42,058 nt of DNA from Candidatus Liptonbacteria bacterium. Its GTDB lineage: Bacteria; Patescibacteriota; Minisyncoccia; UBA6257; 2-01-FULL-56-20. This document shows positions 1-42,058 of this stretch, one piece after another. Below the pieces are notes generated by a model. The model did no database searches, was not told the DNA's origin, and saw only the letters and a list, made by a program, of their open reading frames with translations. Position 1 is the first letter of the stretch. Every line of letters starts with the position of its first letter. Both the position numbers and the translations under genes were made by a program. The stretch covers positions 1 through 42,058 of the forward strand of contig JAHFLJ010000003.1 in the NCBI GenBank assembly GCA_023244935.1. Reading direction: 5' to 3'.

Positions 1-1
1 G

Positions 2-169
2 TATCTCAAAGGCGTCGGCTGGGTTAGCTGGCGCTGGCAAGAACACGAAGACGGCGACCTTCAGAAGCCGTTCGGCACAGAAAAATTGATGAACCTCGAT
101 ACGATTGTTTGGGAGATGCCCGGAGAGTTCATCCGCAACGTTGAGCTCTGCGAGCCAATCATCAGGTAG
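2..169 (+). CDS. Possible 3' end of a CDS truncated by the window edge (hypothetical protein); alternatively the 3' end of a structured RNA
   Basis: Frame starting at position 2 is open to TAG at 167-169 (YLKGVGWVSWRWQEHEDGDLQKPFGTEKLMNLDTIVWEMPGEFIRNVELCEPIIR*), followed immediately by a terminator. The segment is GC-rich and also forms hairpins. Confidence 0.4.
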   Translation, partial: YLKGVGWVSWRWQEHEDGDLQKPFGTEKLMNLDTIVWEMPGEFIRNVELCEPIIR

Positions 170-176
170 TTACTAT

Positions 177-204
177 CCGGACAGCGATGCTGTCCGGTTT
201 TTTT
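177..204 (+). terminator. Rho-independent terminator
   Basis: CCGGACAGC-gat-GCTGTCCGG (9 bp) followed by T7. Confidence 0.85.
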
Positions 205-247
205 ATACTTGTTTTGTCTTTATAGACAAAAATACTATAATTGAAAG

Positions 248-718
248 ATGGTTATATACATCGGAGCGGATCACCAAGGATTTAATTTAAAAGAAGCGAT
301 AAAGCCATTTTTAATGGATCAACTTTATGAAACGGAAGACGTTACTCCTGTATTTAAAGACGGAGATGACTATCCGGACGTCGCATCCGCAGTTGCCAAA
401 AAAGTTAGATATAACCTCGACAATAGCCGAGGAATCATAATCTGCGGTTCCGGCACCGGCGTAGATATTGTCGCGAATAAGTTCGATAAAATCCGTTGTG
501 CATTAGGATTTTCTCCGGATCAGATTTTTGATGCTAGGAATGACGACAACGTAAACGTCTTGGCATTACCGGCGAGTTTCGTCGATACTGAGGCAGCAAA
601 AAAAATAGTTGAAGTATTTTTGCAAACAAAATTTGCCGATCACGAAGATCGATTCAAAAGAAGAATCTCAAAAATTTTAGAAATAGAAAGAAACCGGGAA
701 GGAGTGGGGGATAACTAA
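248..718 (+). CDS. rpiB: Ribose-5-phosphate isomerase B (RpiB/LacA/LacB family)
   Basis: IGADHQG, DDYPD, GIIICGSGTGV, ANK..KIRCA and ARN.DNVNVL motifs. Confidence 0.93.
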   Translation: MVIYIGADHQGFNLKEAIKPFLMDQLYETEDVTPVFKDGDDYPDVASAVAKKVRYNLDNSRGIIICGSGTGVDIVANKFDKIRCALGFSPDQIFDARNDDNVNVLALPASFVDTEAAKKIVEVFLQTKFADHEDRFKRRISKILEIERNREGVGDN

Positions 719-731
719 ACGCGCAGCGCGC

Positions 732-832
732 GACCTATAACAGATTGCTGATGACTAATCACGAAACCAAGAAAATTCGGTTTCTTTTTGGATCTTGTTA
801 TGAGTTATTTGTCAGCGGTTATAGGTCTTTTT
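732..832. repeat. Heptad-periodic inverted repeat element (long imperfect hairpin, T-tract at 3' end; probably also terminates rpiB)
   Basis: Left arm ACCTATA ACAGATT GCTGATG ACTAATC; right arm TATGAGT TATTTGT CAGCGGT TATAGGT; outer GACCTATAAC/GTTATAGGTC pair perfectly. Confidence 0.75.
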
Positions 833-838
833 CAGGAG

Positions 839-866
839 TTGACAGATTGGTTATACATGGTATAAT
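839..866 (+). promoter_or_regulatory. Sigma70-type promoter for non-coding unit 1
   Basis: TTGACA (839-844), 16-nt spacer, TG-n extended -10, TATAAT (861-866). Confidence 0.85.
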
Positions 867-872
867 ATCCTC

Positions 873-1810
873 ACTTTCGCTTAAGGAGGTAACTCATAGC
901 GAAGTAGAATTTTGAAAAGAAGGGAAAAGTCAGTCTATCAGGCCACGACCCACTCGAAGTACTAATCGTGCCAGAGGAGGGGCTATGCCCGAGATAACTG
1001 GGGCTGTCAGGTAGGCCGCAATTACCTGGGAGGTCGGCTGAGGTCATCGACGACCTAAGACCTCGAAGAAACGTTGCAGCTTCAGCAGCTGTGACACAAC
1101 CAAAAATTCGACGCGTGTCACCCCGGAAAAAACGGAGGGATAATGACTCGAATGACTGGGGCCAGCTAGGAGGGCCAAAATACTCCTGGCCGAACCGGGT
1201 AGGGAAGTTTACTTCCACAATGGTTCGAACCTGCTTGACGCTGGGCTGGCTAGTCCTCGGACAAAGTCAGTGCCAGGAAAAACTCGCCGAGTGAAAGGTA
1301 AGCGTGAGAAAATTCGGTTAGGTTCGCCGCTGGTAGCGACGGCGTAAAACATTCGGTACATCATCCGCGAACTCGAACTCAGCCAGGGTGACTGAAGTCT
1401 CCGCTCGCGGCGGGGCCGCCGACATGCCCTCCCCGAGGGAGTCGTCACGCTGGTTCCGGTGGGTGCAGCTCTCCATCTAGATGCAAAAGCTGCAAGGATA
1501 GCACTTTGAAGAAACGTTCGGCGCTGGTACCGACGCCATTAGCAGCCTAGCCGGCTGTTCGGTACACCACATACCAGGGGCCCTCTCCTCGTCGACCGGC
1601 GAGGAGGTCAGAGCGATGCCCCCCAGACCAGCCCAAAGCTGGCCTTAACGCGAGCAACAGGAGTTTGAAACCATGAGGTTTGTCCCTCCGCGACGTATCC
1701 CTTTCTTCTGGAAAGGCGAATGGTCCCGAGAGACACCCTTGGTGGATATTCCACGGCCTTAAGAGGCTAAAGCTCGCAACCGCCCCGGCCCCCAGAAATG
1801 GGGGCTTTTT
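873..1810 (+). ncRNA. Putative large structured non-coding RNA, unit 1 (~940 nt, family unassigned)
   Basis: Bounded by consensus promoter and terminator; no convincing long ORF; GC-richer than flanks; dense hairpins, e.g. GAG-GTAA-CTC 886-895, CAGGTA/TACCTG 1008-1028, GTGACAC/GTGTCAC 1091-1121, GCTAGGAG/CTCCTGGC 1165-1190, TGCAGC/GCTGCA 1464-1494, CTCCTCGTC/GGCGAGGAG 1585-1606, CCTTTC/GAAAGG 1700-1716. Confidence 0.65.
1787..1810 (+). terminator. Rho-independent terminator of unit 1
   Basis: GCCCCCA-GAAA-TGGGGGC followed by TTTTT. Confidence 0.88.
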
Positions 1811-1817
1811 ACTACTA

Positions 1818-1845
1818 TTGACAAATAAAATGTATGTGCTATAAT
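1818..1845 (+). promoter_or_regulatory. Sigma70-type promoter for non-coding unit 2
   Basis: TTGACA (1818-1823), 16-nt spacer, TG-n extended -10, TATAAT (1840-1845); starts 7 nt after the unit 1 terminator. Confidence 0.85.
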
Positions 1846-1851
1846 ACTAAT

Positions 1852-2440
1852 ATCCTCAAAGAAAGGGGTGATGCCCACAAAGCATAAGCACTTTAAAAGG
1901 TAGATAAAGCAACCAGTCAAAGTCCGCAAGCTCCGGCTCAATCGAACGGCTCCATCCTCAATTAGGGATTGGACGCCGAGAGTCGGATGATCGTAGCGCC
2001 TTCCAAACGAAACGGAGGGCACGGGGTCAAGCCCGAGAAGAGCTCGAAACTCTACTTGGGAAGTCCTTCGCAAGTAGCGGGGGCAAGGCGTGGTAATGAC
2101 TCGATTGACTGAGGCCGTCAAGCAGGCCTAATTGCTTGAGAGGTTGACTGGAGTCGCATACATTTGGTTCATGAACCGGTCGCGACTCTAACCTTAAAGA
2201 TTTGCCTTGCGGGTCAGTCCCTGCATGCGCACAACCCTTCCACCGGCTGGTGTGGCGGAAACGCCTAAGTCAGCTGGAATCGAGGACCCCAACAGTTCGA
2301 CCAGGGGCAAATGGTTGAACAGAAGGAAAGCATGACGCTTTCATCTTCGCCGCTCGCGCCGACGGTATAAAATATCGGTGCTTCAGACGCAAGCATGTGT
2401 ACATGCCGTTTACCCCCTACGTCAATGGGGGTATTCTTTT
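1852..2440 (+). ncRNA. Putative large structured non-coding RNA, unit 2 (~590 nt, family unassigned)
   Basis: Promoter- and terminator-bounded; no + strand ORF of 60 aa or more in the track; hairpins GCCTTCC/GGAGGGC 1998-2020, ACTTG.GAAG/CTTC.CAAGT 2054-2075, TCAAGCA/TGCTTGA 2118-2139, nested AGGTT..GAGTCGC..GGTTC/GAACC..GCGACTC.AACCT 2141-2194, GGCG-GAAA-CGCC 2254-2265, GAAAGC/GCTTTC 2326-2342, GCGCCGA/TCGGTGC 2356-2381. Confidence 0.65.
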
Positions 2441-2467
2441 ATTCATTCGCCAAGCAGGCGTTTTTTT
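2411..2467 (+). terminator. Tandem intrinsic terminators of unit 2
   Basis: TACCCCC/GGGGGTA + TTCTTTT (2411-2440), then CGCC-aagca-GGCG + T7 (2448-2467). Confidence 0.75.
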
Positions 2468-2511
2468 ATTTCCACAAGTAGTATTTATATTTACCGTGGT
2501 AAACTAAATGC

Positions 2512-3150
2512 ATGGAGGTAATTCCGGCAATCAATTGTCATTTAAATGATACCGAGTGCGTAGAAGCAAAAGTTAAAACTGCCGAAATTTTGGACGGCTG
2601 GGTTCATTTAGATATCGCCGATGGAAGATTCACATACAATAAAACATGGAATTCACCGGAGGAGTGGCGAAGGTTCGGTAAAAATCTGAACTTGGAAGTT
2701 CACTTAATGGTCGAAGAGCCACTTGAGGCGGCACGCGAATGGTTGCTGGTTGGCGCAAAGAGGATAATAGTTCACCTGGAAGTTTTAGATTTAGATTTAG
2801 CCGACAGAATTATTGCCTTGGTCAAGCAATACAAAGCTGAGCCGATTTTGGCGTTTAATCCGGAAACTAGAGTCGATTCTAATCCGGATATCGAGTCGCG
2901 ATTTTTATCGTTTTTAGTGTTATGTGTCCATCCTGGCCTTGCCGGACAAAATTTTTTACCGCTCAATCTCGAAAAAATCTCCGCGCTAAAGAAAATGTAT
3001 CCGCAAGCAACTATAGAGGTCGACGGGGGAGTGAATAAAGATACAGGAGCATTGGCTAAAAAAGCCGGCGCAAATATTCTCATCGCCGCCTCCTATATCT
3101 TTGAAAGTAGTAATCTGCAGGGTGCGTATCAAGAGCTAGTCTCACTTTAG
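2512..3150 (+). CDS. rpe: Ribulose-phosphate 3-epimerase
   Basis: HLDIADG, EVHLMV, V.PGLAGQ.F and EVDGGVN motifs. Confidence 0.93.
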   Translation: MEVIPAINCHLNDTECVEAKVKTAEILDGWVHLDIADGRFTYNKTWNSPEEWRRFGKNLNLEVHLMVEEPLEAAREWLLVGAKRIIVHLEVLDLDLADRIIALVKQYKAEPILAFNPETRVDSNPDIESRFLSFLVLCVHPGLAGQNFLPLNLEKISALKKMYPQATIEVDGGVNKDTGALAKKAGANILIAASYIFESSNLQGAYQELVSL

Positions 3151-3266
3151 TCAGCAACCTCATTTTTAAACTAGCCTTGTCTGACATACAGTATTTTTTA
3201 TTGTTTTATGGTATAATAATATCAATAATAATAACCCCCAGTCCGGGTGAAAATATAAGGTTAAAT

Positions 3267-4904
3267 ATGTCGTTTATAAAAAAAGTTTTAGGCGTGTTCT
3301 TTGTTGGAATGCTTTTAGTCGGCGGTGTCGCAAAAGCGGATAGTATGGCCGATTTGCAAGCGCAGATTACCTCACTTATGGCTCAAATAAAGGTTTTGCA
3401 GGCAAGAATAGGTGAACAGGGTGGTGGGAGTGTATCTTGGTGTCATAATTTTAATACAAACATAAGGGCGGGAGATCAGAGTTCTGAGGTTTCTGAATTG
3501 GTCAGAGCGCTTGTTAAAGAAAATTTTTTGAATCAAAACGAAATGTTTCAGGATGGGCGAAGCGAACTAAATTTCGATGAGCAGATTGCTTCGGCCGTAA
3601 CCGGTTTTCAACAGAAATACGCTAGCGAAATATTAACTCCAATCGGACTTAAATACGGAACCGGTTTTGTAGGCGTCGGAACCAGAGCAAAACTTAATAA
3701 GCTTTATGGCTGCGCCAATGTGATGCCTCCAATCGCATGTACCATGGATGCAAAACAATGCTCGGACGGAACTTACGTCAGCCGCACCGGACCAAGGTGC
3801 GAATTCGCAAGCTGTCCAATATATAAATCTTTAACCGTTGTTTCGCCGAATGGCGGAGAGACTTGGGTTAAGGGAACAACGCAGACAATCAAGTGGCAAG
3901 ATATCTCAATCGTTCCACAGTGCCCAGCCGGAGCTGATTGCGTGAGCCCTGCTCCGAAGTCATATGACATAAAGTTAGTCGCATATGCCACTCCGTGTAC
4001 CGGAAATATTTGCCCTATGTCTTTAACTCGTTTGCCATATACAATTGCGAAAAATGTTTCTGGCAGTTCTTATAATTGGGAAGCGGGTAGGATTTGGGAT
4101 GACAGCCAATACGCGCCAGCCGGAGCATATTTAGTGCAAGTTTGTATCGCCGGTTCAGATGTCTGCGACTCAAGCGATTCATATTTCAAGATTACTTCTA
4201 TTTCGAATATAGGATTGCCAATCGTTTCCGGAGTTTCCGGTCCGACAACATTGGCAGTCGGTCAGCAGGGAACTTGGACGGTTAGCGCCTCAGATCCTAA
4301 TAATGGAAATCTATATTATTCTGTCGTGTGGGGTGATGAATCAAGCGTGCCATGCGCTTCCGGAGGTGCCTGCGCAACCGCAAGCGCTCAATATCAACAA
4401 ACCGCAACATTCACGCATACCTATAGCAATGACGGTTACTATTTACCAAAGTTTATGGTAATGAATACAAGCGGTGAGAGTGTCGCTACAACTTTAAGTG
4501 TCAGAGTGGGATCCACATCTACATCTATTCCGACACCATTAGATACAATTCAGGTAACCTATCCTCAGGCAACGATAGAATTGCTCAGAGGGTCGATGGT
4601 AAATCTTTCTTGGACGCAAAGTAATGCTTCGAGGAATGTTGACTTGAAGCTTACCTCCGCCGGTGGTATGACTAATTTTGCCTCGTATAATATTGCTTCC
4701 GGGATAGCTCCGAAAACAATTAAAGATCAGACATATTCTTGGACTGTTGGGAATATAGTCTCAGCGGCTGTTAGCACAGCCTCAATACCGGACGGCGAAT
4801 ATTATTTCAAAGTTTGTTACTCCGGTACGGATGTTTGCGAATCCGGTAAATATACTCTTAAGATAATCCCTCTTAGGACCATACTTCCTCCCATACAGCA
4901 GTAA
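3267..4904 (+). CDS. Secreted multidomain surface protein (signal peptide, coiled coil, peptidoglycan-binding-like domain, Cys-rich module, Ig/PKD-like domains)
   Basis: Start moved to ATG 3267 (MSFIKKVLGVFFVGMLLVGGVAKA signal peptide); AVTGFQQKY...GTGFVGVGTRAKLN PG-binding-like motif; CTMDAKQCSDGTYVSRTGPRCEFASCP; LTVVSPNGGETW; YSVVWGDE...FTHTYSNDGYY PKD-like. Confidence 0.75.
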   Translation: MSFIKKVLGVFFVGMLLVGGVAKADSMADLQAQITSLMAQIKVLQARIGEQGGGSVSWCHNFNTNIRAGDQSSEVSELVRALVKENFLNQNEMFQDGRSELNFDEQIASAVTGFQQKYASEILTPIGLKYGTGFVGVGTRAKLNKLYGCANVMPPIACTMDAKQCSDGTYVSRTGPRCEFASCPIYKSLTVVSPNGGETWVKGTTQTIKWQDISIVPQCPAGADCVSPAPKSYDIKLVAYATPCTGNICPMSLTRLPYTIAKNVSGSSYNWEAGRIWDDSQYAPAGAYLVQVCIAGSDVCDSSDSYFKITSISNIGLPIVSGVSGPTTLAVGQQGTWTVSASDPNNGNLYYSVVWGDESSVPCASGGACATASAQYQQTATFTHTYSNDGYYLPKFMVMNTSGESVATTLSVRVGSTSTSIPTPLDTIQVTYPQATIELLRGSMVNLSWTQSNASRNVDLKLTSAGGMTNFASYNIASGIAPKTIKDQTYSWTVGNIVSAAVSTASIPDGEYYFKVCYSGTDVCESGKYTLKIIPLRTILPPIQQ

Positions 4905-4985
4905 TAAATAATTCAGCTTAAACCGCCAGCCTGCTGGAATCATCGATAAATACAATATTCGGGAATATTCTATAGACCATATTTT

Positions 4986-5026
4986 AAGACAGACTATTCG
5001 CTGGCAGGCGAATAGTCTGTCTTTTT
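4986..5026 (+). terminator. Rho-independent terminator
   Basis: AAGACAGACTATTCGC-tggcag-GCGAATAGTCTGTCTT followed by T-tract. Confidence 0.8.
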
Positions 5027-5063
5027 ATGCAATAATTTATAAAATATGGTATAATAACTCGAG

Positions 5064-5924
5064 ATGGATTCTTTACACGATTATAAAATTAAACTCCTAG
5101 AAGAGAAGGCGATTAAAATCCGCGAGGATATTATTAAGATGCTTGTCTCTGCCGGTTCCGGTCACAGCGCCGGTCCACTTGGGATGGCGGATGTTTTTAC
5201 GGCTTTATATTTTCACGCTTTAAATCACGATCCGAAGAAACCAAATTGGCCAGAGCGCGACCGAGTTGTTCTTTCCTGTGGCCATATTGCGCCGGTTCTT
5301 TACGCCACGCTTGCGCATGCCGGTTATTTCCCGGTATCCGAACTTAAAACTTTAAGAAAATTCGGCTCACGTCTTCAAGGACATCCACATCGCGGATCAC
5401 TTCCGGGAGTGGAAACAACTTCAGGGCCCCTAGGCTCCGGTCTTTCGCAGGCTATTGGTATGGGGCTAGCCGCAAAGCTGAATCACGAACGACATAAAAT
5501 TTATTGCGTGATGTCCGATGGGGAACAGCAGGAGGGCAACATCTGGGAGGCAGTAATGTTCGCCGGCAAGCACAAACTTCATAATGTGATTGCAATAATG
5601 GATAGAAACAATATCCAGATAGACGGACTCACTGAAAACGTCATGCCACTTGAACCGATTGCCAAGAAATATGAATCTTTCAACTGGAATGTCTTGCAAG
5701 TTGACGGGCATAACTTTGAACAAATAATTTTTGCGATTGCCGAAGCGCGCGCGATTGTTGAAAAACCGACCATGATTATCTGCCACACAATTCCGGGAAA
5801 GGGCGTCAGTTTTATGGAGGGAGATTTTCTTTGGCACGGCAAACCACCAAAGCCGGAGGAGGCGAAAATAGCATTAAATGAGCTTAGAACTCTCGAGGGC
5901 AAAATTAAAAGCGAACACGACTAA
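5064..5924 (+). CDS. tkt: Transketolase, N-terminal (TPP-binding) subunit
   Basis: SGHSAG, RDRVVLSCGH, LQGHP, SDGEQQEG..WEA...DRN TPP motif. Confidence 0.93.
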   Translation: MDSLHDYKIKLLEEKAIKIREDIIKMLVSAGSGHSAGPLGMADVFTALYFHALNHDPKKPNWPERDRVVLSCGHIAPVLYATLAHAGYFPVSELKTLRKFGSRLQGHPHRGSLPGVETTSGPLGSGLSQAIGMGLAAKLNHERHKIYCVMSDGEQQEGNIWEAVMFAGKHKLHNVIAIMDRNNIQIDGLTENVMPLEPIAKKYESFNWNVLQVDGHNFEQIIFAIAEARAIVEKPTMIICHTIPGKGVSFMEGDFLWHGKPPKPEEAKIALNELRTLEGKIKSEHD

Positions 5925-5938
5925 AAATTAAATTTAAA

Positions 5939-6301
5939 ATGGATGAAATAAAAACAATCAGCTCCGAGTTTCCCCCCAACACAAATTTTGGGTTTTTGTC
6001 GTTCGCTTTTAGTTTTAGTGGTCTCGTGATATATATTGCAAATTTTGTTAGGTTTGCCATGTATTGGGACGGCGGGGCTCCTCACTGGCTAATCTTTTCA
6101 ATGGTTTATATTTCTCCGATAATTTTAGTGCTATTTGCATTGCTAGCTTTTGTTTTTGGGCGTAAAAGTTTGAAGACGGAAGTCGGTTGGGCTAAGCGAT
6201 TTGGAATAGGAGGTATTTGTTTTGCAATAATCGCCATTCTTGTATCTATATTTCCAATATATAAGTCAATCATGTTCATAGCGAGCAACCAGAAACTATA
6301 A
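5939..6301 (+). CDS. Small membrane protein (about 3 TM helices)
   Basis: Three hydrophobic stretches; tightly packed between the two transketolase subunits. Confidence 0.7.
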   Translation: MDEIKTISSEFPPNTNFGFLSFAFSFSGLVIYIANFVRFAMYWDGGAPHWLIFSMVYISPIILVLFALLAFVFGRKSLKTEVGWAKRFGIGGICFAIIAILVSIFPIYKSIMFIASNQKL

Positions 6302-6302
6302 A

Positions 6303-7289
6303 ATGCTAAAAAAAGAAACCAACTTAAATAGTAAGATATTCGATGAAGATGTTCTCCAAAAACCAACCCGGGACGGTTACGGAGACGGAATAATTTTGGC
6401 CGGCGAAGAGGATAAAAACGTAGTTGTTTTAACCGCGGACCTTTCCGACTCCACTCGCACCGCGGAATTTGCGAAGAAGTTTCCGGATAGGTTTTTTGAA
6501 GTTGGCATTGCCGAACAAAATATGGCGACCATTGCTTCCGGTTTGGGTATCTCCGGAAAAATTCCGTTTATTTCTTCCTATGCTACGTTTTCTCCAGGCA
6601 GAAACTGGGAACAAATTCGAACAACTATTTCGTATAACGATTCTAATGTTAAAATCGCCGGGCATCACGCCGGAATTTCCGTCGGTCCGGACGGCGCGAC
6701 TCATCAGGCGATAGAGGACATTGCGACTATGCGCGTAATGGCGAATATGAAAGTTATCGTGCCGTGCGATTCCATTGAGGCGCGCAAAGCGACCGTCGCT
6801 TCCGCCAAAATTTGGGGGCCGGTGTATTTGCGATTCGCTCGTGAAAAGACTCCGATAATGACCACTGAGGATACCCCGTTCATTCCGGGTAAGGCCGAAG
6901 TATTTTGGGAATCCAAAAAACCGGAAGTTTTAATAATCGGCGCCGGTCCGATACTTCACAACGCGCTTCTTGCCGCTAAGATTTTAGAAAAAGAAAAAAT
7001 AGGAGTAATGGTTTTGAATTGTCACACGATTAAACCGTTGGATAAAAAAATCGCTCAACTTGCGGATAAAATCGGCGCAGTTGTAACCGTGGAAGAGCAT
7101 CAGGTATTAGGTGGTTTGGGTGGCGCGGTCGCCGAGCTTTTGGCAAAAACCAATCCGGTTCCGATGGAATTTATCGGCATGCAAGACACTTTCGGAGAAT
7201 CCGGTGAACCGGCTGAGCTCATTAAAAAGTATAAAATGGCTCCGGTAGATATTGTTTCCGCGGTTAAGCGCGCCCTTAAACGAAAATAA
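6303..7289 (+). CDS. tkt: Transketolase, C-terminal subunit
   Basis: ADLSDST, EVGIAEQNM, GPDGATHQAIED, VTVEEHQ..GGLG motifs. Confidence 0.93.
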   Translation: MLKKETNLNSKIFDEDVLQKPTRDGYGDGIILAGEEDKNVVVLTADLSDSTRTAEFAKKFPDRFFEVGIAEQNMATIASGLGISGKIPFISSYATFSPGRNWEQIRTTISYNDSNVKIAGHHAGISVGPDGATHQAIEDIATMRVMANMKVIVPCDSIEARKATVASAKIWGPVYLRFAREKTPIMTTEDTPFIPGKAEVFWESKKPEVLIIGAGPILHNALLAAKILEKEKIGVMVLNCHTIKPLDKKIAQLADKIGAVVTVEEHQVLGGLGGAVAELLAKTNPVPMEFIGMQDTFGESGEPAELIKKYKMAPVDIVSAVKRALKRK

Positions 7290-7290
7290 A

Positions 7291-8559
7291 ATGGATTTTA
7301 ATGTTAAAGAATATATCTTGAAATCCCGCGAAGACGGTATTTCGGACAATGTTATTAAGACCACTTTATTAAATTTAGGCCACAGTCGGGCAGAGGTCGA
7401 GGCGATTTATCAGCAAGTTGTAGGCGTTAAAGCTAACGAGTCCGAAAATTATTTTACTCCGACTACCAATATCCAGTTTGGAAATCAGCCATTAGTCCCT
7501 TCCGCCGAGGAAGTCGCTAAAAAAGAAGAGCAGACAGAGCAGACAAAGCAAAAAAACAAAAAAATGTTGCTGGTCGTCGCCTTCGTTGCTTTATTGCTGG
7601 CCGGTTCCGGTGGTGGATTCGCGTATTATAATTATGTTCAGAATCTTCCGGCTAATGTGCTTAAGAAATTTAATTTGGTTGTGTCCACAATTTTCTCGTT
7701 TAGAAATACGGTTAAGATTACTGCTTTAATTAGTGTAGAGGCGACGAAACAGATTAAATTAAATGCAGATTTTAAAGGGAGTTTTGACTTTTCTACTTCA
7801 ACCGGACCAAGAACTTCCGGCGATTTTACGATTTCCTCACAGGATTTCGCCAAATTTAGCCCGATCGGTTTAAGCTTTGTGTCCACGAATAAAAATATTT
7901 ATCTACGCTCATGGGATTTCAGCAAATTTCCGTTTATGGATTTATCCGGTCTTAACGGAGTTTGGATTAAAGCCGGAATAGATCCTGGAGAATACGAAGG
8001 AGATGATCCGTTTGATATCGCCTCGAATATAGAAAGAACCGAAGGTGTCGGGGATAGGTTTAAAGAGGGGATGCAAAATCCTCCGGTTAAGTTTGTTAAA
8101 GAACTTTCTTCGGAAGCAATTAACAATATCTCAACATATCATTATCTTTTCGAAATCGATCAAGTAAAAGCCGAAGAATTTATTGGGAATATAGGCAATC
8201 TGACACTTGAAGAAATTGAAACAGCTAAAGAGGCAACCGAAAGTAGCTATCCGAATATAGCCACCAGCACTTTGGAGCTGTGGATATATAAGGGAAGCTA
8301 TCTGCCCGCAAAATTTACGATTTTACTTGAAGGCCGAGGGGCAGGCGAGTTTACCGATTCTATAAAAATTGATCATATTTTCAGCGACACTAATACAGTT
8401 TTAACAATTCCCGAGCCCAGTAATTTTAAGAACTTGCCGGAAGTTCTCAAGGAGCTCTCCGATAAAATCAACGTTAATATAAATGAATCTATAAGCTCAA
8501 GTAGCATAATTAATTCCTCAACTTCGACTGCGCCTACCGGCACAATTCCAATTAGATGA
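7291..8559 (+). CDS. Single-pass membrane-anchored hypothetical protein with beta-rich extracellular domain
   Basis: Start moved to ATG 7291; cytoplasmic N-terminus, basic KQKNKK then a hydrophobic TM segment, long soluble C-terminal domain. Confidence 0.7.
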   Translation: MDFNVKEYILKSREDGISDNVIKTTLLNLGHSRAEVEAIYQQVVGVKANESENYFTPTTNIQFGNQPLVPSAEEVAKKEEQTEQTKQKNKKMLLVVAFVALLLAGSGGGFAYYNYVQNLPANVLKKFNLVVSTIFSFRNTVKITALISVEATKQIKLNADFKGSFDFSTSTGPRTSGDFTISSQDFAKFSPIGLSFVSTNKNIYLRSWDFSKFPFMDLSGLNGVWIKAGIDPGEYEGDDPFDIASNIERTEGVGDRFKEGMQNPPVKFVKELSSEAINNISTYHYLFEIDQVKAEEFIGNIGNLTLEEIETAKEATESSYPNIATSTLELWIYKGSYLPAKFTILLEGRGAGEFTDSIKIDHIFSDTNTVLTIPEPSNFKNLPEVLKELSDKINVNINESISSSSIINSSTSTAPTGTIPIR

Positions 8560-10202
8560 TCAAAGAGCTGTCAATCACCAAAAAAATATTTCTGGGGCTA
8601 TTTTTATCGGTAGTATTTGTATATTGCTTTAATGCTTTTAAAGAGCCCGATTCTTTTTATCATCTGAAAGCCGGGCAGGTAGTTCTGGAGACAGCGTCAA
8701 TACCAAATTCCGACCCATTCTCATTTGTCGCGAATGGCGCGGAGTGGGTTGCTCACGAATGGCTGTCTGAGGCGATTTTATTTATTTCCTATAAGGTCGC
8801 CGGATTCTGGGGTGTGATTTCTTTCGTGGCGCTACTCGGAGCGCTAACCAGTTTTATTATTTATTTAATATGTAGAATCAGGGGAGTCAATTTCTATATA
8901 TCTCTTCTGGGAATATTAATTTTAAATGCCTTAACTTTTGAATTATGGATCGGTAGACCGCAAATATTTTCATATTTATTCACGGCTCTTTTCGTATATT
9001 TATTGGAAAGGTTCAGGATCGACGGACGAAAAATAAACCTTATTTTGATTGCCTTAATTACCCTTATTTGGGCGAATATGCATGCCGGGTTTATCCTAGG
9101 CTTAGCGATAGTCTTTGCTTATCTCTTTGGAGGCATCTTGAATCACCATTTTAAACTTCAGTCGGCCCTGGATAAATTAAAACTTAGAAATTTATCCTTT
9201 TTATTTATCTCCTTGCCATTTATTGCCCTGCTAAATCCAAGTAGTTATAAAATATTCACTTACAGCTACGTTATCTTACCGGCAATAGAAAAATTGGGAG
9301 TAATGGAGTGGTATTCGATTTTAGACTATTTGTATCTGAATGAAACCGTCATCTATCTCGCTCAGATGGTCATTTTCGGACTTTTAGGAATCTATTGGTA
9401 TTTATCCAAACGAGAGAATAGAGATTTTATCCTGGTCAGCTTAATCTTGGGCATTTCGGTTTTGCCGTTCATATCCATTCGCCACATCGGATTTTGGCCG
9501 GTAGCTTTAATTCCTTTTGTGCTGGAAGCGGTTCATAGATTTGTTTTTGTGAGAATTGAAAATAGAATTAATTCTAAAGACTTCGGAATACTCCTCGGAA
9601 TCGTTTTATTGCTTTTTAGCACTCCCAAGTTCTTTTCTTTCCCAAAAGAATATTACAACCGTCTCAGCGTTCCGATAGGCGGAGCTGAATTTATTAAGCG
9701 CGAGAATTTAAAAGGTCCTATTTTCAATCTGTATAATGACGGCGGGTTTTTAATTTGGAATTTATACCCGAGCGAAAAGATATTTATAGATGGGCGTTCC
9801 GAAGTCTACAGTCAAGATAAGCTGGATGAATATCTAAGTATTCTTGGTGGAGGAGAAAATTGGCGGGAGCTGGTCTACGATAAATATAAGTTGCAGTATT
9901 TTTTCATATCCTATAGACGCAATCCGGAGAAGTTGCTTCCGCTGATTCGCGATTTGGAGAATGACAGGTGGCGTCTTGTGTACTGGGACGACCTATCCGT
10001 AATTTATGTTAAAGATGATGTTCAAAACAAAGAAATTATTAAAAAATTTGCCCTAAATTATGTCGGACCATTCAGGAACGCGCTAAATCTGCCGGAAGAC
10101 GACAAAAAGCAGGCCTTTGCTGAGTTGCAGGGCTTACTCGGTAGGATAGAGAACTCGGAGATAATCCAGCAATATGCCAGACAGCTAATGCAAGGCAGGT
10201 AG
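8556..10202 (+). CDS. Polytopic membrane protein, probable GT-C-fold glycosyltransferase-like
   Basis: Many TM helices; first-loop D..YHLKAG and HEWL, RPQ, WANMHAGF, C-terminal FIDGR domain (family assignment is inference). Confidence 0.6.
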   Translation: MIKELSITKKIFLGLFLSVVFVYCFNAFKEPDSFYHLKAGQVVLETASIPNSDPFSFVANGAEWVAHEWLSEAILFISYKVAGFWGVISFVALLGALTSFIIYLICRIRGVNFYISLLGILILNALTFELWIGRPQIFSYLFTALFVYLLERFRIDGRKINLILIALITLIWANMHAGFILGLAIVFAYLFGGILNHHFKLQSALDKLKLRNLSFLFISLPFIALLNPSSYKIFTYSYVILPAIEKLGVMEWYSILDYLYLNETVIYLAQMVIFGLLGIYWYLSKRENRDFILVSLILGISVLPFISIRHIGFWPVALIPFVLEAVHRFVFVRIENRINSKDFGILLGIVLLLFSTPKFFSFPKEYYNRLSVPIGGAEFIKRENLKGPIFNLYNDGGFLIWNLYPSEKIFIDGRSEVYSQDKLDEYLSILGGGENWRELVYDKYKLQYFFISYRRNPEKLLPLIRDLENDRWRLVYWDDLSVIYVKDDVQNKEIIKKFALNYVGPFRNALNLPEDDKKQAFAELQGLLGRIENSEIIQQYARQLMQGR

Positions 10203-10239
10203 ATTTTTTATATAAAAGTTTTCTGCTATAATTCAAGAC

Positions 10240-11286
10240 ATGTTGGACTTCTTATCAATTGGAACCGGAGCCAGAGACATTTTTATTAAAAGTCAGCTTT
10301 TTAAGGTCATTAAAGATCCGGAGCATCTGGAGAAGCTCGGGTTTGTTACCGGCGAGGCGCAATGTTTTGCTTTCGGCGGAAAAGTCGATATCGGTGAGCC
10401 AAAATTTTGCGTCGGTGGGGGAGCGGCGAATGCCGCAGTAACTTTCGCGCGACAGGGATGGCAAACCGGCGCGCTTTTACGTTTAGGGGAGGATGAAAAC
10501 GGCGGATCAATTATCAACACATTAAAAAAAGAAAAGGTAAAAACCGTTCCAATTTACTCCAAAGATAAGGGCACGGCTTTTTCGGTGGTTATGCTATCTT
10601 CCGGAGGAGAGCGGACTATCCTGACTTATCGAGGAGCCGGAGAGGATTGGCCAAAAAGCGAAATCCCATTTAAAAAACTTTCAGCGCGTTGGGCCTATAT
10701 TGTCCCAAGTAAAATATCTTTTCAAACGATTTCTTTAATGGTTGCTCACCTTAAAAGTCAGGGCGCGAAAATTGCCATGAATCCGTCCAAATTTTATATC
10801 GAAATGGGTCCAAAACAGTTAAAGCCGATACTTAGCCGTTTGGATGCGGTCATATTAAATCGCGAAGAGGCGGCGCTTTTAACCGGAATTCCATACGAGC
10901 AGGAAGGGAAGATATTCCGCCGTTTGGACGAGCTTGTCGACGGGATTGCGGTTATGACCGATGGGCCAAAAGGGATTTTAATTTCCGATGGAGAAGTCAT
11001 TTACAAGGCCGGAACGTTTAAAGAAAAAAGAATTGCTGATCGGACCGGCGCCGGAGATGCTTTCGGAAGCGCGTTTATAGCCGGACTTGCCGGTTATGAA
11101 AATAAAAATAAGCTCCCGAATAAAACTTTCCCACCTCAGGCAATTGAATATGCTATTCGCCTCGCTTCGGCAAATGCCACTTCGGTTGTGGAGCACGTCG
11201 GCGCGCAAGAGGGGATTCTTACGAAGAGCGAGTTCGAGAAAGAAAGACGTTGGAAGAATATTAAAATCGAATCAAAAAAATTATAA
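10240..11286 (+). CDS. PfkB/ribokinase-family carbohydrate kinase
   Basis: GGGAANAA, NREEA and DRTGAGDAF signatures. Confidence 0.92.
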   Translation: MLDFLSIGTGARDIFIKSQLFKVIKDPEHLEKLGFVTGEAQCFAFGGKVDIGEPKFCVGGGAANAAVTFARQGWQTGALLRLGEDENGGSIINTLKKEKVKTVPIYSKDKGTAFSVVMLSSGGERTILTYRGAGEDWPKSEIPFKKLSARWAYIVPSKISFQTISLMVAHLKSQGAKIAMNPSKFYIEMGPKQLKPILSRLDAVILNREEAALLTGIPYEQEGKIFRRLDELVDGIAVMTDGPKGILISDGEVIYKAGTFKEKRIADRTGAGDAFGSAFIAGLAGYENKNKLPNKTFPPQAIEYAIRLASANATSVVEHVGAQEGILTKSEFEKERRWKNIKIESKKL

Positions 11287-11288
11287 CA

Positions 11289-12545
11289 ATGGATAAATCC
11301 ACAGAAAGAATTGCCAGACTTTTAAGGACAGATATGCACACTCTCGAAAAAACTTGTAATTATCTATCCGCTTTAACCGGGAAACAGAATGTTCTGGAGA
11401 AGATTATCGAAGAGAATAATCAATTGATAGCCGACAGATTACTTGCCCTGGGAGTTGGTAAGGACGCTTCTTCCAACGACATTTATGACGGGCTCATTTC
11501 GAAGATTGAATCGGATGACTTCAAAATCTATAACAGTCTCGGCAATCCCAACTGTGAAAGTCCGAATGACTGTCAAAATATCGGAGAAATTGCCAGAAAA
11601 GCAGTTAATCCGCCTAAGGGATATTTCTTGAAGCCGGACAAGGCTCGCGAGCTGATTGTTAATATTCCACCGGAAAATATTATGAAGTTTTTGGGTTATA
11701 CTTCGGTGAAAGAGATGGTTCTAAAAGAAGACATTTTTGAAATTTTCAGCGCGCTTCGTTTTGTGGAGGGGTCGGAATGGCTAAACGCGGTATTTTTTAA
11801 ACAATATGAAAATTTGAAGCCGGAAGACTTCGAAGAACGCGAGATAAAAATAATTGCGTTAAGTGAAAAATGGGACGTTGTTTCCAAAAAGTTTGTGGAA
11901 AAAAAGAAGCACAACGTAAGCCACCTGAAAGAACTTGGAGTTATTTTTCTGATTCCGGCTCTTCTTGGGGTTTCCGGAGAAATTCTCAGAATGTTTGTTA
12001 TGATAATGCACTATCTCTATGAGATTCCATTCTATTCCTCGATAATTAAAGGTATTAGCGGATATGACGGAAGGTTTAACAGCAATTTAATTTCTCTTCT
12101 TCGCGGAGATGTTACCGAGAACCGATACGGAGATCTGGAAAAATCTCGTTGGTTAATAGTTCAGAGATATCTCTCTAAAGAAGATGTGAATGACTGGCGT
12201 CTCTTTGTTCCGCATATTAATCCGGAAGCAATCCATTGGATGAAGGCGGAAGAAAATCTTTATAAAGTCGGAGAACTTATGGATGGCTTCGCCGAGGATT
12301 TGAAGTTTTGGAATGGTCTAAACTGGGTAGGCGACTATTTTAAAGATGAAAGCGGAGTAGAAGTTTTAGTCAGTTTTAATATTATCGATACGATAATGTC
12401 CTTTGTTAAACAAAAAGAGATGGTTAAATATTCTTATCACCAAGAAGAAGCGTTTTGGAATAAAATTTTTATCGAATATTTTGGAAGGCCCGGACTGGAA
12501 GAATACTCCCGCAAATATTTATTGCAGGGGTATTTTGACGTATAG
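11289..12545 (+). CDS. Hypothetical protein (418 aa), closely coupled to the PfkB kinase gene
   Basis: Long ORF with genome-typical composition, 2 nt after the pfkB-family stop; no motif recognised. Confidence 0.8.
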   Translation: MDKSTERIARLLRTDMHTLEKTCNYLSALTGKQNVLEKIIEENNQLIADRLLALGVGKDASSNDIYDGLISKIESDDFKIYNSLGNPNCESPNDCQNIGEIARKAVNPPKGYFLKPDKARELIVNIPPENIMKFLGYTSVKEMVLKEDIFEIFSALRFVEGSEWLNAVFFKQYENLKPEDFEEREIKIIALSEKWDVVSKKFVEKKKHNVSHLKELGVIFLIPALLGVSGEILRMFVMIMHYLYEIPFYSSIIKGISGYDGRFNSNLISLLRGDVTENRYGDLEKSRWLIVQRYLSKEDVNDWRLFVPHINPEAIHWMKAEENLYKVGELMDGFAEDLKFWNGLNWVGDYFKDESGVEVLVSFNIIDTIMSFVKQKEMVKYSYHQEEAFWNKIFIEYFGRPGLEEYSRKYLLQGYFDV

Positions 12546-12593
12546 TCTTTGTCATTCCTTCGCGTAATCGGTCTTCTCTTGCCACTGGCGAGA

Positions 12594-12737
12594 TTATTAG
12601 CCTTGAGGGGTGTCTGAGAAACCTTTTAGCTCGGTCCCGCCTATGGCGGGTAAAAGGTTTTGAAGACAGTTAGATTTTTCGCAGCCTGCCTGCCGGCAGG
12701 CAGGGAAAAAATCGACACGACCCCTCAAGACTAATAA
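12594..12737. repeat. MITE/REP-like branched palindromic element
   Basis: Terminal inverted repeat TTATTAGCCTTGAGGGGTGTC / GACAC(GA)CCCCTCAAGACTAATAA enclosing AAACCTTTTA/TAAAAGGTTT, CCCGCC-tat-GGCGGG and CCTGCCTGCCGGCAGGCAGG (12685-12704). Confidence 0.65.
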
Positions 12738-12820
12738 CCGAGCCACCTTGATTTTTTGCTCATAAATAAGTAAAGTTTTTAGGTATCCGAGGTATCCACA
12801 TATCATGCATATTGATATTC

Positions 12821-12892
12821 GCGCTCTTAGCTCAGTGGTAGAGCGTTTCATTGACATTGAAAAGGTCGCAGGTTCAATCCCTGCAGGGCGCA
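12821..12892 (+). tRNA. tRNA-Val(GAC)
   Basis: Cloverleaf: GCGCTCT/AGGGCGC acceptor, TTTCA-TTGACAT-TGAAA anticodon arm, GCAGG-TTCAATC-CCTGC T arm; CCA not encoded. Confidence 0.95.
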
Positions 12893-12970
12893 CTTCGACT
12901 CGTTCCACTCGCTCAGTGTAAACACACCGGCAAGCCGGGCGAATGTCGAAAAAGGTAACAAGAATAATAC

Positions 12971-13042
12971 GGGCATGTAGTTCAGTGGTAGAACGCTGTC
13001 CTGATAAGACAGAGGTCGAAGGTCCGATTCCTTCCATGCCCA
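12971..13042 (+). tRNA. tRNA-Ile(GAT)
   Basis: GGGCATG/CATGCCC acceptor, CTGTC-CTGATAA-GACAG anticodon arm, GAAGG-TCCGATT-CCTTC T arm; CCA not encoded. Confidence 0.93.
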
Positions 13043-13046
13043 CTAA

Positions 13047-13748
13047 GTGAAAAAAACTTTAGTTCCTAAAATAATTTACGAAGACAAAAATTTTCTGGCG
13101 ATAGATAAACCTGCCGGAATGATTACTCACCCCACTGTCCATGGCAAAGATCAAAGCGGTCCGTCGCTGATGGATTGGGTTGTAGAGCGATATCCGGAAA
13201 TTAAACAGGTCGGAGAAGATACCGAGCTTCGCGCCGGTATTGTCCACCGACTGGACCGGGACACTTCCGGTTTGGTTTTAATTCCCAAAAATCAAAAATA
13301 TTTTGATTATCTCAAAAAACTTTTTCAGGAGCATAAAGTTCTGAAAACATATTTCGCGGTTGTTCACGGCGCGCCGAAAGAGAACAGGGGAATAATCAAT
13401 TTGCCCATCGGGATTCGCTCCGGGAGTATTCGGCGAACCACCCGCGGCGGTAAGATGGTAAAACCGGCCGAGACTTATTACGAGCTAATCAAAACAAAAA
13501 TTAAGGCCGGTAAGACTTATTCACTGATTAAAGCTAATCCAAAAACCGGTCGCACTCACCAGCTTCGAGTCCATTTCAAGGCTTTGGGGTTACCAATTTG
13601 CGGGGACGAAATTTATGGACTGAAAAGAGGAGATGAATTTAAGAGGCTGATGCTCCATTCCGCCGAGGTTCAATTTTCGATAAGCTCCGGGAAAAAATTG
13701 AAAATTATCAGTCCGCTCCCCAAAGAATTCGAAGCCTTTTCAAAGTAA
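13047..13748 (+). CDS. RluA/RluD-family pseudouridine synthase
   Basis: DKPAG, HRLDRDTSG, TGRTHQLRVH and PICGD.IYG motifs; GTG start. Confidence 0.92.
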   Translation: MKKTLVPKIIYEDKNFLAIDKPAGMITHPTVHGKDQSGPSLMDWVVERYPEIKQVGEDTELRAGIVHRLDRDTSGLVLIPKNQKYFDYLKKLFQEHKVLKTYFAVVHGAPKENRGIINLPIGIRSGSIRRTTRGGKMVKPAETYYELIKTKIKAGKTYSLIKANPKTGRTHQLRVHFKALGLPICGDEIYGLKRGDEFKRLMLHSAEVQFSISSGKKLKIISPLPKEFEAFSK

Positions 13749-13779
13749 TCCACAGCCCTTTTGTGGTATACAATTTATC

Positions 13780-13788
13780 TGCTATAAT
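13780..13788 (+). promoter_or_regulatory. Extended -10 promoter element for the major pilin
   Basis: TGCTATAAT ending 38 nt upstream of ATG 13827. Confidence 0.55.
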
Positions 13789-13826
13789 TAATCCATATGA
13801 AAGGTCGTTTCAAAATTAAAATCTAA

Positions 13827-14414
13827 ATGAACAAATCAGAAAAAGGATTTACGCTTATTGAGCTTTTGGTTGTCTTGGCACTGGTCGCCATTTTGTCGGT
13901 AGTTGTCATCTTGACCTTGAATCCTGCAGAGCTTTTGAAACAGGCTCGTGATTCTAACCGAACTTCCGACCTTTCAACTTTAAAGAGCGCAATTTCGTTG
14001 TTTATGGCTGATGTGAATGTTACCCCAACATCACTCGGAGCAGCTGGAACTTGTTATTATTCATACGTTGCTACTACTGCAACTGTAGGTTGTGGCGGAG
14101 CATTTCCTACTAGTACCACTAATGGAACAACAACTTACGCCGGGGTTAGAAACATTAATGGAACCGGTTGGATTCCAGTGAATTTCAGTGCGATTAGCTC
14201 TGGAGCACCTATCGGACAGCTTCCGGTTGATCCTGTGAATACTTCCGCGTTCTATTATACTTACGGGGTAGGTACATCAAGTAATCAGTTGTTTGAGATT
14301 GATGCGAAAATGGAAAGTACTAAATATAGTACTACTGGCGGATCTGAGTTATTGACTTCTGACGGAGGCAACAACAATGGTTGGTATGAAACCGGAACGA
14401 CACTTTCTCTCTAG
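13827..14414 (+). CDS. Type IV pilin (likely major pilin)
   Basis: KG|FTLIELLVV prepilin cleavage/N-methylation motif, ARDSNR, LPVDP; own promoter and terminator. Confidence 0.9.
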   Translation: MNKSEKGFTLIELLVVLALVAILSVVVILTLNPAELLKQARDSNRTSDLSTLKSAISLFMADVNVTPTSLGAAGTCYYSYVATTATVGCGGAFPTSTTNGTTTYAGVRNINGTGWIPVNFSAISSGAPIGQLPVDPVNTSAFYYTYGVGTSSNQLFEIDAKMESTKYSTTGGSELLTSDGGNNNGWYETGTTLSL

Positions 14415-14430
14415 TTTAAGAGATAAAAAC

Positions 14431-14465
14431 AAAAAAATTCCTTCCAATCTGGAGGGGATTTTTTT
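14431..14465 (+). terminator. Intrinsic terminator after the pilin gene
   Basis: A-tract ATTCCTTCCA-atc-TGGAGGGGAT followed by T-tract. Confidence 0.7.
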
Positions 14466-14473
14466 ATGGGAAA

Positions 14474-14599
14474 ACTTATGACTTATTACTAATCACTTAT
14501 AACTTAAAATTTAACCGGTAAAAACAGGAATTTTTGGGTTAGGTTATTAGTCATTAGTTATTAGTGATAAGTGGCTCGCATTGGTGATAAGTCATTGCT
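14474..14599. repeat. Heptad-periodic inverted repeat element
   Basis: ACTTATG ACTTATT ACTAATC ACTTATA ACTTAAA ... TATTAGT CATTAGT TATTAGT GATAAGT ... CATTGGT GATAAGT. Confidence 0.8.
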
Positions 14600-14633
14600 T
14601 ACTTTTTGTTAAAATTTGTTATACTGGTTATAG

Positions 14634-16349
14634 ATGGGACTTCCAATACCGGCAAATCAATTGAAAGGGAAACTTTTAACGGAAGGGTTAATAACTCCGG
14701 AAAAGTTTGATGCGCTCGAACAAGAGGCCGGTTTAAAAAATCAAAGTTTATTGGACATCCTGGTGTCCGAACACGTTGCCGATAAAAATTATTTAAATCG
14801 ACTCATCGCTGATTTTTTGGGCGTTGAGATTGTCAATTTCAATACAACCCCAATCGACCCGGAAGTTGTTAAACTGATTCCGGAAGAAGTCTCTCGACAG
14901 AGGGAGATTTTGGTTTTTAGTAGAGGCGCGGATGGTTCTTTGAACGTCGCCATGGCCGACCCGAGTGATCTTTCCACAATTACATATTTATCTCAACACC
15001 TTGGAACTAAAATTTCGGTATTTCTGGCCGATCAGCAGGATTTGAATCGCGGCTATACTGTTTACGGTTCGCAGATGACCAGCGACTTCAAGGCAATTAT
15101 CGAAAAAAATATTCAAGATTCTATCCGCGCCCAAACTAAAGGCGGGCAGAAGGAAGAGGCCGAACTTCCAATTGTCGCGGTTGTGGATAACATCATGTCC
15201 TACGCGGTATCCCTGCGCGCCTCGGATGTGCACATTGAGATAATGGAGGACGTGACCATTGTGCGTTATCGCATTGACGGAATCCTTTACGAGATAATGC
15301 GTATCCCTAAATTAGTGCACACCGCGATTGTTGCCCGTATTAAAATTTTATCCGGACTTAAGCTCGACGAGCACTACGAACCGCAAGACGGTCGTTTTAG
15401 ACATTCTGCCGCGAATCAAATGGTGGATGTTCGTGTTTCTATTCTGCCGACTTTCTATGGCGAAAAAATGGTTATGCGCTTGCTCGAAGCTTCCCAGAAA
15501 CCGCTATCTCTTGAGGAGCTGGGGTTTTTGCCGGAAGCCGCTAAAACAATTCGGGATAATTTGAAAAAAACTTACGGAATGATTCTGGCGGCCGGTCCTA
15601 CCGGTGCCGGTAAAACTACAACATTGTACGCGCTTATGAATATTTTGAATAAGCCAAACGTAAATATCGTTACAATTGAGGATCCAATCGAATATAACAT
15701 GCGTTATGTTAATCAAGCGCAGGTAAATGCGCGCGCCGGGGTTACTTTTGCTTCCGGTTTGCGTGCGATTTTGCGACAAGATCCGAACATTATTATGGTC
15801 GGGGAAATCCGCGATAAAGAAACCGCAAACATTGCGGTTCAGTCTGCCTTAACCGGTCACTTATTGCTTTCTTCTATTCACACCAACGATGCCCCAACGA
15901 CTATCCCACGTCTTTTTGATTTGGATGTCCCGCCATTTTTAGTAGGTTCGGTTTTGAACTTGGTTATTGCCCAGCGTCTTGTGCGTCAAGCCTGTAAAAA
16001 TTGTATTTATTCCTACGAGCCGGATGAAGACACTAAGGCCATTGTAAAAAAACAGGTAGAGGAGCTGAATATTCGAGTTCGCGGATATACGCTTCCTAAG
16101 TTATTATATAAAGGCAAGGGATGTAATATTTGTAATAACACCGGATATCGGGGACGACTTGGTATTTATGAAGTTTTTGAGGTAACCGAGAATATTCGAA
16201 AAATACTTGTGTCTCCACAGTTTGATCTGGACGCGCTTCGCGCCAAGGCCGAAGAAGAGGGGATGACGACTATGTTCGAGGACGGATTAAGAAAAGCCGA
16301 GCTGGGGATGACCACAATCGAAGAAGTTTTGAGAGTTATCCGAGAATAG
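14634..16349 (+). CDS. pilB: Type IV pilus assembly ATPase PilB/GspE
   Basis: ASDVHIE, GPTGAGKTTT Walker A, TIEDPIE, LRQDPNIIMVGEIRD, tetracysteine motif. Confidence 0.92.
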   Translation: MGLPIPANQLKGKLLTEGLITPEKFDALEQEAGLKNQSLLDILVSEHVADKNYLNRLIADFLGVEIVNFNTTPIDPEVVKLIPEEVSRQREILVFSRGADGSLNVAMADPSDLSTITYLSQHLGTKISVFLADQQDLNRGYTVYGSQMTSDFKAIIEKNIQDSIRAQTKGGQKEEAELPIVAVVDNIMSYAVSLRASDVHIEIMEDVTIVRYRIDGILYEIMRIPKLVHTAIVARIKILSGLKLDEHYEPQDGRFRHSAANQMVDVRVSILPTFYGEKMVMRLLEASQKPLSLEELGFLPEAAKTIRDNLKKTYGMILAAGPTGAGKTTTLYALMNILNKPNVNIVTIEDPIEYNMRYVNQAQVNARAGVTFASGLRAILRQDPNIIMVGEIRDKETANIAVQSALTGHLLLSSIHTNDAPTTIPRLFDLDVPPFLVGSVLNLVIAQRLVRQACKNCIYSYEPDEDTKAIVKKQVEELNIRVRGYTLPKLLYKGKGCNICNNTGYRGRLGIYEVFEVTENIRKILVSPQFDLDALRAKAEEEGMTTMFEDGLRKAELGMTTIEEVLRVIRE

Positions 16350-16490
16350 TTTTGTAATCGAATCTACCGAGACGTTCGCTCGGTCTGACGGAAATAAAGA
16401 AAATGAGGACAAGCAACAAATTTAAAAACAAGTCTCAAATAAAAATTACATGTGCTCGGGTATTTAAGATAGCTAAAATTAAAAACTAGC

Positions 16491-17693
16491 ATGTTATACC
16501 ATTACGTCGCATCCGACGCGGCCGGAAAATTGTATGAATCCGATATCGACGCCCAAAATCTTGATGGTGTATTAAAAAATCTTTCGACCAAGGGACTGCG
16601 TCCGATAAATATTCAATCACTAAAGGACGCTTCCGGAATAATTATATTTAAAGGGAGTATAAATCTGACCGATAAGATATTTTTAACCAAATATTTATCT
16701 TTGATGTTAAAAGTTGGTACTGACCTCCTTTCGGCAATTAATATTTTAATCGCCGATTTTGAAAAACCGGTTATGCGCTCTTTACTTATTGAGGTGCGCG
16801 AAAATTTGATGCGCGGACAGGCATTCAATCAGGTTTTTTCCAGGTATCCCAAGTATTTTTCACCGGTTTTTGTAAATATGGTTAAAGCGGCGGAAGCCTC
16901 CGGTAATCTACAACAAACCTTCGAGGATCTTAGTATCTCTCTCCAGCGGGACGGTGAACTTCAAAGTAGAGTTCGCGGAGCTTTAATCTATCCGATAATT
17001 ATTTTAGTGGCTTCGGTCTCCGTGTTTGTTTTTCTTTCAACTTTTGCGATTCCAAAAATCTCCGCGGTTTTCCGAGAAGGAGGTATTAAAGTTCCCGGAT
17101 TCTCCAAAATAGTTTTTGCGGTAGGAGACTTTATTAACACCAATATTATTTCACTGGGCATAGGGGTTTTTATTTTCGCTTTAGCTTTTTGGATATTTTT
17201 CTTTAAAACACAAGTCGGGCGTCAAATTATGGATAATTTTCTTTCCAATCTACCGGTCGTCAGAAATCTATACAGGGATATTGCCATACAACGTTTTGCT
17301 TCTACCTTCAGTTCGCTGATGAAAGCCGGTTTGCCGATTATCCAAGCCACACATATTACCGCAGACGTAGTTGTGAACAAGCGTTTCAGAGACTCTTTGT
17401 ATCGCATAGCCGATGAAGGGTTGGCAAAAGGAATAACTATTGGTGATGCCTTCAGAAGAGAGCCGGTATTCCCTAGGGTGGTTACAAACCTAATCGCGAT
17501 TTCCGAAAAAGCCGGTCACTTGGAAGAGCTGTTGGATACTCTTGCGGATTTCTATACCTCTAGAATTGATTCCAGCGTCAAAATATTAATCAGTGTTTTG
17601 GAGCCAGTTCTTCTTCTGGGCATGGGAGGCATGGTTGGTTTAATCGCTGTTTCGATTATCGTTCCGATTTATCAGCTTACTTCCACTTTCTAA
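16491..17693 (+). CDS. pilC: Type IV pilus platform protein PilC/GspF
   Basis: Two T2SSF repeats (AAEASGNL, SEKAGHLE), ALIYP and LEP motifs, TM helices. Confidence 0.92.
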   Translation: MLYHYVASDAAGKLYESDIDAQNLDGVLKNLSTKGLRPINIQSLKDASGIIIFKGSINLTDKIFLTKYLSLMLKVGTDLLSAINILIADFEKPVMRSLLIEVRENLMRGQAFNQVFSRYPKYFSPVFVNMVKAAEASGNLQQTFEDLSISLQRDGELQSRVRGALIYPIIILVASVSVFVFLSTFAIPKISAVFREGGIKVPGFSKIVFAVGDFINTNIISLGIGVFIFALAFWIFFFKTQVGRQIMDNFLSNLPVVRNLYRDIAIQRFASTFSSLMKAGLPIIQATHITADVVVNKRFRDSLYRIADEGLAKGITIGDAFRREPVFPRVVTNLIAISEKAGHLEELLDTLADFYTSRIDSSVKILISVLEPVLLLGMGGMVGLIAVSIIVPIYQLTSTF

Positions 17694-17737
17694 AATTAAA
17701 AAACGTCGATTTGCTTCGCGGGTAAAAATTCCAGCAT

Positions 17738-18235
17738 ATGCGTATAAACATATTTAAAACTAAGAAAAACAAAAGAACCGGATTCACGCTGGTTGAATTG
17801 ATTTTAGTTATTGCCTTAATGGTCGTTATTATTTTAATTTCCGTATTAAGTCTCGGAGGCAGAAAAGGAAAGACCGAATTGGACGGCATTACCAAGCAAA
17901 TCGTTGGACAACTGCGCGAGGCCCAAAGTAAGTCCGCGTCCCAAGTTAATAGCACAACCTGGGGGGTCAGGATTGACAACGCGACCAGCGGAGCATTTTT
18001 TGGAACGTTTAGTAGCTCAACCTATACCACCACAACAAAAACAAGCTATACCCGCCTTCCGAGAAATATCAGCTACGTGACCTCCACATTGCCAGTCGGA
18101 GCTTATCGCGAGATATTTTTTACGCAGATAAGTGGCGCTCCCTCAACCACCACCATTATTTCGCTTCAATTAACCGACACTCCAAATGTTTCCACCACAA
18201 TAAGCGTAGGGTTGGGGGGAGTAATCGGCTACTAA
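17738..18235 (+). CDS. Minor pilin / pseudopilin (FimT/GspH-like)
   Basis: TG|FTLVELILV motif; LREAQSKS. Confidence 0.85.
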   Translation: MRINIFKTKKNKRTGFTLVELILVIALMVVIILISVLSLGGRKGKTELDGITKQIVGQLREAQSKSASQVNSTTWGVRIDNATSGAFFGTFSSSTYTTTTKTSYTRLPRNISYVTSTLPVGAYREIFFTQISGAPSTTTIISLQLTDTPNVSTTISVGLGGVIGY

Positions 18236-18270
18236 ACATTGAACTGTTGTGATAAAATAATATCAGGAAG

Positions 18271-19512
18271 ATGATCCTGCCAAGAAAATCAGGCCAGTCT
18301 TTGATAGAAATACTCGTAGCTATAGGTGTCGGGGTTATTATGCTTGTCGGCGCAGTTACCGCGCTGGTTCCGGCAATAAAAAGTTTGTCGGACATAAGCA
18401 GAACCCAAGGTTCAGCCTCAGCGTCTAAGGAACTATTGGATAACGTCAGAATTTTTGCGGAGAGTAATTGGCATAACATAGATACTCTTTCAACCTCCCA
18501 GAAATACTTTTTGAATACCGCAACCTCAACTTTCGCTGTAGCCACCGGAACGGAAACGGTAATCTCCGATGGGATTACTTCCGGATTAGTTGGATATTGG
18601 AAGCTGGATGATAATTTAGGCACATCGGTCATGGATTTTTCAGGCAACGGGAATAGCGGTTCGAAAGCTGGCAACCCAACGGCTACGAGCAGTTGCTGGG
18701 CAGGCGGTTGCTATTTATTCAATGGCGCCGGTGATTATATTGACATCGGCAACAATACAATTCTTGGAAGCAGTGCTTTTACTTTGTCGGCATGGATAAA
18801 CCCCACTGCAATAAATAAATACTCCGCTGCGCTTATGATCGGAAATAGTGCTGCCGGGCAATCGGCATACATCGGAACTATTGCCACGGCCCAGGTCGGC
18901 ACTTCAAACTCAATCGGTGGCGGTTTTTACGGTATAAATTACGGGTCAGGAGTTACATCTGCAAATAAGTGGGTTCATGTCGCTATGACTTTTTCCGGGG
19001 GAGCAGATGGCAGTGCGAACATTTATATTGATGGAGAAAATAAATTAACGGCAACTTCGACTCCAAACCTTGGGTCGGCAACTAGACGAATTGGAAGAAT
19101 CGGGACGGATACTATATATGACTTTCCAGGAAAAATCGATGATGTCCGTATTTATAACCGAGCGCTTGCGCCGGCTGAAATCAATACAATCTATCGCGCA
19201 GATCTTTTTACCAGGAATTTTCAGGTAGCGGATGTTTATAGAGACGAAAACAATTCTGATAAAATAATTACAGGGACAGGGGGAACTTTGGATCCGTCAA
19301 CCAAACGAATTACAATTGAATATGGTTGGCCAGGTAGCCAGCTCAAAACTTTTTCGGCATATTTAACCAGATATAGAAATAAATCTTTTGTTCAGACTAG
19401 TTGGCAAGCCGGCGCAAGTAGCACCTATACTTCGACCACGGCCAATTGGTTTACGACATCAAGCGGAGTTAGTTATTCGACATCAACCGGAATAAGAATT
19501 GAAGGATTATGA
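18271..19512 (+). CDS. Pilin-like protein with an inserted LamG/concanavalin-A-like domain
   Basis: SG|QSLIEILVA N-terminus; GLVGYWKLDD...FTLSAWI...WVHVAMT...GKIDDVRIYNRAL LamG-like core. Confidence 0.85.
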   Translation: MILPRKSGQSLIEILVAIGVGVIMLVGAVTALVPAIKSLSDISRTQGSASASKELLDNVRIFAESNWHNIDTLSTSQKYFLNTATSTFAVATGTETVISDGITSGLVGYWKLDDNLGTSVMDFSGNGNSGSKAGNPTATSSCWAGGCYLFNGAGDYIDIGNNTILGSSAFTLSAWINPTAINKYSAALMIGNSAAGQSAYIGTIATAQVGTSNSIGGGFYGINYGSGVTSANKWVHVAMTFSGGADGSANIYIDGENKLTATSTPNLGSATRRIGRIGTDTIYDFPGKIDDVRIYNRALAPAEINTIYRADLFTRNFQVADVYRDENNSDKIITGTGGTLDPSTKRITIEYGWPGSQLKTFSAYLTRYRNKSFVQTSWQAGASSTYTSTTANWFTTSSGVSYSTSTGIRIEGL

Positions 19513-20399
19513 TAAACAACATTAAAAAATTATGGTATATGTTGCCGATGGGCTTAATTTTAGGGATTGCCTTTTTATTATTCGGCAAGGATTTAAATAT
19601 TTTGAAAATGGCGCGTGCGGCGACTAATATCAGCTCCAACGTTACCGAACACTGGGCCTGGAACGATGTTGTCGGTTGGTTAGATTTTTATAACACGTTG
19701 AATGTAAATGTTAATCCAGTGCAACTTACAGGGTACGCAAGTTCTTCTATTGGGGACGTCTCACTTGATTGCGCGACAACTCGCGCAGGAAATGTTTGCT
19801 CCGGAGCAAATGACAACTACAAAGTAATTAACGACGGCAGTGGATATCTCTCCGGTTGGGCTTGGAATGATAACTACGGCTGGGTTAGTTTCTGTGGAGG
19901 AGGGGGTGCGGATCCTAACTGCCCCGGGAGTACGGCATATCAGGTTTCAATAAATCCGAATACCGGTCTATTCAGCGGTTATGCTTGGAATGATGTTATT
20001 GGTTGGATAAGTTTTAACTGCGCGGACATTGGAGTTTGTGGGACTTCGGATTATAAAGTCTTAACTTCCTGGGTTGCTTCTTCAACAGCCGCAGTTATTG
20101 AGTCGGCAACTTTCGATACCGGAGTCAGTGGCGGAGCGCAAATCAACTCTTTTTATTGGGAGGGTGATCCGGGGACGAATACCGCGGTGTATTTTCAGTT
20201 TGCAATAAGTAATTCTACCAGCGGTCCATGGAATTATTTCGGGAATTACGAAGCGAACGAAGGGTTGCCAAGGACCAAAGTAAATTTTATTTTACATAAT
20301 AATATGCGTTATTTCCGCTATAAAATAACTTTAGTTTCCGACCAAGGGCAACAAAGCACTCCGGTTATTAGAAAGGTGGTGATAGATTGGAGTCCGTAG
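19509..20399 (+). CDS. Membrane-anchored/secreted pilus-associated protein with three Trp-rich repeats
   Basis: N-terminal hydrophobic segment; WAWNDVVGWL, WAWNDNYGWV, YAWNDVIGWI repeats with paired Cys; C-terminal RYFRYKITL..TPVI. Confidence 0.75.
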   Translation: MINNIKKLWYMLPMGLILGIAFLLFGKDLNILKMARAATNISSNVTEHWAWNDVVGWLDFYNTLNVNVNPVQLTGYASSSIGDVSLDCATTRAGNVCSGANDNYKVINDGSGYLSGWAWNDNYGWVSFCGGGGADPNCPGSTAYQVSINPNTGLFSGYAWNDVIGWISFNCADIGVCGTSDYKVLTSWVASSTAAVIESATFDTGVSGGAQINSFYWEGDPGTNTAVYFQFAISNSTSGPWNYFGNYEANEGLPRTKVNFILHNNMRYFRYKITLVSDQGQQSTPVIRKVVIDWSP

Positions 20400-20412
20400 A
20401 CAACAAAATTCA

Positions 20413-20520
20413 ACTAATAACTTATGACTTATAATTTTAAACAATCAATAAAAAGCAAAAACAATTCAAAAATGAGTTTGTTTTGTTTTGGTGATGAGTC
20501 ATTAGTGATCAGTGATAAGT
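20413..20520. repeat. Heptad-periodic inverted repeat element overlapping the next gene's 5' end
   Basis: ACTAATA ACTTATG ACTTATA ... GATGAGT CATTAGT GATCAGT GATAAGT. Confidence 0.75.
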
Positions 20521-20942
20521 CCGGCGCTTCGCGCCGTGGCCAAGCCGCGTTGTCGCTGGTATTTTTAATCGGGGGAATTGCGCTTTTGGTTTCAGTTACC
20601 ATAGCGGTAATCGCTATCAGTTTTTTGAATTCTACTTTTGCTTTTCAATCCGCAAATCGCGCCTATGCCAATGCCACTTCCGGAGCGCAAGACGCGCTTT
20701 TGAAACTTGCCCGCGATGATTCATTTTCGGATTTAACCGGATATCAAGTTCCTTATGTCATCGGAGGCTGTCTTTCTAATTGTGCTTTTGTCACAGTTAA
20801 CCAGGTTGACCCCAGTAAACAAGTGGAGATTATTTCCACAGCGACAGTTTTCGCTTCTACGCGTAAGATTAAGGTGGTAGTCGCGATAGATCCAAATAAT
20901 GGAGAAGTATCGGTTTCCTCATGGACTAATCTTGAATTGTAA
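20472..20942 (+). CDS. PilX-like minor pilin
   Basis: RG|QAALSLVFLI, A.ANA.SG.QDALLKL.RD pattern; start uncertain (20424 or 20472). Confidence 0.75.
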   Translation: MSLFCFGDESLVISDKSGASRRGQAALSLVFLIGGIALLVSVTIAVIAISFLNSTFAFQSANRAYANATSGAQDALLKLARDDSFSDLTGYQVPYVIGGCLSNCAFVTVNQVDPSKQVEIISTATVFASTRKIKVVVAIDPNNGEVSVSSWTNLEL

Positions 20943-20944
20943 AA

Positions 20945-22459
20945 ATGAAAATTAATATATTAAACAAGCTCCTCTCGGTAATAAAGGCAACGCCTACTAT
21001 TGGTGGCTTGGAGATTTCCGATTCATTTTTGCGGTTTTCCGTTTGGGACGGAGTGCAGTGGCTAACCACTGCGCTTCGGCTTCCTCCGGGCATAGTTGTC
21101 GGGGGACAGATTAAAGATCGCAAGAACTTCGTAGAGGCACTTAAGATGTTCCATAAACAAATTATGGGTAATAGGATGAGTAAATCTCGTGTTAGCGTGG
21201 TTGTTTCACTTAGCTCCATCGGAATATATACTCAAGTTTTCACTCTGCCGTTCATGGAAGGAGAAAGTCTTGATAAGGCTGTTCAGCTGAATATCCAGAT
21301 GATATCTCCACTGGACTTTGCAACTGCGTATTCCGGATGGCAGTTTGCCCACCGCGACGCCGACAATCTCAGAATAGAAATTTTAAGCGCGTTTATAAAC
21401 CGTAAAATTATTGATGATTTTTCGACATCTCTCAAAGAAGCTGGCTTTATTCCGGTTGCAGTGGAATCTCGCGCCCTCTCTCTTGTCAGATTAATTAAGG
21501 ATGCTGTTGCCGACATCGACAAAGAAAAATCACATATTATTTTGAGCGTGGATAGTAGCGGTGTGGATGTTATGATCTCCAGATATGGAGAATTACATTT
21601 TGATTATTTCAATTCCTGGAGAGATATTCAGGGAGACGATCGGGAGGTGACTTTTGATGCATTTAACGGCGCAGTGATAAGAAATCTTCATCAAGTCATA
21701 AATTATTATAGTTCGCATTGGCAAGATCCGCTTTCGGAAATACTTTATTTATCTCCGGTTTTTCAAGACCAGATAAAAAAAACCATCGAGGAAAATTTTG
21801 GGATTTCGGCAAAAGAATTAAATATTAACTCGCAGTCTCCGATAAGTTCCGACTGGTTTGTTTCTTTGGGGTCTGCAATGCGGGGAATGAGTTCTAGAAG
21901 AAATGACACCGAAATAAGTTTGCTTGGAATCGACGCTCAGGACGAGTTTCAGCAGGAGCAAGTTGTAGCCTTTCTACGTTTTTGGAGATCGCTTTTGCCG
22001 GCTTCGCTTTTAGTTCTACTGCTATCGGTTATCGCGGTTAACTACGTTCTTGATGATATTAACACCTCGCTTGCCGAGAAACTTTCCAGACTGGCTAGCC
22101 CGGAGCAAGTTAAAGAAATGTCTCTGATTGAAACCGAGGCAACAAATTTCAACCGTTTAGTCGGATTACTTTCATCCTTGGACTCCATCCCGCCGAAGAC
22201 AGTTGTAATAAAGAATATTTCCGAAATCGCCGATAAGAATCAAATTACGATTACGCGAATTTATAATCAAGCAAACAATGTGCCATATAAATTAACCGGA
22301 CAAGCGCGTAGTCAAGATGAGCTTATAGCTTTTAAAAAGGATCTCGATTCCAATCCGGTACTGATTAATGTGGTTTTGCCTTTGTCTAATATCAAGGCAA
22401 ACTCTCAGGGCGTTGATTTTTCGCTAACTTTTGACTTTAACTCCGCAAACGCTAAGTAA
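20945..22459 (+). CDS. PilM-like actin-fold domain fused to TM and PilN-like domain
   Basis: GGLEISDS.LR N-terminus, AG..PVAVESRALSL.R, EISLL linker, TM helix, then LTGQA...F...L periplasmic-type domain. Confidence 0.78.
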   Translation: MKINILNKLLSVIKATPTIGGLEISDSFLRFSVWDGVQWLTTALRLPPGIVVGGQIKDRKNFVEALKMFHKQIMGNRMSKSRVSVVVSLSSIGIYTQVFTLPFMEGESLDKAVQLNIQMISPLDFATAYSGWQFAHRDADNLRIEILSAFINRKIIDDFSTSLKEAGFIPVAVESRALSLVRLIKDAVADIDKEKSHIILSVDSSGVDVMISRYGELHFDYFNSWRDIQGDDREVTFDAFNGAVIRNLHQVINYYSSHWQDPLSEILYLSPVFQDQIKKTIEENFGISAKELNINSQSPISSDWFVSLGSAMRGMSSRRNDTEISLLGIDAQDEFQQEQVVAFLRFWRSLLPASLLVLLLSVIAVNYVLDDINTSLAEKLSRLASPEQVKEMSLIETEATNFNRLVGLLSSLDSIPPKTVVIKNISEIADKNQITITRIYNQANNVPYKLTGQARSQDELIAFKKDLDSNPVLINVVLPLSNIKANSQGVDFSLTFDFNSANAK

Positions 22460-22959
22460 AGTTTTTCTAAATCAGTTTTTTTTATTTTTTTTAGGACAAA
22501 ATCTTCCGCCTTTTTTCGGACAACTTCATCCGGATTCCTTATTCCTATTCTTACCCTTAAAAAGTTTTTAGTTTTTAAACATTCGATAATCGAAGACACT
22601 CCATTGTGACCGGCCGGTCCGGCGCCACGCGCTGTTTTTATTTCTCCAATTGGCAAGTCGCTGTCGTCGTGTATAATTACAAGGTCGTTTATCTCTCCTT
22701 TAAAAAATTTCAAAGCCTCGCGAACAGCTTTTCCTGAAAGATTCATAAACGTATTTGGAAACACTAAAATATATCTTTTATCGCCATCGATTAGGTCAAA
22801 ATAGTCAAAATTCTCGCCTCTTCCGGTTTTTAAAATGGAGCCTTCGCCTTCCAGCTCATTTTTTAGGTAACCTAGGGCCAGCCAGCCGGCATTATGGTAG
22901 GTGGTTTTGTATTCCCTTCCTGGATTCCCAAGACCAATAATAATCAGTTTTTGCTCCAT
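22405..22959 (-). CDS. pth: Peptidyl-tRNA hydrolase
   Basis: IIGLGNPG..Y..TYHNAG, FMNLSG, HDDSD, GHNGV.SI, RVRIGI; ATG at 22959. Confidence 0.95.
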   Translation of the reverse strand: MEQKLIIIGLGNPGREYKTTYHNAGWLALGYLKNELEGEGSILKTGRGENFDYFDLIDGDKRYILVFPNTFMNLSGKAVREALKFFKGEINDLVIIHDDSDLPIGEIKTARGAGPAGHNGVSSIIECLKTKNFLRVRIGIRNPDEVVRKKAEDFVLKKIKKTDLEKLYLAFAELKSKVSEKSTP

Positions 22960-23032
22960 ATCATTCAATAATAAACTAAAAATCGGCCATTAAAAAGAGC
23001 CATATTTTTTCCTTCTTCCGCTAGCAAGCCCT

Positions 23033-23140
23033 TTAATTCTGCGGGGCCAGCTTCGGCAGGTTCAGACGAGGCGAGTATGACGGAGGTACTTTTAGCGTTT
23101 TTCCAATATCTTTTTCCACTCGCAACCCCATAAAACCCAA
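23033..23140 (-). CDS. Candidate 35-aa small protein upstream of pth
   Basis: AAGGAGG 8 nt before a TTG start (in-frame ATG at 23131); (M)GFMGLRVEKDIGKTLKVPPSYSPRLNLPKLAPQN*. Confidence 0.3.
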   Translation of the reverse strand: MGFMGLRVEKDIGKTLKVPPSYSPRLNLPKLAPQN

Positions 23141-23195
23141 TTATCGAGCCTCCTTGCTACGAATTAATGACCACTGTATACTATCTATAATAAAT

Positions 23196-23747
23196 ATGAA
23201 AAAAATACTCGTTTCTATACTGGAAATAGGAGAAATCGCGATAATCGCCCTAGGCGCAGTTTTTATAGTCCGAAATTTTTTAATTCAGCCATTTTTGGTT
23301 TCCGGCTCCAGCATGTCTCCAAATTTCTCGAATGGCGATTATGTCTTAATCGACGAATTAACGTATCGAATGCGCGAACCGGCAAGGGGAGAAGTTATAG
23401 TTTTTAAATATCCGAAAGAGGAAAGCACGTATTTTATTAAAAGAGTAATCGGGCTTCCTGGAGAACGCGTGACTGTGAGCGGTGGAATTGTTAAAATATA
23501 TAACAACGAGCACGCAGACGGATTGGTCTTAGGCGAAGAATATCTGCCGACCGGTCTTTCGACAAGTGGAGATTCGGATACTCGGCTCGGCAACGACGAA
23601 TATTTTGTGATGGGTGATAATCGACAGTTTAGCTATGACTCTAGAGTTTGGGGAAAGGTGCCGAAAAAAGATGTAATTGGGATTGCCAGATTACGGCTTT
23701 GGCCACCAAGTGGCCTGACTGTTTTTGCAGCTCCACAATATCCATAA
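23196..23747 (+). CDS. lepB: Signal peptidase I
   Basis: VSGSSMSP (catalytic Ser), FIKRVIGLPGE (Lys), GDNR..SYDSR; start moved to ATG 23196. Confidence 0.95.
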   Translation: MKKILVSILEIGEIAIIALGAVFIVRNFLIQPFLVSGSSMSPNFSNGDYVLIDELTYRMREPARGEVIVFKYPKEESTYFIKRVIGLPGERVTVSGGIVKIYNNEHADGLVLGEEYLPTGLSTSGDSDTRLGNDEYFVMGDNRQFSYDSRVWGKVPKKDVIGIARLRLWPPSGLTVFAAPQYP

Positions 23748-23750
23748 GAA

Positions 23751-25034
23751 ATGAACAAAGAAAAAAAAGAGGAGATTCTAAAAACCCCGAAAGGGATGCA
23801 CGATATTCTTCCCGAAGAAGGTCGTTGGTGGGATAAGGTCAGAAAGGCTACCGAGAAGGTGACTGAGTTTTACGGTTTTCAAAAAATAGAAACTCCGATA
23901 TTGGAGCAGGCTGTGCTTTTTTCTCGCACCGTAGGAGAAGATACGGATATTGTTCAAAAAGAAATGTATACCGTCAAAACAAAAAGCGGTGACACCCTTG
24001 CGCTTCGTCCGGAGGGGACAGCTTCAATTTGTCGCGCCTATTTGGAGCACTCTCTTTCCAAAGCCGCGCCAATGCAAAAGTTTTGGTATGAAGGACCGAT
24101 GTTTCGATACGAGAACCCGCAAGCCGGACGTCTCAGGCAGTTTCATCAAATTGGACTGGAGGTTTTGGGAGGTGTCGCCGATCCGATGTATGACGCGCAA
24201 GTTATAATTGCGATGTATCGTTTACTTGAGGACTTGCGTATTAAAAATATAACTTTAAGAATAAACTCGATAGGATGTAAGGTCTGTCGCCCGGCATATA
24301 AGCGTCAATTACAAGCCTATTATAAAAATAACCTAAAAAAACTTTGCGGTGATTGTAATAAGCGATACAAAGACAATCCGCTAAGACTTTTAGACTGCAA
24401 AAACGAAAAATGTCAGCCTTATAAAGAAGACGCTCCGAACTTTTTCGATAAACTTTGTAGCAGTTGCAGTACTCATCTTAAATCTGTTTTGGAATACATG
24501 GATGAACTTGGTGTCCCTTATATTTTGGATAACCAATTGGTTCGCGGTTTGGATTATTACAGCAAAACAGTTTTTGAGTTTTATGCGGAAGGCGAGAACT
24601 CTTGGGCTTTGGGCGGTGGAGGCAGATATGACTATTTAATGGAGATGCTTGGAGGTAAAGCGACGCCGGCAGTGGGTGGCGCATTTGGAGTAGAACGTAT
24701 TGTTGAAACAATGAAGTCTCAAGGAGTTAGTTTGCCGGAGAGGACTCCTAAAAAAGTATTTATAGTTCACGTTGGCGATCTGGCAAAAAAGAAAGCTCTT
24801 AAAATAATCGAAGAATTGAGACATGCGGGAATTTCGGTAACCGAAGCCCTGAGCAAGGATTCACTCAAGGCACAGCTTAAAGCGGCGGACAAAGAGGGAG
24901 CCGCAATTGCGCTCATTCTTGGGCAAAAAGAAATTTTTGAAGGGAATATTATTATTCGTGACCTTAAAAATAGTCTACAAGAAAGTGTCCCAACCGAGCG
25001 AATGGTGGAAGAAATAAAGAAAAGGTTAAAATAA
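23751..25034 (+). CDS. hisS: Histidine--tRNA ligase
   Basis: PKGMHD, LRPEGTA, FRYENPQAGRLRQFHQ, LVRGLDYY, GGGRYD. Confidence 0.97.
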   Translation: MNKEKKEEILKTPKGMHDILPEEGRWWDKVRKATEKVTEFYGFQKIETPILEQAVLFSRTVGEDTDIVQKEMYTVKTKSGDTLALRPEGTASICRAYLEHSLSKAAPMQKFWYEGPMFRYENPQAGRLRQFHQIGLEVLGGVADPMYDAQVIIAMYRLLEDLRIKNITLRINSIGCKVCRPAYKRQLQAYYKNNLKKLCGDCNKRYKDNPLRLLDCKNEKCQPYKEDAPNFFDKLCSSCSTHLKSVLEYMDELGVPYILDNQLVRGLDYYSKTVFEFYAEGENSWALGGGGRYDYLMEMLGGKATPAVGGAFGVERIVETMKSQGVSLPERTPKKVFIVHVGDLAKKKALKIIEELRHAGISVTEALSKDSLKAQLKAADKEGAAIALILGQKEIFEGNIIIRDLKNSLQESVPTERMVEEIKKRLK

Positions 25035-25036
25035 CA

Positions 25037-25109
25037 ACTAATCACTTATAGCCAATGACTTAAAGGAATAAGGGCATTGGTGATAAGTTATCGGTCATCA
25101 GTCATAAGT
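25037..25109. repeat. Heptad-periodic inverted repeat element
   Basis: ACTAATC ACTTATA GCCAATG ACTTAAA ... CATTGGT GATAAGT TATCGGT CATCAGT CATAAGT. Confidence 0.8.
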
Positions 25110-25116
25110 TAATTCT

Positions 25117-25527
25117 ATGGATTGTCTATTCTGTAAAATTCGAGACAAAGAAATTAAAGCCGAATTTGTTTACGAAGACGAGCACGCTTTCGGAATTTTG
25201 GATATTAATCCGATAGCTCCCGGGCATACGATGATGATCCCAAAAGTGCATTCCGAGAATTTATTGGATTTGCCGGACACCGAAGTCGGAGGGGTATTTC
25301 TGGCGGTAAAAAGATATACAGGAATTTTAAAAAAAGTATTTCGGCCGGATGCATTCACAATCGGAATAAATCACGGGCGAGCAAGTGGGCAGGTGATCGA
25401 CCACTTGCATATTCACATAATCCCACGTTTTGAAAACGACGGCGGTAAATCGGTCCACTCGGTTGTCAGTAATCCTCCGAAAGAGTCCCTCGCCGAAATG
25501 GCGTTGAAGATAAGGAATCACAAGTAA
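25117..25527 (+). CDS. HIT family (histidine triad) hydrolase
   Basis: CLFC N-terminus, PGH, HLHIHIIPR. Confidence 0.95.
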   Translation: MDCLFCKIRDKEIKAEFVYEDEHAFGILDINPIAPGHTMMIPKVHSENLLDLPDTEVGGVFLAVKRYTGILKKVFRPDAFTIGINHGRASGQVIDHLHIHIIPRFENDGGKSVHSVVSNPPKESLAEMALKIRNHK

Positions 25528-25533
25528 AGAAAG

Positions 25534-25579
25534 ATAAACATATATCGCATATCATATATGATATGCGATATATGTTTAT
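25534..25579. repeat. Perfect 46-bp palindrome between convergent genes (probable bidirectional terminator)
   Basis: ATAAACATATATCGCATATCATA|TATGATATGCGATATATGTTTAT is its own reverse complement. Confidence 0.85.
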
Positions 25580-26556
25580 AGTCCGGTAGCTATTTTCTTT
25601 AGGACATCTGCGGCTTCTTCGCAGGTTTTTGCTTTCATTAATTCCGTCCGTATTTCCTTTGCTCCGTCAAAACCGCTCAAGTATGCCTTAAAGTGTTTTT
25701 TCATTACATCAAATCTTTTTAGCTTTTTACCGTCATAAAAATATAATTGTTCGAATAGTTTAATATGCTCGGACAGGATTTTAATTTTTTGTTTTGGCGT
25801 TTGATTGTCTTCTCCGCTAAAAAACCAAGGCTTTCCAAAAATTCCTCTGCCAATCATTATTCCATCTAAACCATATTTCCCGGCTTTTTCTTTTGCATCG
25901 GTAAGCGAAAAAACATCCCCATTCCCGATTATCAACGGCCGAGTTTTTTTGTCGGTGTGCCTTTCTACAAGTTCCATTATTTCCGGGAAGAGTTCCCATT
26001 GAGCCGGTACTTTTGACATTTCTTTCCTGGTGCGGACATGAATCGTTATCGCCGAAGGCTCAGCCATCAGTATCGCCGGAAGCCATGTTTTAAGTTCGTT
26101 AGAGCTATATCCTATTCTGGTTTTAACCGAAATCGGCATTCCGCCCGCTCCACGTTTTGCTTCCCGTATTATTTTTTGTGCCAATCCAGGATTCTTTATA
26201 AGGGCCGCCCCGGCGCCTTGTTTTTCTATTGATTTATCCGGACAGCCCATGTTTATATCCAAGCCATTGAATCCCATATTTTTTATTAATTTCGCGCATT
26301 TATAAAAATTTTCCGGCGTCGAACTAAAAAGCTGAGCGACTATAGGTCGTTGATTATCTGAGAACCATAAATCAGGCAAAAGTTTTTCTCTGCCCCTAGA
26401 AAGCAATCCGTCGCAGGATACAAATTCAGTCCAGAGAATGTCCGGCTTACCGTATCTTGTAACCATCTCACGCATAGCCATATCGGTAACATCTGCCATT
26501 GGCGCCAGAGCGAAGAACGGTTTATTAAGTTTTTTCCAAAACCCCTTAACTGCCAT
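25576..26556 (-). CDS. dus: tRNA-dihydrouridine synthase (Dus family)
   Basis: LAPMADVTD, DINMGCP, SVKTRIG, H.RT, GNGDV, MIGRG; start moved to ATG 26556. Confidence 0.93.
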   Translation of the reverse strand: MAVKGFWKKLNKPFFALAPMADVTDMAMREMVTRYGKPDILWTEFVSCDGLLSRGREKLLPDLWFSDNQRPIVAQLFSSTPENFYKCAKLIKNMGFNGLDINMGCPDKSIEKQGAGAALIKNPGLAQKIIREAKRGAGGMPISVKTRIGYSSNELKTWLPAILMAEPSAITIHVRTRKEMSKVPAQWELFPEIMELVERHTDKKTRPLIIGNGDVFSLTDAKEKAGKYGLDGIMIGRGIFGKPWFFSGEDNQTPKQKIKILSEHIKLFEQLYFYDGKKLKRFDVMKKHFKAYLSGFDGAKEIRTELMKAKTCEEAADVLKKIATGL

Positions 26557-26651
26557 CCCTAAAAGATATCCTCTGGCAAAGAGCTTTGCAACCTGATATG
26601 ATATTGCCATCGAATTTCTCAAAAAAAACCATAAACGGTTAATTTTGTCGT

Positions 26652-27350
26652 ATGAACGCAGTGCTCGCAAAAAAAGAATTGCATAATTGCATAAAAAGAG
26701 GTAAAGCGGAAACACTCGCCAGGTTTTTTAAGACCGGTAAAGGGGAGTATGGAGAAGGTGATTTATTTCTTGGGGTTATGGTCCCGGAAATTCGCAAGGT
26801 CGCCAAGGCCTTTAGGGCAATTAGTTTTAGCGAAATCAAGAAATTACTCGATTCTAAATATCACGAAGAACGTTTGTTGGGAGTTTTGATTTTGGTTGAG
26901 AATTTTGTGACGGGCACTGAAATTGAGAAGGAAAGAATCTACAGGTTTTATATTAAAAATATTAAGAGAGTCAACAACTGGGATCTGGTTGATCTTTCCG
27001 CCCCAAAAATCGTTGGTGGGTATTTAAATAAGAAGGATAAAAAAGAATTGGTAAGGCTCGCTAAGTCCAAGAATGTTTGGGAAAGAAGAATTTCGATTCT
27101 CGCCACATTGTTTTTTATTTCCAAAAATAATTTTACCGAAACCATAAAAATTTCCGAGATACTTTTAAATGACGAACATGAGCTAATCCATAAGGCAGTG
27201 GGCTGGATGCTCCGAGAAGTTGGGAAGAGGTCATTCTCGACGGAGGAAGATTTTTTGGCGAAAAATCATCTTAAAATGCCGAGAACGATGTTGCGATATG
27301 CCATCGAAAGATTTCCTGAACATAAGCGTTGCAAATATCTAAAAAGATAA
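26652..27350 (+). CDS. DNA alkylation repair protein (AlkD-like HEAT repeat)
   Basis: FFKTGKGEYGEGD.FLG, NNWDLVD, WERR, KAVGWMLRE.GK, MPRTMLRYAIE. Confidence 0.9.
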   Translation: MNAVLAKKELHNCIKRGKAETLARFFKTGKGEYGEGDLFLGVMVPEIRKVAKAFRAISFSEIKKLLDSKYHEERLLGVLILVENFVTGTEIEKERIYRFYIKNIKRVNNWDLVDLSAPKIVGGYLNKKDKKELVRLAKSKNVWERRISILATLFFISKNNFTETIKISEILLNDEHELIHKAVGWMLREVGKRSFSTEEDFLAKNHLKMPRTMLRYAIERFPEHKRCKYLKR

Positions 27351-27442
27351 ATCCCGTAGTAGATCTGGCACACCGGAATTCAGATATTTTCTCAGAGAGA
27401 AAATATAAGTACCAGATTCACTGTCGGATAAAAAATCCTAGT

Positions 27443-28546
27443 TTAAAAAGAATTCTCAATCACAAAAACATTAAGAGGCACGGACACAAACGGGCTATAG
27501 CGCATTTCGCTATAGGCGCGAATCAATCCTTTAATTGTTGCTATAAATTTTTTGGTGTCAGCCACAACAACCAGTTTTTTCATTGCAGAAATTTCTTCGG
27601 TTGTTAATTCGCTCGAAAAATTTTCTTCAAGTGAAGTATTCAAAGATATCGCTAAAGATTTTTCAAGGTAGCGAATCAAATCTTTAACAACTTGATTGAG
27701 ATTTAGTCCTTCTTCTTCTATATCTTTAATAAAACGTAAAGAATCCGAAGCATTCCCTTTAAGCAGTAGCTCGGCAAGCATCTGAACTTTTTTTGCGGAT
27801 GCTCTCCCGACAACTTCTTCCGCAAGATCTACGGTTATTCTTTCGGACAACGAACTAATTTGCTCCAATAGCGACTCGGCATCCCGGAGAGATCCATCGG
27901 CGGCCGCGGCAATTACCTCAATGGCTGAATCGTCAATCTTGATTTTTTCTTCTTTGGCAATGCGGGAAATTTTTTCAATAATATTAATTTTGGAAATTTT
28001 TTTAAATAAAAATCTTTGAGTTCGCGAAGTTATTGTTGCCGGAACTTTTTCAAATTCGGTGGTCGCCAGGATAAATACGGCATGCGCCGGCGGTTCTTCT
28101 ATTGTTTTAAGTAACGCGTTGAATGCCGCACCGGTCAGCATGTGGGCTTCGTCAATAATATAAATTTTATATCCGCCACGCGCCGGAGCGGTTCGCGCTC
28201 CTTCCTTTAAATTTCTAATTTCATCAATCCCACGATTAGAAGCCGCATCTATTTCTACGACATCCAGGGAATTATTATTGTCTACTTCTAGGCAGGCTGA
28301 ACACTGATTGCAAGGCTCTCCAACTTTTCGGAATTCTGGATCAGCCTTCCTTTTTTCACAGTTTAAAAGTTTGGCAACCAGTCTTGCCGTTGTGGTTTTC
28401 CCGGTTCCGCGGGGTCCATAAAAAAGATAGGCCTGCCCGATTTTATTTAATTTCGCGGCATTTTTTAGTACGTCAACGTTGGCTTGGTGTCCAAGTAGCG
28501 ATGAAAGTTCTTTCGGACGGTATTTTCGATAGAGTGCTTGTGCCAT
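27443..28546 (-). CDS. dnaX: DNA polymerase III subunit gamma/tau
   Basis: LYRKYRP, GPRGTGKTT, EIDAASNRGIDE, IIDEAHML, TI.SR.Q. Confidence 0.96.
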   Translation of the reverse strand: MAQALYRKYRPKELSSLLGHQANVDVLKNAAKLNKIGQAYLFYGPRGTGKTTTARLVAKLLNCEKRKADPEFRKVGEPCNQCSACLEVDNNNSLDVVEIDAASNRGIDEIRNLKEGARTAPARGGYKIYIIDEAHMLTGAAFNALLKTIEEPPAHAVFILATTEFEKVPATITSRTQRFLFKKISKINIIEKISRIAKEEKIKIDDSAIEVIAAAADGSLRDAESLLEQISSLSERITVDLAEEVVGRASAKKVQMLAELLLKGNASDSLRFIKDIEEEGLNLNQVVKDLIRYLEKSLAISLNTSLEENFSSELTTEEISAMKKLVVVADTKKFIATIKGLIRAYSEMRYSPFVSVPLNVFVIENSF

Positions 28547-28610
28547 TTCAGTTGTAATTCTACATTATGTTCTTGCTGTATTCCAGGGATACGTAGTATA
28601 TTTATAAAAC

Positions 28611-29897
28611 ATGCGAAAAGCTTTATTTCTTCTGGTAATAGTAACGGTAGCCGGAGTTGCGTTATTTCTTTCTAATACCTCGGTTTTTGTCCCGGAAAAA
28701 GCGGAATTAGCCGGAGCCGGCGCCATCTCCGGAGAATCCGAGAGTAAGTCGACTACCACCTCGTCCACCGACGAGTCAACCGCTACGGCCACATCTACAT
28801 CCATTTCAAATACCGGTAACGGAAAAGTGCCGATATTTGTTGCCGGCGAAAAATTATCTAATCCTCCGGAAGAGGTTAAGGCTGTTTATCTTTCGGGATG
28901 GTCGGCCGGCTCTACGAAGAAAGTTCAAAGCACGATAGATTTAATCAAACGCACCGAGCTTAATGCTGTGGTAGTCGATATTAAGGATTATTCCGGTCTA
29001 GTTTCTTACTACATGGATATTCCGTTGATTAAAGAATCCGGAGCAGACCAGGAGATAAGAATTGCAAACCCCGGGGAGATGCTGAGAAAATTTCATGAGG
29101 CCGGAATTTACGTTATCGGTAGAATTACCGTTTTCCAAGATCCGATACTGGCTAAATATAAATCCGAATGGGCTATGAAGAATAAAACTACCGGCAAGGT
29201 TTGGACCGATAGTAAGGGATTGGCCTGGATGGATCCGGCGGGTTCAGGAACATGGGATTATATAATTTCAATCGCCAAAGACGCCACTGCACGCGGATTT
29301 GACGAGATAAATTTTGATTATATTCGTTTTGCTTCCGATGGAAAACTCTCAAATATCTCCTATCCATATTGGGATGAAGTCACCCCACGTTCAAAAGTCA
29401 TAACTAAGTTTTATGAATATTTAAGGGAAAAACTTTCCGGCATAAAAATTTCCGCGGACCTTTTTGGATTAGCTACGGTTAATAATGATGATCTTGGAAT
29501 CGGTCAGGTTATTCAAGACGCTTATAGGAATTTTGATTATATTGCTCCGATGGTCTATCCATCTCATTACGCCTCCGGGTTTATTGGCTTTAAAAATCCC
29601 GCCGAGCACCCATATGAAGTTATGAAATATTCGTTGGATAGGGCGCTTAGTAAATGGTTGTATGTCGCTGAAGGATCAAGCTCTACACCGGCGATTCCCA
29701 AAGAAAAACTTGGCAAGCTTCGTCCTTGGATTCAAGATTTTAATATGGGTGCAACCTATGACGGGGCAATGATAAGAAAAGAGTTCCAAGCCGTTTACGA
29801 TAGTTTACAGAATTCAACGACCAGCTACACATATTCTGGTTGGATGATTTGGGATGCAAGCAATACATACACAGAGTCAGCTTTAAATAAAGAATAA
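28611..29897 (+). CDS. Membrane-anchored putative glycoside hydrolase (DUF4015-like TIM barrel)
   Basis: N-terminal TM and Ser/Thr linker; NAVVVDIKD, RI.VFQDP, GFDEINFDYIRF, PMVYPSHY, RPWIQDF. Confidence 0.82.
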   Translation: MRKALFLLVIVTVAGVALFLSNTSVFVPEKAELAGAGAISGESESKSTTTSSTDESTATATSTSISNTGNGKVPIFVAGEKLSNPPEEVKAVYLSGWSAGSTKKVQSTIDLIKRTELNAVVVDIKDYSGLVSYYMDIPLIKESGADQEIRIANPGEMLRKFHEAGIYVIGRITVFQDPILAKYKSEWAMKNKTTGKVWTDSKGLAWMDPAGSGTWDYIISIAKDATARGFDEINFDYIRFASDGKLSNISYPYWDEVTPRSKVITKFYEYLREKLSGIKISADLFGLATVNNDDLGIGQVIQDAYRNFDYIAPMVYPSHYASGFIGFKNPAEHPYEVMKYSLDRALSKWLYVAEGSSSTPAIPKEKLGKLRPWIQDFNMGATYDGAMIRKEFQAVYDSLQNSTTSYTYSGWMIWDASNTYTESALNKE

Positions 29898-31255
29898 TGT
29901 TAAAAAGACCGGTTCCTTTATATTTAAGTCTTATACTATTTTTTGTATTATTTTCCGGTTTTGTCGCGGGGGTTTTTGTATTCCGAGATAAAATTTACAG
30001 TTACAGCTCGGCGCTTCAAGGAGAAAGGGATTATGAAGCCGGAGACTTTAAATTCGGGACTTGGCCGGAACTTAAAGACCGCAATTTTTTTCAAGAAGTT
30101 GAACGAGGGCTGGTTGAGAGTAAGGCTGATTTTATCGAAGCCGATCTGACAAGCAAGGTTTTGAAAGTATATTTACTGGGAGTTCCGGTAAAGGAGTTTC
30201 CTATACTTGCAATCGGAAAAAAAGGTTCATGGTGGGAGACCCCTGCGGGTCTTTATCGAATTGACGTTAAAGAAAAGAGCCACTTTTCAAGTTTCGGGGA
30301 GGTTTATCAGCCATGGAGCATGTCTTTCCAGGGGAACTTTTTTATACACGGCTGGCCGTATTATCCTGACGGCACAGAGGTTGTTTCGACATATTCCGGC
30401 GGATGCATTCGTTTAAATACCGAAGACGCCAAACAGGTTTATGAACTATCTTCTCGTGGCATGCCGGTTTTGGTATATGAGAGCGGTTTTGAGCAAGATA
30501 GTTTCTCGTATAAATATAATATTCCGGATATATCGGCGACAAACTATTTGGCCGCCGACTTAAAGAGTAACTATGTTTTTCTAAAAAAAGACTCGGCGCG
30601 GCAGATGCCGGTGGCATCCCTCACTAAATTGCTTACCGCGCTTACGGTCAGCGAATATTTGAATTTGGAAAATATGTTGACGGTGCGAGATTCGGATATC
30701 GCCTCGACTTCGGTCCCTCGATTAAAGAGTGGCGAGACGATTAAAGCTATGGATTTATTTTATCCGCTACTGATGGAATCCTCCAACGAAGCCGCGCTTT
30801 TATTGTCGCGCGTCGTAGGTAATGATAGGTTTATGGATTTGTTGAATTCCAAAGCACTCGCGCTCGGTATGGACGGCTCAAAATTCTCCGACCCGACGGG
30901 AGTCTCTTCGGAAAACGTAGCTTCGGCGGAAAATATTTTTAGGCTTTCCAAATTTTTATACAATAATAAAAGTTTTGTATTAAAAGTTTCCGCGACCGCT
31001 CCGGATTATGTCGGCATACCAAAAAGGTTTAAAAAAATAAGTAATTTTAATTTAATCGATGGAATTGACGGTTTCTTTAGTGGTAAAGTAGGCAAGAGCA
31101 GTTCGGCAGGGGAGACGATGGTCTCAATATTCGAGTTCAAATTTAATGAAGAAGTTCGGCCGGTGGCGATTATCGTGCTAAATTCTACGGATTCTAAAGC
31201 GGATACTCTAAAGATTGCGACTTACATAAAAAATAGCTATGTCTCGGCAAATTAA
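29897..31255 (+). CDS. L,D-transpeptidase (YkuD) domain fused to peptidase S11 (D-Ala-D-Ala carboxypeptidase-like) domain
   Basis: ETPAG.Y, FFIHG...SGGCIRL (YkuD His/Cys); ASLTKL (SxxK), SSN (SxN), KVG in place of KTG. Confidence 0.85.
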   Translation: MLKRPVPLYLSLILFFVLFSGFVAGVFVFRDKIYSYSSALQGERDYEAGDFKFGTWPELKDRNFFQEVERGLVESKADFIEADLTSKVLKVYLLGVPVKEFPILAIGKKGSWWETPAGLYRIDVKEKSHFSSFGEVYQPWSMSFQGNFFIHGWPYYPDGTEVVSTYSGGCIRLNTEDAKQVYELSSRGMPVLVYESGFEQDSFSYKYNIPDISATNYLAADLKSNYVFLKKDSARQMPVASLTKLLTALTVSEYLNLENMLTVRDSDIASTSVPRLKSGETIKAMDLFYPLLMESSNEAALLLSRVVGNDRFMDLLNSKALALGMDGSKFSDPTGVSSENVASAENIFRLSKFLYNNKSFVLKVSATAPDYVGIPKRFKKISNFNLIDGIDGFFSGKVGKSSSAGETMVSIFEFKFNEEVRPVAIIVLNSTDSKADTLKIATYIKNSYVSAN

Positions 31256-31270
31256 GTATTATTAGAATAT

Positions 31271-31990
31271 ATGGCCTACGAAGTTAAATTATCTAAATTT
31301 CAGGGACCGCTGGAAAAATTACTGGAGCTTATCGAAGATAAAAAGCTTCAGATTAATGAAATTAGTTTAGCCGTGGTTACTAATGACTTTCTTAAATATC
31401 TCGAGGAATCCAAACCGGATTATGGAGTTTTGGCGGATTTTGTTTCAATAGCCAGCCGTCTAATTTTAGTTAAATCAAAATCGCTTCTTCCGGGAATGGA
31501 GTTGACCGAAGAGGAAGAGGTGGATATTAAAGACCTTGCTCAGCGATTGGAGCTCTATAAAGAGTTTAAAGTGGCCCGTGGACATTTTGAAGCTTTGTGG
31601 AAATCCAAAGAATCTTCGTATTCTCGGGTTTATATGGGGTCCCTCGATTCGGTTAAGGTCTTCTACCCGGGAAGCAAAGTCACTAAGGAGAATCTTCTGG
31701 AATCGACTCAAAGAATCTTTGAAAGTCTGGAAAAAATATCCAAAGAGACGGAAACAATCAAGGAAAAGATTGTTTCCCTGGAAGATAAAATTAAGGAGGT
31801 TGTTGCCAGAGTTAAAGACCTCGGGGAGACAAGTCTAAATAAACTCTCGGAGACAAAAACTAAGGCTGAAATCGTAGTAATTTTTTTGGCGATTCTGCAT
31901 TTGGCCAGAGAGCAACTTATCCATTTGGAGCAAGAGAGTCATTTTTCTGATATAATGATAAAACATCAAGGCGCGCAGGCGACTAATTAG
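31271..31990 (+). CDS. scpA: Segregation and condensation protein A
   Basis: FQGPLEKLLELI, L..KS..LLP, FLAILHL...Q...F.DI. Confidence 0.92.
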   Translation: MAYEVKLSKFQGPLEKLLELIEDKKLQINEISLAVVTNDFLKYLEESKPDYGVLADFVSIASRLILVKSKSLLPGMELTEEEEVDIKDLAQRLELYKEFKVARGHFEALWKSKESSYSRVYMGSLDSVKVFYPGSKVTKENLLESTQRIFESLEKISKETETIKEKIVSLEDKIKEVVARVKDLGETSLNKLSETKTKAEIVVIFLAILHLAREQLIHLEQESHFSDIMIKHQGAQATN

Positions 31991-31997
31991 TTTATAT

Positions 31998-32567
31998 ATG
32001 AACGAAGAAGATAAAAACAAAAAATTATCCGCGCTAGAAGCATTGCTTTTTATCCATGGCGAGCCGATTTCGATTTCTAAAATTTCGTCCGGGCTTGGGT
32101 TAGAGTTAAGCGAGGCGGAAGAACTGGTCAATATATTTTCGGAATCGCTCATGGTAGAGAGCAGAGGACTAAATATAGTAAAAATTGGGGATCGAGTTCA
32201 ATTAGCAACCAAGCCGGAAATCAACCCGGCTTTGGAGAATTTTGTTAAAAGCGAGTTAAGCGAAGAACTTACACCGGCGAGCTTAGAGGTTCTTTCGCTA
32301 GTTTCTTATTTGGGACCGATATCCAGAAGCAAAATAGAATATCTGCGTGGCGTAAACTCAAGTTTCACGTTAAGATCTCTTTTGATGCGAGGGCTGGTTG
32401 ATAGGATTCCCGACCCAAATAGCTCCATAGCTTATCTTTATCGACCGACGTTTGAGCTTCTGAAGCATCTCGGTTTAACTTCGCCGGAGGAAATGCCCGA
32501 ATATGAAAAGTTTCGTGATTTGTTGGTCAATGGACCAATCTCTATCCCAACTCCACCAAGCACTTAA
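31998..32567 (+). CDS. scpB: Segregation and condensation protein B
   Basis: LEALLF..GEP, LT.ASLEVL..V.Y.GP.SR..IE..RGVNS. Confidence 0.93.
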   Translation: MNEEDKNKKLSALEALLFIHGEPISISKISSGLGLELSEAEELVNIFSESLMVESRGLNIVKIGDRVQLATKPEINPALENFVKSELSEELTPASLEVLSLVSYLGPISRSKIEYLRGVNSSFTLRSLLMRGLVDRIPDPNSSIAYLYRPTFELLKHLGLTSPEEMPEYEKFRDLLVNGPISIPTPPST

Positions 32568-32568
32568 A

Positions 32569-33567
32569 ATGAATTTTTTTTCTAAATACAATTTACAAAT
32601 ACTTGTTGTTCTTGCCGTCGCGGTTATTTTTGTTTTCGGTCCAAAAGGATTCGCGGAGAAAAAACAAGTTGCCAGCGTCGAATCGGTTTTTGTCGATAAA
32701 ACTGTCTTGTCGAATACCGATGCCGTCGCGGTTGGAGAGAATATGCCAATTTTTGAGCTGAAAAACGGAGAGAATTCTTCTTTGGGCGCAGGAGCGTATT
32801 TACCATCCAAAATTTTTACCGAGATCCAGAACAATCCGAGACTTGAAACGGAAGTTCCTAATGTATTAGTCGCCGATCTTATGACCTCCGAAAAATATTT
32901 CGAAAAAAATATAAATAAACGATGGCCAATCGCCTCGCTTACGAAGTTAATGACCGGATATATTGCTTTTGAAAAGTTGAATATGGCCGACACGGTTATT
33001 TTGAAAAAAGAAGACATAGACATTAACGAATCCGAAATTTTTTCTGAAGGTGACAGTTATTCCGTAAAGGATTTGGTTCGGGTGATGTTAATATCCTCTC
33101 GGAATACGGCCGCAAACGCGCTTGCAAATTATTTTGGAAGATCCGCCTTCCTTGAGCTTATGAATAGTAATGCCAAAGAGTGGGGGATGAGTGATACTAA
33201 TTTTGAAGACCCAAGCGGGCTCTCCGTCGCCAATCAATCAACCGCCATGGACCTGCTGAAGTTGTCGCAGGTTATAACTAAAGATTATCCGGACATTTGG
33301 AAGATCACTGAAAATACCAAGGTCTCCATAAAAGAACTGACGACCAAGAGAATATTAACTTCCAATAGCACTAATCAATTTACGGAGAGGAGCGATTTCT
33401 TTGGAGGCAAAACCGGATACATACCCGCCTCCGATGGCAATTTACTTTCTGTCTTCTTGTATCAAAAGCGGACAATTGTTATTATTACGTTAGGAAGCCA
33501 AGATCGATTTGGCGATACAGAAAAAATATTTAACTGGTTTATAAATGGTTTTAGAACAAGCAATTAG
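32569..33567 (+). CDS. D-alanyl-D-alanine carboxypeptidase (peptidase S11)
   Basis: ASLTKLM, SRN, GKTGY motifs; N-terminal anchor; start moved to ATG 32569. Confidence 0.88.
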   Translation: MNFFSKYNLQILVVLAVAVIFVFGPKGFAEKKQVASVESVFVDKTVLSNTDAVAVGENMPIFELKNGENSSLGAGAYLPSKIFTEIQNNPRLETEVPNVLVADLMTSEKYFEKNINKRWPIASLTKLMTGYIAFEKLNMADTVILKKEDIDINESEIFSEGDSYSVKDLVRVMLISSRNTAANALANYFGRSAFLELMNSNAKEWGMSDTNFEDPSGLSVANQSTAMDLLKLSQVITKDYPDIWKITENTKVSIKELTTKRILTSNSTNQFTERSDFFGGKTGYIPASDGNLLSVFLYQKRTIVIITLGSQDRFGDTEKIFNWFINGFRTSN

Positions 33568-34594
33568 AGTAATAATCATAACCGCAATTTCTTTTATTTC
33601 CGCCATGGCGCTTACGCCACTCTGGCTACGATTACTTAGGAAATTTGGTTTTGGAAAACAGATTCGAACGTCCGAAGAAGCTCCTGTATATTCCAGCTTG
33701 CACAGCAAAAAAGAGGGGACGCCAACCGGTGGAGGAGTAATTGTTTGGGGAACAGTTTTAACGCTGGCGATAATTTTCTGGATATTCGGCGCATTATTTG
33801 GGGGTTTCTGGAAAGATTATAATTTTATCGATAGAGCTCAAACGTATTTGCCTCTTGCGGCAATGGTTATCGCGGCGTTAATCGGTTTCGCTGATGATTG
33901 GATGGGTGCCTTAAAAATCGGCGGTGGAAAAGGCGGAGGAATTAAGGTCAGGCATAAGTTGGTTATGTATGCGATAATCTCCGCAATTGGGGCGTGGTGG
34001 TTTTACTATAAGCTCGGGTTTGATACTCTATCCATTCCATTTTTTGGTTCAGTGGTCATCGGTTGGTGGTATATTCCGATTTTTATGTTTGTTATAATCG
34101 CCACGGCTTTTTCCGCCAACGAAACCGACGGGCTGGATGGTCTTTTGGGCGGGGTAGCGTTGTTTGCGTTTGTTGCGCTTACCGCGGTAGCTTTTGTCCT
34201 TGGTCGTTTTGAACTCGCCGCATTTTGCGGAGCATTAATCGGCAGTCTCCTGGCATTTTTATGGTTTAATATTTTTCCTGCTAAGTTCTTCATGGGGGAT
34301 ACCGGCTCAATGGCTCTGGGTATAACCTTAGGAGTCGTGGCTATGCTTACCGACACAACCTTGTTGTTGCCAATATTCGCGATAATAATGGTAATTGAGT
34401 CTCTATCCGTGATAATTCAGCTAACCAGTAAAAAAATACGAAAAGGCAAAAAAATCTTTCTTTCCACCCCTATTCATCACCATTTTGAAGCAATCGGCTG
34501 GCCGGAGTCCCAAATCACAATGCGTTTTTGGATTATCTCCGCGATATGTTCATCCTTGGCGCTCGTGATATTCTTTGTTTCTCGAGCACTCTAG
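33545..34594 (+). CDS. mraY: Phospho-N-acetylmuramoyl-pentapeptide transferase
   Basis: KEGTPTGGG, GFADD, NETDGLDGL, FMGDTGS, PIHHHFE. Confidence 0.96.
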   Translation: MVLEQAIRVIIITAISFISAMALTPLWLRLLRKFGFGKQIRTSEEAPVYSSLHSKKEGTPTGGGVIVWGTVLTLAIIFWIFGALFGGFWKDYNFIDRAQTYLPLAAMVIAALIGFADDWMGALKIGGGKGGGIKVRHKLVMYAIISAIGAWWFYYKLGFDTLSIPFFGSVVIGWWYIPIFMFVIIATAFSANETDGLDGLLGGVALFAFVALTAVAFVLGRFELAAFCGALIGSLLAFLWFNIFPAKFFMGDTGSMALGITLGVVAMLTDTTLLLPIFAIIMVIESLSVIIQLTSKKIRKGKKIFLSTPIHHHFEAIGWPESQITMRFWIISAICSSLALVIFFVSRAL

Positions 34595-34703
34595 CTTTTA
34601 AATATCCTTAATTTAATGACTAGGTCATCGGCTACGCTCCGGTAATTAGCGCGTTTTTTTAATAGTTTTATATTTTCCACATTTTTGGTATAATTATTTT
34701 ATT

Positions 34704-35207
34704 ATGAAATTGGTAGCAGAAACATGGAAAGTAGTTTTGGCCGTGGTCTTGGTTCAAGCGATTATAATCGCGTGGATAATAGTCTTTTGGCAGTATCGCG
34801 CGTATTTGCAAGCAAGGACTCTTGCGGAACTGACGATTGTTCTTCACGATGCCGAGCTTAAAACCTACGAGCGACAAGTGGTTGGAGATTTCGGCGGATC
34901 AATGCCTGCGGATACTTTAAATATGTATATCGGCGCTGTAGAAAGAGGTGACTACAAAGTGGCAAGCACGTATTTTGTTCGTAGTGCCAGACAACAAGAG
35001 CTACACAGATTCGTCGGCGCCGACATTATTGAGATTCGTGAATTTTCCGGACTCTTGAAGCAGGCCGGAACACTAATCACGGAAATTAGACCGGAGAGCG
35101 ATAGATTTGAAAACTCCTTTCCATTATCTTTCGTCATGAAACGAACCGACGGTGGTATCTGGCAGTTTGAAACAATCGACTATCAATTATCCAAAAAAAC
35201 ACAATGA
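34704..35207 (+). CDS. Membrane-anchored hypothetical protein
   Basis: N-terminal TM; GG..P..T..MYI.AVE.GDY..AS.YF pattern; own extended -10 upstream. Confidence 0.7.
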   Translation: MKLVAETWKVVLAVVLVQAIIIAWIIVFWQYRAYLQARTLAELTIVLHDAELKTYERQVVGDFGGSMPADTLNMYIGAVERGDYKVASTYFVRSARQQELHRFVGADIIEIREFSGLLKQAGTLITEIRPESDRFENSFPLSFVMKRTDGGIWQFETIDYQLSKKTQ

Positions 35208-35893
35208 AAAAAATAGTTTTGGTAACCGGAGCCGGAAGCGGATTGGGAAAAGAAATATCCAAATTGCTCTCTCCGGAAAATATTGTCATTGGAGTAGATC
35301 TTAATTCCGGGAGTCTAAAAACTTTGAGAAAAGAAACCGGGTGTGAAATCTACGGTTGCGACATTTCTAAAGCTTCACAGGTTTTATCGCTCTCGAAGAA
35401 AATTTTAAAGAAATATAAGAAAATTGATTGTCTCGTAAATAGTGCCGGAGTTTGGATGCAAGGAAAACTTATAAGCATTGATGATGTAATGGCGGAAAAA
35501 GTTATAAAAGTGAATATCCTTGGCGCGGTATTTATGAGCAAATATTTTTTACCATTACTTTCCAAATCTGAAGCCGGACTGATTATAAATATAATTTCCC
35601 AGGGAGGATTGTATTCCAAGCCGGAAAGATCGGTTTACGGAGCTTCTAAGTGGGGGATGACCGGATTTACCAAACATCTCTCGAGCGAGGTTTTATCGGA
35701 AGGCATCAGGGTCACCGGAGTTTATCCCGGAAAAATGGATACTGCGCTTTTCGGAAATCTAAGAGCCCAAAGAGATATGTCGGATTCATTAAGCCCGGCA
35801 TTAGTCGCGAAGACAATCAAGTTTATAGTCGATCAACCGGCAGAGGTGCATATTCCGGAACTGGGCGTAAAAAGCGCCAAACAATTACAATGA
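35204..35893 (+). CDS. Short-chain dehydrogenase/reductase
   Basis: TGAGSGLG, NSAG, YGASK (YxxxK), PG.MDT. Confidence 0.93.
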   Translation: MKKIVLVTGAGSGLGKEISKLLSPENIVIGVDLNSGSLKTLRKETGCEIYGCDISKASQVLSLSKKILKKYKKIDCLVNSAGVWMQGKLISIDDVMAEKVIKVNILGAVFMSKYFLPLLSKSEAGLIINIISQGGLYSKPERSVYGASKWGMTGFTKHLSSEVLSEGIRVTGVYPGKMDTALFGNLRAQRDMSDSLSPALVAKTIKFIVDQPAEVHIPELGVKSAKQLQ

Positions 35894-37002
35894 AATTTTT
35901 AAGGGACATCCCTAAAGACTTATTAAGAGGCAGGGCAATCGTTCGAATTGATTTGAATTCAAGCGATAATTGGCGATTACTTTGCGCCGGTAAAACTCTG
36001 AAATTTCTTTCGCAAAACGCAAAAGCTGTTTTGATTATATCTCATACCGGAAGACCCAATACAAATAATCCGGCAGATTTTAAAAAATTCAGTTTGAAAT
36101 CCAGGGCCGGCGATATTTCAAAATTATTGAGAAAAGAAGTTGTCTTTTTAAAAGACATCTCCGAAGCTGAACGACAGTTCAAAAACTGCGAAAGTAAAAA
36201 AGTGTTTTTGCTGGAGAATTTGCGTTTTGATTCCGGTGAAGAAAAAAATGATAAAGTATTGGCAGGGAAGCTCGCCTTGCTCGGAAATTATTATGTTAAC
36301 GAAGCCTTTGCCGTATCCCATCGGGCGAATGCTTCCGTGTCGGCAATCACAAAATTTATTCCGAGTTTTGCCGGATTTAATTTCGAAGATGAAATAAATA
36401 ATCTGTCTAAAGCGATAGCGAATCCTAAAAAACCACTGGTGGTAATCCTGGGCGGAGGAAAATCCGCCGACAAAGTCGGGATAATCAAGTTTCTTAAGAA
36501 CAAAGCAAAGTGGTTTTTGCTCGGTGGAGCATCAGCTAATACCCTCCTGCAATTAAGCGGAGTCGATATGAAAGATTCCCTAAGGGAGAAAGACCCAAAA
36601 ATCTTAGCGCAAATGAAGCCTCTGCTTAAGCTCAAGAGCATACTTTTACCGTTTGATTGTAAAATAGATAAACGAGAAGTTCTCGACATCGGTGAATTAA
36701 CCGCCAAGGAATATGCAATAAAGATAGGCGAAGCCGGAACAATAATCTGGGCCGGTCCATTGGGTTTATTCGAAAAGAAGAAATTTGCCGGCGGATCACT
36801 TATAGTCGCCAAAGCCATCGCCAAAAATAAAAAAAGTTTCAGTATAGTCGGCGGAGGGGAAACTGTAGAATTTTTACGAAAAAACAAAATGGATAAATAT
36901 TTTGATTTTGTTTCTACCGGTGGCGGGGCAATGCTGGAATTTCTAGCCGGTAATAAACTTCCCGGAATCGAAGCGTTAAATAAAAATGGCAAGACAAATT
37001 GA
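35890..37002 (+). CDS. pgk: Phosphoglycerate kinase
   Basis: RIDLN, SHTGRP, LENLRF, HRANAS, GGGET, STGGGAMLEFL.G..LPG; start moved to ATG 35890. Confidence 0.93.
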   Translation: MKFLRDIPKDLLRGRAIVRIDLNSSDNWRLLCAGKTLKFLSQNAKAVLIISHTGRPNTNNPADFKKFSLKSRAGDISKLLRKEVVFLKDISEAERQFKNCESKKVFLLENLRFDSGEEKNDKVLAGKLALLGNYYVNEAFAVSHRANASVSAITKFIPSFAGFNFEDEINNLSKAIANPKKPLVVILGGGKSADKVGIIKFLKNKAKWFLLGGASANTLLQLSGVDMKDSLREKDPKILAQMKPLLKLKSILLPFDCKIDKREVLDIGELTAKEYAIKIGEAGTIIWAGPLGLFEKKKFAGGSLIVAKAIAKNKKSFSIVGGGETVEFLRKNKMDKYFDFVSTGGGAMLEFLAGNKLPGIEALNKNGKTN

Positions 37003-37882
37003 GCGTAGAACTACTAATAGAAATCGGACCGATAAAAAAGTTTTGATTTTATATCACGGTGGCTGTAATGACGGCTTCGGTGGTGCTTGGGCTGCTTGGA
37101 AAAAATTTGGGAGTAAAGCGGAATATATTCCGATGGATCGCAATAAACCGCTTCCAATTCCAACCGGGAAAGAAGTATATTTTATTGACTATTTGCTTCC
37201 GCTTCCGGAGATTAAAAAGTATATAGAAAATAATCGGCGAGTAACGGCAATCGATCACCATATCACCATGCAAGAGTCCGCAGAGGCGACTTATGCCCCA
37301 AGTTTTTCACTGGATAATTCCGGAGCGGTTTTGGCTTGGAAATACTTTCATGGGAATAAAAAAGTTCCGATGCTTTTGAAATATATCGAAGATAGGGATT
37401 TATGGAGGTTCAAAATGCCAAAGGCCAAAGAAATTCTTGCCGGCACCAATTTTTCCGAAGATAGTGTTTATACCTTTAAGGGTTTTGATCTGCTGGTTAA
37501 TAATTTCGAGAAAGCATCTTTTAGAAATAAATGTATTAAGGACGGTAAAATTGTTAGAAGTGTTTTTGATGGGATTATCAAGAATATCTCGACTCATGCC
37601 GACGAAGTTAAGTTCGAGGGTTATATTTGCTGGGCGGTCAATGCTCCACATATGTTCGCGTCCGAAACCGGGAACACGCTGGTGAACAAAGAAAAAAGAA
37701 TTGGTATAGCAATTGTTTGGTATTCCGAAGGCGGAGTAATCAAGGTTTCTTTGAGATCTAAAGATAAGTTCGATGTCGCGAAGATTGCCGAGAAATATGG
37801 AGGCGGAGGGCATAAAAAGGCTGCCGGTTTTATAATTAAAGATTTTAAAGATATTCCTTGGAAAATAATCAGCAAAAAATAA
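36986..37882 (+). CDS. DHH/DHHA1-family phosphoesterase
   Basis: YH..C.DG, IDHH, EDRDLW, SLRS and GGGGHKKAAGF motifs. Confidence 0.9.
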   Translation: MARQIERRTTNRNRTDKKVLILYHGGCNDGFGGAWAAWKKFGSKAEYIPMDRNKPLPIPTGKEVYFIDYLLPLPEIKKYIENNRRVTAIDHHITMQESAEATYAPSFSLDNSGAVLAWKYFHGNKKVPMLLKYIEDRDLWRFKMPKAKEILAGTNFSEDSVYTFKGFDLLVNNFEKASFRNKCIKDGKIVRSVFDGIIKNISTHADEVKFEGYICWAVNAPHMFASETGNTLVNKEKRIGIAIVWYSEGGVIKVSLRSKDKFDVAKIAEKYGGGGHKKAAGFIIKDFKDIPWKIISKK

Positions 37883-37883
37883 A

Positions 37884-38504
37884 ATGAAAAAAAGCTTTTA
37901 TTATGCCTATTTAATTCCTAAAACCGGAGAAAAAGGAGTGGCAACAACCTGGGGAGAATGTGAGAAAAAAGTTAAGGGCGTAACCGGCGCCAGATTTCAG
38001 AAATTTCCGAGTTTAAGTGAGGCGAAATTGTGGTTGGGAGGTGGAGCTCAATATGACAAAAAAGAAAAGCAGCCGAAGATTATCTTACGGGAAGGAATAT
38101 ATTTTGATTCCGGAACCGGCCGGGGAGATGGCGTGGAAATTAGTGTAACCGATAAAAACGGAAAGAACCTTTTGCATAAAGTAATCGACGAGAGCAAGCT
38201 GAATATTCATGGCAAACACCACGCAGGGGCAGAAGCTACCAATAACTACGGAGAACTGTTGGCGCTCAAATATGCAATTCAGATTGCCAAAAAAACTAAG
38301 CATAAAAAAATATTTGGCGATAGCAAATTGGTGATTGAGTACTGGTCAATGGGCATTGCCAAGGCAAAAGATTTGCCGATAAAAACCGTTAAATTAATTT
38401 CCGAAGTAACCGCGCTTCGCGAGGATTTCGAATCCGCCGGAGGAAGTATATTAAGAATTCCGGGAGGTGATAACCCTGCAGATTTAGGATTTCACCGAGA
38501 CTAA
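37884..38504 (+). CDS. rnhA: Ribonuclease H with N-terminal hybrid-binding (viroplasmin-like) domain
   Basis: G...TW.EC...VKG...ARF.KF.S..EA..WL N-terminal domain; YFDSG, TNNYGEL, GDS.LV, N.AD acidic catalytic motifs. Confidence 0.82.
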   Translation: MKKSFYYAYLIPKTGEKGVATTWGECEKKVKGVTGARFQKFPSLSEAKLWLGGGAQYDKKEKQPKIILREGIYFDSGTGRGDGVEISVTDKNGKNLLHKVIDESKLNIHGKHHAGAEATNNYGELLALKYAIQIAKKTKHKKIFGDSKLVIEYWSMGIAKAKDLPIKTVKLISEVTALREDFESAGGSILRIPGGDNPADLGFHRD

Positions 38505-38506
38505 AA

Positions 38507-38581
38507 ACTAATGATTGATAACCACGTAAATGAATTCGTTTTAGGTTATTGGTAATTAGTAATTAGTTGTAAGTTATAAGT
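38507..38581. repeat. Heptad-periodic inverted repeat element between convergent genes
   Basis: ACTAATG ATTGATA ... TATTGGT AATTAGT AATTAGT TGTAAGT TATAAGT. Confidence 0.7.
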
Positions 38582-38585
38582 GTTT

Positions 38586-41500
38586 TTACGCCTCCAGCGA
38601 TTTTGCCTTTTCTACAATCATCGATGGCTCTCCGTTTCTTAAACTAATTTTTCCCTCAATCGCGATAATTTTATTTTCTACCCAAACATCTTGGGTCTTT
38701 ATCATGGTGTTATTAAACACAACCAATTCAATTGGCTGAGGTGAAAGATCTTCCATCGTCACAAATAGCATTGGTTGTCCGGTCTTGGTCATAATCTTTT
38801 TAATCGAGGAGATCAAACCGGCTCCACGATAAATCATTCGCTCGTCGGTTACGGCGCGAAGTTCAGCAACAGTTCTTGCTTTCATAGCCCGAATCTTTTC
38901 GTCGTAGTGGTTTAGGGGATGGTCGGATAAATAGAATCCTAAAAGTTCTTTTTCCCAAGCTAGTTTTTGAGTAGGAGTAGCCGGAGTAGCCGGCTTTAGG
39001 GTCAGTGGGGGAATCGCGTTTGCGATATTTCCGAAAAGGGAATTTTGAGCGGAGAATAAATTTTTTCGGATTGAATTGTGATATTTCAAAATATCGTCCA
39101 TATTTTCTATCACTTCATTTCTATCTAGCCCAAATGAATCCAAGGCGCCACTTTTCGCCAAGCTTTCCAAGGATTTTTTATTTAAATCTTTATGCTCGAT
39201 TCTCAGGACAAAGTCCGCAAAGTTCTTGTATTCACCTCCGCGGATTCGTTCATCAATAATCGCTTGGGCGATTGCTCCTCCAACATTCTTGATTGCCAGT
39301 AATCCGAAACGAATTTGTTTACCATCCGGCGCAAATTTAACAAAACTTTTGTTTATATCCGGCCCCAATACTTCCAAATTCTCTTGCTTTGCTTCGGTGG
39401 TTAAAAAGGACATTCGGTCGGTATCCCCGATATCGGCATTAAGCAGACTCGCCATAAATTCTTCCGGATAGTGCGCGCGAAGGTAGGCGGTTCGATATCC
39501 GATGAGCGCGTAGCAAGCGGCGTGACTTTTATTGAAACCATAACGAGCAAAAGGAGGGAATAGCTCCCAGATTGCGGTCGCGGTTTTTCTGTCTATCCCA
39601 TTTTTTATCATTCCATCCACAAGCTTACTCTGTTGTTCGTCAAGAAGCTCTTTAATTTTTTTACCAATAGCTTTACGAAGAATGTCCGCTTCCGCCAAAG
39701 AGTAGCCGGCCAAGTCGCGGGCAATACGCATCATCTGCTCCTGATAAACTCCGATACCATAAGTATTTCCTAGAATAGGCTCAAGTTTTGGATGGAGATA
39801 GGTAATTTTTTCTTGTCCATTTTTACGTTTAATAAACGAAGGAATAAGTTCCATCGGGCCCGGACGGTAGAGTGCAACCAAGGCAATCAAGTCTTCAATT
39901 CCTGAAGGCTTAATATCCTTCATGTACCGGCGCATACCACTTGACTCGAATTGAAATACGCCTGTCGTATCGCCCTTCTTTAATAAAGCAAAAGTTTTTT
40001 CATCGTCTAGCGGAATATCTTCAATTTTTATATTGACATCCTGAAGTTCTTTTATGAGTCGGATTGTTTCTTCGATAATTGTTAAATTCTTTAAGCCCAA
40101 AAAGTCGATTTTCAAAAGTCCCAAGTCTTCGATAGCATGCATTTCAAACTGACTAATAATAATATTTTTATCCTGTGGGGCGAACTGCAGAGGAACACGT
40201 TCATCAAGCGGGTCGCGCGCGATGACCGTTCCGCAAGCGTGCACTGACGCATGGCGCGCCACGCCTTCCAGATGCATTGCCGCGTCGATTAAATCTTTGG
40301 CATTTTTATCGCTTTTATATAAGGCTTTAAGATCGTCGGTTTTATCCAGCGCATCTTTAAGCTTGGTATTTGGAAGTCCGGGGATAAGTTTGGCAATTTT
40401 GTCGCAGAAGCTGTATGGGAGCCCCATCGCTCTTCCGGCGTCCCGGATTGCCGCCCGCGCCGCCATTGTTCCAAAGGTAATAATCTGCGCAACGTGGTCA
40501 GCTCCATATTTTTCTCGCGCATATGCCAAAACCTCATCGCGTCGAATATCCGCGAAGTCAATATCGATATCCGGCATTTGAATACGCTCCGGGTTCAAAA
40601 ATCTTTCAAACAGTAGGTCGTAGGTTAGAGGATCAATATCCGTAATCTTTAAAACGTAAGAAACCAAACTGCCTGCCGCCGAGCCTCTTCCCGGACCGAC
40701 AGAAATTCCATGGTCCTTGGCCCAGTTAATCAAGTCTTGAACAATTAGAAAATAGTCGGCAAAGCCGGTTTTTTCAATGACTCCCATTTCATATTCAATT
40801 CGCTCTCGCACCGCGATGGTTATCTCTTTCGGATATCGCTCCGGCAATCTTTTTTCAACCAATGTCCTTAAATATTCATTTGCGCTTTCTCCATTTGGTT
40901 TCGGGAATTCCGGCAAAAGTGTTTTTCCCAGTTCGATTTCAACATTGCACCTATCGGCAATTTTTTGCGTGTTATCCAGCGCTTCCGGCAAGTATCCCAA
41001 TTTTTCTACCATTCTTTCTTGAGAGCAGAGCGAGAAGTCATCAGTTTTTAAACTTAGTCGGTCATCGTCGGAAAGTTTATTGCCGGTTTGAATCGCCAAA
41101 AGAATATCGTGATAGTGTCCGTCTTCCGGGTTTAAATAATGAAGGTCTTGAGTCGCAACCAAAGGGATACCGGTCTCTTTGGAAAGCCTGATTATCTCCG
41201 GTTCAATTTTTTCGGATTCCGGTAAATTTGGATGCTTTTGGATTTCAATGAAGAAATTATTTTCTCCGAAAATTTCTTTGTATTCCAACGCAACTTTTTT
41301 TGCTTCGTCAAAATTGTTAGCCATTAAGGCTTGGTCAACTTCTCCTCCAAGACACGCCGAAAGAGCAATCAGTCCTTCACTGTGCTGGCGTAAAATTTCT
41401 TTATCCACGCGTGGTTTATAATAAAAACCCTCCAAGTGTGCCTTGGTCACCAGTTTAATCAAGTTTTTCCAACCAACGTTATTTTCCGCGAGCAAAATTA

Positions 41501-41762
41501 AATGGTAATAACGTTCTCCGGTAGAATCTCGATCTAGCCGGCTCTTTGGGGCGACATAAGTTTCCACGCCCATTATCGGCTTGATGCCGGCTTTCTTTGC
41601 TTTTTTATAAAATTCAATTGCTCCATATAGGACTCCGTGGTCGGTAAGCGCGATAGAGTCCATTCCGAGATCTTTAACTTTTTTAACTAAATCATCAATT
41701 TTTGGGAGACCATCAAGTAGGGAATAATGACTGTGGGTGTGTAAGTGAATAAATTTTTGCAT
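38586..41762 (-). CDS. dnaE: DNA polymerase III subunit alpha
   Basis: HLHTHSHYSLLDG PHP domain, GRGSAAGS, MPDIDIDF, YGFNKSH, C-terminal OB fold; no intein-sized insertion evident. Confidence 0.97.
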   Translation of the reverse strand: MQKFIHLHTHSHYSLLDGLPKIDDLVKKVKDLGMDSIALTDHGVLYGAIEFYKKAKKAGIKPIMGVETYVAPKSRLDRDSTGERYYHLILLAENNVGWKNLIKLVTKAHLEGFYYKPRVDKEILRQHSEGLIALSACLGGEVDQALMANNFDEAKKVALEYKEIFGENNFFIEIQKHPNLPESEKIEPEIIRLSKETGIPLVATQDLHYLNPEDGHYHDILLAIQTGNKLSDDDRLSLKTDDFSLCSQERMVEKLGYLPEALDNTQKIADRCNVEIELGKTLLPEFPKPNGESANEYLRTLVEKRLPERYPKEITIAVRERIEYEMGVIEKTGFADYFLIVQDLINWAKDHGISVGPGRGSAAGSLVSYVLKITDIDPLTYDLLFERFLNPERIQMPDIDIDFADIRRDEVLAYAREKYGADHVAQIITFGTMAARAAIRDAGRAMGLPYSFCDKIAKLIPGLPNTKLKDALDKTDDLKALYKSDKNAKDLIDAAMHLEGVARHASVHACGTVIARDPLDERVPLQFAPQDKNIIISQFEMHAIEDLGLLKIDFLGLKNLTIIEETIRLIKELQDVNIKIEDIPLDDEKTFALLKKGDTTGVFQFESSGMRRYMKDIKPSGIEDLIALVALYRPGPMELIPSFIKRKNGQEKITYLHPKLEPILGNTYGIGVYQEQMMRIARDLAGYSLAEADILRKAIGKKIKELLDEQQSKLVDGMIKNGIDRKTATAIWELFPPFARYGFNKSHAACYALIGYRTAYLRAHYPEEFMASLLNADIGDTDRMSFLTTEAKQENLEVLGPDINKSFVKFAPDGKQIRFGLLAIKNVGGAIAQAIIDERIRGGEYKNFADFVLRIEHKDLNKKSLESLAKSGALDSFGLDRNEVIENMDDILKYHNSIRKNLFSAQNSLFGNIANAIPPLTLKPATPATPTQKLAWEKELLGFYLSDHPLNHYDEKIRAMKARTVAELRAVTDERMIYRGAGLISSIKKIMTKTGQPMLFVTMEDLSPQPIELVVFNNTMIKTQDVWVENKIIAIEGKISLRNGEPSMIVEKAKSLEA

Positions 41763-41894
41763 ATTTTGTATTGGCTTACTTCGGTACCTAGGAGGCGTAT
41801 CGGTTCAGCAATTTTTACTAATACATTCTACAGCATTTTTGTCTTTGGCAAAAGAATTTACAGAACGCCAATTTTTGGTTAAAATCACTAGTGT

Positions 41895-41937
41895 TTAAGC
41901 CGCCTTACCTGCCTGCCGGCAGGCAGGCAGGGCTTAA
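41895..41937. repeat. REP-like palindrome
   Basis: TTAAGCC...CCTGCCTGCCGGCAGGCAGG (41908-41927)...GGCTTAA; same 20-mer as 12685-12704. Confidence 0.75.
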
Positions 41938-41984
41938 TTCATTAATGACTCTAGATTTCTTGATTATATAAACAGTTTAAATAT

Positions 41985-42056
41985 GCCACCTTAGCTCAGC
42001 GGTAGAGCGCCACTTTTGTAAAGTGGATGTCCCCGGTTCAAGCCCGGGAGGTGGCT
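41985..42056 (+). tRNA. tRNA-Thr(TGT)
   Basis: GCCACCT/AGGTGGC acceptor, CCACT-TTTGTAA-AGTGG anticodon arm, CCCGG-TTCAAGC-CCGGG T arm. Confidence 0.95.
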
Positions 42057-42058
42057 CA

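Follow-up and report, generated by a model that had tools for sequence, protein, structure and literature searches.

Two promoter-led units in the rpiB-rpe gap

What separates rpiB from rpe is the question raised by this locus, where an intergenic gap of 1,793 nt lies between the end of rpiB at position 718 and the start of rpe at position 2512 of the window, by which is meant the whole stretch of 42,058 nt that was analyzed. A sequence-only reading had proposed that the gap holds two complete cassettes for large structured RNAs, each composed of a perfect promoter, a body richer in G+C than the flanking genes and devoid of a credible long ORF, and an intrinsic terminator. This layout was recovered in full, with every feature at its reported position (Table 1), and the two cassettes, each consisting of a promoter, a G+C-rich body and a terminator hairpin followed by a T-run, are referred to here as units 1 and 2. 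Their G+C contents of 56.1% and 53.0%, respectively, compare with 39.9% for rpiB, 43.2% for rpe and 42.1% for the window, and reach 44 of 60 nt at positions 1381 to 1440. The two elements reported as common to the units were likewise located, AATATCCTCA occurring only at positions 864 and 1849, in the two start regions, and AAACGGAGGG, shared by the two bodies, only at 1130 and 2010. The claim of a shared purine-rich run at the 5′ ends stood in part: SD-like runs are present at 883 in unit 1 (AAGGAGGU) and at 1862 in unit 2 (AAAGGGGUGAUG), but they are not conserved, being found in three of the six units examined. The 16S 3′ end, sought for an anti-SD comparison with these runs, was not found on contig C22. 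Both units are single copy in the genome, and the tRNA genes of the window lie at 12.8, 13.0 and 42.0 kb, the nearest some 10 kb away.

A scan of positions 1 to 4000 returned 10 promoter-like sites, as against 5.1 ± 2.8 in shuffled sequence, among which only the two unit promoters, both of the TTGACA-N16-TGnTATAAT design previously ascribed to them, matched the consensus at 12 of 12 positions with a TG before the -10 box. Perfect TTGACA-N16-18-TATAAT sites number only nine in the 712-kb genome; two of these are the promoters of units 1 and 2, and another is located on contig C22, approximately 250 nt upstream of the 16S rRNA gene. Both unit promoters are of the sigma-70 type, with consensus sequence and an extended -10 element, and are equal in grade to the 16S rRNA promoter. 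It is proposed that each cassette of the gap is a gene of its own, encoding a large structured non-coding RNA whose predicted transcript would be initiated and terminated independently.

Table 1. Features of the rpiB-rpe gap (positions in the window)
Feature	Start	End	Strand	Description
Hairpin with T-run 3′ of rpiB	760	792	+	Separates rpiB from unit 1; direct sequence reading
Unit 1 promoter	839	866	+	TTGACA 839-844, 16-nt spacer with TGn 858-860, TATAAT 861-866; 12/12 match
Unit 1	873	1811	+	Predicted transcript of ~940 nt, 56% G+C, non-coding, structured; start predicted from -10 box
Module A, copy 1	1002	1065	+	GGCU 1002-1005, 6-bp hairpin 1008-1028 (GGCC-led loop), nested stem 1031-1065
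Module A, copy 2	1160	1226	+	GGCC 1160-1163, 7-bp hairpin 1166-1189 with loop GGCCAAAAUA, nested stem 1192-1226
Module B, copy 1	1323	1359	+	Block of 37 nt without a difference among the three genomes
Unit 1 3′ domain	1513	1672	+	Module B copy 2 with inserted covarying hairpin
Unit 1 intrinsic terminator	1787	1811	+	Hairpin 1787-1806, then TTTTT
Unit 2 promoter	1818	1845	+	TTGACAAAT-N10-TGCTATAAT; 12/12 match with TG
Unit 2	1852	2440	+	Predicted transcript of ~590 nt, 53% G+C, non-coding, structured; start predicted
Unit 2 conserved core	2037	2198	+	Module A copy 3 (GGCC 2113-2116, hairpin 2118-2139), stem 2150-2157/2182-2188
Module B, degenerate copy (unit 2)	2346	2381	+	Repeat D2
Unit 2 terminator	2414	2440	+	Hairpin 2414-2431, then TATTCTTTT
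Second hairpin with T-run	2447	2468	+	After unit 2 terminator

Distribution and divergence of the units

The corresponding locus of one congeneric genome (G001) and of one metagenome contig (L024) holds homologues with promoters of their own; none was detected in 124 other genomes of the family or in 150 genomes of the order. In the homologous loci the order of the units is swapped, so that unit 1 rather than unit 2 adjoins rpe in L024, with the promoter design and the terminators retained in both; the unit 1 promoter design heads the unit 1 homologues of G001 and L024, and 18 fixed bases of the unit 2 promoter head the unit 2 homologue of G001. Two extra small ORFs lie between rpiB and the units in G001. 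In other genera, as judged by tblastn of RpiB and Rpe, the two genes lie within approximately 150 nt of one another in 22 of the 25 loci that hold both. Insertion of the two units between rpiB and rpe, genes that were contiguous ancestrally, took place in one Saccharibacteria genus, and an order swap, module exchange and fast divergence outside conserved islands have followed, with base pairing retained.

Between two species, unit 1 is 47.6% and unit 2 is 59.0% identical, as against 91.9% for RNase P RNA, and therefore much of the unit length must be weakly constrained; rpiB and rpe are 79 to 80% identical at the nucleotide level in the same comparisons. The units appear to be genus-restricted, fast-evolving, new large non-coding RNAs.

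Several further candidates were assessed and set aside. A different G+C-rich unit, K1, follows rpiB in another genome (G004) and is headed by the same 18 fixed bases as unit 2; it does not resemble the units significantly (best E value, 1.4), was not found in the other 124 family genomes, a congener included, and is treated as an analogue rather than a family member. In a motif scan of the genome collection, 10 of 11 stretches, all from G+C-rich genomes, were put down to chance, their flanks showing no similarity, and in the corresponding metagenome scan nine of 10 were chance or unrelated matches, seven of those representing one repeated coding sequence. Weak matches of model R1 in five genomes (per-genome E values of 1e-6 to 0.02) were not accepted as homologues: that in G113 lies inside a long ORF, that in G141 beside a tRNA-like stretch and that in G198 in a short hairpin-rich 5′ leader, while the alignments in G217 and G173 are weak and partial.

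Shared modules of units 1 and 2

Units 1 and 2 are partly paralogous, both being assembled from shared modules. Module A consists of GGCY, 2 to 4 nt, a 6- to 8-bp hairpin whose loop starts with GGCC and continues A-rich, and then a nested stem. Both the GGCC at the loop start and the upstream GGCY are present in all eight copies compared, among which at least five different stem sequences occur; seven of the eight hairpins are fully paired as scored, the remaining copy (G1a) having five of eight pairs in that register and, judged by eye, six of six one register over. The stem of copy 2 covaries with its counterparts in G001 and L024, and the conserved core of unit 2, which harbors copy 3, displays 85% column identity with G001, its pairs being kept. 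The MAFFT alignment of module A (A4) was out of structural register. Module A most likely adopts an H-type pseudoknot, in which GGCY would pair with the GGCC of the loop and the A-rich remainder would constitute loop 3; this model comes without covariation because GGCY and GGCC are both nearly invariant.

In module B, UUCG flanks a hairpin whose loop is UGGUA, and UUCGGUAC follows. Beyond its module B copy, the 3′ domain of unit 1 contains a GGGGC/GCCCC helix, inside which lie a hairpin that covaries and an internal loop of GAGCGAW, together with a CCAAA-capped hairpin. Unit 2 also carries a degenerate copy of module B, whose 5′ context matches the unit 1 homologue of G001 and not the unit 2 homologue, query positions 484 to 526 aligning with G001:C40:350-392.

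Folding, compensatory change and transcription

The sequence-only reading had suggested folding and covariation analyses, and both returned results that favor structured RNA. Sense-strand folding z-scores were -4.80 for unit 1 and -4.67 for unit 2, with further values of -5.15 and -4.90, all far from zero; antisense scores were weaker in every case (-1.76 for unit 1) and were themselves negative, ranging from -1.76 to -4.03. Where a structure predicted from one sequence was tested on the substitutions of the other, compensatory pairs amounted to 12 to 13 in unit 1, as against 3.7 to 3.9 expected (0 to 1 of 2,000 permutations as high), and to 19 in unit 2, as against approximately 10 (5 to 9 of 2,000). 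This two- to threefold excess is confined to the sense strand, the antisense values being 8 against 4.1 and 12 against 10.3 to 10.7, and it is based on two to three sequences per unit plus paralogous modules, which places it below R-scape-grade statistics. In an alignment of the unit 1 3′ domain (A3), 94% of cells are paired, and 10 of 39 pairs are changed on both sides, compared to 4.1 ± 1.5 in shuffles (0 of 500 as high) and 0 to 4 in slid controls. Within the limits of these statistics, base pairing appears to have been kept through compensatory change in both units. Predicted duplexes between units 1 and 2 (-356 and -371 kcal/mol) fell within the range obtained with shuffled partners (-340 to -380 kcal/mol).

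Contigs from RNA libraries of two studies are identical to parts of both units, those of X6 showing zero differences from the window over positions 994 to 1509, 1509 to 1775 and 2117 to 2317, and one of X15 covering 2118 to 2324; such contigs may contain carried-over DNA and give no level, strand or ends. Neither library yielded a contig on rpiB or rpe, and missing cover is not counted as evidence. The only two nucleotides missing from the X15 contig, U2154 and A2185, are mutual partners in the stem at 2150-2157/2182-2188; at a depth of 2.7, the difference may be an error. Contigs of the two studies begin in common at 2117/2118, a weak hint that this point might be a processing site. High expression of the units may be suspected from the grade of their promoters and from these contigs, which cannot measure level.

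Each unit exceeds 500 nt, possesses its own promoter and terminator and contains no conserved ORF, as expected of large structured non-coding RNAs in general. All five outcomes that had been named as counting against the sequence-only reading (a known RNA family, a decayed protein gene, codon-like substitution with no covariation, absent transcription and folding z-scores near zero) were tested, and none occurred, transcription being judged from the RNA-library contigs. The favored interpretation, with a probability of roughly 0.78, is that the units are genes of new families whose RNAs are transcribed, structured and non-coding.

One alternative is that the gap holds non-functional foreign or decaying G+C-rich DNA, such as a dead gene or the remnant of a mobile element, behind strong promoters. 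The contrast between units of 53 to 56% G+C and a genome of 42%, the variability of a locus that is closed in most of the other-genus cases and bears a different G+C-rich unit, K1, in G004, and the divergence to 48 to 59% identity are all compatible with such an origin. Decaying DNA would, however, hardly be expected to retain 37 nt of perfect identity in three genomes amid neighboring coding DNA of about 80% identity, a compensatory excess specific to the sense strand, or perfect promoters and terminators on each unit that survive rearrangement, and a source is not suggested by any reading frame or by similarity to a Pfam family, phage or plasmid. This explanation is, therefore, considered improbable.

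Comparison with described RNA families

An Rfam search (cmscan) of the whole window at gathering thresholds returned three tRNAs and nothing else, while that of positions 700 to 2600 at E ≤ 10 returned 10 matches, all far under their gathering scores, to families for which the G001 homologues of the units gave no match. HEARO, the IS605-type omega RNA (RF02033), produced no genome match at E ≤ 1, nor did the group II intron model RF01998 (group-II-D1D4-1), which was also absent from the cmscan of the window. GOLLD (RF02032) was likewise without a genome match at E ≤ 1 and was not returned by cmscan of the window or of 700 to 2600 at E ≤ 10. ROOL (RF03087) gave no genome match at E ≤ 1 in a search that, being blank also in 14 control genomes, is without a positive control, as is that for OLE (RF01071; no genome match at E ≤ 1). 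Elsewhere in the genome, RNase P RNA (RF00010; C18:31235-31719, 91.1 bits) and tmRNA (RF00023; C31:53222-53590, 115.1 bits) were recovered. ARAGORN returned nothing for 700 to 2600, and no similarity to the units was found among phage records or plasmid and viral contigs. No large non-coding RNA of Saccharibacteria was found in the literature searched, supplements excepted; the excerpted text of PMC5737381 lists only the small lysM-TM7 motif. Both RNAs thus lie outside every described family. Of the earlier suggestion of a new class in Patescibacteria, the absence of a family match has held, while the homologues are so far confined to one genus.

These searches also bear on the possibility that the units are the RNA part of a mobile element or defense system (a guide, bridge, omega-type, retron or antitoxin RNA) whose protein is encoded elsewhere or has been lost. 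Lineage-specific insertion, rearrangement and fast evolution would fit such an element, as would the two extra small ORFs of G001. Its hallmarks are nonetheless missing in that neither HEARO nor group II introns, nor any phage, plasmid or viral contig, is matched, the units are single copy, and none of the ORFs in or beside them in the three genomes is that of a transposase, a reverse transcriptase or a nuclease, the flanking genes being rpiB and rpe; IscB/TnpB-type ORFs are absent from the same positions, and an intron-encoded reverse transcriptase was not found, the ORFs tested having no Pfam family. This possibility is judged to be as improbable as that of decaying DNA.

Non-coding character of the units

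The description of the gap as lacking a credible long ORF proved accurate. The longest ORF inside it is 67 aa on the sense strand, with 120 and 115 aa on the antisense strand, no sense ORF exceeds 123 aa when TGA is read as Gly, and Pfam assigned no family to any of 10 ORFs. Decayed coding sequence and codon-like substitution, which had been proposed as a check, were not seen: between the unit 1 homologues of G001 and L024 (720 of 892 positions identical), none of 14 indels is a multiple of three, and substitutions fall at 54, 62 and 56 by position modulo 3, without 3-periodicity. A 299-aa antisense ORF of G001 is broken both in the window and in L024, and no frame is conserved.

That the units might encode small peptides, whether as mRNAs or as dual-function RNAs, as the SD-like runs near their 5′ ends could suggest, is less probable again. 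An SD-like run followed by ATG does occur in unit 2 and its G001 homologue, but the resulting peptides (10 aa for the window, 24 aa for G001) have only their first two residues in common; in unit 1 the run is not followed by a start codon, the element occurs in only three of six units, and translation would leave out over 90% of each unit, the portion that holds the conserved covarying parts. A long cis-regulatory leader (riboswitch-like or attenuator) for rpe or pentose-phosphate genes, which the position between two such genes on the strand of rpe and the like placement of K1 after rpiB might recommend, is the least probable explanation, given that intrinsic terminators end both units and that another hairpin and T-run lie ahead of rpe, unit 1 replaces unit 2 beside rpe in L024, 22 of 25 other-genus loci leave no room for a unit, and the size far exceeds that of known leaders.

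Possible functions and relation to other large RNAs

If the units are genes for new structured RNAs, as favored here, their products may act as abundant, stable scaffolds of an RNP or an RNA assembly, exposing their repeated modules either to a partner protein or to one another, a mechanism advanced tentatively. Searches of the genome, whose completeness by markers is 100%, matched neither CsrA (PF02599, with the control positive in three genomes) nor Hfq (PF17209), which makes a sponge for either protein unlikely. The units do resemble CsrB/RsmZ in their repeated short hairpin modules, predicted independent transcription and fast evolution around conserved repeats; they differ in that the repeats are 40- to 100-nt modules rather than GGA loops, number only three per genome and lack a CsrA or Hfq counterpart.

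Elaborately structured bacterial non-coding RNAs of more than 500 nt are few, comprising OLE, GOLLD, ROOL, HEARO and a handful more. OLE is a highly expressed RNA of well-conserved sequence found in extremophiles of the Firmicutes, with partner genes such as oapA adjoining. The units share with it their nature as large (~600 nt), chromosomally encoded, structured RNAs, and differ in the absence of a model match and of an adjoining oapA-type partner gene and in their divergence to 48 to 59% identity within a genus. They resemble ROOL and GOLLD in size (0.6 to 0.9 kb), in their many short helices and pseudoknot-like elements, and in having no ORF and no known protein partner. According to the excerpted text of one report (10.1101/2024.12.08.627333), GOLLD has a better-conserved 3′ region and a variable 5′ region, as does unit 1; a palindromic GGCC loop forms a known symmetric kissing contact in an OLE loop and a GOLLD loop, and GGCC heads the loop in all eight module A copies; OLE forms a dimer; and GOLLD and ROOL occur in phage or prophage contexts, often beside tRNA arrays. 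The units, in contrast, match neither Rfam model, show no phage or prophage context or match, are chromosomal between housekeeping genes in one genus, with the nearest tRNA gene some 10 kb off, and have throughout a GGCY partner upstream of GGCC, which favors an intramolecular pseudoknot.

It is against this background that a more speculative and rather doubtful role may be considered, in which the units would assemble by themselves, as subunits, into a particle made of RNA only or rich in RNA, as in OLE, ROOL and GOLLD. The invariant palindromes GGCC (module A loops) and GUAC or GGUACC (module B) would then provide symmetric interchain kissing contacts in place of intramolecular pseudoknots, units 1 and 2, found together in every case, would associate as a hetero-oligomer, and the fast, lineage-specific evolution could reflect co-evolving contact surfaces or a host-facing role. 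Were this so, an ultra-small episymbiont would be spending two of nine rRNA-grade promoters on an RNA particle.

Irrespective of function, this RNA pair takes up 1.6 kb of a reduced genome of 0.7 Mb and two of the nine consensus promoters found there. The units are similar to RNase P RNA, tmRNA and 16S rRNA in their stable-RNA anatomy and G+C content above the genome mean, and to the last in their consensus promoter, but behave unlike housekeeping RNAs, being restricted to one genus, shuffled in their modules, rearranged and faster to diverge than RNase P RNA, with helices kept. Each earlier large non-coding RNA opened new biology, the latest being RNA-only cages, and to our knowledge almost nothing is known of non-coding RNA in Patescibacteria; the units may thus offer a tractable case for the birth and remodelling of large RNAs and for the roles of abundant structured RNAs in this group. 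A 30-nt near-copy of the unit 1 terminator is found at the end of another promoter-led unit (G000:C17:27037-27066).

Transcription signals and coding capacity

The window is contig C12 of a genome, G000, of 712,058 bp (31 contigs, 41.9% G+C, 100% complete by marker genes), in which the two units occupy an rpiB-rpe gap of 1793 nt (rpiB end 718; rpe start 2512). The perfect extended -10 promoters and intrinsic terminators which the sequence-only reading had assigned to both cassettes were recovered by scanning, with no other 12/12 extended -10 sigma-70 site in the first 4 kb, and direct checking placed the shared decamers, the G+C count and the GNRA-capped stems exactly as described there. Perfect TTGACA-N16-18-TATAAT sites number only nine genome-wide, one of which, on contig C22, lies upstream of 16S rRNA, and the promoters of the units are therefore considered rRNA-grade.

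Contigs of RNA library X6 cover 994-1509, 1509-1775 and 2117-2317 with no differences from the window, while library X15, from another study, contributed one contig on 2118-2324; such contigs place the sequences in an RNA library but give neither level nor strand nor ends, and they may stem from carried-over DNA. Contigs of both studies start at 2117/2118, a point past which a DNA contig continues, and this weakly hints at an RNA end.

The claim that the gap lacks a credible long ORF was borne out. The longest sense-strand ORF is 67 aa, translation with code 25 opened no convincing ORF in the gap, and no Pfam family matched any of ten ORFs at E<=0.1. One of the ten, a 299-aa antisense ORF of the congeneric genome G001, has its frame interrupted in both the window and the metagenome contig L024. 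Unit-1 homologues of G001 and L024 (720/892 identical) differ by 14 indels, none a multiple of three, and by 172 substitutions distributed 54/62/56 across the three phases, i.e., without a codon pattern. Phage and plasmid records showed no similarity to the units.

Coordinates of the units and associated features
Feature	Location	Strand	Description
Unit 1	window 873-1811	+	~940 nt; predicted ends
Unit 2	window 1852-2440	+	~590 nt; predicted ends
Unit 1 promoter	window 839-866		12/12 sigma-70 site, extended -10 (promoter scan)
Unit 2 promoter	window 1818-1845		12/12 sigma-70 site, extended -10 (promoter scan)
Terminator hairpins	window 1787-1806; 2414-2431		scan
tRNA genes	window 12821-12892; 12971-13042; 41985-42056		sole Rfam matches at gathering thresholds
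Protein gene	window 3177-4904		575 aa
Extra ORF, G001:C40	L009 2037-2333	-	98 aa
Extra ORF, G001:C40	L009 1696-2031	+	111 aa
Extra hairpins	L024 9400-9485	-	
5' leader, G198:C19	L104 1501-1641	-	~140 nt
K1 (G004:C2, genus g4)	L062 5915-6640	-	directly after rpiB
Small-ORF unit	G000:C17:26580-27070 (L084/L102)		perfect promoter of same design
Hairpin-rich unit	G000:C28:13305-13660 (L083)		perfect promoter, ~350 nt, terminator at end

Conserved structure and repeated modules

When minimum free energies were compared with those of dinucleotide shuffles, the sense strand lay well under the shuffles in all four units, as expected of the structured RNAs originally envisaged, with z-scores of -4.80 and -4.67 for window units 1 and 2 (antisense, -1.76 and -3.81) and of -5.15 and -4.90 for their respective G001 homologues (antisense, -4.03 and -3.27). 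To avoid circularity in assessing compensation, one sequence was folded and the substitutions of the other were scored at its pairs, with the same substitutions permuted 2000 times as the reference. Unit 1 (G001 versus L024) retained 12-13 pairs changed on both sides and still paired, where 3.7-3.9 were expected (0-1 of 2000 permutations as high), and unit 2 (window versus G001) yielded 19 compensatory pairs against ~10 expected (5-9 of 2000); the antisense strand gave no excess in the same test. Within the unit-1 3' domain, a three-sequence alignment showed pairing in 94% of cells, both sides having changed in 10 of 39 pairs compared with 4.1 +/- 1.5 after shuffling (0/500) and 0-4 with slid partners. 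The X15 contig, which derives from a relative, lacks exactly U2154 and A2185, a mutual pair in the unit-2 core stem; its depth is 2.7, and this absence may therefore be an error.

The repeats D1 and D2 of the window represent two modules, A and B. Module A (three copies each in the window and G001, two in L024) comprises GGCY, 2-4 nt and a 6-8-bp hairpin, the stem of which takes at least five different sequences among copies, while the loop starts with GGCC and continues A-rich in 8/8. Full pairing was scored in seven of the eight hairpins, the remaining G001 copy having 5/8 pairs or, as judged by eye, 6/6 one register over. A nested stem following the hairpin likewise covaries, and the geometry of module A would fit a putative H-type pseudoknot. 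Module B consists of a hairpin with a UGGUA loop, flanked by UUCG, and of UUCGGUAC after it; some copies carry a covarying hairpin inserted between these two parts, and one copy forms a block of 37 nt without a single difference among the window, G001 and L024. Between G000 and G001, nucleotide identity is just 47.6% for unit 1 and 59.0% for unit 2, compared with 91.9% for RNase P RNA and 79.2% for rpiB, and constraint thus falls chiefly on islands and on base pairing.

Relation to known RNA families

The statement that no known family was recognizable also held, as cmscan with 4227 Rfam families at gathering thresholds returned only three tRNAs from the window, far from the locus. At E<=10, positions 700-2600 gave ten matches (E 1.2-8.6), all far under gathering scores, and the homologous G001 stretch gave five, different from those of the window and equally weak. 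OLE, ROOL, HEARO, GOLLD and group II domain models had no match in the genome at E<=1 (control genomes were likewise without any match to the OLE and ROOL models), ARAGORN found nothing on the locus, and RNase P RNA and tmRNA reside elsewhere, on contigs C18 and C31. The overall interpretation is supported: the feature is real, and the units are new families within a known general kind of RNA, so far from one genus only. Their unusual traits are the strength of their promoters, modular paralogy, rearrangement and fast change.

Distribution and history of the locus

BLAST matches to each unit among 61 genomes (G000 and 60 relatives, of which 36 belong to its family and 24 to other families in the order) were confined to G000 and G001; a search for exact motifs in 185,579 species genomes found the true context in G001's contig only, and a metagenome scan added one carrier, L024. 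Both carry the two units adjoining rpiB and/or rpe, each with its own terminator and the same perfect promoter design, in reversed order, the unit-2-like RNA being first and the unit-1-like RNA adjoining rpe. For the unit-1 3' domain (1513-1672), a covariance model matched convincingly only G000 and G001 among 125 family genomes, and only G000 among 151 order genomes (a sample without G001); weaker matches were not counted as homologues. The best score outside the genus (31.5 bits), judged unrelated, belongs to a hairpin-rich 5' leader that precedes an ORF in a genome from a different family of the order; this leader may itself be a cis-regulatory element.

In other genera of the family, rpe lies <=1.5 kb downstream of rpiB in 25 of 28 loci, and in 22 of these 25 the rpiB and rpe alignments end within ~150 nt of each other; from this proximity it follows that the units were inserted in this genus. 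A segment of unit 2 (2323-2365) has its G001 match in the homologue of unit 1, not in that of unit 2, and modules have therefore moved between units.

The neighborhoods differ in further details. Two extra small ORFs, absent from the window locus, lie between rpiB and the RNA units of G001, and in L024 the unit-1 terminator is separated from rpe by an additional long hairpin and another terminator-like hairpin, neither with a counterpart in the window. Downstream of rpe, the window encodes a protein with an N-terminal hydrophobic segment, a 593-aa relative of which occupies the equivalent position in L024.

Possible function

Neither the CsrA nor the Hfq family was found in the genome, which makes a role centered on either protein unlikely. 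Complementarity of the units to the rest of the genome did not extend beyond a shared terminator, no extended complementarity was seen between units 1 and 2, and Shine-Dalgarno (SD)-like 5' runs, present in three of six units, are not conserved. The best functional reading, tentatively held at a probability of about 0.3, is that of putative abundant scaffold RNAs, the repeated modules of which would be displayed to a protein or to each other. Most boldly, the units may self-assemble via palindromic GGCC and GUAC elements; a cryo-EM preprint (10.1101/2024.12.08.627333) describes palindromic loops of the GGCC type that form symmetric kissing contacts in OLE and GOLLD, and GGCC likewise heads the module A loops.

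Other promoter-led G+C-rich units

A separate unit, K1, has a promoter in which the 18 fixed bases are again TTGACAAAT-N10-TGCTATAAT, and an ORF-poor body of ~700 nt (60% G+C) with three internal GGAGGAA...GGUUUC...UAGC repeats, followed by a terminator (fold z: sense -4.40, antisense -3.02). No Rfam match was obtained for K1, its sequence has no significant similarity to either unit 1 or unit 2, and a search of 124 other family genomes, among them that of the congener G073, did not find it; it may be an independent, analogous large noncoding RNA at the same hotspot.

Within G000 itself, the contig C17 unit (61% G+C versus 42% for the genome) consists of its promoter, an SD, a very basic G+C-rich ORF of ~55 aa, ~190 nt of G+C-rich sequence and a terminator which is a 30-nt near-copy of that of unit 1; G073 and G004 contain comparable promoter-led, G+C-rich units with a small ORF. 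The contig C28 unit, with a G+C content of 0.56 in the 600 nt past its promoter and one weak Rfam match (SurA sRNA, 22.6 bits versus a gathering score of 100), may represent one or two more unannotated small RNAs.

Follow-up and report, generated by a model that had tools for sequence, protein, structure and literature searches.

To our knowledge, bacterial noncoding RNAs longer than 500 nt with an elaborate conserved structure are rare, and every such class that we know of so far (OLE, GOLLD, ROOL, and raiA) has proved to have unusual biochemistry. In tmRNA, several H-type pseudoknots (PK1 to PK4) are strung along one stable RNA a few hundred nucleotides in length, and in ToxI antitoxin RNAs tandem, near-identical pseudoknot repeats precede an endoribonuclease toxin gene. 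Loop L9.3 of OLE is reported to form a symmetric intermolecular kissing loop whose internal tetranucleotide switches among the palindromes GGCC, GAUC, and AGCU (Kretsch et al. 2025, PMC12286853), and GOLLD and ROOL are carried by phages or prophages and frequently lie close to tRNA islands (PMC12286853).

We analyzed a window of 42,058 nt (the whole stretch of DNA under study) from a genome of “Candidatus Liptonbacteria” (G000), in which a GC-rich insert of ~1.8 kb separates rpiB from rpe. The gap between these genes is 1793 nt here, compared with 1 to 149 nt in 23 of 25 loci of the family in which both genes are present. In the RNA-A part of the insert (see below), the GC content is 0.53 to 0.64 versus 0.42 for the window. 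The insert contains two transcription units, RNA-A and RNA-B, which are most likely adjacent, paralogous, large noncoding RNAs that were previously undescribed. They resemble OLE, GOLLD, ROOL, and raiA in being large (>500 nt; here, 600 to 940 nt), multihelical, noncoding, covarying, and (here putatively) pseudoknotted. Very strong transcription signals are a further point of likeness, as is a palindromic GGCC in the loops of one of their modules, D1, which recalls the palindromic tetranucleotide reported for OLE L9.3. However, RNA-A and RNA-B match none of those Rfam families in sequence or structure, their host is a Patescibacteria genus, and they occur as two paralogues in tandem between which modules are exchanged. 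Unlike GOLLD and ROOL, they are located between rpiB and rpe, with no match to phages or viral contigs and no tRNA island (the nearest tRNAs are 12.8 kb away). Whereas OLE, GOLLD, and ROOL are described as RNA-only homo-oligomers held by kissing loops and A-minor contacts, the D1 GGCC is the only lead in that direction here.

A string of putative pseudoknots and, at the 5′ start of RNA-B, a Shine-Dalgarno-like sequence with a short open reading frame (ORF) are reminiscent of tmRNA. However, neither ARAGORN (no tRNA or tmRNA genes) nor Rfam reveals a tmRNA or tRNA-like domain within positions 700 to 2600, and the short ORF lacks conservation, with 10 codons in G000 versus 24 in G001 (a second genome of the genus) and 2-nt indels. 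The genome's normal tmRNA is on contig C31 (115 bits).

Two transcription units between rpiB and rpe

The features of the insert, in window coordinates, are as follows:

839 to 866, plus strand: RNA-A promoter (TTGACA, 16-nt spacer, TG, TATAAT; 12 of 12 consensus positions plus the extended −10 TG)
873 to 1812, plus strand: RNA-A, a noncoding transcription unit of ~940 nt with ends placed by its promoter and terminator
905 to 1083, plus strand: 5′ domain of RNA-A, a paralogue of the RNA-B core that includes a D1-type module, D1′ (1002 to 1029)
1160 to 1190, plus strand: D1 of RNA-A (GGCC, A, and an 8-bp hairpin whose loop opens with the palindromic GGCC, followed by AAAAUA)
1509 to 1775, plus strand: discrete 267-nt piece (RNA-library run X6, record 11; 100% identical, with sequencing adapter on both sides)
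1787 to 1811, plus strand: intrinsic terminator of RNA-A (8-bp stem with 6 GC pairs, followed by a T run)
1818 to 1845, plus strand: RNA-B promoter (12 of 12 consensus positions plus TG)
1852 to 2470, plus strand: RNA-B, a noncoding unit of ~590 to 620 nt with a conserved core (2026 to 2216) and a D1 module (2113 to 2139)
2414 to 2470, plus strand: two terminator-like hairpins of RNA-B (2414 to 2431, from the terminator scan; 2448 to 2470, a short GC stem followed by TTTTTTT, read from the sequence)

Within the genus, two further loci, L018 (in G001) and L038, have orthologues with helices maintained by compensatory changes. The RNA-A promoters of both loci and the RNA-B promoter of L018 likewise match 12 of 12 consensus positions plus TG; all five complete units have such promoters together with terminators, and tandem terminators also close units in L018 and L038. 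These signals bear on whether RNA-B, or the whole insert, might be a giant cis-acting leader (a riboswitch-like element or attenuator) controlling read-through into rpe, with the pseudoknots as aptamers that sense a ligand or a factor. The start of rpe lies 41 nt past the last RNA-B terminator, with no strong promoter seen in between, and the H-type pseudoknot is a common aptamer fold. However, tandem terminators end each unit, and rpe adjoins RNA-B in G000 but adjoins RNA-A in L038, which has its own extended −10 promoter-like site ahead of rpe (the G001 contig stops after RNA-A). Furthermore, Rfam yields no riboswitch match in the RNA-A/RNA-B region, and relatives express rpe straight after rpiB without such a leader, all of which makes this reading very unlikely.

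Both units have the character of structured RNAs, with minimum free energy (MFE) z-scores of −4.1 (RNA-A) and −4.6 (RNA-B). For the RNA-B core, RNAalifold with the G001 orthologue (two sequences only) gives 55 pairs, 8 of which have a compensatory change, and the MFE pairs of G001 RNA-A have 12 double compensatory changes in L038, versus 0 to 3 in slid controls. A covariance model of the RNA-B core also matches positions 905 to 1083 of RNA-A over its full length (23.8 bits; E value, 6.4e-4). RNA-A and RNA-B are built from duplicated and exchanged modules, namely, D2 (see below), D1, and this shared core domain.

A protein or decayed gene on the minus strand, in which the repeat would be a duplicated peptide motif, has some evidence in its favor: G001 contains a stop-free frame of 303 codons (L018, 61 to 972) reached by only 1 of 500 shuffles, the 217-codon frame of L038 is reached by 0 of 500, and ORFs proposed by gene callers account for three database proteins. 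However, the longest frame in G000 has just 131 codons, which 150 of 500 shuffles match, and the transcription signals (promoters and terminators) are all oriented along the plus strand. Comparison of the RNA-A orthologues of L018 and L038 reveals no coding signature, with 0 of 14 indels being multiples of 3 and mismatches flat by position modulo 3 (52, 60, and 56). There is no Pfam match, and in a search of 5.8 billion proteins the only matches were three ORFs at loci of this same RNA, of which those from other loci align over just 37 to 40% of the query. A minus-strand protein is therefore highly improbable.

In a search of the whole window with the 4227 models of Rfam 15, only three tRNAs reach the gathering threshold. 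A permissive search of positions 700 to 2520 gave nine matches, all with E values of >1, far under the thresholds and with OLE, GOLLD, ROOL, and raiA not among them. The sole RNase P RNA match in the genome lies outside the insert (contig C18, 31235 to 31719; 91.1 bits), and neither a 6S RNA match nor a further copy of RNA-A or RNA-B was found in the genome. Full-text literature searches retrieved no publication describing RNAs of this kind from these bacteria.

RNA-A and RNA-B both occur in RNA libraries. Contigs from run X6 cover 994 to 1775 and 2117 to 2317 at 100% identity, and one contig from a second study (X15) covers 2118 to 2324, also at 100% identity; as contigs, these carry no information on strand or true ends and may include DNA carry-over. 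The original prediction had proposed processing sites at the repeats, for which there is a hint from one library: two X6 contigs are adapter ended at 1508/1509, 7 nt before the second copy of D2. The 1509-to-1775 piece has a depth of 29.1 versus 9.8 for the neighboring contig (994 to 1509, adapter ended at 1509), although it comes from a single run and its limits are contig ends rather than mapped RNA ends. Paired cleavage of the RNase III type at 1508 and 1775 was considered and rejected, as the flanks form only ~5 bp with the wrong offset. The stretches without contigs (1 to 993, 1776 to 2116, and 2325 to 5000) are uninformative about silence of the flanking genes or RNA abundance. DNA runs X5 and X7 contributed no new sequence variation inside RNA-A or RNA-B.

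The D1 and D2 modules

D1 is a hairpin or pseudoknot whose loop carries the palindrome GGCC. All eight copies, from the three loci, have the same order of elements: GGCY, L1 of 0 to 1 nt, S2a of 6 to 8 nt, GGCC, an A-rich loop of 4 to 7 nt, and S2b. S2b is fully complementary to S2a in every copy, through eight distinct helix sequences, and D1′ fits this architecture. The GGCC is invariant in all eight loops and shows no covariation.

The second module, D2, corresponds to the repeat of the original prediction, according to which a stem-loop at 1322 to 1360 recurs at 1516 to 1566, and the sequences are indeed found there. Copy 1 has GTTC (1322 to 1325), a stem of GCCG (1326 to 1329) and CGGC (1340 to 1343) around a 10-nt loop (1330 to 1339), and the block TTCGGTACA (1352 to 1360); in copy 2, these are GTTC (1516 to 1519), GGCG (1520 to 1523) and CGCC (1534 to 1537), the loop at 1524 to 1533, and TTCGGTACA at 1558 to 1566. 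The copies start 194 nt apart and agree at 19 of 22 positions; as predicted, 9 of the 10 loop positions are shared, and the C-G that forms the second stem pair of copy 1 is replaced by G-C in copy 2. The extra hairpin ascribed to copy 2 is also present, but its best register is not GCAGC/GCTGT but one step inward (1543 to 1547 with 1553 to 1557). A repeat search revealed a third copy, not included in the prediction, at 2346 to 2375 within RNA-B; in full, this copy spans 2346 to 2381. A covariance model (R2) built from seven good copies, which are mutually related and were picked and trimmed by the analyst, matches exactly three sites in G000 (1318 to 1363, 1512 to 1569, and 2341 to 2385) and two in G001, with scores of 49 to 70 bits and no others at an E value of ≤10. 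The proposed weaker copies at 1446 to 1461 and 1237 to 1255 are not supported, as neither is matched even at that threshold. Likewise, the duplication of GAAGAAACGTT exists (1060 to 1075 and 1503 to 1518; 14 of 16 positions), but its score of 10 compares with a mean of 9.5 for the best in shuffles, so that it provides no evidence by itself. The idea of a modular, array-like RNA thus holds for the modular nature of the host RNA but not for a four-copy array, since two copies lie in RNA-A and one lies in RNA-B. The R2 search found no D2 copy in the RNA-B of G001, indicating that D2 is dispensable for RNA-B.

Read as putative H-type pseudoknots, the three D2 copies of the window are as follows:

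1325 to 1359, plus strand: D2 copy 1 (S1, 1325 to 1329/1340 to 1344; L1, 1330 to 1332; S2, 1333 to 1339/1353 to 1359, with a central G-G mismatch at 1336/1356; L3, 1345 to 1352, UAAAACAU; 69.5 bits to R2)
1519 to 1565, plus strand: D2 copy 2 (S1, 1520 to 1523/1534 to 1537; L1, 1524 to 1526; S2, 1527 to 1533/1559 to 1565, 7 of 7 paired; L3 hairpin, 1543 to 1547/1553 to 1557; 51.3 bits to R2)
2349 to 2381, plus strand: D2 copy in RNA-B (S1, 2349 to 2352/2363 to 2366; L1, 2353 to 2355; S2, 2356 to 2362/2375 to 2381; L3, 2367 to 2374, AUAAAAUA; 49.2 bits to R2)

A chance repeat in GC-rich, functionless spacer DNA would be in keeping with a tiny family confined to one genus. However, only 1 of 300 dinucleotide shuffles of 868 to 1812 reaches the score of the ungapped core (14 with +1/−2 scoring, with the 9-nt second block left out), compensatory changes conserve the repeat in two other genomes, and the region has consensus promoters and is present in RNA libraries. 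Chance is thus hardly credible as an explanation. The claim of selection on RNA structure is borne out by the 4-bp stem, whose pairing survives double changes at two pairs (from C-G to G-C within the window and from G-C to U-A in L038) and one change from G-C to G-U. Over the full stem 1, two of the five pairs have double compensatory changes and one has a one-sided change, with 94.3% of cells paired. The L3 hairpin of copy 2 differs in sequence in each of three genomes yet always pairs, with compensatory changes at four of its five pairs. A tRNA D-arm-like register (CGC/GCG) for D2 is contradicted by the same changes that back the original stem and was rejected.

The seven 3′ nt of the 10-nt loop are complementary to the downstream TCGGTAC, which suggests that a single pseudoknot helix is formed by the loop as one strand and the TTCGGTACA block as the other. 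In the fold that we propose, stem 1 would be the 4- to 5-bp stem of the original prediction, CUG (3 nt) would cross over, and stem 2, stacking on stem 1, would arise from pairing of the seven remaining loop nucleotides with the UCGGUAC that lies downstream. The A-rich 8-nt linker, UAAAACAU in copy 1, would close the knot, with the linker of copy 2 bearing the extra hairpin. Stems 1 and 2 have no nucleotide in common, and the loops, of 3 nt spanning 7 bp and 8 nt spanning 4 to 5 bp, have lengths that suit textbook H-type geometry. Aptamer and frameshift-type H-type pseudoknots with an A-rich loop 3 have matching topology and loop lengths, and D2 would resemble them in its S1 of 4 to 5 bp, L1 of 3 nt, S2 of 7 bp abutting S1, and A-rich L3 of 8 nt; however, it lies deep in terminator-bounded RNAs rather than in a 5′ leader or coding region, and no Rfam riboswitch coincides with it.

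Six of the seven positions of stem 2 pair in every copy that has letters there, and 89.6% of cells are paired, with one double and one single compatible change; this variation comes essentially from one paralogue, RNA-B. There, both strands are altered relative to the RNA-A copies (GCGCCGA/UCGGUGC; U-A to C-G, A-U to G-U, and G-G to C-G), and all seven positions pair. The central G-G mismatch, present in five of seven copies, is repaired in RNA-B and, by a change to C-G, in copy 2 of this window. For the whole of D2 including stem 2, 92.9% of 98 cells are paired with seven double-change pairs, which is equaled by 0 of 500 shuffles, while slid controls reach at most 50.5%. MFE folding restricted to nested pairs chooses stem 2 in copy 2 (1516 to 1568) and in the RNA-B copy and stem 1 in the remaining copy; taken in isolation, the modules fold no more stably than shuffles do (z-scores of −0.2 to −1.1), as computed by programs that cannot score pseudoknots. 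Unlike stem 1 and the L3 hairpin, which are established, stem 2 is something that we infer from this pattern of sequence change, and the pseudoknot that depends on it is therefore putative as well.

D2 might instead consist of simple hairpins without a pseudoknot, in which the unpaired conserved loop CUGGUAGCGA would be a repeated protein site (for example, for a dimer) and TTCGGTACA would be a single-stranded element in its own right. Across the six RNA-A copies, the loop hardly varies, the G-G mismatch in five of seven putative stem-2 helices suits recognition better than pairing, and GGUA is present in both loop and tail, which could thus represent a short binding motif in duplicate. On the other hand, such a site would be expected to retain its sequence, whereas 4 of 10 positions differ in the RNA-B loop, with accompanying changes in the tail that leave 7 of 7 positions paired. 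Furthermore, no candidate RNA-binding gene accompanies the insert in G000. We consider repeated protein sites unlikely, and the conserved loop is probably not a free protein-binding loop. Overall, we place the probability that D2 is a pseudoknot module of real, new, structured noncoding RNAs at roughly 0.6.

Repeated pseudoknots also raise the question of an antitoxin RNA of a type III toxin-antitoxin system (ToxI-like), cut by an endoribonuclease toxin that it inhibits. By analogy, the repeated D2 units, as putative pseudoknots, and a possible cut 7 nt before copy 2, at a unit boundary, would fit. However, the D2 copies are neither tandem nor identical, with those in RNA-A embedded 194 nt apart in large unique domains, and the units are followed by rpe or the other RNA, with no toxin gene in the G000 insert. 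An antitoxin role would therefore be exceedingly improbable. Pairing of the D2 loop with D1 (CUGG/CCAG or UAGC/GCUA) was also considered but amounts to only 4 bp and was dropped.

Distribution and possible role

The insert was found in only one Patescibacteria genus. Three homologous loci are available as DNA, and a fourth is known solely as the translation of an antisense ORF (P0002), which is identical or near-identical across all modules and adds nothing. BLAST of 868 to 2475 against 40 relatives and all 125 family genomes identified the RNAs only in G001; of two further matches, in G118 and G103, the one inspected (G118) lies inside coding DNA. The RNA-B core model (R1), which is close to a sequence search because it is built from two sequences only (effective number, 1.07), found G000 and G001 alone among 125 family and 151 order genomes. 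For R2, the best outside matches among 125 family, 151 order, and 151 phylum genomes score 16 to 24 bits, and the six inspected (five from the family and one from the phylum) all lie within long open frames. In total, about 420 Patescibacteria genomes were searched with the covariance models, which detected no member of the family beyond the genus. Exact-pattern scans returned 27 loci in metagenome contigs, of which 1 is real (L038), 4 in genome contigs, of which 1 is real (L101, the same sequence as the G001 locus), and 4, 3, and 0 in viral contigs, none of them real. Plasmid and phage BLAST searches gave no match, and a synteny comparison of 29 family loci revealed no related RNA upstream of rpe. 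This narrow distribution, which limits the covariation statistics, is a weak point, and the RNAs may be a lineage-specific curiosity.

It is possible, as a guess, that D2 and D1 serve as rigid architectural modules of ornate RNAs that fold, and perhaps assemble, into a defined particle; the modules may also cap stable processed pieces. A more speculative and rather doubtful extension is that RNA-A and RNA-B would be the first example in the candidate phyla radiation of ornate RNAs that self-assemble, with palindromic D1 GGCC loops making symmetric kissing contacts both within and between the paralogues and D2 forming rigid corners of an abundant, RNA-only or RNA-rich hetero-oligomeric particle. 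If true, this would be a hetero-oligomer, unlike OLE, ROOL, and GOLLD, gained as a 1.8-kb insert by one ultrasmall episymbiont genus. A 0.7-Mb genome devotes 1.6 kb and two consensus-strength promoters to this pair of RNAs, which match no described family. As paralogues with exchangeable modules, they represent a natural experiment on the growth of large RNAs by duplication.

RNA-A and RNA-B as an insert between rpiB and rpe

The window has 1,793 nt between rpiB (248-718) and an rpe-type gene (2512-3150), without a long plus-strand open reading frame (ORF) and with a GC content of 0.53 to 0.64, versus 0.42 for the window. Two neighboring non-coding units, RNA-A and RNA-B, occupy this interval, and each contains copies of two repeated modules, D1 and D2.

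Features of the rpiB-rpe interval (window coordinates)
839-866, RNA-A promoter: TTGACA, 16 nt, TG, TATAAT (12/12 consensus)
about 873-1812, RNA-A
1002-1029, D1 copy in RNA-A
1160-1190, D1 copy in RNA-A
1322-1360, D2 copy 1 in RNA-A
1516-1566, D2 copy 2 in RNA-A
1787-1806, RNA-A terminator, followed by a T run
1818-1845, RNA-B promoter (12/12 consensus plus TG)
about 1852-2470, RNA-B
2113-2139, D1 copy in RNA-B
2346-2381, D2 copy in RNA-B
2414-2431 and 2448-2470, RNA-B terminator-like hairpins

Folding z scores are −4.1 for RNA-A (0 of 20 shuffles fold as well) and −4.6 for RNA-B (0 of 100). Across the whole window, only three tRNAs exceeded the Rfam thresholds, all outside this stretch; a permissive scan of 700-2520 gave nine matches, all with E values of >1, and ARAGORN found no tRNA or tmRNA gene in 700-2600. 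The RNase P RNA and tmRNA of this patescibacterial genome (712 kb, 31 contigs) are located on other contigs, and RNA-A and RNA-B are therefore neither. The RNase P RNA match itself (contig C18, 31235-31719, L080; 485 nt) scores 91.1 bits versus a gathering score of 100 and looks enlarged or divergent. A 6S RNA model gave no match at E ≤ 1 in the genome, which is rated 100% complete, but this model is of limited reach, matching just 5 of 14 control genomes.

Three loci are represented by DNA: the window, contig C40 of a same-genus genome (G001; locus L018), and a metagenome contig (L038). A fourth is known only from a called antisense ORF (P0002), whose module sequences bring no further variation. 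RNA-A precedes RNA-B in the window and follows it in the other two loci, and all five complete units have a 12/12 promoter with TG and tandem terminators. With a boundary of this kind on every unit, it is very unlikely that the stretch is a giant leader of the rpe gene that follows it. Among 29 family loci fetched around rpe, rpiB is also present on the same strand in 25, with gaps of 1 to 149 nt in 23 and of 324 and 791 nt in the other two; compared with these short gaps, the 1,793 nt of the window show that RNA-A and RNA-B were inserted within a conserved gene pair. Insertion at this spacer may be recurrent, given that a few family genomes contain other DNA there: an opposite-strand ORF of 174 codons (L076, 710-1500) and two small ORFs of 98 and 111 codons in G001 (L018, 1690-2333). 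The 324-nt gap is at L055, 1177-1500.

A perfect Shine-Dalgarno (SD)-like TAAGGAGGT lies at the start of RNA-A (882-890), inside the first hairpin (875-903) and without a start codon behind it; G001 and L038 lack it at their RNA-A 5′ ends. It resembles the 5′ “stabilizer” SD sequences of Gram-positive mRNAs. The start of RNA-B (1862-1903) carries an SD-like AAAGGGGTGAT and an ATG (1871) that opens an ORF of 10 codons in the window and 24 in G001; the SD, the ATG, and a Pro codon are kept, and the remainder differs by 2-nt indels. This segment is also able to form a covarying hairpin (GGG/CCC versus AGG/CCU). Elsewhere in the genome, 30 nt of contig C17 (27037-27066, L002) with 90% identity to the RNA-A terminator region (1780-1809) are probably a similar terminator.

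Coding potential on the antisense strand

RNA-A of G001 and that of L038 share 755 identities over 967 aligned columns; the 14 indels include none with a length divisible by three, and mismatches are spread evenly over the three phases (52/60/56), a flatness that extends over the antisense frame. Stop-free antisense frames are long in G001 (303 codons; L018 61-972, +; reached by 1 of 500 shuffles) and in L038 (217 codons; 0 of 500), and the longest frame in the window has 131 codons, equaled by 150 of 500 shuffles. The 303-codon frame has no Pfam match, and a search with it against 5.8 billion proteins returned just three ORFs, all called at loci of the same RNA; those from other loci align over 37 to 40% of the frame. 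On the strength of the flat phases, the lack of a Pfam match, and the chance-level frame in the window, the antisense protein reading was rejected, and despite the long frames in two loci it is extremely unlikely that the region is an antisense gene. Gene callers annotate these frames as proteins.

The D2 module and its pairing

The original prediction described an internally repeated stem-loop with a base pair swap, and both principal copies are present as proposed. Copy 1 consists of GTTC (1322-1325), a GCCG/CGGC stem (1326-1329/1340-1343) around a 10-nt loop (1330-1339), and TTCGGTACA (1352-1360); the equivalent parts of copy 2 lie at 1516-1519, 1520-1523/1534-1537, 1524-1533, and 1558-1566. 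Nine of the 10 loop positions are identical, and at the second stem pair, copy 1 has C-G where copy 2 has G-C. A repeat search added a third copy at 2346-2375. The ungapped D2 core scores 14 (+1/−2), which 1 of 300 dinucleotide shuffles of 868-1812 matched. The predicted duplication of GAAGAAACGTT is present (14 of 16 matches, 1060-1075/1503-1518), but its score of 10 is about that of the best repeat per shuffle (mean, 9.5), and it therefore carries no weight as evidence. The proposed weaker copies (1446-1461 and 1237-1255) did not hold up: a covariance model built on the good copies, run to E ≤ 10, does not recover them. Between the two RNA-A copies (1361-1515), the window is about 90 nt longer than G001 and L038; this surplus, GC rich, hairpin rich, and including 1446-1461, is a species-specific expansion segment.

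Seven D2 copies were aligned (three of RNA-A copy 1, three of RNA-A copy 2, and the RNA-B copy of the window). Stem 1 (S1) as first proposed, with five pairs, is paired in 94.3% of cells, with double changes from C-G to G-C (window copy 2) and from G-C to U-A (L038 copy 2) and a single change from G-C to G-U in RNA-B. The extra hairpin of copy 2 likewise stands: it has three sequences in three genomes and is paired in each, with four of five pairs compensatory. Furthermore, the seven 3′ “loop” nucleotides (GUAGCGA) are complementary to a downstream UCGGUAC. This putative second stem (S2) has 6 of 7 pairs in RNA-A copies, with a central G-G; a G-to-C change in window copy 2 gives 7 of 7, as do the loop strand GCGCCGA and tail UCGGUGC of RNA-B, which differ from RNA-A by U-A to C-G, A-U to G-U, and G-G to C-G.

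As a pseudoknot including S2, D2 is paired in 92.9% of 98 cells, with double changes at seven pairs, in copies that are mutually related and were trimmed by the analyst; this pairing and covariation was reached by 0 of 500 shuffles, and slid controls were at most 50.5% paired. That the repeat arose by chance has a negligible likelihood. The layout (S1 of 4 to 5 bp, a 3-nt loop L1, S2 of 7 bp immediately next to S1, and an A-rich L3, either 8 nt long or with an added hairpin) is that of a classical H-type pseudoknot by textbook geometry. For S2, one paralogue and one point change supply the informative variation, and 5 of the 7 copies retain the central G-G. Taken alone, the modules are no more stable in folding than shuffled sequence (z, −0.2 to −1.1). 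Nested-only prediction chose S2 for two copies and S1 for the remaining one, which shows that both stems are competitive and nothing beyond that. We consider the module to be part of a real, structured, non-coding RNA (probability, roughly 0.9) and are moderately confident that it is an H-type pseudoknot rather than a hairpin with a free loop. A repeated protein-binding loop, as the original prediction allowed, would fit the near-identical loop sequences; with the loop strand complementary to the tail, it is doubtful.

Paralogy, distribution, and likeness to large bacterial RNAs

Covariation extends to both units. In the RNA-B core, 8 of 55 predicted pairs changed on both sides between the window and G001 with pairing kept. 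For RNA-A, 305 pairs of the G001 minimum free energy structure comprise 197 unchanged, 27 one-sided compatible, 12 two-sided, and 69 broken pairs in L038; shifting the partner by 1 to 2 columns left 0 to 3 double changes. All eight D1 copies in the three loci share one architecture: GGCY, 0 to 1 nt, a 6- to 8-nt strand, GGCC, an A-rich 4 to 7 nt, and a fully complementary strand. The eight helices have eight distinct sequences, the GGCC loop is invariant, and GGCY varies solely from C to U, retaining a wobble pair. Loop GGCC and upstream GGCY could form another H-type pseudoknot; because GGCC is palindromic, it could kiss another D1 loop instead. A symmetric kissing loop of this kind, whose GGCC switches to other palindromes, is reported for OLE in the cryo-EM study of OLE, ROOL, and GOLLD (PMC12286853).

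A covariance model of the RNA-B core (R1) also matches RNA-A at 905-1083 (E = 6.4e-4), and the RNA-A 5′ domain is therefore a paralogue of that core. The D2 copy of the window's RNA-B, with its 5′ flank, is nearest to G001 RNA-A copy 2 (84% over 43 nt), and a search with the D2 model (R2) found no copy in G001 RNA-B. Judged by these sequences, modules have been transferred between RNA-A and RNA-B.

Outside the genus, RNA-A and RNA-B were not found in those genomes and collections searched: by BLAST in 125 family genomes, by R1 in these and 151 order genomes, by R2 in these and 151 phylum genomes, by exact-pattern scans of metagenome, genome, and viral collections, or by plasmid and phage BLAST. 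R1 is built from two sequences, the scans register exact matches only, and each group is represented by a sample of its genomes. The best outside R2 matches score 16 to 24 bits versus 49 to 70 for true copies; six were inspected and rejected, all lying within long open frames.

Among the runs listed, 19 from 14 studies contain part of 868-2475; most are groundwater and freshwater DNA, and two are RNA libraries, whose contigs are given without strand or true ends and may include DNA carry-over. Run contigs were compared with 1-5000, where a flank devoid of contigs does not count as evidence by the rule of the method. Library X6 has contigs at 994-1509, 1509-1775, and 2117-2317, all 100% identical; X15, from a different study, has one at 2118-2324 with five differences and two gaps. 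The 1509-1775 contig has sequencing adapter on both sides and a depth of 29.1 versus 9.8 in its neighbor, which likewise meets adapter at 1509. The pattern points to many library molecules having ended at 1508/1509, 7 nt before D2 copy 2, and at 1775. The RNA-B contigs of the two studies begin at 2117 and 2118, a pattern rated a weak hint; one DNA contig continues through.

In size, consensus promoters, pseudoknot density, palindromic loops, and the lack of a partner gene, the units resemble the “ornate” large RNAs, and by this likeness we guess that D2 would be an architectural element of such an RNA; it could possibly also cap a stable processed 3′ piece. With D2 copies that are not in tandem and no toxin gene in the insert of the window, the chance that the RNA is a type III antitoxin is minute. 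There is no Rfam family for RNA-A or RNA-B, and full-text literature searches returned no article describing RNAs of this sort from these bacteria. Large structured bacterial non-coding RNAs of unassigned function are a known kind; new are this RNA family, the host lineage, and the tandem arrangement of two paralogues that have exchanged pseudoknot modules.
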